DNA of 64,000 nt from Moniliella sp. 'wahieum' (GCA_003971905.1 RSEE01000009.1:496001-560000), one strand, 5' to 3'; positions 1-64,000 are shown, counted from the first letter of the stretch. Program-made: numbers and translations. Notes: a model not told the origin generated them from the letters alone.

Positions 1-929
1 CCGCGGTGGCCAACTCGGGTGGGCCAACGCGCATGGAGAAGGCCAAGATCGGTGTGTGCCAGTTCCAACTCTCCAGCCCCAAGCCCGATATGGATAACCA
101 GATTGTGGTGAATGACTATCGCCAGATGGACAAGATCCTGAAGGAGGAGCGACAGTATCTTCTGCTGAACATGTGCAAGAAGATTAAGAAGGCGGGGTGC
201 AATGTCTTGCTGCTCCAGAAGTCCATTTTGCGCGATGCTGTCAACGACCTAGCGCTTCATTTCCTTGCCAAGCTTAAGATCCTTGTCATCAAGGACATCG
301 AGCGTGATGAGATGGAATTGTTTGCAAGACCCTCCACACGACCCCAATCGCCGATATTGACGCTTTCACTGAGGACAAGCTGGCATACGCCGACCTAGTT
401 GAGGAGGTGCAAACTGGCGGGTGCCCGTGTGGTCAAGGTTTCTGGCATCAAGGACATGGGCAATACTGTGAGCGTCTTGTGCACGGGCCAACAGCCTGGT
501 GCTTGAGGAGAGCGAGCGGTCGCTGCACGATCGCTGTGTGTGGTGCGCTCGCTTGTGAAGAAGCGCGCCTTAATCGCTGGTGGCGGCGCACCTGAAGTGC
601 ATGTTTCGCGTCGGCTGGCTCAGTACGCACAACAACTGCAGGGCATGGAGTCATTCTGCTTCCAGGCATTCGCCGACGCTTTGGAGATCATCCCCACGAC
701 GCTGGCCGAAAATGCCGGGCTCAACCCAATCGCCATTGTGACAGAGCTGCGTAACCGGCATGCTCAGGGGGAGACGACCGCCGGCATTAACGTGCGTAAG
801 GGAACGATCACCAACATTCTCGAGGAAAATGTATTGCAGCCCCTGTTGGTCAACACGTCGGCCATTGAGTTGGCCACTGAGACGGTGTCACTCCTACTCC
901 GGATCGATGACTACCATTTGGCCAGGTGA
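1..929 (+). CDS. CCT4: T-complex protein 1 subunit delta (CCT/TRiC chaperonin), 5'-truncated by the window edge; apparent frameshifts
   Basis: Translated pieces [67 protein letters not shown] and [39 protein letters not shown] are characteristic of CCT-delta; the frame breaks near 320-540. Confidence 0.93.
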
Positions 930-1141
930 AGAATTATTGCATTGATTGATCCGTCTAGCTTATCCTGCAGGCGTGCCCTTGTCCATCTACATAGCCCTAC
1001 AGGTTCAGATTATCTGTGGTACAGCATGCATGCATAGAAAGCCCGCTACGGGAGCAGACAAAAAGGCAGACCAATGCCATCGGCTGGCCCATCCGTTCGC
1101 GGCGAGCAAGCCAGCTCGTTTTGGGGGCGCAAGCAAGACGC

Positions 1142-1921
1142 TCAGACGCTGGCCAGGGGTGGGCTCAACGAACTCAGCACTCTTGACCTTGGCACCGAGG
1201 TCCTCAGCGCCCACAACGTTGGCTGCACCGCCGTGGAGCTCAACAAGGCGCGAAACGTCAAACTTGGGCTCTTGATGATCTTGACCTTGTGCACGAACAC
1301 ATCCTTCAGAGGGTAGATGCCACGGGTCGACTTCTCAATCTCGCGACCAATGACCTCCGGAATGAGCTTCTGGACCAGCTCCTTGATGTCGCAGGTCTCA
1401 ATCTCGCGCTTGATGATCTGGAACATCTTTTGCCGGATGGCGCGCACCTGGGCCGACTGGGCGTAGGTCGTCTTGGACACGCTGTTGGAGCGGCGCTTGG
1501 TGAAGGCAATGACAAACAGACGAACAACGTAACCATCCGTCAGCTTCACGTCCTGGTGCGCCTCAATCGTGGTCTGCCACTTGCGAACGAGCGAGCGGAT
1601 CTTGTCCGTCGTGAAGTTCATCGAGTGGAAGTTGGTCAGGCACGAGCGGCCCTGAACCTCGTCGACACGCAGCGAGAACTTGCGGAAGGATTGCTCCTCG
1701 TCCTTGTTCAGGTCAGCGAGCGAGGCCTCGACAATGCGGCCCTTGAGCGAGTCATTGGCGTTCACCAGACCCTGGGATTTGTTCACGATAGTCTTGCCAA
1801 CAGTGCGGTTGTCGAAGAAAGTAGGCGCCCGGATGTCGTGCCACACCTTGCGCGACATGGGGTCGACCGTCTTCTTCTTCATGCCCTTCTTGCCGAGCTT
1901 CTTGTTCTTGCCGATCGCCAT
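1142..1921 (-). CDS. RPS1: 40S ribosomal protein eS1 (S1/S3a)
   Basis: [67 protein letters not shown]. An apparent 1-nt deletion near 1268 (AGC CC[C] AAG) masks the normal [13 protein letters not shown]-terminus. Confidence 0.97.
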
Positions 1922-1943
1922 CTTGAAAGACTGTCCGGGAACA

Positions 1944-2092
1944 CTGCGCGAGGGGAGGTTAGCACTATTCCGTCTCGTTGGATGGGGCCGTCAGCGGGAG
2001 GGTGTATGCCATGAGGCTGCGGGGCAAAGGAGGACTAAATATTCGTGCTCCCGCCCGGACGAGATGACCACTTTCGGGTGCATGCTGCTTAC
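1944..2092 (-). other. Spliceosomal intron in the RPS1 5' UTR
   Basis: Minus strand has AAG|GTAAGC donor at 2092, GCTAAC branch point at 1958-1963 and CGCAG acceptor at 1944, 22 nt upstream of the ATG. Confidence 0.75.
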
Positions 2093-2470
2093 CTTAAGGG
2101 TGGCGGTCCTAATGTGTCGGCGGTAACAGAGACGACCTGAGCGGCTGATGTTGCTGGAAGGGCGTTGGCGCCAATGGAGCGCTAGGGTTGGTGTTGGTGC
2201 TGCGGCAACCTTTGCCGTAACCCTACAATATGGGGTTTTGCCTCAGGGGCCCTGTGCTGCCTGCGGCTCTTTTCAATTTGTAACCTTCCGAGCAATGTGG
2301 ATTGCAATCCGGCAAGTTTTGTTCAACTGCGGGGCAAATTCATGTTGCAGACGGTGAAGTGCCGTCCGTAGTGACGGCGATATCTAAAGGAAGGAGGCAG
2401 CGAAGAAGAGGATGCGTAAACAAGCAACATTAGTTAGCTTCGAGAGGAGCACGAGATCGCAAGACCACAT

Positions 2471-4190
2471 TCAGTGCATGTATATTGCTTCGGACACTGA
2501 TGCCGAATCGTTCTCTTTGCGTGCTGGGCTATATTGGCTTCCATCCATCAGCACACATAGGACGGGGCTGAGGCGCTGTTGAGGAGGTAAGGATCCAACC
2601 CTGCTTTTTGATTTCAGAGATGCGGTGGTAGAATTCAACAAGGCCCTGGACCAACTCGGCCATTCCTTCTCCGCAGATGCTTGGCCACAATCCAGACTGT
2701 GGACCAAGGGATGGAATAAAGCTACTTATTTGAAGGAAAGTGTTGGGTCGGGCTAATAGCAGAGAGCGAGGAAATGCCATGGCCACAACCTTCTCTTTTC
2801 TCGTCCGATCTGTCAAAGCATGAACGGCCAGTTCAGTTCCCTTGGGAGATGTCATCCTCCATCCCAGAGAGCGACAATTGCCCTTACTGCACGCGTACAA
2901 TCGCACCCAATTGAACTTTTTTTGTGTCGCCTGATGTGCTTGCGTACCAAGCGTGCCATCATCATGGATATAGTGTCGAAGGGTTTCAAGTCGCGGACAA
3001 GGTAGTGCCGATCAGGTCCTTAACCATGCTTCATATTATGTATACAACCTCTTGGGCTGGGTGGAGGATCTGCTTGCATGACCAAAGCTATGCAGTGGTC
3101 AAGCTCGGCGCCGAAGGCGAGTGCCGCGCACCGGGACCAGGGCTGAACCACGATACAACCAGTGGACTGCGATTCATCTGTCCCCATATGTGCCGGAAGA
3201 GATACGAGAAAAATCGAAAATATCGGCGAGGCAGATTCGAGGGAGTGTGGGCTAGGGACCCAAGCATGCCAATACTGTCGACTGTTCGCCCATGGATTAC
3301 TGGGAGGACGTCAAGGTGGGCCCCATCTCTCCGCACCCTGCCCTTTTTTCTCCTGATCCCACAGTGTGGGCCAACGTATTAAGTCGATTGGTGGGCAGCG
3401 GGTCGAGCCTCCTCCATCTCCCCATGGAGACGCAAGAACGCTGTTGTGTAGACCTCTCCCTCTCAACGAATTTATGAGGCCTCTGATACACCCCCGGGAA
3501 CAACATATCCCTCAGTAACTGCAAGAGGCCATGTGCATGATTTGTTCGATTGATTCTTCCTCTGGACCCGTCTTACCAAACAGAGAAAGACCGCTATCGA
3601 AGGCGTATGGAGAACAAAATGCGTGGGCATTCCGATCAGCCACAGCTTTGACAGATTCCGGTGTAGGAAAGCGATCATCCATACTCATTCTCCTCGTATA
3701 AGAAGGGTTGTGGAAGTTCAACAACCGAGGCAGTACCAATCCCCAACACCTGGCCCGAAATGTTTGGATTGGGTGATGCCAAAAGAAAAGTTACTGCATG
3801 GGGGAAGACAAAAAAAGCAATGAAAACCTCCATCCAGCTGGGCCGAAAAGGCCTCTCTCATGCCTCCCCCGGCCCCGATACCACCTCCTTCGGGAAAGCA
3901 GTAAGATCGGAACACAGAGCAAAGAGATGATGTATCCTGTTCGTCGCGCATGGAGGAGATTGGTAGCCGCATACGAGAGCAGTGTGAGCCTCCAACCCCA
4001 GTTCCTCATAAAACCGTCCAATGGCGTGGGGCCGGCGCACGCAAATAAAGAACTCAGTGCCATGCGCACCACATCCGACTGCGCCGGATGTTTCATTGTT
4101 TCATACGCGTGTATTCCGCCATCCATCCCGGTGCCACCTTCATTCCGCCAGGTGTTCTTCTTGCCGCCCCTGCTGCCCAGAATCCGACAT
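2471..4190 (-). CDS. Possible frameshifted protein-coding gene, function unknown
   Basis: A chain of adjacent minus-strand ORF fragments (3791-4126, 3512-3739, 3088-3336, 2529-2906); no family recognised. Confidence 0.25.
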
Positions 4191-4234
4191 TGCCGGGCTG
4201 ATCAGAGCTACCAGTACCTGCGAACTCCTCGGCC

Positions 4235-5353
4235 ATGTCGCTAGCATTGTCGAGCCTGCGCTCCTTCGCAGTGCGCGTCGGCGCGCCAAGAGCCTTCTCA
4301 TCGTCTGCGGCCGCCTGGAACCAGTCCCCCACTGAGGTGGGCAAGGAGGCCGCCCGGGAGGCTGCCGCGCAGGCCGCTCCTGAGGCTGCGGCGAACGCAG
4401 CGCAGGCGGCCGAGGCCACTGCCGCATCCCCTGCGCAGAACTTGGCCCAGGACCCAAGCCAAGCTTCCGAACACGCTGCGTACGCCACCACGGCTACCGC
4501 AGCTGCATCTAAAGGGGCAGCTGTGGCGGCCCAGGAGGCAGGGAGCCCGGCCGAGGTGCAAGTCGCTGGCGAGCGGACGGCAGAGGAGGTAGCTCGTCTC
4601 CTGGCCATCAATCGCAAACGGATCCCGCAACAGAGCCACACGCTGCACACCTACCACCGCACCGCGCGCCAAAAGGCCATTGAGCTCTACCACATGACGG
4701 CCAACTTCCACCCCACCAAGCTTCCTGCTCACGTCGTCGACTCTTCCGACGCGGTTCAGGGTCAGGAGTTCACTTCGGCCGACGAGAAGCACCAGGTGGC
4801 GCTACAGGCCGACCTGGAGCGGCGGATCATGGACGCTCTGGCTGTCCAGACCCCCAGTGGAGGTGTGGACTTCAAGGGCGCTGTCGTTACTTCGACTCGC
4901 AACCCCGCTGCTCCAGCCTACGTGCAGGCCATGGCACCGCCCAAGTTTCACAGTACGGGCCAACTGATGCGCCTGGAGCAACGTCGGACGGACCGTGTTC
5001 ACAAGGCGGATCGGGGCCAGGCGTGGGAGCACAACGACGAGGTGAGCCAAGAAGTGATGGGGGCCATTTTGCAAGGCGCTGCGCCCGCCGATGCGCTGGA
5101 CAAGGATGTCCAGACATACCTCCAACGTGCCCACTTCCGTGACTCTGTCACTCCCCCCGACCAGCGACCCAAGGTGGGCAAGTCGCGTACCCTCTCTTCC
5201 CTCGTGGACCGGCGCGAAGCTAGGGTGCGCGACGCCCTGTTTGGCACAATTGGTGGTGCGCTCCCAGGCGAGTCGCTTTTGATGGCTCGCGAGGAGCAAC
5301 GCAAGGCGCTGCTGAAGCAGCGCAAGCAGGCCAAGCTCCCCAAGCTCGAGTAG
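4235..5353 (+). CDS. Hypothetical protein, probably mitochondrial
   Basis: Intact 372-aa ORF with coding-type GC3 bias; Arg/Ser/Ala-rich N-terminus MSLALSSLRSFAVRVGAPRAFSSSAAAWN resembles a mitochondrial presequence. Confidence 0.7.
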   Translation: MSLALSSLRSFAVRVGAPRAFSSSAAAWNQSPTEVGKEAAREAAAQAAPEAAANAAQAAEATAASPAQNLAQDPSQASEHAAYATTATAAASKGAAVAAQEAGSPAEVQVAGERTAEEVARLLAINRKRIPQQSHTLHTYHRTARQKAIELYHMTANFHPTKLPAHVVDSSDAVQGQEFTSADEKHQVALQADLERRIMDALAVQTPSGGVDFKGAVVTSTRNPAAPAYVQAMAPPKFHSTGQLMRLEQRRTDRVHKADRGQAWEHNDEVSQEVMGAILQGAAPADALDKDVQTYLQRAHFRDSVTPPDQRPKVGKSRTLSSLVDRREARVRDALFGTIGGALPGESLLMAREEQRKALLKQRKQAKLPKLE

Positions 5354-5788
5354 AACACCAAATCTATGTTTTGACTACGCATATTGACCCTATTGACCAT
5401 GCCAATTGTCTTGGGCATCGACGTGGTGCCTCTGGCCTGGGGTTCAGTCTATACAAGTTGCTAGCTGCTTAACTATAGACGGGAGGGGCGGGGAAAATGA
5501 AGGATTCGCATCAGGTCCCTAGCGTAGGAGTATCTTGCCAAAGCGGGAATACTTGCCGTCACAAGAATTTCGAGGGACTTCCAGCCCAGGGTTCCGATCG
5601 CCTGCACCTCCTTTACCCGGCCCCTGGAATCTCCAAGGGGGACGAGCAGGAAAGTGTGAGATCAAGAGAGGGGATGAATTCACACAAAATGGGCTTGTTT
5701 ATACCACTGTGCATAATCAACATAAAAAATGGAGGGAACAAGGCCTGCCTCCAAGAAGGGCACGCTCCTCGTAGATCTGAGAGGAGGG

Positions 5789-8085
5789 TTAGAAGAAGAA
5801 ACTCCAAATCCGTTTCATCAACGGCTGTTGGCGCGCCTCCTCGCGTTCTTGCCGGAGAATATCGAGAGGCACCAGGCGTCGGCCGGTGACAATGTCAATG
5901 TCTTCAATCCGACGGAACTTGTTGTCGGACCAGACCTTGGTTGGCCATGCCCATACCGGGACCGGTCCCACGCACGTCACATTCCAGCGTGTACAGAAGA
6001 CACTGTTCCAGTCCAACAGGCCAATGAAGAAGAAGATACCGACAACGGGGATGGCCAGGCAGTCCTGGAAGAAAGTGACGGCGCGGCCCGAGGCAGTAGC
6101 ATTGTCTGATGAATGGATCGGCCAAGAACCAATTATGATCTCAAAGAGTACCTGTGTAGCAAACGATACGTGGGGTGAGTGCATGCACTGACGAGACTGT
6201 TCTGCGAGATGAAAGTGACGTACCACCAGCAAACAGAACGAAGTGCCCCAAATCGAGCCAATCATGCCTGTGGGAGCCTTCCACGGAATCTCCTCAAGTG
6301 TATGTCCGTGGTAGGACCAGGCCTGGCGGAAGCGGAAGTGGCAGAAGGTGACAGAGCCCCCTTCCATAGAGAGAGTTGGGAGAGTTAGCTGGGCTCAGGC
6401 TCTACTTGTCGCACAGAGGTTCGAACGTACAAGAAAAGATTGTTGACAGTCCACTGAGTGCCAGTAGCCAGTTGAACACGTCTGACTCGGACGAGGAGTA
6501 AATGAGGAAAGAGAGGAAGCCCATGGCCAAACTGAGGATCACTGCCGGCAAAGGGCGGCCCTTGCGATCAATGTACTTGAACAAATGGAGCCTGGCCCAT
6601 CTGCGCCAGGGCAGTGAGTGTCCGTGAGGCACCGTACACGGCTGAGTTGCCCACGGACAGAACCGAGATGAGAATCACCGCATTGAAAATGGACGGCAAA
6701 GCGTGGATTTGACCAATTTGGATGGCAATGACGAAAGGGCTGGCGCGCGCATCGTACGAAGAAGTGCCTGTCAGCCGCGGGTCATCGGGATTGACAATGA
6801 GAGTGATGACCAGAAGCGAAACGACATAAAAAAGCATAATACGGAAAAAGACTTGCTTCGCTGCCTTGGGCATATCCTTGCGAGGGTTGTGCGATTCGGC
6901 GGCAGCGAGACCGATCAGCTCGGTTCCTGTGAGCCGTTACTGTTAGTTCTTCTCCCGTTTTTCACATCAATGAGCATGTGCAAATACCGGCAAAGGCAAA
7001 GGCAGCCGATGTAAATACAGAGCAGAAGCCGCGGAAGCCGTTCTTGAACGCTTCGGAAGGAGGGTTCCAGTATTTGTTGCCAATGTTCTTGTGAGAGGGA
7101 GCACCACCAGCCGAAATGACACTGCCGCAAACTAAAAAAATGTTAGGTTATAGTCCCGCAATAAACGTGTTAACACAACAGAGGGGAAGCCATACTGATG
7201 AAGCCGAGAACGGTGCTGAGAAAGAAAGAAAAAAAAAAAAAAAAAAAACGAAAGTCAGCTTATTACGACAGTGCACACACCACACATTTGGATAAGGAGG
7301 AGAAAGGTTGACGAGAGGACAAAGGGAGACGTACATGATTTTGATGATGGAAGCAAAGCTCTCAAACTCCCCGTAGCCACGCACACCAAAAAAGTTGATG
7401 AAGGCGATGATCACAATAAAGATGACGAGCCACACGCCTGGGCTAATGTGCTCATTTGGGTCCCAAAAGCGGATGACGATCGAGGCAGCGGTGAGTTCAA
7501 GCGGGAGGACAATAAACCACTGCATCCAATAGTTCCACCCCATCGCGAATCCCCATGCGGGCGAAACGAAGCGGGTCGAGTATGCAGCGAAGGAGCCCGA
7601 GATGGGGAAAAGAGTTCCCATTTCTCCCAAATCGAGCACGACACAGAGAAGCATACTCGCAATCAGAAGGTAGTCAAGCATCAAGAACCCGGGCCCACCC
7701 GTCTGGTATACTCCGCCCGAGCCAATAAACAGGCCTGTGCCGATGCTGTGCCAATGCAAGTATCGAAAGGGTCAGCTGAGCGCCCATCAAAAACAAGAGG
7801 GAGGGAGGAGGTGCGAACTGACCTCCCACCAAAGGCAATCATCTGCATGTGGCGCTGGTTGAGGTGGCGTTGCAGATGCGGCGCGTCGCCGCTATGCTCT
7901 GGGGCGCCCGAGCTGGGAAAGTCGTAGGCTTGGCTAGCTTCCCCTTCGAGTTCGTACTTGTGCACCGACGTCTTCTCGACGTCGCTCCTCGGGGAGATTT
8001 CGTGGTCAACATTGCTCCCAGGCTGGCTGCTGGGAGTCTCCATAGGCTTGAAGCCATCGACAAAGCTGCGTAGCAGATGTGCCAT
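5789..8085 (-). CDS. Amino-acid permease, APC/YAT family (Gap1-like); multi-exon, frameshifted
   Basis: LQRHLNQRHMQMIAFGG / SIGTGLFIGSG / GFAMGWNYWMQW..LPLELTAA / FGVRGYGEFE / GTELIGLAAAE / PKAAKQVFFRI / ASPFVIAI / FNWLLALSGLS / IEDIDIVTGRR motifs, with GT..AG introns between them. Confidence 0.93.
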
Positions 8086-9708
8086 GGCGAGGGAGGGGTG
8101 AGGGAGAGGGAGGGAAGGTGGCGGTCACGCAGGGAAGAGGCGGTGTGGGGGAGTTAAAAGAGTGGCCGCCTCAACGCGCACTCCGGCTGCTCCAGTTTGG
8201 TTGCTCGGCCGGCAGCGGATGCTGGATGGGGAGGGTCTGCCAGCACACATGCCCACACCGGCCCACGTACTGCCCCCACATGGGTGCAGCGTAGGCGGGC
8301 GGATGGCGCGACGGCCATGGGGGCAGGCATGGGGATAGTGTACGCACAACTCCGCAGCGGCAACGCGATGGGGTGGGGGCAGGGGGGCGCAGGCACTGTG
8401 CCTGGGGGGCGTTGGGCGATTCGAGGACAGGAGAGGTGGGGTGTGCGTATGTAGCCGCAACGTTGCGGCTATATCGGCCAGCGACATGCGGCGCCTGTCG
8501 GCCTACCCGGCCCAAGGGCAGCCTAACGCTGTCCGTTGGTCTCGCCCCTGCGCCGTAGTCCCTCCCACCGCACCGCTGTGTTCCCCAGGCTGTCGGGAGA
8601 TTAGACGAGTGCAGAGCGCCCCCCCGCCTGTGGGATGCTTTGCTTCCCACCGCTGTCACACATCACCACTGCACCTGTCACACACTGGCTGGCTGCTGCC
8701 GGCTACCCCGCCTGGCCAGCAAGCACACTGGGCCCACGCCGCGGGCTCAAGCGTCGCGCACGGTGCACCCTGGCACATCTGCAGGCACAAGTCCGCACCC
8801 TGCAGGTCCCACGTCAGGTGCTCGCGCCGGCTTTCTCTGTCGGGCGCAAAGGCGCCAGCCAGTATGGACCCCTGACTTGATATTAAAATTGATCATCGAT
8901 AAGCGAAGCGATAATCGATAATCGATAATCGATCATCGAGATTATCGACAGTGGAAGCCTATAACCGACGTTTAACCGGCACGGGCGATGTGCGTTGTTC
9001 TTGCTGTGCGCCTACCGGCCAGCCTCAAGTTGTCAACCTACAAGCTTCCCTGTTCTGTGCGGACGGAGTCGAGCGGAGTCACTAGTCATGTGGCCACCCT
9101 GGGCGCCACACCCTGTTCCACCGCAGAGTCCTCGCCCTGCCGTTATGCAGGCCGCCGGGTTCCTCTCTTTCCTCTTCTCATCTGTTTTCACCACCACACT
9201 CCGGTCGGGACTGTAGTCTGGTGAAACCGCACACACAGGTGTTTTGCGCTAGTAGCGCGGGAACTACATAGGCTCCTGCACTCCGTGTCGTGCATCATAC
9301 ATATATGTCATGCTTCACATAATGTGTGTATTGCAGAAACCAACCGAAGTCCATCATAATATCGCCCACAATTCTTCATCCTTTTCCGCGTTTCATCATT
9401 CAGTTAACTACCTCTCCTACTGAATGGCACACTCCACTGCGCCTCTCTAAATAACCCGCCCCAGCAGCCCGCTCTGGATTCCGTCTTACATAGGGGCGTA
9501 AATGGGTAAACGTTAGAAAGGAGGTGGCATGCCGTCCCACAGGTTCATCCTTCTCGTGCAGCAATAATGGATGTAAGAAAACATGCAAAACGAAACACTA
9601 CCTACCCTCGAGATCGTCAAAGAAAAAAAGGTAAAAGGAGAAAGCACAAAGAACTGGTACAATGCTCAAAAGGTGCCCACCGGCACCCCCAACCACACAG
9701 CCAAGCTT

Positions 9709-11045
9709 TCAATATTCCTCCTCCAGCTCGTCTTCCTGCATCTCCGTATCGGCAGCAACCTCCTCGTAATCCTTCTCGAGGGCAGCCAAGTCCTCGCGGG
9801 CCTCGGAAAACTCGCCTTCCTCCATCCCCTCCCCGACGTACCAGTGCACAAAAGCCCGCTTCGAATACAGTAAGTCGAACTTGCGGTCAAGCCGCGTCCA
9901 AGCCGATGCGATCGCAGTCGTATTGGACAACATACAGAGCGAGCGACTGAGGTGAGCCAGGTCTGCCCCCGGCACCTGTGCCGGCGCTTGGTTGCAAATG
10001 CCGACCTTGAACCCAGTCGGGCACCAGTCGACGAACTGGATGGTGCGCTTGGTCTTGATCGCGGCAGTGGCCGTGTTGACATCCTTTGGCACTACATCGC
10101 CCCGGTACAAAAGGCAGGAAGCCATAAACTTGCCCTCGCGTGGATCACACTTGACCATCTGGTTACCGCGCTCGAATGCGGAAGACGTCATCTCTGCAAC
10201 ACTGTTCTGCTCATGCGACACCTTGTCGGCCGAGATGATGGGTGAGAGAGAGGCAAGTGGGAAATGGATGCGCGGGAAGGGCACGAGGTTGGTCTGAAAT
10301 TCGGTGAGATCCACATTCAATGAGCCCTCAAAGCGCAGCGAGGCGGTGACAGACGAGACAACCTGAGCGATCAAGCGGTTCAGATTGGAGTACGAAGGCG
10401 ACTAATCCTTAGTTTGGACTTGCAGATGTCGTACAGTGCTTCGTTGTGCACCATGAAGGAGCAATCTGAGTTTTCCAGCGTGTGTGTGGGTGGTGAGGAC
10501 CGAATTGTACGGCTCCACAACCGATGAAGACATCATCGGCGCCGGGTAGACTGAAAACTCGAGCTTGGCCTTCTTGCCATAATCTTGCGCCAGATGCTCG
10601 AGCAAGAGCGATCCAAATCCTGAACCTGTGCCGCCGCCAAAGGAGTGGAACACAAAGAACCCTTGCAGGCCTCCTGCGGCATCAGCTAGCTTGCGAACAC
10701 GCTCTAGTGTGTCGTCAATCTCTTTTCCCACCGTGTAGTGGCCACGGGCATAGTTGTTGGCTGCATCCTCTTTCCCTGTGACAAGAGTCTCGGGGTGGAA
10801 AAGGGAGCGGTACGTGCCGGTGCGGACCTCGTCCACCACATTCGGCTCGAGATCAACGTAGATTGAGCGGGGCACATATTTGCCTGACCCAGTCTCGGAA
10901 AAGAAGGTGCTGAATCCATCGTGGTTGGAAGACGTGGAGCCCTCGAGAAGGTGCCCATCCGGGGAAAGGCCATGTTCCTGGAGATAAAGCTCCCAACAGG
11001 CATTGCCAATCTGGATGCCAGCTTGGCCGACATGGAGAGAGGAGA
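9709..11045 (-). CDS. TUB1: Alpha-tubulin (first exon and start codon not resolved; frameshifts)
   Basis: [105 protein letters not shown] and the C-terminal EEEY. Confidence 0.96.
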
Positions 11046-13281
11046 GCGGCGGACAAACACTGCCTCAACTGAGACTGGAAATCGACGTGGCCAGAGGAGG
11101 GCTCGCGCGACTGGACTGACGAATGGCTGGAGGACGAGATCGGAGGAGATGTCGGACGCTAACAACAGTAGGCTGCCTGTACTGGATCAATTGGCTGGAA
11201 AACGGGCAGGAGTCGGACAGGATAGGCGAGAGGGTAGACGAGGGGGTTGAGACGAGAGTGGGGACGAGAATGGGGACGAGAATTGACGAGAATGGAAGGT
11301 GGGGAAAAAGGTCCCCATCAACCAGGGATACAGGCAGGATCAAAAGGGAAACGGATACAAGAGGGGGTGTAGGAAGGAAGACACGTCAAAGGGGGGGGGT
11401 CGCCGCAGGCGCGACCGAGAAAGGAACAGGAGACGGGGACGGGGCGACAGACGTCGCCACGGCACTGATGGAAGCTCGGTGGCTTTATTTAGGCCGGCCG
11501 ACTTGGACTTGGGCGGGGTGCGACTATTGCCGCGCGGATGCGATACTTAATTTAGCCAACCATCATCACACTCGGTTGGCCTGCGGAGCACGCTCTACTG
11601 GGCATGTGTGGAGCAGGCGGGCCTTAGCTTGGGTCGGACCATCTCGAGTCCGCCGCAGCCCGTGACACTGAGAGCTCTTTCCAACATGGAAAAGGTGGGG
11701 GCTATCGTGGGAAGGAAATGGGATTGGCGAGATGTGTGGTTTTTCATGCGACAGCGGCTGTTGCGCTGTGCCAAGAATAGAGAAGGACCCAGAGAGAAAG
11801 AAACCGCGAATTTCCCTTATGCGGACCAACAAGTGATTAACCGACCTTTGGCCTCATCGACCTCATCCGTCCGCGAAATGATCTCACTCCTCCACGTCTA
11901 GAGTACTACCCGCTCTCTCTCTTGATGCTTTTACCAGCAATCTCACATTCCAACTCCTCATCAAAGTTAGCAATTGTATCGTATTTCACTGCTTTGGTTG
12001 TCCCGTACATCATTCAAAGAGAGTCCGAATGGTATGCTTGTGATGGGTGGGGGGGTGGGGGGGTATATAGTTTTTGTTTCATCCTCTCATCGTCAAACTG
12101 GCGGATTTTGTTGGTGAGAGAGGAGTGGCTCTTGAAGCTGCCAATCCGAGCGTCGTCATGACCAGAGCAAAATGTGGTTCAACCCCTCCATTCCTGATCT
12201 TCCGAGTGCTCCAAGTTCCATCCCTCGGTATAGTCCGTACGTCTATAGCATTTTTCCTCCCACATCCCGTCTCGGCCTCTCTTGCTCCCTCCACTCACAG
12301 CAGTCACAGCTCGTTGAGGATATGGCGTCCGGGATGGAGCGCCCGAGGTAATCGATAATCGCTAACAGGCGGTTCGTTCACCCTCCGTGCTCGTGATCGA
12401 TCAGCTCCCTAGTTCGTTCAGTCAGTACAGGGGCCAAGTGATTGCGGCTAGTTGGTCGCGGCGCAACAGAGTGACTGGGTCAGGTTAGAGTGGCCAAGTG
12501 ACTAGTGACCCGCAGTGACACGTGACATGTGCATGTGACCATGTGACCCCTCACTGACACGATGGAGCAATCGCGTTGAATTGGGTTGCTGAGGCTGAGC
12601 GCTGGGTTAGGTAAGCGGAGGCATGCAGGCATGCACTGCTGGGGGGCAAATCGAATCGGGGAGGACGCACGCCGCTTTCCTGCTCGGCTGTTCGGGCGTT
12701 TTCAGCCCCAGTGCCTCAGTGCCTCAGCTCAGCTCAGCGGCGCATCCTGCCCACAGCTGCCCCGTGCATCACCTGTGTCACCGCGTCACATGTCCATGTC
12801 ACCGCTGATCGGGGTCGATGCCGATGCACGAGGCCATAGTTACGCGTTACGCCTGACACGTGACGCGGTGGCGGTCACCCAGTACTCAGCGCATGCTCGG
12901 ATCTCAGAGGATCAGCGCTCAGCCGCTCAGCCTTGCCGAGCGCCATGGAGCTTGAGACGCCGGCGCACCTCGGCATGGGCAGTGAGCCACTCGCAATTCA
13001 ATGTTGAATTAGCAATCAAAACGAGTAGTGAGCAACGCAGCTGCTGCCGCAGTCGCGCTTCGTGTCACTGTCACCCGTCACGAACCGCCACTCCGCCTCC
13101 CTCCACCCCTCCCCTCCGTCTGCGCCGCGCCCACGATGGGCGTGCAGTGATTAGCGACTCTGCTCCCCAGTGCCCATCCACGCCCAGCCGAGCCCTCGCA
13201 GCGCAGCGCCCGCCCTCATCCCCCCCTCCCCCCCCCGCCCGCTTCTGCCCCACCCAGGCTCATGTCCTCCTCCCTCTCTTG

Positions 13282-16200
13282 ATGGCGGGCCTGCCGCCTC
13301 CGCCGGCTCTCCCCCCGGCCGCCCGAATACCGCGCAAGACCGAGGACGACCCGCCCTAGCCCCGACCAAGACGGACAACCCAAGCACCGCCTCAGCTTGC
13401 TGCGTCGTTTGAAGCTGCGCATGCTGTACGGCGCTATTCGCTATCTGAATTTCTTTCGCATCCACGTCATTGTGTTTGTCTTCGCGCCCCTCGTTGCCAG
13501 TGGCATTTTCTATGCTGCCAACGGCCAGGTCTTCATTCCCTACATCGACTGCCTCTTCCAATGCGTATCGGCCATGACAGTGACCGGCCTGACCACCATC
13601 AACGTGTCCCAGGCTACTGGTTTCCAGCAGAGCATTCTTTATGTTCTCATGTGGTGTGGTAACATCTCCACTGTCGGCTGTATCATGATCTTTGTCCGCC
13701 GCTATTTTTTCCGCAAGCGTTTTGAGCACCTTGTACGCCACGACCCCAAGATTCGCCGTCGCGCTCGCCGCATCCAGCGCCAGGTGTACAAGCAGCAGCA
13801 GGCTCAGGTGGCTCGAGTCCAGCGCTTCCTCGGCCGGCACAAGCATCACAATCGCGCCAACGCAGCGCGCAAGGGCAAGAACGAGCAAGAATCCAGTGAC
13901 GAGTCATCGTCTAATCTCGACTCATCACATCCTGCGCCGGGCGACATGCTTACAAAGAGTTCTTCCAGCCCTTCCGCACCTGGTGGCAACGAGACGCATC
14001 CTTTTCCTTCAGACCAGACGGATACCCGTCACTCTCCGTCCCCAGAATCAAGTGGCACAGCGGCCCAACTGACGATAAACACCCCGCGTCCTCCGCCGGC
14101 AACCAAAAAAAGTGGGGCCGCAAACCTGCTCTCACGACAGATATGGTCAAACGCGTTGAACAACCGGCTGTCAAGCTGGACAATCATGCGATCCCCGAGA
14201 ACGATGGCTTTCTGCGCCGCATCATCTCCCGCCATGGCTCCTCTGTAGATCAACCCAAAGAGGGCCAACACACTCATGGGCCCCATGCTGAGCGTCTCAA
14301 TCGGGACCCTACACGCCCACGGTTTGCGCCCCCGCCCGAGAGCGAGCTAGCCAACATCCCCGCGGAAATCCGTGCGCGGACTTGCAGTTAGCTGCCCTCA
14401 GGCAGATGAGGACGAGCCTGATCGGGGTCGTGGCCGCGGGCGACACCCCGCAACGAGTTCCCAGCCCCCCATTCTCATTCTCGCCGGGCATTCTCAACCA
14501 CGAATCAAGGGCGGGTACGCCAGAAGAACGGCGTATGCGCGTTCCCCGTCCGCCTCAAGGGAGAGGAAAGAACAGGAGTCATCCTGACTGCTTTCCGTGA
14601 GGGTGCTGCTCGTCATGCCCGGCAGGAAATGAAGCGAGAAAGGAAAGGGAGAGGCGCAACGTGTGGCGATAACTCTACCGCTACCTCTACGCCTGCTCGC
14701 ACTCCTCTCGAGGGAAGTCGTATTGCCACGCCCGAAGTCGTATATCCGTCCCAGCTTCCCACATGGACTTGCCACCTGAACTCTCTGGGCGTCGATGCGT
14801 GCCGAACCTCGGACAAATCTGCTCCCGCAGCTGCTGAAGAAGCACAACCTTCACCCCCTTCTCCCACGTCCCCTGGTACAGAACATGGACCTGCTTCATC
14901 GGATTTGTTAGCTGCACCCCCTCAAACATGGGAAGTGATGGACAGCCTCAAGTGCCTGCTTCCTCACCTCGTCTGTTTCCGGAACATACGTCAATTCGTT
15001 CAAGCCCAGCTTCTGCCTCCTAGGCTTAGAGGAAAATGACGAGAGGGATCCTGGTGCATACGGGATGCATGCGATGGGAAGACGCGGGTCGAGTCGCCAC
15101 TTTTGAATCCGTCGCGTCCCGATCCTCTGCGAGATGGCACGACGGATCTCCCTCTGCCCAGAGCGGTGGAGTGGACCTCCCCCGGCCTAGGGCGCGGGCA
15201 ATGTCTTCAGCTGACGTTGATAGTAGAACGGGTTCGTTCTCTACCTCGCCCCAGTACATCGCTTCCCCCGCTCTATGACTCGTTCCACCATGGCCGATCG
15301 GCGGACAAGGACTCTGGGTCCTGATATGCCTCGTACGCAGACCCAGCGTAGCCGAGACACACTTGGTACCCTGCCCCATACCGGGACGCGGATGACTTTC
15401 CCAGGACCCAGACGCAGCGGGAAGACTTTCCTCGTACCCAAACAATTGGCTTGCGGACAACACACAATTCATCCCCGAAGGATACACCACCAGTCTTTCT
15501 CGCCCCGTGGGCTCCGAGGCGGACAGCAACTGGCAGCTATTCCCGCACGCAGACGAACCGGTCGGGAATGAGGGAACGCACCCTTACAGGCCGTGCTAGG
15601 ACGAATCGGGACGGGTATGGAATGGACCCGACCAACACCATGCTGGATACGATGCAAACTGGCCTGGGGTTGGCCAACCTTGACCGATTTTGGCATGTAC
15701 CTCTACCGCCGCTTGAAGCCCTCCATTCTGCGGGACAACATGCCTCGCTTTAACACCACCATTACCTCCACGTATTCCAAGGACCGGACGAAGGAGACGG
15801 CGCTCCTCCCTCTGGACCGGCTAGGGACTACTTTTCCTTTGATGTACTTGTATCGCGCAACAGCCGCTTCCACCACCTCACCGAAGCTCAACGAGAAAAC
15901 TCGGGGGCGTGGAGTATCGTGCACTTGATTTACTGAGCAAATTGGTCCCGATGTATATTCTCGGTGTCAATTTCCTGTGCATTATCCTGGTTGCACCCTA
16001 TGCCGCAAATCGGAGCGCATTCCACAAGTACATCCCGGTCTTTGAGAGTCAGAGCCCATATCCCCCAACCGGGTTTGGTGGGTCTTCTTTAACTCGATTT
16101 CTGCCTACTCCAACTCGGGCATGTCGCTCATTGACACATCCTTTCAAACATGCAAGATGCGTACCTGCCCCTGGCCTGCATCGCCTTCCTTATCCTCGCA

Positions 16201-17521
16201 GGCAACACGGCGTTCCCTATATTTCTGCGCATCTTTATATGGATTTGTTCTAGATTGGTCCCCCGGCGCAGCAGGGTCCATGAGTCGCTGATGTTTCTCC
16301 TCGACCACCCCACGCCGATGCTTTGTATTCTGTTCCCGGCGCCACAACTTGGTTCCTCATCTTGACTCTTCTAAGTCTCAAGTGCGTCCTTCCCCCCTCC
16401 CGTGTGCATGTTACTGACCAAGATAACTCACCAGCTTCACAGATTGGGTGTGCTTCCTCGTACTTGACTTGGGCAACCCAGTCATCATGACCATTTCCAA
16501 GGGTCAGCGTGTATTTGACGGGCTGTTTCAGGCGATTGCCGTCCGTGCCGCAGGTTCCAAGTTGTGTCGGTGTTGCGCCTGGCGCCGGCGGTCCAGGTGC
16601 TGTATACGGTCATGATGTACCTTGCTGCGTTTCCAATCGCCATGTCGGTGCGATCAACGAATGTGTATGAGGAGCGGTCGTTGGCGTATTTCATGACGAA
16701 TCGGACGACGATGATCCTGGGGACGACCGCTTCCGTGGTCGAGTCGTGCTGACGGCCGGAGGCGCGGATGGTCGTCGTATCTTCTTCACCATGCCCGGAA
16801 ACAGTTATCTTTTGACCTATGGTGCTTGCCTTCTCCCTTTGGTTGCTGTGCATCGTGGAGAAGCATCAGCTGGAGCGGGAAGACAACCAGTCGTGGTTCA
16901 CCGTCTTTTCTTGTTTATTTGAGCTCACCTCAGCCTATGGCACTGTTGGGCTCTCGAGGGCACCCCAGTGGACGACTTTTCGCTTTCGGGCCGGTTCAAC
17001 GTCTTGGGGAAATTGGTCGTGATTGCCGTCATGCTGCGTGGGCGGCACCGTGTCTCCCCGTGGCTATTGACCGTGCCATCATGCTTCCTGACGACCTTGA
17101 GCCGGCCGATGCTGAGGTGCTGACGCCTTCGCTTGGGCCCGAGTCGGACGAGTGGGAGGACGAACGTGAAAACTTGACCAACGCGGATGAGGACACGGGG
17201 GACCCAGGCGGGGTGCGGCATCATGATTACAGTATGCGACCCGAGTCGGTGCAGGGGTATGATGTCGGTACCCCTCCCCTACCTGATCGGCCCACCTCCA
17301 CCAGCCCCCTTTCGGTCCCCCCGGGTCATTCGGCAGATCCATCCCATACGGCGGGTCCGGACCAAGCTCATTCCAGCCTACCTAACCAGTGCGATCCCAC
17401 CCCCCTCCCTGCCCCCTGCGGAATCGGTGCGGGAGGAAGGTCCGTGTATGACACCCTTCTCCCTCCCTCTCCACATCTTTCCGGCGAGGAAAGCTTCCGC
17501 CCGCAGCGCATGCATCCTTAA
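13282..17521 (+). CDS. TRK1: Trk-family K+ transporter with a long low-complexity cytoplasmic loop; frameshifted, at least one intron
   Basis: LNFFRIH, YIDCLFQCVSAMTVTGL, IFVRRYFFRKRF, GGVEYRALDLL, SAYSNSGMSL, LILAGNTAFP, AVRAAGF, VMMYLAAFPIAMSVRSTNVYEERSL, FELTSAYGTVGLS, RGRHR..LPVAIDRAIMLP. Confidence 0.93.
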
Positions 17522-18076
17522 TTTCTCCTTATGTATACCTTTTTGTTCACCAATATCACAAAGTTTCGTTGCGCATCCTGGATCGCCATTCTCTGCTCGT
17601 CACTGCACTTTCTACTCTCCCCCTCATCCCGTTTCGAATTCCAACCCCAAATCGCCTCCTGGTCTGCGTTGCACGGGCCACTCTCCCCCTTCCCCCCCAT
17701 CCTCCAGCCCTTTGATAACGTTGGCACGCATCTGTAATGGCAGCCTCTCCAACGAACCATTTCATCACCGCATACAAATGGTTCAAAGTAGAAGGCGAGC
17801 CGAAAAAAAGGCGAATGTGTTCTCGGCAAAGAGAGAGGACTTCACTACCACAGATGATTGATGAGACCAGCTACCCCATTGACGCTTTTCAAGCTTCAGA
17901 GAGTTAAGGTGTTGCGAGTAATTCATCCGGTACCAGGTACCCCCCCCGTTCCGTCCGCCTTTTCCCGACACTGGCCTTCTCCTTACGCAAAAACGATGTT
18001 CAACGTGCTCAACTTGATCGTTCAGAAAACCTGGCAATGTCAACATGTCACATGTCAACACGCGAAGAAAACTATA

Positions 18077-18793
18077 TCCCTAGATCACGTCCATTTCATT
18101 GATAGAGCTTAAGGCTGGGACAGGGGGAACGCTACGTCTAGACCTAACCGTTCATCTTGCGGGGTTACTTGAAGCGCCACCAAGGTTAAGGAACCAGCGG
18201 GATCGCCAGGATATCAGGACCCTCCGGTGGTCGCCACATACGCAAAAAGGAATGGCCTGCCACTTTTACATCAGCCTGCCCCGTGCCACGTTCCACGCCC
18301 CCTGCAGCCAGCAAGCATCGGTTATATTATTTCTCTACTAGAGGACCACCCGGCCTACGGCCCGGTATGCGTACTCCTCATGCTTTTACGTGCGTCTGTG
18401 CTGAAGGGCTGGGGCTTCGCCCCAGCCTTCCTCCGTTTGGTTGCGAACACCCACGGCCATCTTTCCCCCCTGGTCCACCGTTCCATAGGTCTCTTTCCCC
18501 ACTCATCCCCGCTGTCCACCGGTCCCGCGTCAACAGAGCTCCAGCACGCGACAGGGAACCGTCCCAAAGCAGGGGGATGGTAGGGTTAGGTGGATTTATA
18601 ACCCATGTGTGGTGCTGAGGCGAGTGGCTGGGCTGCACGTGCTATTAGGTCAGAACTTGGCATCGAGCTCTCTGTTTTATTAAAGGGGATGTCGTGTTGG
18701 CGACGGTAGAACGGTGGCTACGGTGGCGAGGGGGAACGGTGGCTAAGGTGGCGACGCAGCACAGCTGGGGCGTAGGCCCGGTGGTCCTCCTTG
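18077..18793 (+). mobile_element. Non-autonomous Helitron-like element (copy 1), interrupted by a nested element
   Basis: Starts A|TCCCTAG; about 250 bp is shared with 22933-23195; GGAACGGTGG-type subterminal repeats; GC hairpin GGGGCGTAGGCCC followed by GGTGGTCCTC-CTTG|T; no TSD. Confidence 0.65.
18338..18689 (-). mobile_element. Complete 352-bp non-autonomous Helitron nested in antisense
   Basis: Minus strand reads A|TCCCCTTTAATAAAACAGAGAGCT ... hairpin CCGGGCCGTAGGCCGG-GTGGTCCT-CTAG|T. These are canonical TC/CTAG termini inserted between A and T with no TSD. An internal 9-bp perfect stem GGCTGGGGC-TTC-GCCCCAGCC lies near 18407-18427. Confidence 0.75.
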
Positions 18794-20135
18794 TAATGTA
18801 CTAACGCGTTCTGCGTTCCTTACGTACTACCTGTCAACATGTCAACGATCAGTGCGATCAGCGTACGTTCACGTTCAACGCGCGTTCAGCACGCATGAAA
18901 ACTACGTACTAATGCATAACGTACTACTCCTGCTACTCCCGTACTCGGTACCCCACAGGGCCTCGTGACGAACCGTGATTGTGACGACAGGTAGCCTGTG
19001 ACATTGTGACATGAGAAGCATTTGAAGAGCTACGATAACAAACATCAGGTGTTTCTCCTGTCACGTCAGGGCGACAGGCATCAGGCCCCTCAGGCCTTTG
19101 CGGCCTATCTCTCATTTGTCCATCTCAGAACATAGTCTCAGTTCCCAGGTTTAGAATTTAGGGGGGCCATGTCAGCGACAGGTGATATGCATGAGTTACA
19201 TTGTGACATGTGATATGTGATGTGAGCACGACAGGCCCTGAGGCTGTACATGCGCTCGGGCATCTGGCGCCAAGGCCGGCACAGGCCTTGGCACACATCC
19301 GATGTGTCAGACTCGGACAGACCCATCTAGGCCCTATGCGTGCCGCGGGCTCCGTGGCTTCACAAGCACAATCTCCCCCATACGTGTTCATGTGGTGCAG
19401 TAACTGGAACGGGTTGCATCATGTGCGTCATACATACAAGCGCGCTGTGGTGTTACATGTTGCGTGCATGTAACATATGCATGTAACATGATGTTAAGCC
19501 TTGCGCGTTATATAGGCCTTAGGCCTTAGTGGCACAACTAGGTACTAGTTCATAGCTACTGGTTGTAGTTACTAGTTACTAGTTGCTAATTACTAGTTAC
19601 CAGTTGTAGTTACTAATAGTTACCAGTTCCATACACCTCGGAGAACTGTGTTGCAGACTTTAACAAAAAAACTTAACACAGGGGCAGGAGCACGAACAAA
19701 AAAACGCTGCGTCTATGAGGCTCGCTCAGCGCGCTCAGCGCCACCTGCGCGCACGCTCCCAGCTCGAGGTCCCATCCCAAAATCAGGAGGTCAACACGGC
19801 TTACCGCCAAGCTAGGCCCATCTGCCCCCCCCCCCTCCCGGTCATTCGTTTCCAAACTGGATGTAGTGTGCAGCAACTACTGCATCATTAGCATTGCCAA
19901 AAAACGTGATGAGCAAAAAAGAACCTGAGAGGCACACTGCCAAATGCTAGGCTCGCTCATGACATCTGTCCAACTATAGAGGTGAAAATGAAGTGCACGT
20001 CACAACGGACAACATTGTCATGCATATGTGTACATGGGGGGACTCGGAAAAGGTGACGCGAAATCTCGAAGCCTCAACAAATGCAGTGGATCATTTGTAA
20101 AAGCACACAATCGTGCCCACGTACGAGACAGCACA

Positions 20136-21299
20136 TCACGATTGCTGATTGTTGCTGCTTGGTTGGTTAGTGGGACACAATTCAACATTATTTTGCTGTT
20201 GGAATGAAGGCCAGAACGACTGATGAGGATGAGGAGATAGAGGAGGCTGCGAAACTGGATGACCATCAGCCCAGGGGTGATGTCCGCCGCCCTGGCAGTT
20301 GCCGGGAACGCCGGTGCCGGTGTTAAAGGTGTGGTTGAGGCAGGAAGGATGTCTCTGTGTACGAGGCCGGGGTGAGCTGGTCAAGTGCGGGCCTGCTGTG
20401 AATGGGGGCGAGTCATGGCTGTGGGGCCAGCGATTGTTCAAAGATGATCCGATCTGCGATACGGGAAGATCGGTGTTAAATAATTTGGCCTCTGATTCCT
20501 CAGACCCTTGAGGTAATCCGAACGGCAGTTGGTATCCAGCATTATCTCCTGGAACAAACACCAGGCGGCCAGTAGAGTTGATATACGACGTAGATACTCG
20601 AGACAACTCCGTATACTCGTGACATAGCCCATTCGTCACATGCCCATCCTCAGTCGGTTGCCCAGTGGGCTCGTAGCCCGAATGCAGAGAGAGACAAGAT
20701 GATGGAAATATCCTCCCTGTTGGGCGCATATCTGGGGGGCTGAGTGATGTACCATCCTGGTGGGATGTAGGTGCTTGGTTCATTCGAAGGGAACGTTCCG
20801 ATGCCGTTGCGAAATATGCGTTGTTCGCCACCGGAACCGGCTCCTGGCAACGGAGCATGAAGCTCAAAACAAAGCTCCTCCTCTTGGGTCCGATGTCCCA
20901 TTCGACCGTTCAGCTCATCAGTTCGAACGTCAGTCATTGATATCGGGACCCCGATCAACCTGTTGGGGTTGGACCAGAAGATGGTGCCAGTGGATTGTCC
21001 TGGAGAGTGGTTTGGCGCTGCTCGTACACTCGCTCCATTGTAATCTGCTGCGGTTGGCGCTGAAGGCGCTGATGCGTGGCCTGCAGTGTCGCCCGCAAAT
21101 TGGTGTTCTCTTGTCGCAGTTCTCTCACTGTGTCTGTAGAGGGAGAGGGGCTGTTAGCGTAACGCTGCGCACCTGTGTGGAGATTACGCTTACTTTCGAG
21201 ATCAGCAATGTACTTCCTTCGGCGCTCCCGGAACGCACGCTGCACCTCCAAGGCGCGAGTAGGGGCAACATCACTTCGAGGTCGGCGTCCACGAGCCAT
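20136..21299 (-). CDS. bZIP-like transcription factor with an atypical basic region; frameshifted
   Basis: MARGRRPRSDVAPTRALEVQRAFRERRRKYIADLESK ... VRELRQENTNLRATLQ: basic region plus heptad leucines, followed by a Pro/Ser/Thr/Gln-rich tail. Confidence 0.7.
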
Positions 21300-22626
21300 T
21301 GGAGCTGGTCTTTTCGGTGGTGGCGGGGCTGGTCTTTTTCGATAGTATAGTGCAACGGGGTTTTCAGTGGTGGCGGAGCTGGGCTATTTCGGTGGTATGG
21401 TGTAACGGGGTTTCGGTGGTGGCGGAGTTGGTGGATGTGACGGTCTTGAGGAAGGTTGCGGGCGGAGTGGTGGCGACAGGAGTCGGAAGAATGAAAAACT
21501 GTGGTGGGGCTTGGCCAGGAGGGGGTCTGGCCTAGAGTTTTGCATGACTTTCGACGTACTTCGCAACATGCTTTTGACATTTGACATGTGACACACTACT
21601 GCGGCACGTTTGGTAACATGTAACAGCGCATTATACACACACGAGGTAGCTAAGCTGCCAATATCGAACAGGCCTGCATTTTCCGGAACCCCCGCCCGCA
21701 AATGTGGAAGCTAGTGGGCTGTCTAAGGCGGAATTGCCAATTTGTGCAGTTTTGCGACTTTCTGGACATCTTCGGTTGAAACACGGCGCGGGCCCGAGTC
21801 CCGACTTATCCTGCTGCAGGGTCTTTGTAGGTCGGGATAGGGTCCACCCACTCCTTCGGAAGGGTTTGAAGCTTAAAGCTTGAAGAGCTTGAAGGCGGTT
21901 GCGATATGCTAGCTCCAAGCCTCAGCGCTTCCAGCGCTCACGCTTAGTACTTAGTAACGTCCAATGTTACCGTTTAGCTAATGTAACCCTATCGCCGACA
22001 TCACATATCATCGATCACTGAGTCTCCGCGTCATCGATTCCCTAGTCACTAGTCCCGACTAACTCATCGATCACCAATTAAATTAATGACTTCTGGCGAC
22101 GCAGGCCGCGTGAAAAGGGTGAGATGCTGGTGCTGGGGACAAGGGGTTGCGCGGTTGCAGAAGAAAGAACATGTCTGGAGGAGGCTTGGGGAGGCACTGG
22201 AGGGGCCGGGATTGAAAGGAGGCAAAGAGGCTGCTCAGCGAGGGGTAGGCACTCTATCGTCCCCGCACACTGCATTCTGAACATGGAACATGGCCCAGGT
22301 CGACGATCGTGTGACTTGCAGCTGCGCCGGCTTATATTTTGGGCCTTTTTGGTCCCAGTTCTCTTCCCTCCAGTGGACAAGGTGGCAGGCAGATCATGCA
22401 TGTCACATGTCATGCATCATGGATGTTGTTACAGGTAGCTAATACTAGGTGACCGGTGACCGGTGACCGACGGTAAGCTAATAAAATCTCTTGTATCGCG
22501 AGTCGTGTCCGAATGAGCGCGTAAGCATGTGGGTTATAGAGGCGTGTGAGCTGTGGCTGTGACATGTGACATGTGAGTACGAGGACTACTACAACCTGCC
22601 GTAGCTCTCACCATAATAGTCACTGG

Positions 22627-22668
22627 AGATCTTAGATCTTAGATCTTAGATCTTAGATCTTAGATCTT
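22627..22668. repeat. Tandem heptamer array (AGATCTT)x6
   Basis: Six perfect copies read directly from the sequence. Confidence 0.95.
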
Positions 22669-22932
22669 ATTGCACTGAGTCAGTGTGCAGCCCCCCAGCG
22701 TTCAAACAGAGAGGTGCGTGGGTGCGTGAGCGCGCCCCGAGCGCCTCTGCATGGCATATGGGCAAGTAACAGTATAGTACTGAAACTAATACCGGAACCA
22801 TCGTGTGTGGCAGCCGAAGTATATTCCGACATCAGTACCTATTTTGAGAGCCTGAGGCTGAGGCGCAGAAGCCTGAGCCTGTTGGCGCTGTAGTAGAGGG
22901 GGGGCGTACAGAAATCGAACTACTGACATCCA

Positions 22933-23369
22933 TCTCTATCTCTATGTTGCGTCCATTTCATTGACAGAGCTGAAGGCTGGGACAGGGAAACGCTACGTCT
23001 AAACCGAACCGTTCATCTTGCGGGGGTTATTTGGAGGCGCCACTAAGGTCAAGGAACCAGGAGGCTCGCCAGGATATCAGGACCCTCCGGTGTGGTCGCC
23101 ACATACGCAAAAAGGAATGGCCTGCCACTTTTACATCAGCCTGTCCCGTGCCACGTTCCACGCCACCCACTGCCAGCAAGCATCGGTGATATTATTCCGT
23201 TTTTCCAGCGTGGAAGGGTTGGCCGGGGAACGGTGGCTAAGGTGGCGGCGGTGGAACGGTGGTTACGGTGGCGATGGTGGGCCGTGGAACGGTGACTAAG
23301 GTGGCGACCAAGTACCAAGCTGGGGCGAAGCCTAGGCTGACCGCGGGCCGTAGCCCGGTGGTCTCCTCG
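22933..23369 (+). mobile_element. Non-autonomous Helitron-like element (copy 2)
   Basis: Starts A|TCTCTATCTCTATG (start ambiguous by about 6 nt); homologous to 18077-18330; several GGAACGGTGGCTAAGGTGGCG-like repeats; hairpin GACCGCGGGCCGTAGCCCGGTGGTC then CTCG|T; no TSD. Confidence 0.65.
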
Positions 23370-24191
23370 TGTCATCAATAAACATCTTTCGTTCTGCATG
23401 ACGTGTCTGAGACTGGAGAAGACTGGAGAAGCGCTTCGCCCTCGTCCAACAGCCTCGTGTGGGGACCCGCGGTCCCGTACATAGGCCAAGGCGCCTTATC
23501 ACCCTTTTCCCCTTATTTGACCTCCGAAGCCTCCTCCACCTGTATACTCAGGCTTGTTTGAACCCCTGTCTCCTCTACTTGTGGCATAAGGCTTAGACCC
23601 ACAACCACCACCACCGAGATTGCATTGCTCTACACATTTCCAGAGGTTCATCACCCAACCCCCTTTGGGTTCCTCCGGTCTTACATCTCGCGCCCTCAAA
23701 ACCGACGTTCGGCTGGGATGCACCTCACACGTCCTGTCAGGAGACGGAGATGGGGGAAAGGGTGCAGATGGATTGCATACATTTATGGACGCAGAGGAGG
23801 TATATGACCTCCTCAGGAAGGGGGCACAGTCGAGAGGTGGACACAGGATCTCCCAACTGATAGGAATCACGCCATAGTGCCCATACGGGCCTAGTGGGCA
23901 AGGGCCCCCTAGCACGGTGTGATTCTGACACGTCCTCATTCCTCCAGCTATTTAGACGCCAACAATGGGTTGTCAGCACGACATCCGAACCTTATCGGTT
24001 TCTGTTCATTGGTTGAAGAGCCATAAGATCAACACTAAGCCTTAGTTGTTAGAGGGTACTGCTAGGGTTCTCCTGCGCGGCCCTCAATGGATCGGTGACG
24101 CTCGCCTAGCCGAGCGGAAGCGTTCCGCTCGCAGGCCGCGCACGCCCTGCTCGCTCCATCTCCCTTCTCTCTCTCCTTTCTCCTTCCCTTC

Positions 24192-24345
24192 AGACGTTGC
24201 TTGAAGACTTGTGGCTCACCACTTTGCCTTCACGCCTTGTCTGAAGGTACGCCTCTGCTTCCTTTCTTGCCCTGTTGCTCCTCACAATGAGACGTTGCTT
24301 GAAGACTTGTGGCTCACCACTTTGCCTTCACGCCTTGTCTGAAGG
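24192..24345. repeat. 56-bp perfect direct repeat (24192-24247 and 24290-24345)
   Basis: AGACGTTGCTTGAAGACTTGTGGCTCACCACTTTGCCTTCACGCCTTGTCTGAAGG occurs twice, 42 bp apart. Confidence 0.9.
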
Positions 24346-24781
24346 CTGCTTTGCAGCTGATCCATAGGATCGCGAGTGCTCCCAAGTCGCACTCTAGCAT
24401 TAGTTTGGTGGACGAGGAGAGCGACGAGCTCTTTTGTTAATATGTTGTTCATTTTTTCGAATGGCATCACAACTTTTTCCCTGTTCTGTTAGTGGCGTAT
24501 TGTATTCCCTCTTCATTATTGGGGGGATACGACATGTTTTGGGTGCGACCAAAATGCTTGGCATTCCCCTGACAATCCACCCTTTTCTAGAAGAGAACAT
24601 TCCAGCAGAGACGCGCCCTATCTCTATGAATACTCTCTTTGCAGTATACAGAGGCTATAATAATAGTAAAGACGTCCCCCTGAAAAGGCAGCATGGTCTC
24701 TACCGTAGAAGGGGTTTAAGGTTTAATTCGTGGGTCTGAGGAGCACACAGGTGGTGCCGGTGACGAACTACGCCCGAGTGG

Positions 24782-25449
24782 TGTAACAGGGAGAGGCACC
24801 TAGAGCAAATGCAAAGGCAACCAGAGTAATCTGAGAAGAGTCAAGAGAGAGGATATGGAGTCGGATAGAGTAGAAGTCTGTGTCATGGGGGGGGGGGCGA
24901 GGTGGGACACACACCCCTGTGGTTTAAGCCACCCCTGTAGTTTAAGCCACACCTGTAGTTTAAGGGTACAAACCCTTGGGCGGCCAATCGGAGCCACGTA
25001 CGGTATGTTCAGCCTCAGACACTGTGGTCGAACCGAACGGGTGTAGGCAAGGCAGAGACCTTCTAGTTTGGGTGGCTTCCTGCAAAGACCACACAGAGAC
25101 CCTCCGAGGTAGGAGCAGCATACGTAGGTCGTCAGACCCGTTGAAGGGTCTAGGAACAGGCCCCGGGACAATGTGGTTTACCTGGGGCGTTACCACACTC
25201 GATGCGCTGTAATAATAAGCAGAATCAAACGCAGTCCTAACGAAGAGCAAGCGCAGCGCTACTGAGAGTAGTCGCGGCTTGCAGTGTAACCGACGTGAGC
25301 CACTAATTCGTATTGAGGATGGTAGAAGGTGGAAGGGCGAGAGAGGAGAATATAGAAGGTTGGAACAGGGTCAGGGTGCTCGATAAGGACCACAGCTACC
25401 AAGCCTGAGACAGAGCTACATATATACAGAAGTGAAGTTCCTCATGACA
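24782..25449 (-). mobile_element. One or two LTR-like remnants (about 24782-25197 and 25208-25449)
   Basis: Minus strand segments TGTCATGAG..TATATA..CT-rich..AATAC..TATTACA and TGTGGTAACGCCCC..CCCTGTTACA have TG..CA termini; an internal 18-bp tandem repeat lies at about 24912-24965. No matching TSD, PBS or PPT found. Confidence 0.35.
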
Positions 25450-25499
25450 GGTATAAACAGAATGTGAGGAACTTTCCAGAGAGGTAAAAACTAATACGC

Positions 25500-26648
25500 A
25501 GCCCGTACTGTCAAAGGTGCTGACACTGCGTATTCGGGCGCAGAAGCAAAAAGAAAGGGTTCTGCCAAAAAGACTGGGCGCGATGGGCACAAGGCATCGT
25601 ACCGATGAGCCCATGCGGCCATGGCGGGCCACGTAGGGTATAGTTTTCGGTATTACACTTCTGAAGAAAACACCCGACGGATGGGACCCAACAGGCGCTG
25701 ATGAACCCATTTTTCCTGCCTTGCATCCGTAGCCTCTGTTAGAAGGTAACGAATAGCTTCCGTCCGAGTATACAAGTGAAATCACCATGGAGAGGAGCTG
25801 CGTTTTCCTAATGATTCTTCCAAACCATCAACTCCAACCCCTCCTACTAAGTATAAACCCCTGCTAGAAAACGGCAACATGAAATTCTCTTGGCTCTTGA
25901 TCTCGTCGGCCACAGGTCACACACCCCAGGATGAGAGCACAAGAAAATCATATTATGACATCTCATATGCTGGGGGTGAATCTCCCATACGAGCTTCTTA
26001 AGGGAGAGAGAGAGTTGAAAGCAATCCCTTTTTACGCATGACACAGCTATATGTGTGGAGCTATAGTGTGAGCAAAAGTAATACCTTTGTCGTCTCTGCC
26101 TCTACACTGTCCCTCATAAAATGCATACAATAGTAGCGAGAAGCGCACAAGAAGGCAACAGAGACACACGGGTAGAAGTAGCACAGAGAAAGGGGTATAC
26201 AGGGGATGCGGAGCCCACAGTCATTATTGTCGTGCGAATTGAAGAGACCCGCCTTGGGAGTGAAAGCACGAGAGATGTACAGTTCGCCAGGGCAGTCGAA
26301 AGAAGCTCTCTTGAAATGGGACAATGCCTTATCAGCATCCAGGCCGGTGGACTTGGGTACCGTGGAGAGCGGCCAGATTGCCGATCAAGTGACCACAAGG
26401 GAGAGGCTGTGGATGCTTGGGTCGTTCCAGCGCCCGGCACAAGCACACCTGCGGATTGGCAGCAGTGCGTGTGGGGAAGGAGTGGCGGGGGTTGTGTCCC
26501 GTAGAGGGGCGGGCCAAGGCGCATCCCAGCTAGAAGGGTCCGAGGCGAGATTGTGTGCAGGGGTCGGGTCGGTACGGTACCACGCCACCGCCGCCCCAAC
26601 GCCAGTAAGCGGGAGAAGGAGCTTACGCGCGCCAAAGGAGCTGGCCAT
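25500..26648 (-). CDS. Hypothetical protein, frameshifted; 3' boundary uncertain
   Basis: CACCATGG start context; N-terminus MASSFGARKLLLPLTGVGAAVAWYRT resembles a presequence plus short hydrophobic anchor; downstream ORFs are fragmented. Confidence 0.3.
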
Positions 26649-27324
26649 GGTGAGTGGAGGAGGCAATGGGGAGACAAGGAGGCTGTAGTGGGAGGGGGAG
26701 ACATGACAGGAGAGGGTGATATTGGTCTCCCCGCCACCGCCATGGATAGCGCGCTTACGGTAACTGGGGGTAGAGGCGGGACAGGTGGGGTTAACCAGTC
26801 ACGTCATTGTCATTCGCCAGCCACGCTGCGACCAGCCACGCTGCGACTGGCTACCACACACAGGGGTGGCGAACATGCATTACAGGTTACCGGTTGCAGG
26901 CCACAGGCTGAGGCTTCCTCGGGCTTCATGGCATGAGCGGTCGCTGACCGCTGACCGCTGACCGGGATGGACCGATGGTGCGATTGCCATTAGATAAGCG
27001 CGCAATAAGCGCGGTACGGAATGTGGGCGCGTGGGCGCCATGTGGGCGCTCGCTGAGCAACTCCAGCAGAGGGTTAGTGTATGCGCGCATATTTCGATTT
27101 TGGCTGTCAGTATGTTAACTCGCACTGGAGCCAGACCTCGGCCGGCCTGAGGGGCCTGAGGTAAGGGTTACCGGTTACCGGTTACCAGTTATGAGTCTGA
27201 TGCCTGACCGGTGACCGGGCTGACCTTTTGGCGACACCATTTCCACTACAAGCACAAAGCAAGCATCACACGCTTGAGCCGAATATGTACAACTGACTTG
27301 GGCTTGCATTTTTGCGTTCATCAG

Positions 27325-27420
27325 GGTCGATTAGCTCAGTTGGTCAGAGCGTGGTACTAATACATCCTCTCCGGAGTGTTGGTGATGCCAAGGTCATGAG
27401 TTCAAGCCTCATATTGACCA
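27325..27420 (+). tRNA. tRNA-Ile (AAT) with a 22-nt intron
   Basis: Acceptor stem GGTCGAT/ATTGACC, D arm GCTC/GAGC, anticodon stem TGGTA/TGCCA with CT-AAT-A loop interrupted after position 37 by CATCCTCTCCGGAGTGTTGGTG, T arm ATGAG-TTCAAGC-CTCAT, followed by a T6 Pol III terminator. Confidence 0.93.
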
Positions 27421-28053
27421 GTTTTTTGCCTCTCTTAATATAGAACCCCTGCAGCTTTGCAGTAGACGAATTTTATGACTGCATCTTCTTGATTCCTTGT
27501 CTGCATAACCGTCCTGTTGTCTACCCGTAAGAAGTCCAAAGTCCATCGACTTCAGTGACACGAGGCCCAGCACATGTGGCGTATCGCGGGACAATGATCC
27601 GGCTTCCGGTGCTAACACTGGCTTCTGGCTTCCGAGCCTCACCACTCCACACAGGTCTATAGCTCTCCTTGGATCGGAATACCATTTCCATCGCCTACAA
27701 CCAATACTGCTCGCAAGACCTGTGACACTTCCGGCTTAAAGCTGAGGAGGGTTCTTCAGATGATTATTTTAGGGATCACCTCCTGAAGAGTGCTTTCAGA
27801 CGCTTCATCTTTGGAAGGTTTGCAACACAAATAGTCTAGTATGAGATCTGAGATTCATCAGGCATTGGTAAAGAGACGTGGGGCGCGAGTACATGTGCGC
27901 CGGAATAACGGGAATACAAATGATACAGCACAGCAGTATCAAGTCACTGAAGGGGAACAAGATTAGGGACGGGGACCAGAAAGAAGCTTGGAAGAGACGG
28001 GTAGTGGTGGTAGCCTGTGGGGTCTCTGACCTCCTCCATGTTGACGTGGCGCA

Positions 28054-28593
28054 TTAGTCCGAATTCGCATTGTCGCCCGATGCTTTACGGCGGCGATAAT
28101 CTTCGGCGTACCCAAAGATCCATGCCTTTAGGATGGAGAACTTGCGGCTTCCCGAATACTCGGTAACAAGTTTCCCATCCTCATAAAGGTGCATCGTGGG
28201 GTATCCAGGCACTTTTTCTTGGTCGCATACATCGCCTTGGGCTGTACAGTCAACCCGAGCCATGTAGAAGGCGCTCGAGTCTTCCAGGTGGGCACTGATC
28301 TCGCTCAAGTCTTTCCATGTCGGCATGAAGCGTTTGCAGTCTGCACACAAAGAGAGTGTTAGAAAGAGGGCGCGCTCGCTAAAAAGGACAAACGTACGAG
28401 GACAAAAGGGACTGTAGAACTCAACAAACCACATCCCGTGCGCTGTTTTGCTGGCAAAATCGGCACCCGTCAAGGAGCGCAGACCTGCCTCATCACTCGC
28501 AACAGGGGCAGGGGCTGGTGCTGGGGCAGGGGCCGAGGAAACCAGAAGGGCACTGGCCAGCGTGGCGGCCACAGCGAGGATAGGGAAGCGCAT
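28054..28593 (-). CDS. Secreted/ER thioredoxin-domain (PDI-like) protein with a CPHC active site
   Basis: Signal peptide MRFPILAVAATLASALLVSSA. Removing the 57-nt intron 28341-28397 (GTACGT..CTAAC..CAG) gives WFVEFYSPFCPHCKRFMPTW, followed by ARVDC..GYPTM. Confidence 0.88.
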   Translation of the reverse strand: MRFPILAVAATLASALLVSSAPAPAPAPAPVASDEAGLRSLTGADFASKTAHGMWFVEFYSPFCPRTFVLFSERALFLTLSLCADCKRFMPTWKDLSEISAHLEDSSAFYMARVDCTAQGDVCDQEKVPGYPTMHLYEDGKLVTEYSGSRKFSILKAWIFGYAEDYRRRKASGDNANSD

Positions 28594-29261
28594 GCTGGTG
28601 GTGGCAACAGCTAGTTGTGTGGGCAGGTGGCTCAAGGAGTGAACAGTAGAGGGCGCATTGTGTCTGGCTCGTTGCGCCTTGTACACGCCACATGGGCAGA
28701 GCGGCGCGGCGGAACAAGGCGGAATTGGTGTTAGGTCTCCGAGATCTGACCTGGTCTGACCGGTGACCAGGTAGGTGTTCGATGATCGATGATCGATGAT
28801 CGATTATCACCGATTGAGCTTGAAGCCGTTAAATCAACAAGGGGGGAAACGGGGCTCGCCTCAACGTCCTCAACGTGAACAGTCACTCTAAAAACTGCAT
28901 GTAACGCGAGGGTAGATACGGATGAACTTGGTCGACATGTGCATGATGAAATCGATGAAGTAGGATCAACTTGATCCCTCTCTCCAACGAGGCTCTTCAG
29001 GCCTTTTCCAGTGGGAGAGGGACAAATCGGTGCGGCATTAGTATATTCTTTCTTTTCACAACGCACAGCATTGCCCGGCAGAATGGCTCTCGCTCTCACA
29101 CTGGTTAAAGTAAAAGCGTTTAGCTTGTTGGTATATATCGACTAAAGTATAATACTTGCATTTTTTACAGCTACATACCTGGAAGATAGGATGGCAAAAT
29201 CCATGTAATAGCGTATGGAGTGGTGTTTACAGGTCGTTAAAAAGCATGAAGGGGGAAGTGT

Positions 29262-30411
29262 TTATTTGTCAACATCCAGGACAATACGGCCGGCAAGCTT
29301 GCCCTCGTGCATCTCAGCGTAGACCTCGTTGAGCTGAGACGACCACGGGTGTGGTAGATGACACGAACTTTGCCGCGCTCAGCCAGACGGAGAGCCTCGA
29401 TGGCATCCTCACGGTTGCCCACAATGGAGCCCACAATGCGCTTGGCAGTGACCGTGGTGTCGAAGACGTCCGCCTTGATGAATGTACCGGGAGGCATGCC
29501 GACAGCGACAAGGGTCCCGCGCGGGCGGAGGTAGGAGAGACCTTGGGTGTAGGCGGCCTCGGATGCGGCGGCGACGACGGCTGCGTGGGCACCCGACCAC
29601 CAGTGATGGCCTTAACCTCCGCGACAATGTCTTTCGACTCGCGGAAATCGATCCAGGCGTCGGCACCAAGTTGCTTAACTAGCGCCTTCTTCTCGGCACC
29701 GGTGTCGATACCAATGACCCGGAAGCCCATCGCTGCGGCGTATTGGACGCCCAGATGGCCCAGTCCTCCCCAGCACACCAGGAAGCACAACCCAGTCGCC
29801 GACGTTCAGGCCAGCCTCGAGGAGGGCACGGTAGATTGTCACACCGGCACAGAGGATGGGGGCAGCGTCGATGAGAGGCAGGGCGTCGGGGATCGGTGTC
29901 ACGTACTTGGCGGGGGCGACAACATACTGTTGGAAGGTGCCATCAACAGTGTACCCGGAGTTCTCGAGGTGAATGCAGTTGGGCTCAAAGCCCACACGGC
30001 AGTATTCGCAGTTCAGGCAAGCAGACGCAACCCATTTGATACCCACACGGGCACCCTTCTGGGTCCATTCGTCGGAACCAGTGCCGAGCTTGACGACGAC
30101 ACCGGCGCCTTCGTGGCCGCCAACAAGAGTTGGCCCGTGGCCTGGAGCTTTGTGGGCAAAGGCCAGTCACCGAGCATCGCATGCAAGTCGCTTTAATCAT
30201 TGAGTCAGCATCGGAAAGAGAGTGCTGAGAAGACAGAAACATACGTGTGGCAGACACCGGTGTAGGTTACACGAACCAGGACCTCACCGGGCTTGAGCTC
30301 AACTTTGCTGGGGTCGTAAGTGACGAATTTGACGGGGCCGCCCACCTTGTCGAAGACGGCCTTGGTGGCCTGCGTTGGCAACTCGAGCTGCTGTTCACGG
30401 GGGTCGGACAT
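29262..30411 (-). CDS. ADH1: Zn-dependent alcohol dehydrogenase (Adh1-type MDR); one intron, frameshifts
   Basis: [86 protein letters not shown]. Confidence 0.93.
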
Positions 30412-32922
30412 GTTGATGTTGCTAGAAGTAACTGAAGACTTTGGTGAGAGGAGCCTGGGAAGGCTGTGAGGAAGGAGGTTTTATACCCCCACACCATAGG
30501 ATACATCAGAAGAAATGTGTTGCATACATGCTATGGCACACGACCAAACTCGGAAGGGAGATCCAAACGGATGCGACACGAATTCTTAGCGCACCACGGC
30601 AATGTGAATTGCAAGGGAGGGGCAGTGGTGGTGTAGTGGGGTCAGTTGGGCCTTAGGGCGGTTATGAACCTTGGGCCCAGCAACAAACTAATGGTTGTGC
30701 GCCCGCTGAGCGGCCGTGCACCAACTGTAGTGTGGCCTGGTGTGGCACAACTGTGACCTGATGGAGCGGGATGTGGTTTGGAGAACGCGGGCGTGCGAAC
30801 GTGCGAGAGAACCCTGGCGATGCTGAGGGTTGCTCAGCAACAGATCCCATCTCGCATGATGTGCATCGTAAATCGGAGCTCGCGCCTGACGCCGACCCCG
30901 CCAAAAGTGGGATGGTCTATACAGCGGTGGCGATCGTTCGCACTGTCAAACGATGAACGATGGGGCACACACTGACAACGTGCGTGGGTGACATGTGACA
31001 TGGCCAGAGCCGAGTTTGAAAGCAGCATTGCTCGGCTTCAAATGTGAAACTTGCAGTGCGGTGATAGTGAGACACAACTACTGTCCTGTGTGGCTGTCCA
31101 CAAATGGGTGGTGACCGTCACACCGCCCCTAGGTCTGAAATCTGTGAGGCCTCCGGGTGAGCTGGCAAGGCCTCAGCCTGAGCTGCAGTGATCTCATCAG
31201 GGGCACAAACGTCAAGCGCCCAACAAGCGCACAGCCTGACTCACTTCAAGCTTCAAGCTTCAAGCAGGCAGGAGAACTACCTACTGAAAACTATAAGCAC
31301 AAAAGGTGTTACGCATAATGCCCCCGATCGAGACGGTCCACTACGCCCATAGAACAAAACAAATTCATCAGTCTCATCATATGGACCACATGCTGGATTA
31401 CATACTTTAGCATATTGGTAGGTCAATGCCGCCTCGAAGACCTTGGAGTGGCCTGAAGCTTGAAGCTTGAAGCTTTTGAAGAGAGATTGGAGGATTATAT
31501 GTGTGTGATTCTGGATCGATTGAGTTGTGAGAAGCATTGGGCCTATGAGACCTGAGGACAGGTGTACCGCGCAGACTATAAGGAGTGTAGGACCTTTTAT
31601 TAATGTACCCAACGGGACGCGCTGGGTATATGATAAGGCCAAAGGGCTCAGAAAGAGAGGATCAATGATGGATCGATTTTCCAACAAAGAGAGAGAAGAG
31701 CTTGTCATGGGAGAGCACAACATAGGGCAGAGTCGGATACAACAGCCCCAGAGCTGATGTGTAATCAGCTATATGTACAAGGAGGATCGGTGGTGGCAAG
31801 GATGGTGGGCTTCGTCTTAACGCGAAGTACGACCCATTCCTGACAACATTCTCAAGCGCCCCCCCGCACCCCGCCCAGGCTGCTTAACAAGGGCTTTGAG
31901 GAACTCCTTTGCTTTAGTTTCCCTTTTTCCTATCTCCACCCCATCCCATTTGCTGATGAGCGTGTTGAACGTTAACCAAGCGAAGCAGACGAAGCAGCGA
32001 AGCCAGCTAACTATAAGCCCCCTGCCGTACTATCAATGCATCGGATGGCACTTCCTCGTCAGCTATATGTATGATGGCACCGACAAGGGCGTAGCGCACG
32101 TATCCCCAACAGGAAGAAAAAATCTTTCGAGGCGGGGAAACCGAGACCATTATTGAGGCAACTAAGGGGGGATCCAGAGCTTGTGATGGTGGGCTCTCAA
32201 CCGGGCTCTCAGCGGTTTCACCTCGCCTTCCCCGGTGACATCGAGCTTAAAGCTTAAACCATCAACATATGTGGGCGCAATGTATGCAGAGTATAATAGA
32301 GGGCTTCGTCCTGCTCTCGTTTTAACGAGAGTGTATATACAGGAACAGCAGAAAACAGCCCCCACATGGAAAACGATACATATGTGTGGTGGTCACACTA
32401 GTCGCACTTCTTATTGACGAGAGAAAAGCTTTGCGTGTCATGCCGGGGTTAGTTAGCTTTTGTGCTTGCCGGTTGTTGCCATTAGGTACCTCACACACTA
32501 AGAGTTCTGAAGGATCTGAGGCCTCATCGACATCTGAGGCGTGAGGTGGGGCAGAGGTTACAGGGCTAGTTCCCTGTTACTACCATGTTACATGCTACTG
32601 GTTGTTATATGGGTTAGGTTCCTCAGTTGAGGGAGGTCAAGCTGCATATGACACCCAATTCACGCGTCAATTCCGCATGTGGGTGACTGTTCCGCTCAGG
32701 GTCTGGCGTGGGGGCGCTGGTAAACCCCGCGCACGCGCCACCGACGAGTGGGGAGGGAGAGAGGGTTACTCCCACCAGATCGCTCGCCTTCCTCACCCAT
32801 CCCAGCGCGTCACACCCACGTCCTCCTGGTGTTCCTTTTGCCGCCAGCTTGACTGTGTTTAGTGCATTGCTCGCTGACTCCTCCGTCCGTTGCGTTGTGC
32901 CTGTTTCTCTGTCCATCCCACA

Positions 32923-34055
32923 ATGGAAGACGACTTTGACCTGTATGGCGTGAGTGCCTCCCTCTCCTGCAACGCGCTCTTCTCCTTCATCCTCCTTTCT
33001 CCTAAACACCCAGGCAGACAACAGGCAAGACCCTTGACTGACATGCTGCACTCCCTTGCCCCCATAGGAAGATGACTTCTACATCACCCGCCCCCCGTCG
33101 CTGCCGCTGTCGCAAGATCCGCCGCAGGAAGCAGCCCCGCCTGCTGCAACACTGCGCAAGCGGCCGCGGGAGAGCGAGTCCCCCGCCCGCGCCCAAAGTC
33201 CAGAACAACCTCCTGGGGGTGGTTCAATGCACCCAGATCCCATGGTTCATCATCGTACAGGCGAGAACAACGCGGCTACCCTAATGACAACCGCGCTTGG
33301 CAGCCACATTACTACCACTACCGACCCGAACGTGAAGGATGCCCTGACAGTAAGCGAGTTTAACTGGGTATGTCCCCTTGCACCCGTCTTCACGAGAAAG
33401 TAGAACTAACAATTCGCTTCGCAGTGGACTACGGATGAGACATCCGCCAAGCTGCGGCTGAGGCAGGGGTGACCCTATCCCTCCGGAACATCACCTTCTC
33501 TGAGCATAAGGTCAATGGCAAGTCCAAGGGTGCAGTCTACATTGTTACTAGCTCAGTGCAGGATGCCTCGACGTTGGCGCAGTGGTGGACCGAGAATCCG
33601 TACCAAGGGTCAGAAATGGAAGCAGAGTTGTCCTCTTCGGCCCGGGGAATCCGTATGCGGTGCTGCCCAAAGATTCTGCGCGGCATGGAGACGGACGTGG
33701 CCGCGGCCGCGGGCGGGGGAAGGGACTTCCAGTCCCGTGGGAATCGGAACCAAGGAGGTCCGGCACTGCCAATGGGAATGAACGTGCCAATGGCGCCAAT
33801 GATGCAAATGGCGCCAATGGGCATACCCGTTATGCCCATGGTCCCTGCGCCCATGATGAACCCTTCTCTCCCCCGCCTGCCACGCATGGCCCGCCTCCCG
33901 CTCGTCCCAATTTTGCTCCCGCCCCACAGATCGACCGACAAGAGCATGCCAGGGACAATTACCGCTCCGACGTTTCTTTCCATCACCGGGGACGCACCCA
34001 CGGCTCATGGGATGATGGTCGGACAGCGAAGCGTCCGCGTACAGCGAACGAATGA
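32923..34055 (+). CDS. RRM protein resembling the cleavage factor Im large subunit (CPSF6/CPSF7-like); introns and frameshifts
   Basis: [14 protein letters not shown]-terminus; [30 protein letters not shown]-, Pro/Met- and Arg/Asp-rich tail; GTGAGT..CTGAC..TAG and GTATGT..CTAAC..CAG introns. Confidence 0.75.
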
Positions 34056-35442
34056 GCGCGAGGTAAAACCTTGGCAACTTATACCAGGATTGGCAATCTA
34101 TATATCTGCAAGCAACTAAAGATACTTCAGCACAGGTACATTAGGTCGTCAAATTGGCTTTGCTTGGGCGCATTGGCAGCGTCTACACAGGCAAATGCAT
34201 AGCAATGGTGCAAGGTCGTGTGAGAAGTTGGCCGAAGCAAGAATACGGATTTGTGCCTAGGCTGGCCAAAGGCCGTCGAGCTGTGTTGCAGAGGCCACCT
34301 CCAAACGATTATACGCTCTGTGAGGAGTTCTGAGGAGCCAGGGGTGGTCAGCTGTTCGTCAGTAAAGAAAGCAACACAGGATCATTGCGGCGCACCTTCT
34401 TGACGCGGGTACCTTGTTGGCCTTGGAGAGCTCCCTTCTTCATGGCAGCGAGAGCCACCATCTTATTCTCGGCTGTCAAACAATGACGAGGTTAGCGTTC
34501 TGTGAGACGTTGGTAGCCGCCAACGCGTACTGCAATTATTCACCTCCCCCCCTCCATCACATGCCAAACGCGTTTGCGCGGACATCTGCACTCCACCACA
34601 CGCCCAGCTAACCGTACGCCAGCAAGGACCCTGGCACAAATCCCTGCAAAAATATATTGGTTCGTATTCTGGCGGCAGGGAGCCGCCTGTACCTTGATCT
34701 TGAGACAGTGTCTGTGAGGCTGAGCCCCAGAAGAGTGTCATCAGTCATGGAGCCCCTTTGCAAGTGCACCACAATCACACATGCGAGGCAGCGACCACAA
34801 TCCACAGGAGATTATAAAAATGAAAAGCCGTCGAAGGCGTACTCGCATGTCGTGCTCCCCTTTTTTTCATTGGCCATCTCTTGTGGTACGTTTTAGTGGC
34901 CTAATTCTTGGTGTGTCGCCTTTCTCATGAGCTGTACCGCTGGAGCTCTATGTGCAGCTTTTGGCCTATGCGTGCAACAATAGAACCGTTCCGATTGAAG
35001 TGCTTGTCCATCATTCAATATCATTACGGCGCTGCTTGGTGAGATAGCTCCTGCTATCTCGAGGCTTGAAAGTCTTGACGCTTGAGAAGCTCAGTCTCTA
35101 CAGCCGCATATAGAGTAAACCACAAGGTCCGCAATTGGCGCTGACAGTCGTCTCTGTTATATATATGTTGGCAGTGCATCAAAAATCGATAAAGTCCCGA
35201 GAAAGTTTGCGAATGTGTTTGCCATCGTCCTGGCTGGCTGCTGGATTCCACAATGTGTATATGGAAGTGATGCATGCTGCAATGTGGCACATGCCGTCCA
35301 CACCCTCCAGCTGTGCGAAGTGTTTCTGAGCCATTGGGCAGCGCATAGGCTTGGGTATGGGGGCCGAAACGTCTTTGTCCGTTCTTTCCCTGTGGTTGGG
35401 AACAGTATCATTAGAAACGATAGGATTGCAACAACGATGAAG

Positions 35443-36521
35443 TCAATAGTTGGATCCGGAATCTGAGAGGCGTCCTCCTCCAGCCCCACAATGGCAAGCA
35501 TGGAGGAAAGGAACAGATCGACAAATGGGGCCACTGCTGTTCGTTAGCTTCGTAACCACGAGGAGAAAGGTGGACGCACCATGGACACTCGCCTGCGTGC
35601 GGAACCCCATGGAACGATGCACCATGGCCAAGACTCGGCCCCAGGGGGTAGTCATGTGGAAACCTGAGCCAAGCCGTTCGTTCAGAATCGGGAGAACTTT
35701 GACTGAGGGGGCACCAACTTGACGAAGAAGCATAGTTGATCGGCAAATGAACATGCGGTTCTTGGTTCATAGGTCGCAGGCAAACCGAGAAGAGCAACAA
35801 CCCCGTCTCGACTTTCTTCTCGCTTTTCTTTTCGCTTTTCTTCTCGCCATTTTTCTCCACTGCTTCAGCTTTATGGCATTCCCACTTGCCACCCTTTCCC
35901 CTCGACAGTACTGCCACAACCTCGCCTGCACAGGAAACGGTCATTGTCCTTCCGATCCCGAAGGGGGTGAGTGGCTTGCAGCTCCACAAGGGCCGGTCTG
36001 TTCTCCTCGCCTATTCATGCACATGCCGCCGGTCAGCTCATTGCCATGCACAGCAACGACTTGGAGAACACCTACCTTGTTCACTTCATGTACGGTAATG
36101 CGCGACTTCACCAGCCCCGCTCTGCGGATCTCGCAAACAACGCTGTGTGGGTGATGGGAGTAGTCGCTAAAGATACCAATTGGGTTGGGGTCAAGGTATG
36201 CGACACCTGATCCCATTAGTGGTTGCCCCGGGCCAGGGGAGCGAGACTTGGGCGCGAAGGCGGTTCGTCGGGGTTCGGTTCGGCTGCTGCTCCAGGCACA
36301 CCCTCGCCTGACGAACGAGAGGGCGGAAGAGAGGCTTCGGACTCGCGTTGGAGATAAACATGGGCGCTGCAGTGCTTCTGGTTCGTGTGGTGAGTCCGCT
36401 GAGGACAGGAGGAGCGCTGACTGCTGGACGGAGGATGGGTGGGTGGCGTCAGGGGTGGAGGGAGGGAGGGCATGGGTGCGTCCGCCAGAAGCTTGCGCCT
36501 CCTGCTAGAGAGGGTCTCCAT
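35443..36521 (-). CDS. Possible LURP-one/Tubby-C2 (scramblase-like) domain protein; frameshifted
   Basis: Joined fragments PIGIFSDYSHHPHSVVCEIR.. and GRVLAMVHRSMG..GASTFLLVV..PFVDLFLSSMLAIVGLEE resemble the LURP-one beta-barrel plus C-terminal helix (by eye only). Confidence 0.45.
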
Positions 36522-38645
36522 CGCGGGCGAGTGGGGAAAGGGGTGGGAGAGGTGAGCGGGAGGGGGCTGAACAGGGATCAACCAAGACTGGGGCTGATGA
36601 GGCCCAAGGACGAAACAAGGCAGGATGGGACGATGAGACGCGAGGTGCGTCCACGTTGAACGTTGAACGCCAGCGCTAGCAGGCAGTGGTGGGAAGCTCC
36701 CAGGTACTCACATGGGCATGCGTCCGTTACTAATTCTTACCATCCCCTGGCCTCCTTTTCAGTTCCGGGCCGATGCTGGGGGTGGCTGGGCCCAGCCAGC
36801 CTCATTAAAGGCGGCCGCACCCTGGGTTGCGTCCGTCCCAGCGCCCCCCCCACCCGCCCGCACCTGCATCATGCATCATCGATCATCCATCATGCACATG
36901 CTTCAGGCACCATGCTGCAATGCCCGTGTGGCGTCACGCGTCACGCGTCAGGCACCATGCACCGTGCACCGTGCACCATGCATCACTATCATCATCGATC
37001 ATCTGGCCTATATGATCGATGATCGATGATCCGTCGCTGCATCACTGGCACCGCCGGCACCATCGGACTCCGACGAAAAAGCAAGGCAGGCCGCAGGCAA
37101 GTTGCGTACTCAACAGGTAGCTGGCAGCGGATACAAAATCCAGCCAGTCTCGCGGAACCGCGCCATCAGTGCTTGCCACACTACACCCCTGTGCGGTCCA
37201 TCCCTCTCTTGATATGAGCGATCCCTGGTTGGCGAGCCAGCGGAGCCACACAGCGGAGCCCACTCACAGGCTGAGCGCTCAGTCTGAGCTCTGATCCACT
37301 TCCATTCCCGCACATGCGCAGCAGCAGTGCGGGCGAACGTTGACGACGCGATGAAGACGAACTTTGGCCGGTGGTGGACTATCGAAACCCGTATGCACTC
37401 TTTTAAGTCCCAGAACAATAAGCGAGCATAATTGGCCGGTGGGCCAACAGAGCTTTTTCCGAATCCCTTTCCGTGTTCCTGCTCCTGGCACCAGGATGCT
37501 TTGACTTTATCTGCGGATCCATTCCAATCCAAGGCCCGATGCTTTTTTGTCCAGTCAGTTACAGGGTTCGTTTCCTCCCCCAACTAGTAAGCCATGGTCG
37601 CGGAGGGGTCGTACAATCATGTATACTGTGGTCCGAGCGCGGTCATCGACGCTACGTATCCTTGGCGACGACAGTCGCCTCTGCCCTGTTCATGTCCTCT
37701 TCGTTTGATCCATGGTTCTTCACCATTGCAAGGACGGAGCTCGCGCTCTGCGACTATCAGTCTCTCAGTGTTCGGCTTTCCCCTATTATAATGCGTACAG
37801 TCTTTTCCAGTCGCAACTTCCAGTCTCAGCTCCAATCCGTGTTTTTCGCTTCAATCCAAGTTTGGGCAGCGTTGTCGTCGCTGGTCGCCTCTTTTTCCCG
37901 TCCCCGAGTACGAACGGTTTCAGAAACGTGTTATACTATACTGTCCATGCTGGTGCCTACGCAGCCTTTTGCCTTGCAAGCAGCCTCAGCCTCTCTACTA
38001 TACAGTCCGAAAGGCATCTCCTTGTTGTCCCTTGCCGCGCTGTTTCTTCACCAACAAATGCACAAGCATGTTGAACATTCAGGAAGCGGACCCTACTACC
38101 GTTTTCCTAAGGAAGATCATATCCCTTAGCACCCCGGGCGGGCCCCCACAGGCCGGGCCCCGCCATGCGACAGTTGCATACAACCTTGACCAGCTTAATC
38201 CGACGGCTGATTCTAACCTGTTCCTCTCTTTTTAACCCTGGTTGACCTACGGGGTCTCTCCGTTTTGGGGCGTCTTAATACAGAAGTGGCTAACCCCTCT
38301 GTTGGGACGATAGAGGGACTCTGTATACATTCCATCAAATTTTACCCCGATGAATACCTACTAGTGCGAATGGATACAAGCAGTACCGCCTACACGCGGT
38401 GGGCCAGTCACCACATGGGATCGAAATCGGCTGGTGGCTGTTGCAGGGAATACGCTTGTGACTATTGCCGGCGAGCAACACTGCGCAGTGGGTGCATTAT
38501 GCATTACATCCACACTTGCGAACTGCTGCATACTCGAGACTGTTGTTCGACCGGTCCCTGTCGCGCCTATAATATACTGAGTTTTAACGTGCGCTTCCTG
38601 GCCGCACCTTCCCCCCCCCCCAACCTCCCCCCATTGACCACCATC

Positions 38646-39685
38646 ATGAGCGACGATGTGCGACGGGCTGCGTCTGCAATCTACTTGCTCACCCCCGACT
38701 ACGGGCAGGCTGCCGTCTCCGAAATGGAAGAAGACGAGCGCTCCCTCGTCCCCGTGGGCACCGCCTTCATGGGCGGCAATGCGTACGGCGTCGTGAACCC
38801 CCCAACGAAGCCCACGTCACCACCGAAGGCGCGCTCACCACCGAAGGCTACCACCATGAACGCTGGATCCGCGGCCAGCCAGAGGGCCGAAGGTGGGAAG
38901 GAACCTTCAATCTTAGCGCCCTCCGTAGTACCCTCCGACACGAAGATACCGAGGACTTGCCTCGGCACACATTCGACCACATTCCGGTCCGGCCGCATAT
39001 CTCATGGATTAATCCTAGGCCTGCTGTTCCGGAAATGGGCGACCTCACATCGGGTCACTACACACATCGCTCCGTCATGGTGGATGAGCGTGATTCGGAG
39101 GTAGGCGATTTCCCACACCACCTGCCGGCGAGCAATACTCCCTTTATCCCTCCCCAGGGATAGCAATAATCCCCCTGCCCCTATACCTTTCATGATGGAT
39201 CATATGAGATGGGCTGCTCCTAGCATGAAAAACGATCCCCACTCCATCGATCCGAAACGTCTGTGGCCGAGACGCTTGAACCGAGAACATGGTCGTCTAT
39301 GCTGCGGCATCAACCCCGGCCCGATGTCCACTGTCTTATCAATGAGGTGGATCAGATGATCATCGCATGGGACATCTGTGTCCAATCTGGAATGAGAGAT
39401 TGGGGGCGTGCGACGTCGTGGCCCCTGGCGCCATTATTTGGACCACACCCAACATATGCACGCGAGGGAGGAGAAACACCTGTTCCAATAGAACAAGGGT
39501 TGTTTCCCACTGTTCGATCGATCGACTGGGACCCACCCCTGAACGAACCCCCTGCTCAAACCTGGGCCCGGGTCCGCGACCGGACCCGCGCTTGGGTCAT
39601 ACGCGATTCTATCGACGCTTTATATATCACTCACTCCGTCCATCGCACCGCCAAGACTACCCACTCCCTTCTTCGGTGGATTTGA
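38646..39685 (+). CDS. Hypothetical protein, frameshifted
   Basis: CACCATCATG start after a C-rich leader; consecutive plus-strand ORF fragments (MSDDVRRAAS.., PRHTFDHIP.., ETLEPRTW..); no family recognised. Confidence 0.4.
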
Positions 39686-42279
39686 TCTGGACCGCTTGGA
39701 TGGTCTCCCCCCGACAACGGCACTGACCTCTTTACTGGCGGTTGGAACTGAGAGTCTCCTGTCTTTCTGTGTGTGTTTTCACTCGTCTCCCTTCTCCCAT
39801 TTCTGGTCTCTTCAAGGCCTTTCATTTCGGTCGGCCCTCAAGGTCATTTTTGATGGCAGTCGGGCCTTGACCCTCTATTTCACAACCGAGTTCTTTGGCG
39901 TAATATAATTCGCTCTCCGGTATCTCTTCCCGCGTGGGACACTATCGGGAGGGGGGACGTATATTAATTACCAGGATACAGAAAAACAAATATAAAAAGA
40001 GGAGGTTCTCTGTGCGCCAGTTTGGACGGGTATCGCGGATGTGCATATGGCAGCGATACAGTCCCCATTGATCGTTAAGTTGTCCGGGCAGTTGTGAGGG
40101 TGAACATACAAAACTCGTCAGCCTATAGACGTCTACCTTCAAAGGGCGGCATCGTTTTTGCATATCGCAAGTATATCTGCCTGGATCACATTTTGATCAC
40201 AAAAGATTTGCTGCGCTAACAGTAGTACGCCGCCTGTCTTGCTCGTCCATGGCATTCTTCGGTCCCCAATCCTACAACACGCTGTCGCCTGGACCCACTG
40301 GGATGGTTGGAATGTGGTTCAAAAGACGATTCGTCTGGATTGGCGCCACTGATGATGGCCAGCGGGGTCATGTAAAAGGGTAACAGAGATCAGAGAGAAG
40401 AAGAGGCACCACATATCCGACTGCCGCACCAATGACCGACGCCCAGCGTGCATCCTAGCAGAGCAACAGTCTTGTTACCAACGTCGAGGCGGTACCAAGC
40501 ATGCACCTGTGTTTGGGCGCTGTGGGGTCTCTCCTTCGATGATAAGATACACGGAGGGCGGTGCCAGAGCGGAAGGTCGACGACGTCCGGTGTGTTCGTG
40601 CTTGGTTGTTGATGATGGCTCGGAGCGGGGAGGATATGCGTGGCGAACTCAATTTGAGGCAGTCGCAGGAGTATCACGGCCGTCTTTGTCGCTGTTCAGA
40701 ACCCTGTTCCCTTTCTTGACTTTCCCGGTGTGGGTATACAGTATCGGCCAGGGTAGACGAGGAAGCCAGGGCGGGGACAGTGGTGCCGGCATAGCACCCG
40801 ACCGTTGGCAGCAGAAGTCGAGCCAAAAAGCGGCCTATACGTGTTCCGGGCCAGCGCAATATTACCCCCACAGAGCTTCCATGTTCGCCTCCAGCTCCTC
40901 TTCCAACTCAACCGAGCCCGTGGACCACGAGCATGTTGAGGAAGGCATCGTGATCATCCTGGATGGCTCGCTCCGCCTAACATCAGCATTTCGGCCAGCT
41001 ACCCTCCCCCCATAACAAATCTGCCCCCCTCCGTCTGTGTTGACAATAATGTGGTCAATATACCAAGTCATCGAAGCGTTGTTTGTACAGTGGACAGTAT
41101 TGAGCCGAGCGAGGTCCACTAGCAACAGCTAGTATATCGTTGATGCGCCCCCTCTTTCGTTGCTCGCTGGCGCCTGTGTGGGCCTGCCAGCCGCACCAAT
41201 CATTGTCGGTGAGATGAGACGGCAGCAAGTGGCCCTTTTCGCCCCGGGCGTCGCCTTCGACCCAGTATGGCGACTCACGTCCAGCATCCCTCTCGTACGA
41301 ATCGGAGAACGACAGCGGCGAGCTGCCCAGCAAGCGTGGGTGGGGTAGGTGGTGGAGGGGGCATTAAGCAGGTGGGGAAAAGGAGCGGCATGTTTTCGGC
41401 TGCGGGGGGGACCTCACCAACACTTCCACGACGTGCAGAGGATGCCAAGCCATGCAGCCGTGGCCGCGCTCACATCGTTCTGCTGGCGGTTGCTGGGTCT
41501 ACTGCAGCGGCTGAGCATATGCAGGCCTAGTTTGCTTAGGTCGGGGGGTCAGTACAGTCGCGGTGCTGTGTGCTTCGGTGTTCCGGGGCCCATTTCATCG
41601 GGCCAAATTGATAACCGCCGCCGTGAGCTTTGTACCTGGCACCCACATCGCCGAGCGCAAGAACACCAGGCACGCGCCGCCGGCGATACTGACTTCTACG
41701 CAACACATGCTCCACCGGAGCCGCCCTGTCTTTGTCTTTCAAGTCGTGCGAGGGCGCAGACGGCCTATTGGTGACCGTTGCGGCGGGAAGCCCAGCAGGG
41801 CAGACGGCAGGGCCACTAGCCGAGGGTCACATGACCGGCCGAGCCCCAGCGCGACCCTACGACAGGTCCCGTGACGAGTGTGATGCGGACGTGATGCCCG
41901 CTTGTATCCGCGCGCGTGCGCGCCCCCCAGGCGCTGCTCAGACTCGTACCGGGGCAGCGACGACGTGGCGCGACAACCCGCACAACCCTAGCGCATCGGC
42001 GGCAGTGTCCCCCCGCGAGCACAACCACACTCGCGCTCTCTGGCGGCCGCACCACACCACACTGGGGGGGCGCATGTGGGGGCAGGCACGGCGCCGGTGT
42101 GTCGGCCTCCGCCCTGCGTCTCGCCAGGTGCGGCGCGGCGGCGACGGGCGTCGCAGCCTGCCAGGCTCAGCCGGCAAAGCCTCCACGGGCGTGGAAGCAG
42201 CAGCAGCCACCAACCCAGCCAGCCAGCTCACCATCTATCCAACCCGCCCTCGTCGCTCCCAACCTCGTCGAGAAGAAGG

Positions 42280-44231
42280 ATGTTCTCCTCGCTCGCTGCC
42301 TGGCTGGGCGGCGGGAACGGTGCTGGCGGCGGCAGTGGTGGCCGGTACGCGGCGGGCACGCGCCCCTCGGCCTCGCCCACGATCTTCTTTCGCCTCGCCT
42401 TACTCTCACTATGGCGGCGGCCCGGCAGCGACGATGAGCACCGACATGTTTGCCACTTCTGTCTGCCGCCCCCCGGCGCGGTGTGCCCGCCGGATACACC
42501 CTTCCCCGTCCTGGATTGGCCTCACGCGCCAACTCGCTCGCCGTGCTCGCCCCGCCCGTGGAGACCGAGGTGGAGATAGAGAGTGAAGATCCCCTGACCG
42601 CCAGCCACCGACCTGCTGCTCCGCCCGCCCTATCCTGGAGCCGCATCCGCGCCTGGGCGGAGGAACAGTATCCCGAGCTCAATGACACCTTCAATTCCCC
42701 CGCCTTGGAGGAAGACGTGGAGGAGCTGGAGCGCGCCCTTGGCAGGCCTCTGCCGGCCGCAGTGCGAGCGAGTCTGCTGTGCGTGAACGGACAAGATGTG
42801 GAGGCGTACGCAACCTCCGTACCCGGCGGCTCCTGCACCGATGGGCTTTTCTTTTCTGCCCATGCTGTCTACCGAGCAAGCATTGAGGGAATGGTCTTTT
42901 TGGCGCCATGTGGATAAGGACCCGGACACAGGCGCCTCCCCTGCTGTTACGCAAATATGTCCTCCTGTCCAGGGGGTTGGGTACGCGCAGCCTACTGACC
43001 CTGGTTGGCTTCCCCTAATCACACGACCGGGTGGGGAACTCATTGGGGTGATCTTAACCTCCCGGTCAAGCCGATACGGAAGCGCGTTACGATCAGGCTT
43101 CCCCACGTCCTTCTACCTCCTCTGATCCACCAGCAATCGCGCGGCAGTAGGACAGGTGATCGCGTTGGCCGCGACTTTGATACCAAGGTTGTCTTATGTC
43201 CTGGTGATGGGCCCGAGGGGGGCCCATTTTCTTCGCTGGTTTGCCGACGAACTGGAAGCAGGAGAATTTTACACGCTGGATGCTAGTGAGATGATCGATC
43301 GGATGCCGATGAGGACCTAATCGGCTACGAAGGGTACTTTTCTGGCTCTGCCCATGGTGCCGGCGCGTCCGGAAGGGGAGGGGGAGAAGCGGCTGGGGAT
43401 GGCCTCGCAGGCTTTGCCTTAAAGGGGACTATGCTGGCTGGCCTACGCTGGAGGCAATGGCCGATCGTTCAGCACGGATCTGGGAAGCTGCTGGGTACGC
43501 GCCGGGCGTGCCGGCGAATCAAATGCCAGATTACCGTCCTGAGGAGGAAGAGGCGGACGAGAAGTCTACCAAGCGACTGTCCCAATACCCTACCTCCCTC
43601 CTGCACTTTTGGTTCAAAGACCTGAGGAGGATGAAGAAGCTCCTGGTGAGAGTATCCCGGGGCCCATGCCCGACGAGAATGGACATGTGGAAGCGATGCT
43701 GGCTTCTCCCCTCCTAAGTGTAGAAGGTGCCAATGCGTTTGGCTCTCCTCCTTCAGTCAATTTCCCCGGCTCGGTCTCGGGCCAGCGCCGTCCCCCTCCG
43801 CCTGCACCCACAGCGTTTCTTGACCTTCCTACACTGGCGGACGTCAAAGCAGCCGAGGCAGCCGCGCTCGCGGAACTTGCCAGGGGCCGAAGTCAGCAGC
43901 ATGAATTGGACCTTGGACCGGACGTGAGGCTACGCGACCCTATCGTCTCCCGACGTACACGCCACGCCAGGGTCATGGCTTGGCCCTGAACATCCCCCTA
44001 ACTTCTTCTTCGGGCCTTGAATCGCCGTCCGATGCCGGCAGTACCCCACGGGTGGTAGCATATGCGCCTCGGTTTGGGCGGGACATGAGCGCCTCTCCTG
44101 TGCCTACATTCCCTGGGCATGAGGAGGATAAGTCTCTTCCGCTACCCCTGTTGCTTTGGACCCGCTCAGCCCACCATCGTAGAAAGAGATACAGATGCCT
44201 CCTTCGCACGTTTGCACCACACCCCCTTTAA
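42280..44231 (+). CDS. SMI1: SMI1/KNR4 cell-wall (glucan synthesis) regulator; frameshifted
   Basis: SWSRIRAWAEEQYPELNDTFNSPA..ELERALGRPLPAAVRASLLCVNGQD..DGLFF..LPMLSTEQALREWSFWR, Y..PGWLPLIT..IGVDL, GRDFDTKVVL. Confidence 0.88.
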
Positions 44232-44305
44232 CTCCCCCCTCCCCCTGATTCAATCACTGTTTAAGGCGGCTGGATCGACCATATAAACGAGGATCACATT
44301 GGTAG

Positions 44306-45446
44306 TTAGGAGAGGTAGCCCTTGGCCAACGCAATCTCAGCATTCATCACACTGGAGGGTGGCGGCTCCAATCATAACGTTGTTGGAAAGGACAACAAAC
44401 TTGATATCCAACACTGGGCATTTACGAATGCGACCCACGTTGACACCCCGCCATTCTGATGGTCCCGGTCCAGGCGCGGCTGGGGCCTGTCGGGCTCATC
44501 GTGGACCGTGATGACCTGCGGGGGCCGAATGGCACCCAAGCGTCTGCGCCTCGCAGGTATATTCTCGCAGAACCTTCGCCACTTCCTCCGGGGAAGGAGC
44601 CGGACGGCGCACAAAACTGACACTGACCGTCTCGGATTCCGTCCAACACAGGCACACGGTTTGCAGTGGGCAGAGACTACCGTCTTGGCATCGATGTAGC
44701 CCGTTCCGTCAGCATTGACCTCGCCAAGGATCTTGCGTGTTTCGCTCTCGATCTTCTCCTCCTCCCCAGAAATGAAAGGGACAACGTTGTCGTGCAGGTC
44801 AAACGCCGAGACGCCAGGGTAACCGGGCCCGAGAGAGCCTGCATGGTGTTGATCAGGACCTTGTCTAAGGGACCGAACGCATCCTGCAATGCCTTGAGCG
44901 GTACCACAATACCCGTAGTAGAGCAGTTGGCATTGGTGATGATGTATCCTTCCTTGAGGGGGCGGAGAAAGGGTGGTGCGTTGATGGGAGACGACATAAA
45001 GTGAGACGGGTTGACCAGGGAACAACAAGAGGGCAAACCGGGTCCATTCGGTAGTTCTTTGCATTCGAAAAAACGCGCACATTGGCCGCTCGCAATGCCG
45101 GCTCAATCTCCCCTGCTGGCCCCGAGTCGAGACCGGAAAAGACCACAGTGCAATGGCCAAACGCTTGAGGCGTGCAAGCCTCGACGAGCATGCCTGCCAC
45201 GTTGGCGGGGATAGGTGACGTCTGCTTCCATCGCCCGGCCACCGCCTGAGCGTACGTCTTCCCCACACTGGCCGAAGAAGCGCCGAGTGCGACGAGGTCA
45301 AACTGAGGGTGATTAGCAAGCTGGAGGATGAAGCGCTGTCCAACGGTGCCTGGGTCGCAAGTGTGTCAGCGGGTGTGGGTCGAGGCGGGAAAGAAAATGC
45401 GTACTGTGGCGCCAAGCACACCCACTGGAACCTTGTTGGCGGGCAT
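44306..45446 (-). CDS. HOM2: Aspartate-semialdehyde dehydrogenase; one intron, frameshifts
   Basis: VGVLGAT|GTVGQRFI, VFSGLDS, FSNAKNYRMDP..PLVVP, TNANCSTTG, TMQALSG.GYPGV, DNVVPFISGEEEKIESE..KILG, DRPQPRLDRD, NAEIA. Confidence 0.94.
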
Positions 45447-46178
45447 AATCGCGGTGGTGGTGATGATAGTCGTGAAGATGGAGGTGGAGAAAGCCGGGAA
45501 AGCACGCAGTTATAACCGCGACTACGACTCGACGGAGAAAGGCGGAGAGAAAAAGCAGCGGGTGAGCAGACGCCACCAAGTGGTGCCAGAATCAAAGGCT
45601 GGGCGTCACGCGTCAGTGTGCATGCCCACAAGTTTGAGCATTAATGTTCAACGTTCAGTTTCAACTGAGCGTTCCGCTCTGTTCCGCTGGAATCTGGCCC
45701 ACTTGGTTGATGCCAGGTCAAGTCACTGTGACTCCGACTGCACGCATAACACAGGTTCCAAGGCCCGCAGCCGTGGTCATCGAGGCCTTGTATCATGCTT
45801 TTCGCCACGCCGAAGTTTCATCTCGGTGGGATCATCGACGGGACGAACTATATGTCCTGTGTTCTCGCTTCGATGTGGCGTGGTACCGTATTGTCCGTGA
45901 GATACACATAGGTGTTCGCCTAGCGGCATGAGATCTCAGCTGAGATCTGAGAGACTGCTTCCTACCATGGCCCAATGGATTGACAGTTGATATGCATGTG
46001 TGAGCAGGACACGAACCCTAGGTGGGGGGAGAATCGTGTTGAACACGGCCTATTGATATGGAGGGGACCTACGTAACCCTACCTGCCCATTGCCTAACCC
46101 TAGTCATCCACGACTGGACGTACACGAACCTGGATCTTATCGGTCCATCGACCACAAGCGGCCATTCGAACCAGACGC

Positions 46179-47292
46179 ATGACGGCCCCTCCCTCGCCTC
46201 TGCCGCGCAAGAAGACGCGCAACGTACTCATCACCGGCTTTGGGGTACGTCCACCCGCCGCCCCTTTTGTGTGAGCCGCTCCTCACATCGTCTCCTAAGC
46301 CGTTTGGTCCGTACAAGCTTAATCCCTCGTGGGAAGCGGTCAAGCCATTGCATGGCCGCATCATCGACACCGCTGATGGCGTGGTCAAGCTCCACGTCCT
46401 CCAGCTGCCTGTCAAGTACACTGCAGTGCTGGATACGCTGGCACGGGTGCATGCATCTCGCGTCAACGATCCTGATTTCTCGCGCCACACCCTGCATTGC
46501 GGGGGGTGGCCCAGGCATATTTTGACTCGGATTGGGTCGAGAGGATTGGGGCGGCGATGGGCGCTCATACCCTTTGGGGTTCATCTCCTCCCCGCCAGAG
46601 GGTGGTTGGGATGCGGGTGGTACATTGTGGTGTTGGATCGCCAGGGAACGTGCGGCTGGAGACCCGCGCCCGTTGCTCAGGGTATGCGAAACGTGATTGC
46701 ACCGGGATGCTGGCTCACGGGTGGGTGTGGCAAAGGAGGAGCCGGATTTGGAACAAAGTATTGGGTTTGTACATGATCCCAAGTGCGAGGAGAAGCATCC
46801 CTTCTCTTCGCAATGACAGGGCTGGCTCTGGGGCTGGCTCTGGGGCTGGCTCTGGGCTGGCTCTGGGGCTTGATGCAGGGTGCCCTGGGGATCGCACAGT
46901 GGATGTGGTCTTACGCGATACATCTTGCATCCCCTCCTCCGCGCGGGTTTCCCGCGTCCGCCTTCTCGGATTTTGCACCTGTCCTCACCCGCAACAAGCG
47001 GGACTGTACCCATCCAAGCTTTTGCAGCATCTCCAAACCGTTCTCGGGGATGCTCCCGTGAGCTGAGCCAAGCCGCGGGCTGTATCTGTGCGAATATGTG
47101 TTCTACGACTCCCAAGCGGAATCTGCTAGAGCAGGAAATGCAACAAAACAACCCCCGCGGCCTGTACTTTTCGTGCACTGCCCACCCCACCCCACGACGT
47201 TCGGGCAATTCAAGACGAACCATGTCACGACTGAAAAAGTCACCACAATTCTGCAAGAGGTTGCAGTGTATATGGCAGAGCATGCTCTCTGA
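46179..47292 (+). CDS. Pyroglutamyl-peptidase I (peptidase C15) family protein; intron and frameshifts
   Basis: NVLITGFG|PFGPYKLNPSWEAVKPL, LPVKY, HCGVG, AGLYLCEY.FY, VLFVHCPP (catalytic Cys/His motifs). Confidence 0.85.
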
Positions 47293-47653
47293 GAAGACCC
47301 AGAGAATCTTTATTTTTTGGCTCTCTCGCTCCTGCTTCCTTGTCAATAACCTCCCGCCATGAATGTATCCGAGGCGCCTCCAGTCTAGGTCGGCAGGGTG
47401 TCACATGTCATCCGCAAAACTGCGTCTCTTCCCGCGTGATCTAGCTCCCGGTTATCTACTTGTCGGCATCTGTCTCTCGCCTTTTCGAATCCTCAATCCT
47501 AGCTGTTATGAGCCATCATGCATCATGACGTACGAACCATACATGTATGGACGAGGGTCTGCGGGGGCATGCTTCAAAGCGCGGCTGTGACATGGCTATG
47601 TACAGCGTAGTGAGGTTAACCCAAGCCTGGGTATGGGGAGAGAGATGAACGCA

Positions 47654-48258
47654 CTAGTCGAGCACCTTAATGCGCCTCGGCGGGGATAGTTTCTTTGGGT
47701 TTGGGGGCTGCTCAGGGTGGCCAAAGACCAACTCGGCAATGGGAACCCAGTTGTCAGGTGCACCCACCGTCTTGGTCACGTCATTGTTCTTAAGGTGCTG
47801 GACACTGAAGTGCTGCAGTTAGCACCTAAGCCAAACGCCTCAAGTGCAGTCCAGACAGTGATCTGGGCAATGCCGGAGGAATGGTCACCCCACTGCGGGA
47901 AAGGTGCTGGTATGCCGCCGGAGCACCAGCCTGGACCTTCTTGAGAGAAGAGGTGTCCTCAAAGAACAATACAGTGCCTGCTGCCCCTGCAAACCCAGCA
48001 ATGCGCGGGGCAAAAGCCTCCTTGCGGTCGTCAGGAAGAGCGTTGGCAATAGTGTCCTTCCAGTAGGACTGGTGAGCCTTGCCGAACAGGATGATCGCGC
48101 GGGAAGTCTGGCTGTTGAAGGCCGAAGGGAGCTGTTTCAGGGAAGGTCACTACCTCGACGATTTTCTCCTTGGGGATGACCTCCTTGTCCGAGAGGAAGT
48201 AGTATGTGCGACGGGACTTGACGAAGTCGAGGAACTGCTCGCCCTTGGCAATGGACAT
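47654..48258 (-). CDS. Nitroreductase, Frm2/Hbn1 family; frameshifted
   Basis: FLDFVKSRRTYY.L, PSAFNSQTSRAIILFG..H..W, F.GAAGTVLFFED, W..HSSGIAQITVWTALEA.GLGA.LQH, W.P.AELVFG.P. Confidence 0.88.
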
Positions 48259-48813
48259 TTTGGAGTGTCAGAGTAGAAGCTGGCGGCGAAGGTGGGGATC
48301 TGAGAAGGAGGGGGTGGAAACAGGTGACCATTGGAGAAAGGGGAGGGGTTTATATATTCACAAGCGGGTTCGGATAGATAACAATGTTATTCGCTTTGGG
48401 GAACACAGGAAATGGAGCAGGTGTGGTGCCAGAAGAGGAGTGACCGGTGACCGGTGACATGAAGGTCTGTGCTCTACACAACACGGTGAGAGTGTGTCGG
48501 GCCAATGTTTTGGCGATGATGCTATATGGCGTCTATTCTATGCTGTGCTATGCGCGCTGCTCTCAAATAGAGTAGACCGTGTGGATATAATGGACGTAAT
48601 ACATACGTGGTATGTCTGCTTATTGTGTACGTCTTCAACGCCGGCACGTCAGTGCTTCGACGGCTCTTCAGTATATACTACCACATGTACGCAAGAGAGT
48701 GGACAATCGATAATGTCCAAAAGGCATACAATACTAGGAAATACTCCGTGTACAGCAGCTCCTCTACGTAGCCACCGTAATACGCCACATATAAGTGCCT
48801 GCCTATTAAGGGG

Positions 48814-49270
48814 CCTAAGGCCTAAGGCCTAATAGTTACGAGCGTTATACTATGTGGCCAGTGATAGTGACTAGTGACTAGTGACTAGTGACTATAGTCT
48901 CTCTCTAAGATCTAAGCTCTATAGCCGGCAACCAACAGTCCCGTTACGCGTTACGCGTTATCATGTGGAGGCACTAGTCACTAGTCACCGATCGCGGGTC
49001 ACCGGTCACCAGTCACCAGTCACTAGTCAGCTAGTCACTAGTCACTAGCTTCACATGTCACGTGTCACATGTCACGTTTGAAGCTTGAAGCTTGAAGCTT
49101 GAAGCTTGAAGCCTGGATAGCCACCTCATAGATCATGATTGTTTTGTTACGATCAGCCGCTCCTACAGCCGCCACTAGATCCCAGATAACGCGAACGTGA
49201 ACGCGTAACGTGTTCAGCTCGATGAACGTTCGATGATCGATGAACGTTGAACGTCGTTGACGATGTTTAA
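48814..49270. repeat. Dense mixed array of palindromic heptamer tandem repeats
   Basis: (CCTAAGG)2+, (AGTGACT)4, TCTAAGA, (CGTTACG)2+, (AGTCACT)n, (GGTCACC)2, (TGTCACR)3, (CTTGAAG)4, plus GATGATC/GTTGAAC units. Confidence 0.92.
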
Positions 49271-49754
49271 GACGGCGAAAGTCCACGCATCATGCAGGAG
49301 ACAACGTAGTAGTCGCCCTAAGCCGTATTCCTTACAGACATGATGGTTTTGGTGGGGTCCGAGTGGGGATCATCGATCACGCGTCAAGTCGATCATGAGC
49401 ATCACTAAGTGCTCCATTGATGTAATATGGTGCTGAGGATGCACGATGAACAGTTGCAGACGGGACCTTTTGATTAAAGAGGAAGTCGTTCCTCTCACAG
49501 CATCCGTGTTGTGAAGCGCCGCCACAGCACCACCTATAATACCGCCCTGAGCGCCCTCAGGCCCTCAGGCCCTCAGGCCTGACCTCAGGCCTCAGCCCTA
49601 GCGCTCACTCACATACGCCTCACACACAACCACATCAGCTATACCTCCGAGTAGCTTCAAACTTCAAGCTTCAAGAGCTTCAGTTCAAGTAATTTAGCTT
49701 CAACGTCCATCTCGAGTCATCTTAAAGTCGAAGGCCACAGTAATTAAGGGCCTA

Positions 49755-49830
49755 CCCGTGGCCTAATGAAGGTTGCATTCCCGTGGTCTAATGAAGGTTG
49801 CATTCCCGTGGCCTAATGAAGGTTGCATTC
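49755..49830. repeat. 25-bp tandem repeat x3 (CCCGTGGCCTAATGAAGGTTGCATT)
   Basis: Three head-to-tail copies with one C>T mismatch and no spacers. Confidence 0.92.
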
Positions 49831-50010
49831 ATATTTTACTACAGAGCTTATAGCCTGGACAACGAAACGCTGGTGCGCCCATCCGGATCGCACGTCGAGC
49901 TCATCCAGAATATGTGTTGCCTGCTCGTGCCAGCCCGTTTGGGAAATTAGTGGAGGGTCTGGACCCTCCGCTACTGTGGGCTCTCCCGTCACGCGTTAGC
50001 AGAAGTATAT

Positions 50011-50410
50011 AGCGCGTGTGGACACCCTAGAATGAGCGCGTGGTAGATGACAAGCGCAACATGCCTCCAATGCAAACCGTCAGTTAATTCCTTCCGCAAT
50101 GCCCAAACGTCATACTGACCGTCTTCGCAGTATTTTCGTTTGTCCCATGACCACTGAAACAGAGGGGAAAGAGTGTGGCTCTTGAGTACGTTCTTTTACG
50201 TGGTACTTGGGTTCTTTCGTCGCATTCCGCTTGCTTCAACAGTGGAATCAACTTCTTTTCCTGGCGTTCCACAGGCGTTGCGGTTCCCTCATGTACCACC
50301 TTCCTGTATGCAACTACCCCTCCCTCTGGAAACCGAGCCTCTCAATGTGTGTGGTCCACCTCCATTCCTGTGATTATCCGAATGCTCCGGGTTCCATCAC
50401 TCGGTAGTCT
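50011..50410 (-). mobile_element. Degenerate fragment of a CRE-like (RLE-type) non-LTR retrotransposon C-terminus
   Basis: VHEGTATPVERQEKKLIPLLKQAECD.. aligns by eye to VHESTASPLERREKELLRLLEQAECDK at about 63480-63560; shared DNA blocks AGCGCGTGTGGACAC and GTGTGGTCYACCTCCATTCC. Confidence 0.8.
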
Positions 50411-51131
50411 GTATACACGTAGCGTTCCTCCTGCACTGTGTCTCGTTTTATTCCTCCACGTTGGATCGTTGAGAATGTGGTGTGTGTCCATGATGTTGCG
50501 CCCCCGAGAGCTAACGAGTCACATGGACAGTATATATGGAACGGTGGACTATGGAGCAACTATGGAACGGTGGACCAAGGACTGCGGACTATTCCAGAAC
50601 ATTAGACTGGCGGTAAGGCCTAAGGCCCAAGGCCTCTAAGGCCATTGGATATACATATGGGGCCGCAGGTCACGGCAGAAGGTCAAGACGATATGTTGTC
50701 TGCGGTTGTCACGCATTGGACGCAGTTTTTTTTCTGTACCAACGAACAGAAGCGTATATGTTTTGGGAGCCACATCCCATGGGGCTTGAATGATTCAGCG
50801 GTCAGGTGAGCAGTCAGGCTGATGGGCAAGTATTGACCTGCTGGGTTTCCAGATCTCCAACCTGCCACGGTCGAATGATGAGGAGGCCGTGGACGATATG
50901 CAGAAAAGGGGGGGGGTTACCTAATACTGACCCCTCTCCGGAGAATGTAGACGTGGCAATCAGCGACGGTGAAATATTGCAAGCCGGGTGGGCAGCCCAG
51001 GACGCGCACCTCCGTTCCCACCCGCCGAGGCCGGCTCCACGCCCCCCGATCGACGCTCCATCCTCTCCACCACCATCTAAGCCAGATGCTCCCCCGCCTT
51101 CAACTACGCGGCGCCCGTCGCACCGCCGCAA

Positions 51132-54100
51132 ATGGCGATGTCCATGCCAGCCCCCATGCCTCCCGCTGTGCCCAAGCCTTACCGCGGCACCCTCCCCCCC
51201 GGCACCAAGGTTGTCGTTGGTAAGCACATGGTTGTCGTCCAGCGCTATCTCGCCGAGGGAGGTTTTGCCCATGTCTACCTTGTTACTTCTCGCGACCCTA
51301 TCCCTATTCCCTCGATCAACTCGCGCGGAAATAAGATCATGCGTCCCGAGAAGACCCATGTGCTCAAAAGGATGGCTGTTCCTGACAAGCAGACCCTTGC
51401 CCTTGTTCGTGGCGAGGTCGAGGCTCATGTACGTCCATTCCGCAACCATGTTTCGACGATTTGTTCTAACCCTGGGCTCTTTTGCAGCGCTTACTCCATG
51501 GACACACCCACATTGTCCACTTTATTGAGGCATCTGCCACTGCCCTGCCAGCGGAGGGTACGAGGTGTTTATTCTCATGGAGTACTGCAGCGGCGGGGGC
51601 ATAATTGATCTGATGAACCAGCGCTTGCGCGACCGGCTCCGGGAGAATGAGGTGCTCAAGATATTTGGAGATGTGTGCGAAGGCCTGGCCGTCATGCACC
51701 ATCTGGATCCACCACTTATGCACCGAGACCTCAAGATTGAAAATGTGCTGATCAGCCCCCCTCCTGCCGACGACCCTGCATTGGGTCCCATCTACAAATT
51801 GGCAGACTTTGGCTCTGCTTCGCCCGTCCTTAGCCGACGTGCACCCAAGTCTATGGAGGAAATCAAGCGGGTTGAAGCCGATCTCAATCGTGCCACGACA
51901 ATGCAGTACCGTGCTCCCGAAATGGTTGATGTTTACCAGCGACGGGTGATTGATGAGAAAGCGGACATTTGGGGATGGGTGTGTTTCTCTACAAGCTATG
52001 CTACTACACCACACCCTTCGAGGAAAATGGGGGCGGCTCCTTGGCAATTCTGAATGCACGGTACCGCTTCCCCCCCTCGCCTGTTTACTCCCAAATGTCA
52101 AGAACCTGATTGCATCCATGCTGCAAGAGCATTCGGAGAACCGGCCAACCATTGACCAGCTAATTGTGCGAGTTTACGAACTGCGCGGCCTGTTCCACCA
52201 TCTACGGCTACCCACTACGCCAAGCTCACTCTGGAGGGAAAACAGCTTACTCCACTCCCTTCGGTTGTGGGAAGAGAGAGTAGGATGGTCCGACGTGCGT
52301 CGGCTCAGCCCTCGTCTCTGGACGATAGTGTGGTGAACCTGCACCCACCCCATGCTCCCAAGCCAGATCGCACCGCTGGCGACGCGCGCACCCGTGTTAC
52401 CCGCCTGGTGCAGGTCGACGCGGACGCCCCGATGCGGGATGAGGACCTGGCTGCGCTGAAACAGTCTGTGCAGCCCATGCGGCGTGGACGGCCTCCCAAG
52501 GACTCCTCGCCAACCGGGGCAGCAGGGCTACACAACAGCCCCTCCCCGGCACCCGAGGCGGCTTGGCCAGGGGCGCGCAAGGTTCGACCCTACTCTACGA
52601 TCGGCGCTCAGTCCCTATCTTCTCCGAAAGATGAGTTTGAGGATTCATTCAATCCATCTACTTCGTCCAAATTGCCCGTTACACCTCATCCAAGCTGTCT
52701 GTTCCTTCGCCACCTGGCATACGTTCCCCCTCACCTTTGAGCGCTGCTCCTTCTTCCGCTCTGATTTCACACCTCATTCATTGACGAAGCATCCTCTCGT
52801 TTCCCAAGCTTGGAGGACCTTGATGCGGCTCATCTTGCATCGGGAAGTACTGCCGCCAAGGCTAAGCATTTTGAGCAGTCACAGCCATCTCCCACTTATG
52901 GAGGGCAGCCGTTAGCGTACCAGCCTCGGCAAAAACCGACGCTATCCCGGTCCCATGTTCCGAAGAAGAGTGCTGTCTTGGATCGCTGGCCGCCTGCGAA
53001 CGAGTCCAAGACGGAGGAAGCCATTCGTCAGGCTCGGTCAAACCTTGCCAAACCCAGCTGAACCGGCGCCCGCCCTCCCCCCTCGGTCGCCGAGTATGAT
53101 GCCTGCCCCCAAGCACGCAGCCACCCCTTCTGATGCCTCATCTGCACCACCGGGCCCGCCCCAAGACTGGCTCACGGGCTCGGAGGATGTTCTGGTTGAT
53201 ACAGCGCCCTCCCCTCTACCGGCTGAGAGTAAAGCGCCTCCACCCAAGCCATCGGTGCCCAAGCCCCGTCCTGGTCGCTTTCCCGAATTTGGCCTGATAT
53301 TCCTACGGCATCCACTACTGTGGTGGCAGGAGCGGATGCGGTACATCTAAAAAGTTCCTCCTCCGAAACGACTTGCTCCTGGGGCTATCTCGGACGGAAA
53401 CAAACCTGACGGATCACAGCCGATCGCAGGGATGCCAGGCAAGCTGAACCGCCCTGCGTGGGTGAAGGAGCAGGAAAGTGCTGCACCTGAACCTGCACGC
53501 ACTGCACCTCGTCTCTCGTCGGTTGCTATGCGGGACGATAGTTTTGCGCTGGAAATGCAGCCTGAGGACGCTATGGATCTTGCTCTGATCGAGGGGGAGA
53601 CCCCTCCCAGGTTTTGGAAGAAACCAAGACCCAAAACCGAGCAGGGAGGAGACGGTAGCGCAAGGAGCCGCTCTGGATATTCCTCGCCTGTTAAGGCGCC
53701 CTCATGGGACGCGCCCGACGATTCTGCTGAAATGCGGCGGCTTGTCCCCCTTTGGCCCATCTCCGAGCCCGGGACGGTCCCCGCGCTTGCCTTCAGCAAA
53801 CCTGCTGTCCCATCGCCACCCACGATACCGAAGGTGGTACTTTCTCCGCAACCCACGACAAGTGGAGCGCATTCTCCCCGCTCTCCCAGCCCCCCCTCTG
53901 AGAACCTGTAGTGGGAATGGGGAAGAATCGACTGAGCCAGCTGATTAATGCTGCCAACGAGCGCGAGACACGCCGCTCCGTCCCTTCGCTGGGGTGGGGG
54001 GGGCACGCATGGGGCCCATCAACCGCAGCCGGAGCACAGGAATAATCCCTTCCGCCGCAAAAGAGGAGGTCAGCATCACAACACATTCTTCCCCTGTTCC

Positions 54101-54478
54101 GACGGGTGAGGCTACCCCCACTCGGTCGGTCATGGCAGAGCGGATGCGGGACCTGGAACTCTCCAAAGCTGAGGCTGCCGCGAAGCATCAATCTATTCCT
54201 GCTCGGGCAGCGACGTTGCCCCCCTCCGACTCAGTTGCAACCTCAGCGCGTCCCTCCCTCTCAGAGACGTCGGCGCCGCTGCTGGTACGCCCCAAGCCAC
54301 GTATATCAGCTAAGCCGGCGAACCTGCGCCCTGCTATGCTTGTTGCGCCTGCTACGCCCCATCCCGTGACTCCTTGGGCGCGAAGCAGCCGAAGCTGGGG
54401 CGGGGTTGTCCCACCCCGGAAGAATCCGAGTTCAAGGGCGTGAACAATCTCATTTCCAAGTGGCAGGGAGGAGCTTGA
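51132..54478 (+). CDS. Ark1/Prk1 (NAK-family) Ser/Thr kinase with a long Pro-rich tail; intron and frameshifts
   Basis: [96 protein letters not shown]-terminal [12 protein letters not shown]. Confidence 0.92.
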
Positions 54479-55069
54479 AGTGTTTGAGGTGAGGCCGTTG
54501 AGCGCATATCCGACACGTGCGCCACTTCCCCTCCCTTTTGGTCTTCATGCCATCTCGTAAGAAATGGATTCGTAAATTTTGATGCACCCGCTACCCCCCC
54601 ACTTGATACCCCTCTCTGACGGTAGTATAATGACCCACATAGCCCTGTCACCGGCACATCGGGTAAATCTCACACCACCACCACCATCCTTGCCTACCTC
54701 TCTGTGGAGAGGGTTGCACCTCCTCGCAAGAATGCCGATGGAACCCGTTCCCTGCAGCTTGTTAGCCAATTACGCAGGTCACGTAACGATGGCAATAGCC
54801 CATTTGGTCAGCCAGCCTAAAACACTGCACTGGCGTTGACTGAGCGAGTACCCGGCTACCAATGCAAGGCTACTGAAGCGAGTAGAAATGTACATTGGAG
54901 GGAGCTCAATCAGGAATGCCAGAGGGGTAAGCTGGGAGCAGCTACAAAGATGAATGCCCCCCCCCGCCTGCACGAGCAGAGGGGAGACAAAGAGAGGCAT
55001 ACAAAGGTGCTGGAATGAGGGTGCGCACAAGGGCTAGCACTGAGAGCTTAGCGATTGGGGATCTTAAGA

Positions 55070-55730
55070 TCACATGAGCAGGCACCCTTCCTGCTTGGGT
55101 GGCGGAGATGCAGGCCTGGATGGCTCAGGTTGCATTCCCTTTTCGCTTTCTTGGAGGGCCAACTGGAATGCCTCGTCTGCGCACGCGTCTGGAGTCAGAG
55201 TCAGCGGTCGGTACACAGAGTTTGTACAAGAAAGCACTGTATACGTACCCACGTTGGTATTGTCCAACGCCGATACCTCAACATAGGGAATGCCAAGGTC
55301 CTTAGCCAGTCCTTGGGCGTCTTCCGCAGGCACCTGACGAATTTGGTCCAGGTCGGACTTTTGACCAATAAGGACAGCGGGGATGGCCTCGGTACCAGTG
55401 TAGTCGGTGATCTTACGTGGATGGTGGTGATCAGGTCAAAGGACGCCCGGCTCGACAGCGCAAACACGAGAAGATAGGCGTGGATTCCAAGCGAGTGACG
55501 CGTATTGAGGATGCTGAACTCGTCCTGCCCTGCCGTGTCGTAAATTTCGCACTGGAACGTGCGGCCGCGGTACTGGATGTCCTTTTGCAGCACAGTCTCG
55601 ATGGTGGGGTAGTACTTGTCGTCAAACTTACCCTCAGTGTAGCGCTTGAGAAGCGACGACTTCCGACGCCACGCGAGCCGACAATGACGAGCTTGCGCCG
55701 CAACTTCGTCTCGGGGGCGGCAAAAGACAT
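55070..55730 (-). CDS. RHB1: Rheb small GTPase; frameshifts, intron
   Basis: RKLVIVGSRGVG, Y.PTIET, EIYDTAGQDEFSILNTRHSLGIHAYLLVF, VLIGQKSDL, EVSA and the C-terminal CAAX box CLLM. Confidence 0.9.
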
Positions 55731-57814
55731 GATGATGGGTCCAAGTGACGAAGTATGAGCAGATTTATTGAGATCAGCCTGCGGCCACGGCCGGCGACGA
55801 GCGAGGAGATAAAAAGACGTCGCCTGGCTGCTTACGTGATGTCATGCGCTTGTATTTCGAGGCAGTGTGGCTTGCAGGTTGGCTTTCATTTTCCGGCTGC
55901 GTCGATCAAGTAGTTGGGCATCGCTCGGGTTACAATACTACTAATGACCACTACGGCATGTCGATCATTGCTCATTAACATTGATCATTCATCGATCTCC
56001 TCCAACGGGCCTAGGCTGCTCTCTGCCTCAACCCCCAACTTCTTCATTTCCTATACCTACTCACATAGTATCGGTTGTCGCAACACACACGCGTCCGTAT
56101 ATATAGTAGAGAGGCTCAGATCATAGTATATAGGTATTACACCCACGAGGGTAGAGTGCCAAGAAGAATGCCCAGCGTGGCTCAATTCTAGTCAAGTTTA
56201 GCGGTGGAGTCAACGATGCCAAGGCAGGAGAAGAGCAGTGTTCCAATCCGCGTCGGGCACATGGTCATTATCCGCCGGATGTCGTGAGGCCGTGGGGACG
56301 AGGGACAAAAAGCGGGGATGGGGAAGGGGGAGGGGTTGTGATGCAGGAAAGATAGAGCGGATGTGTGGTATTTTGGCATATTGAGCAGTGTTTCTGAGAC
56401 GGGCCACACATATACCCACCTGCTGATGGTATGACCCTGTTCTAGCTCTTTCTTGATCCCTTTATTTGTGTGTGTATCTCACACCATAACGTTATTGTTT
56501 ACCGTATGATTGCTTCTTCTTCCTCTGGAATGAGGCATCATTCCATATGCAGCCTCCTCCTCAACCGGTTCGACTGGCCCCTTTTTCTTCAGCTCGCTCC
56601 CCAGTTCCTTCCTCCGCCCCCATGGTCCCACCGGTAGCTACCCCTCGGTGTTAGCACCCGGGACACTCCTGGTGTGTGGCTTCCAACTGGATTTTCCGCG
56701 CTGCAGTGTACCCGGATTCAGCTCCCACTCAACGAGGGCACCACACGTCTTAACGGGCCTGTTGTGTGGGCGTATGACATTACGAGCAAAGCGGTAAGTA
56801 CCAACCTTGCTATAGAAGAGTTTTCGTGTACACACTATGGTCCTGCATACATTACCCCAATAATTTAGCGCAAGCTGTGGCACCGGGACCGTGAGTCCGT
56901 CGACGACAAGTACGGGGAATGCGAATGTGTTTCCGCGCAGGCCGGGGTGAAGTTCGGAAAACGGCGACTCTGGCCCAAGTGCGGACCAACACCTCAAAGC
57001 ATCGTACAAGAGAGTCCGTGCTGGGTCAGAAGCGGGGGGAGGATGCTCTCTGAACAGTTACCGGTGCACTGGTACACTATACCCCACACTATTGTCCTAA
57101 ATGAGGTGGTGGCATATGGACCGATCTTATCATCCGGTTCCACATCGATCCTGACCGGCTCGCCGGACCAATTGCATGCTGCCCGGACGGTCCGGCAGTC
57201 GTCGGTCCCGCATCGGATAACGAGGTAGGCGGCCTGTTCCAAATGCAAGTCCGTCTCTTCGATGCCAAGGCCGCTGCTATATAGTACCTCTTGGAATCGA
57301 GTGCAGAGACCAGGTGGTGCGTACCCTCTCCGCCTCGTTTTTTGTATTATTATTCCTTTTTTCTTATGGTGGGCTATTAGCCGGGACAGCTCTCTCAGTT
57401 GAAGGGTAACAGCCACTCTATGAGCCTACAGCAGTGAGCGGGCACGGATCTTTGCAAGGGGACAAGCCCAAGATCATACTTAGTGGTCCTATATCTCTGC
57501 ATTGACATTCCACATGCAATACTAACATTTTCAAACAGCTATCTTTGTAATGGAAAAGAGCGCACAGAGCCGTATTTTGGGCGAAGTGTGGGTGCGTAGA
57601 TCACCAGCAGCATAGGGGGATAAATGGCATCAACAGGCCGAGTCCTTTGGTGGCATAAGCAGGGTCAGGGGTCGGGGGACGGGCACATGGTTAAGGTCAA
57701 TACGGCCTTATAAATGAGACAGAGAGGAACCGAGCTTGGAAAAAGGCACAGAGATTGGGAAGCTGGATCGTGGAGTAAAGCTTAAAGAGTCGTGGATGGA
57801 GAAAAAAAGGGGGG

Positions 57815-58614
57815 TCAGGGACTAACTAATGCATGTCCAGCTGACCCATAAGAAAGCGTTCCCCCCGTGGGCTGGGCGACGGATGCGAAGACCACTGGAC
57901 TGGGCACGTGCGCGTCCACGTGAATCTGAGGAACCTGACGGGCCTTTCGTTTCTGAGGCAGTTGGAGCAGGGCAAGAATCGGGGGTAACTTGGGACACCG
58001 GTACCTCGGGTACCGGGGCAAACGGTCGATGTTCCGGTTCCAAAAGGAGAAGACTGGCCATTGTATTCGTCCTTGGCGCTGGGTAGAATGCGGCTCAAAG
58101 GACTTGGATGGCTCGGGAGCCAGCTTGTTCTCCTGCGGCATGTATCCACCACCAATCCCAAGCCAAGAAGAGGCGCTGAATCGACGACCGAGGTTGAGTG
58201 AGTCCCGCCGTCCAAGCGGAGCTGGGGTAAAGGAGGAGGAAATCCAGGGCGCAGATAGGCGCGGGCTCAATGAAGGAGGAGGCGTGAATGTGTCGAGGTC
58301 GTCTGCTGCCGTCACGGCCGAAGAGGTGGAACGTAGCGTGCTAGACGACTTGGCCGAGGAAAGGGACGGGCGCGTTGCAGCGGACTAGCGTCCGTGGGGA
58401 GAAAGAGGTTCCAGTCGCAGCAGCATAAGCGCCAGTGGTCAGGAGAGAAATGGATTGGGCGCGGCGGTTAGTGGTGCAAGGGGGAAACGGACGAGGAAGG
58501 GGCGGTGGGGCTGGCAAGGGCGTGGGAGTCAATGAGGGCGGAGCTGGGCACAGCAAGGCTGTGGCGGTGGGTGTGGTGGCGTTGAGCGCCAGGAATGCTG
58601 GTCGGAGAGGACAT
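57815..58614 (-). CDS. Hypothetical Ser/Pro-rich protein, frameshifted
   Basis: CACCATG start (MSSPTSIPG..) after a CT-rich leader, followed by ORF fragments including GRRDSLNLGRRFSASSW. Confidence 0.35.
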
Positions 58615-61600
58615 GGTGGAGGGGAGGAGGGAATGGTGGCGAGGGCGGGCAGAAATGGCCACTCCGGCCTCCGGAGAGCAGGAATGCCGTTTCTGGGTGG
58701 CGGCGGAGATAGGCCATGTACTGCCCCCCCGCCTGCTTGGCTGCGGGAGGGAGTCACAGGGCCAGTGCCTGTTTCGGGGGCTGGGGCGCAAACTGCGCGC
58801 TGTGCCCTGCAGTGCCATGCCCCTGAGGCCGCTAACCCGCTGGTGCGCACAGAGGCAGTCATGCTCATGTACCAACCCCCACTCGGCACTTGAGTATACT
58901 CGGTGCACACTGGCACTCTGGGTACTTTACGGTTATCGATAATCGAGTGTGCCGCCACGGCGGGGTCAGCTGTAAGTGAGTCACCGTGCAATAGTACCTG
59001 TGTACTAAACGCCAGGCAAGCGGTACAGCTTCCAAAATGTTCCAACATCGTTTATTCGCGCCTTGGCGGCGTAATACATCTCCGTTTTGCAGCCATATTA
59101 TGTCCGTAACGGGGAAGGTTCGGACTTAATTGGTTGGGCGTGCCTCTTGTAGTCGGGAGTTGTTTTGCCACAATCCACATGTTGTTCCAGGGGCGATAGG
59201 ATTGTATTACGTAAAGGGCCGCCAGAACGCGAGATTCGAGAGACCGACATACGCTGACGGAGGGGGGGGATGGAGGGCCGTCGTCTTTGCAGTCACTTCG
59301 GTGGGGCAGGGGAGAGCGAGTGGGGAGCGAGAGCCAGGTGGTGCCGAAGCGGAGACTTTGGAGGGGGTGGTCCGGAACCTCCGTGGCGTCAGGCCTTTTA
59401 AATTAACGCATAACGCTTGCATAAGAACACTGCATAGCGCCTGATCATCGATCAGGCCTGAGGCGGCCTGAGGCCTGAGTGCTGAGCGCTCCAAGTTCTC
59501 CGCGCCAGCTAAGCGCTAAGCTCGCTAACCAACCACATTGATGGGTAGACCAAATAACCAATGATCGATGAGGTCTGAGATATGCAGACTGCAAAAAAAG
59601 CCTCTGCAGGGGCTACGTGTATAGGAGCCACAAGAAGAGTTGGTAGGGTCTTTTGTACGTGCGCATATACTAGGGTCCAGTAGAGAGTGTATATTTTGTG
59701 TGTGTGGAGTCATGTTGGCAACACAGAAAGCTGCGCAACAAGAACAAAGGGCAAACCCGACAATCTCTGTTGAACGTTGACGCATTGACAGCAAAAATGA
59801 AGGAAGAGTTATGCAGAAGAGAGAAAGATGAGAGGCACATCAGAAATATCGTCACCATTAATAGCAAAAATGTGGAAGGCCCTCACGGCCTCACGGAGAA
59901 TGCGAGGCATGTGTCAAGCTTCAAGCCAAGAGAGGAATATCACCGACTAATCTTGGTCGGTATACGCTCTTTGTTGCGTACTTGAGCTGCGCGTAGGACT
60001 TGGGCGTAGCGGGAGGAAGAAAGCCACTCAGAATAGTAATGGCGATCAGTACTGGTTAGGAGTGGGGAGGAGAGGATGACTTTGATGATTGTTTGAACTG
60101 AAAGTGGTCTAGCTGATCCGCTGCCAACTCATGCACAAATTTGCTTACCATCGTCCGTTGCTTGCGATCAGTAGGTGCGGTGCACATCGCACGATCTGTG
60201 ACGGTGACCAAGACCCCGCGACGGTCTGTACGAACCTTCGCCGTGATCCGGGTACGACAAAACACCGCTTGGCAACCTCTCCGTGTGCTGATGGAGATTG
60301 AGATGTTTGTAGGCCTTCTCCATAGCCCCCTGCCCCTTAAGTGAGTAAGATGAGCATGACAGGGCTGGGCTGCGCATGGATGCGCTTACTGTCATGTTTT
60401 CAGGCGAGAGGGAAGTGAAGGTGGAGCGGGCATGTTCGATGCCCACCGCTTCAGGAAAGGCCGAGGGGGTTTGACAGTAAGACAGAGACTGCGCTACCAA
60501 TGGCGTGAGTCGCGCGCGGCGGCAGCAGGTCAGGCACGACGAGTACTCAGCGTGCTCATCCCATCGTCTCTTCGCCACCGTCACTTTTTCCCAGATCCGA
60601 TCTGTCTTGAAGGGCCAGAGACGGTTAACTCTTCTTTCAGTGCCTCCAATCCGACACATCTTCCAGAACAAACCGACGCTTTTCCCCCGACATAGGAGCG
60701 CAAAGCCCCATGAGCCTGTTGAGCAGCTGCTGACCATTTCTCGTCCGTCGCGAAGGCACCGGCGCATGGTATATTTTCCACCTGGTTGATCCCCGATCCT
60801 TGGTCCTTGAACGTGCAGCTTACACCCGTTGTCTGTGACACACACTTTGATAAGTGTATCGCACGATTGTGTCATCCCGAGATCGTAATGGATACCGTTC
60901 TTTAAAAGGGGAATAGTGTTGCTGATGAGCGCCTTTGGACCGGGTACATATAAGTTAGTGTGCGCTGCCGTCATATACGGTTGTCCCGCATTCGAAAAGA
61001 ACGCACCGAACCATTGTTTTGAGTGCTGGCGCCTGGTTTGTATTTGTTTCTGTTATTGGCGCAGATTTTATTTGGCCCAGTGAGGGACGGAAGGAAGGTT
61101 AGGGGCGGGGGGCGGGAGCGTTGCTGATCGGATGTGATAGACGAATGAGCAGATACGATACCGGCGGGGTCAGTTTGTCGGTTTGGTCGCCGAAGGAGGA
61201 ACTGAGATCTGGTTCACGAGAGATGAGAATTCTGCGGGTTCCAGTCCAATGGCAGGCACAGGGGAGGTCTTATGATTGAACTGACAACTTGGCCATGGAT
61301 GTTCCATTTTTGCACAGCAACGATCCCGTTCCCGACGGTTCATTCACCCCAGGGGAAGGCGAAATAGTCTGGCAGCGCCGCCCAAACTTCTGATGCTGAG
61401 AAGGATGGTATGCAGGAGAAGACTCTACTTTGCTGGAACGGTGAGGGATCAGACCATCCGGCGCCAGCGAATACGTTTGAGTCAGAGGGGGGAATAAGTC
61501 AGGACGATGAGAGTTTGGCGAGGATTAATCTGAAGGAATGATAGGAGAAGAACGCAGAGTCTCCTCCTCAACATTGGAAGATGGGCGCGAATGCTCAAAT

Positions 61601-63116
61601 GTTTGTCCTGCAGTTGACTCTGTACGACAAGGGGAAAGCTTGACGGGAATGGCGAATAGGGAAAACTGGAAAGGGAGTCCCAGAAGGATCGACCGATATA
61701 GTATCTTCCAGTTCTGTGGACAGCATGGGGTTTGGAGTTGCCTGGGCGGGCAGGGAATCGAGCGTGAGGCCGGCCACGCTGCTATTGTGAGAATAGTAGG
61801 GAGGAGCAAAATCGATTGATGCCCCCCGAAGCACCGACCATGCCCCGGATTCCCACATCCTCTGTGCTTGTCACATTCGGTAGCGCTCGGGGAAGGGCAT
61901 AAGTCGACAAGCAAAGGCGATCCATATGCGAAGACACGGCGGGGTAGTGACGGCAGTGGTGGTGGTAAATATGAAGGGAGGAGACTTGTTGTAGGGCACA
62001 ATTTTGGAAAAGTGGTGGCGAGCGCGAAGGTGCTTTATAAGACGTGTGGGGAGGCAATGGCGCAGTCTTTGCATTAGTGTGAAAAGGGCCCTGCCACACT
62101 ATATTAGCCTCACAGTGGCCGGCGGGCCGGACTAAGCACTGAGCGATGTATATCATGTGAGAACATCGTCATATTGTGGCAAACGGTGCAACCGGGGAGG
62201 CCTTTCGCCTGTCTTATTAGTGGCGCGATGTGTATATACATGGTGATGCGAGTGGCGCGTGTAGACCACAGAACAACGTGTGCCAAGACTGCATCGCGGC
62301 TCAGCCGCTGAGGTTCTTTGATCCACGGACTTAAGCAAATTGGGGCAGAGAGTGAGGGTGAGGTGAGGGTGCTGTGATGAAGTTTGAATGGGGGAATGTC
62401 CGACTCGTATTAAGACCTCCAAACCATAATGCAAAAAGCACAGCAGAGGTCATGGCGACCCAAAAGAGTGGGTCAGACGTCCATATATAGACTCCTGCGG
62501 GTGTGGTAGGAAGTCGCGCGGCCGTCCGACGACAGTGTATATATTTGAAGTCGGACCGAGATCGGATGCGAAAGTGTCAGGATGTCATATGGGTTACACA
62601 TTGGTTACAACGGTTACAGGTTGCGTGTTGCGAGTAGTAGGCGCGTGAGCTTTTTGTCTACATTATACAAATCTCACGTATAATAGGGGGAGAGGAGAGA
62701 GGATGACAGCCTGGGCAACAGTTGCATGAGAAGACTTTACCCGACGGGGGATTAGCGAATGGGGTGCAACTGCATGGACGCGCCACCACCAGGGAAATCA
62801 TCCTTTTTGTCTCTCAGTCTTCGGAGAGCGATCGGTTTCCGGTCCGCACCGGAGCGTGCAGAGCGCTGCCGAATTTGAATGTACGCTGGACGTTGCGAGC
62901 TTGAGCGCGTGGACGCGCGCTGCGTGACGCCTAACCCGCCTATGTAGCCGGATGCCGAAACGGCAATCAAGAACAAGCCCTATATTAATTGCTGGTGCCG
63001 GTGAGGCCGGTGAGCGCTGAGCGAAAGTAGAGACAAGCGGAGTGGGACTCGGAGGAGGGAGTGGACGGAGGGTGAGATCTCTGAGAAAGAGGGAAGGCGA
63101 AGCTACGAGTGGCCTA

Positions 63117-63270
63117 TCTCTATGTTGTGTGCATTCCATTGACAAGAGCTTAAGGCTGGGACAGGGGGAACGCTACGTCTAAACCGAACCGTTCATCTTG
63201 CGGGGGTTGTTTGGAAGCGCCACTAAGGTCAAGGAACCAGGGGATTGCCAGGATTTCAGGACCCTCCGCT
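63117..63270 (+). mobile_element. Third copy of the shared Helitron-like 5' segment
   Basis: A|TCTCTATGTTG..GAGCTTAAGGCTGGGACAGGGGGAACGCTACGTCTAAACCGAACCGTTCATCTTGCGGGGGTT..CAGGACCCTCCG is clearly homologous to 18090-18226 and 22939-23089. Confidence 0.85.
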
Positions 63271-63291
63271 CTCGCCATCCGGTCCCGTACC

Positions 63292-64000
63292 TTAGGAAGC
63301 GCGTGTGGACACGAGGAACGTGGTTGACATACGAGCGAGGAACCATTTCCACTGAGACTTAGTAGCCAACTCCTTCCAATGCGCAAACAACTTGCCCGCC
63401 GTCTTGGTGCCGTAGTATCCTCGCGTCGTCAAAACCAGGGGGAAAAACGGTTCTTGAGTGCGTCCCTGGTACTTGGCGTTCTTGTCGCATTCTGCTTGTT
63501 CAAGCAGCCGAAGCAGTTCCTTCTCCCGGCGTTCCAAAGGCGACGCAGTGCTCTCATGCACCACCCGCCGGTACGCGCTCTGCGCCTCCTGCGATCCCGT
63601 GTCGCGCAGCGTGTGGTCTACCTCCATTCCGGTTCCTCCCAGTGCTCCGGGCCCCATCACGCGGTAATCGTGCGCTGTGCCTTCCGTCCGCGCCTCGTCC
63701 CATCCTCTTCCTCCACCATAGGTTCGTTGTGGACGTGGGTGTCGGGGATGGAGCGTAGGAGCTGGAGAATGGGCTCCCGCACTGCCTCATGCAACGCACC
63801 AAACTTGGCCTGGGTGCGGGTGCAGGACATGATGTGTTCCAGCGAGGACATGACGCCGCACTTACATGCTGCGCGTGGTGCGGCACAGCGTGCGGAGCTG
63901 GAGACCAACCTGACCTGCTGGTCAGAGAGCTTGAGGTACGGGACGGATGGAATGGCGGAGAGCCATTGTGGCTCAGCGGGTTGCTGTGCTCAACCACATG
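63292..64000 (-). mobile_element. C-terminal part of a CRE-clade-like non-LTR retrotransposon ORF (CCHC knuckle plus restriction-like endonuclease); runs off the window
   Basis: QWLSAIPSVPYLKLSDQQVRL, CKCG..LEHIMSC, HEAV, EP, spaced acidic residues, E.DKNAKY, FFPLVLTTRG: the motif order of the RLE domain of CRE/Cnl1/MoTeR-type elements. Confidence 0.8.

Follow-up and report, generated by a model that had tools for sequence, protein, structure and literature searches.

Genomic setting of the repeated segment

The window analyzed here, a 64,000-nucleotide stretch of DNA from Moniliella sp. 'wahieum', represents a gene-rich fungal-type arm with introns (3-59000). Its genes encode a TCP-1 chaperonin, RPS3Ae, an amino-acid permease, tubulin, a thioredoxin-domain protein and a zinc ADH, together with an aspartate-semialdehyde dehydrogenase, a protein kinase and a Ras-family GTPase. 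At the right end of the window, on the minus strand of 63292-64000, lies a protein region that carries a CCHC knuckle and restriction-like-endonuclease motifs. This region and the DNA adjoining it at its 3' side are referred to below as the End copy. Nucleotide comparison within the window demonstrated that the adjoining DNA is repeated twice: positions 63114-63268 align with 22936-23089 (91.7% identity over 156 columns, E 5e-55) and positions 63129-63277 align with 18089-18236 (87.4% identity, E 1e-43). The shared segment of about 155 bp constitutes the left (plus-strand) end of two short elements, E1 and E2. No A-run or poly(A) tract was detected between the reading frame and the end of the segment at 63114. 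The original prediction had described a segment of about 150 bp repeated at the starts of two short elements, a minus-strand CCHC and restriction-like-endonuclease ORF adjoining it, and the absence of poly(A) between the two, and each of these three observations was confirmed.

Identity of the minus-strand reading frame

A word-index search identified one close and intact relative of the reading frame, P0001, a protein of 279 amino acids (78% identity over 95% of the query). Using P0001 as the query, phmmer returned 136 matches at E<=1e-3 (36 at E<=1e-10), and most of these matches fall at the very C-terminus of the matched proteins. Twelve of the 136 were chosen for their length (507-1522 aa) and checked for Pfam RVT_1. 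All twelve long relatives possess RVT_1 upstream of the matched domain, ten of them above the Pfam cut-off and two more weakly (E 7e-4 and 1.4e-4). A Pfam search using the ORF pieces and P0001 itself returned no family. Residues 66-150 of P0001 follow the pattern C-x1-C-x7-H-x3-C-x9-LHE-x20-E-x16-RTD-x15-E, which fits the published REL formula of a CCHC knuckle followed by RHD/N ... E ... R/KPD ... D/E (PMC12857005). The departures from this formula are leucine for the arginine of RHD/N, threonine for proline, and a single spacer that is one residue longer. The window copy displays the same REL-motif residues as P0001 up to the position of its frameshift. The leucine lies at P0001 residue 90 (about 63795 in the window), a position occupied by the arginine of RHD/N in at least 90% of 40 aligned relatives, and it was found independently in the window copy and in P0001.

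An AlphaFold2 model of P0001, built from a 40-sequence alignment, reached a pLDDT of 87.1 and a pTM of 0.83. In a PDB comparison, R2 proteins took the first seven places (E 2.2e-6 to 1.9e-3, TMq 0.37-0.53), followed by weak matches to PD-(D/E)XK nucleases. The closest PDB structures to the reverse transcriptase (RT) of another relative, P0004, are likewise R2 proteins (E 2.2e-7), ahead of LINE-1 ORF2p. The REL motif, the R2-like fold and the RVT_1 domain of the relatives together point to an R2-superfamily LINE. Judged by sequence and with the RT taken from the relatives, the End copy therefore appears to be a dead restriction-like-endonuclease non-LTR element of this superfamily, with the presumed order RT, CCHC knuckle, endonuclease. 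It likely belongs with the CRE/Cnl1/MoTeR/FoTeR group, the named members of which were compared by description only. The site-specific or telomere-associated insertion that is a trait of the CRE clade was not observed in the window. The surroundings are gene-rich, and the four copies described below have four unrelated 3' flanks, save for a GCCAC that follows the tails of the End copy and of a diverged copy, Frag2.

Coding content of the shared segment

In the End copy, the literal open frame is closed by a stop codon at 63292-63294, and 15-24 bp separate this codon from the edge of the similarity to the short elements. A tblastn comparison of P0001 against the window traced the End copy across at least four frame changes, the frame being -3 as far as about 63660, -2 from there to 63313, -1 up to 63272, and -3 once more thereafter. 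Residues 252-265 of P0001 align with 63313-63272; residues 268-276 correspond to 63266-63240, which lies within the shared segment. The C-terminal peptide of P0001 (residues 264-278, WRAPEGPDLLAAPLV) maps into the shared segment in all three copies, with identities of 12/15 in E1, 9/12 in E2 and 6/9 in the End copy. In E1, positions 18236-18192 encode WRPPEGPDILAIPLV (E 0.001), and the corresponding match in E2 spans 23090-23055. The P0001-like frame enters the shared segment by 48 nt, and a stop codon follows PLVP at the same aligned position in all three copies (63229-63231 in the End copy, 23049-23051 in E2 and 18186-18188 in E1). The End copy TGA at this position is out of frame as a result of a 1-bp deletion just upstream.

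The location of the ancestral stop at one aligned place in three copies indicates that the segment consists of a coding end, a stop codon and a 3' UTR. The remains of the C-terminal coding region, made up of linker, CCHC knuckle and restriction-like endonuclease and equivalent to P0001 residues 20-279, would thus occupy the minus strand of 63232..64000 in a decayed state and run off the window at its end. The putative ancestral stop codon TGA of the retrotransposon ORF lies at 63229..63231. A predicted 3' UTR of about 115 nt and the 3' terminus, lacking poly(A), cover 63114..63228 and end in ...CATAGAGATAG, possibly continuing to GGCCAC at 63108. Based on the repeat alignments and the P0001 comparison, the shared 155-bp segment (63114..63270, minus strand) can be read as the 3' end of the retrotransposon itself, comprising its last 16 codons, its stop and its 3' UTR of about 115 nt. 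The stop at 63292-63294 would then be secondary, a product of decay. The original prediction had placed the segment about 25 bp from the stop codon of the ORF; the literal gap of 15-24 bp agrees with this statement, but the stop in question appears to be the secondary one and the ancestral frame runs 48 nt into the segment.

The majority of the distant relatives finish about 20 residues before the C-terminus of P0001, which suggests that the C-terminal extension is specific to the family formed by P0001 and the window copies. The extension is disordered in the P0001 model, with pLDDT falling below 50 from residue 262. The terminus of the End copy is followed by GCCAC (63108-63113); the true 3' end may lie about 5 bp past 63114, or the bases may reflect a target preference.

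Short elements E1 and E2

E2 is a 436-bp non-autonomous element on the minus strand (22934..23369), composed of a head (23369->23243) that holds three repeats of 26-33 bp, a middle (23242->23093) and a tail (23092->22934). E1, a 722-bp non-autonomous element on the same strand (18072..18793), has a head, middle and tail as in E2 in addition to an extra block of 366 bp, termed E3. Over the first 264 columns the two elements are 89% identical, and the similarity resumes at their right ends. When their middle of about 150 bp was compared with Frag2, E3 and the End copy, its similarity did not exceed that of shuffled sequences, and it produced no credible protein match. A single deletion junction, located at the W264 codon, and a single middle are common to E1 and E2, which lie within unrelated flanks, and this arrangement indicates that they were copied after the deletion arose.

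The extra block E3 (18338..18697, plus strand) begins with an inverted, longer head, contains a strong palindrome and has no tail. Positions 18341-18363 of E3 are 91% complementary to positions 18767-18789 of E1, in agreement with an inverted head. The near-perfect palindrome is centered around 18404-18436, and its fold (z -3.8) was not equaled by any of 200 shuffles. Target-primed reverse transcription (TPRT) alone does not produce a block with a head and no tail.

An Rfam search of 17900-23500 and 62900-64000 at E<=10 returned weak, chance-level matches only, with no ribozyme, tRNA, 5S or 7SL RNA, and ARAGORN detected no genes in the element heads. These searches gave no support to an HDV-like ribozyme or a tRNA-derived SINE head as the identity of the head. 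RNA folds of the three tails were no better than those of shuffles (z 0.71, 0.66 and 1.29), and the same was true for the heads of E1 (z -0.20) and E2 (z 0.90). A consensus fold of the three tails contained 1 compensatory pair among 42, a number too low for any conclusion. The flanks of E2 (TGACATCCAT/TGTCATCAAT) are alike at 8/10 positions, a level equaled by 6.7% of 3000 random site pairs when a slack of +/-3 bp is allowed (p about 0.07), and the flanks of E1 show no recognizable target-site duplication (TSD). A 13-mer, TGTCAACATGTCA, is present at 18038-18050 and at 18832-18844, 21 bp and 38 bp outside the ends of E1. Its flanks are rich in GTCAAC-like repeats, and it could represent a distant target duplication with extra bases or a local repeat.

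Frag2 and the head motif

A weak match at 50201-50409 (74%) led to Frag2, an 881-bp diverged and internally deleted copy on the minus strand (49756..50636) that comprises a head motif, an endonuclease remnant, a homologous 3' UTR and terminal repeats. Its endonuclease remnant corresponds by tblastn to P0001 residues 103-229 and contains stops. The alignment of Frag2 with the End copy begins in the endonuclease region, covers the entire 3' UTR and reaches the terminus, which demonstrates that the tail is conserved between two diverged subfamilies with ORFs about 74% identical. The 25-bp terminal unit of Frag2 is present three times (49755-49830) with 96% matches, and each unit closes with TAGGCCACGG. 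A candidate TSD (ATGGCC-TTA/TAGGCCCTTA) is confounded by the GGCCTTR repeats of Frag2 itself, about four units of 7-8 bp that lie farther upstream (50643-50614). Frag2 ends about 450 bp upstream of kinase reading frames.

Upstream of the Frag2 ORF remnant and on its strand there are two CCACCGTTCC repeats (50573-50538), in the form of two copies of GTCCACCGTTCCATA at a spacing of 26 bp. Six occurrences of the 10-mer CCACCGTTCC were counted in the window, compared with 0.16 expected; none of 100 shuffles contained more than one, and all six fall within the heads of E1, E2, E3 and Frag2. In addition, a 21-nt stretch of the Frag2 head matches E3 at 20/21 positions with a score of 37, compared with a maximum of 31 in 200 shuffles. 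That the CCACCGTTCC head precedes the ORF remnant and has its orientation argues that the head belongs with the retrotransposon family. The head thus appears to travel with this family, and the supposed Helitron 3' region would correspond to a head read on the opposite strand, located 5' of the coding sequence.

Contigs of other sequencing runs

The contigs of four other sequencing runs were compared with positions 17000-24500 at 80% likeness, and most of this region was without cover. Among the contigs listed, those from X1 and X2 that extend past the inner edge of the segment (18236, 23090) continue with TCCGGTCCCGTACCCTAGGAAG. This sequence is identical to 63278-63299 but for one letter, i.e. 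it represents the continuation of the ORF, and one such X2 contig measures 635 nt. Two X1 contigs among those listed continue in an E2-like manner. As rough metagenome figures, the X1 word depth is 35.8 for the contig of the core tail and 6.69 for the head contig (18720-18779), and the one listed contig in the unique flank to the right of E2 has a similarly rough depth of 2.28. A tail that is several-fold commoner than the head fits 5'-truncating LINEs, and a head that served as the 3' end of a Helitron should have given the reverse. None of the contigs listed bridges an empty site. A metagenome scan with a 36-letter pattern from the segment returned 0 stretches, and a scan with P0001 gave no confirmed locus. 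An exact 56-bp direct repeat is present at 24192-24247 and 24290-24345, 98 bp apart, and one X1 contig skips 98 bp at this place (24191->24290), which suggests a tandem duplication that is variable among related genomes.

Origin of the short elements

We consider it probable that the End copy is the 3' end of an R2-superfamily LINE, that E1 and E2 are internally deleted parasites of the same family, and that the likeness of their ends to Helitron termini is coincidental. This reading builds on the homologies, on the coding content of the segment and on a strand that links the head motif to an ORF remnant and a tail, all of which were observed here. E1 and E2 would have retained the 5' head and the 3' tail of the element and lost its RT-endonuclease gene, with another stretch of about 150 bp in its place. 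The RT of the family would recognize the 3' UTR RNA, and the same protein would nick the target and copy the RNA by TPRT, so that any RNA ending in the tail could be copied in trans. Mobilization in trans, the use of TPRT and the role of the head as the 5' UTR of a full-length element are what we infer from these observations. For the last of these, it is Frag2, as a single copy, that suggests the head to be the 5' UTR of the element itself, given that the window ends at 64000. The number of terminal repeats is also variable, with 1.7 copies of the ATAGAG repeat in the End copy against 2.3 in E2 and the 25-bp unit in triplicate in Frag2, which fits TPRT and not the fixed end of a rolling-circle element.

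Comparable systems have been described. In Magnaporthe oryzae, MoTeR1 is an RT and REL element, and MoTeR2 is its shorter partner; the two have 860 bp of 5' and 77 bp of 3' terminal sequence in common around an unrelated middle, i.e. both termini are shared and the coding region is replaced, and MoTeR2 presumably uses the RT of the autonomous element (PMC7367193). The MoTeRs sit in telomere repeats and have a telomere-like start, unlike the copies described here, which lie in a gene-rich arm with four different flanks, and the shared tail is longer in the window (about 160 bp including coding sequence, compared with 77 bp). The R2 SIDEs of Drosophila are likewise non-autonomous combinations of the 5' end and the 3' end of a restriction-like-endonuclease LINE, and they propagate because the RT binds the 3' UTR RNA (PMC3414825). 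They differ in being specific to rDNA and in having an HDV-like ribozyme as the head, whereas the copies in the window show no ribozyme match in Rfam and no rDNA context. As in both of these systems, the short elements in the window share the exact 3' end of the autonomous element, and the occurrence of the same E1/E2 junction at different loci places their copying after the deletion. With respect to the 5' end, the head motif was found upstream of the ORF remnant in Frag2, which is one deleted copy. As described, Cnl1 of the basidiomycete fungus Cryptococcus neoformans is also a member of the R2 superfamily; it has one ORF, inserts into ordinary genes with TSDs of 0-13 bp and undergoes 5' truncation (PMC12810828). 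Its full-length copies are subtelomeric, unlike the copies in the window, and the sections of that report available to us describe no clearly non-autonomous CNL1 copies found mobilizing in Cryptococcus.

The window documents a fungal restriction-like-endonuclease LINE that is accompanied, in gene-rich DNA, by short non-autonomous partners. The portions of the SIDE papers available to us report partners of this kind as rare, and for the Cnl1/MoTeR-like group the accessible parts of the literature describe them only at the telomeres of Magnaporthe. A broader proposal, which we regard as unlikely, is that the copies belong to a dispersed, non-telomeric Cnl1/MoTeR-like lineage with deleted parasites, in which inverted terminal duplicates such as that of E3 arise through a regular snap-back or template-switch step and not as accidents. 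The head, with its variable repeats of 25-33 bp and its terminal hairpin, could in this proposal act as a cis element for the formation of the 5' end.

E1 and E2 could also be SINE-like, with an unrelated head joined to a retrotransposon tail and with Frag2 as a similar chimera that retains a larger 3' portion. In run X1 the tail outnumbers the head about fivefold, the middle of E1 and E2 has no similarity to any retrotransposon sequence visible in the window, and the 5' end of the full-length element lies beyond the window edge at 64000, all of which would be compatible with a foreign head. We nevertheless judge this origin to be decidedly unlikely: neither a tRNA, 5S or 7SL RNA nor any other RNA family was recognized in the heads, and the head motif occurs directly upstream of the ORF remnant in a subfamily so diverged that its ORF is about 74% identical, an arrangement most simply explained if the head is the family's own.

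Comparison with Helitron termini

Helitrons are characterized by a 5'-TC, a 3'-CTRR, a subterminal hairpin, insertion between A and T, no TSD, and a RepHel protein (PMC4289320). The original prediction had the shared segment begin at an A|TC start. The TC is indeed preceded by A in all three copies, but this position is not a unique boundary: the bases CTA upstream of the TC are common to all three copies and CT.TA to E1 and E2, so that the homology reaches 2-5 bases beyond it and the element boundary cannot be placed at A|TC. At the opposite end the canonical 3'-CTRR is missing from both elements, E1 ending in CTTG and E2 in CTCG, and it is only the internal block E3 that ends in CTAG. A CTTG end has been reported for HELPO2 of Pleurotus (PMC4289320), and if the rule is relaxed to the HELPO2 type, E1 alone would pass. 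The HelSearch geometry was defined as a hairpin of at least 6 pairs with a loop of 2-4 and a spacer of 5-8 nt before the 3' end. E2 and E3 pass this test (loop 3-4, spacer 5, CTCG/CTAG, then T) and E1 fails. The 64-kb window as a whole contains 118 CTRR ends of this type, 32 of which are followed by T, and 126 CTNG ends. With 118 such ends in 64 kb, the hairpin-CTRR rule does not discriminate, and the ends found are at chance level. All element junctions can be read as A|T.

A plus-strand Helitron could have recruited a retrotransposon 3' end as its 5' end, with a hairpin-CTNG sequence as its 3' end and, in some copies, an antisense RT/endonuclease cargo. The A before TC in every copy, the hairpins of E2 and E3, the CTTG end that E1 has in common with HELPO2, the reduction of E3 to a hairpin end as in truncated Helitrons and the absence of a TSD around E1 would all agree with such an element. 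The plus-strand ends (T[C]...hairpin...CT[A/T]G beside A and T) accordingly resemble those of HELPO1 and HELPO2 of Pleurotus ostreatus (PMC4289320). CNL1 is reported to insert with TSDs of 0-13 bp (PMC12810828), and a missing TSD is thus no argument for a Helitron. Unlike in HELPO1 and HELPO2, there is no RepHel in the window (at E<=1e-5, no Rep or helicase family was recognized in any of its 126 ORFs of at least 130 aa), E2 ends in CTCG, and the supposed 5' end coincides base for base with a retrotransposon terminus, including 16 codons and a stop in addition to the UTR. Homology upstream of the TC, hairpin ends at chance frequency of which that of E1 itself fails, terminal repeats that vary in number as they do at TPRT 3' ends, and a tail commoner than the head in run X1 also speak against a Helitron, and we regard this explanation as very improbable. 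The reverse-strand likeness to Helitron termini is best read as coincidental.

Two of the three readings offered in the original prediction, a Helitron that carries an endonuclease/RT cargo and a Helitron that took a LINE 3' UTR as its 5' end, are therefore not supported in view of the chance-level ends, the lack of RepHel in the window and the excess of tail over head in run X1. The third reading proposed a CRE family that yields internally deleted, MoTeR2-like copies with ends mimicking Helitron termini; its retrotransposon part is supported by the coding end in the segment and by the head of Frag2, but its Helitron component finds no support. The unusual chimeric mobile system that was anticipated is not warranted, as the locus represents an ordinary decayed retrotransposon 3' end with non-autonomous relatives. 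A candidate Helitron-LINE chimera is thereby removed. That a frameshifted ORF read together with the reverse strand can imitate Helitron ends should be useful to annotators, and the hairpin and CTRR rules fire about once per 500 bp in this window.

The original prediction had also allowed for a unique chance insertion; that the junction at 63117 arose when an unrelated short element inserted beside a retrotransposon remnant has the literal 15-24-bp gap between the secondary stop and the segment as its sole point, and it can be dismissed because the P0001 coding sequence continues into the segment in all three copies and the same ORF-tail continuity recurs in Frag2 and in the contigs of X1 and X2. 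Elsewhere in the window, positions 12130-12230 show a weak likeness to the endonuclease region (46 nt, 78%, E 1e-4) and may represent another, very small relic of the family, the third; the peptide EPHFALVMTTLG encoded there resembles the FPLVMTTRG motif.
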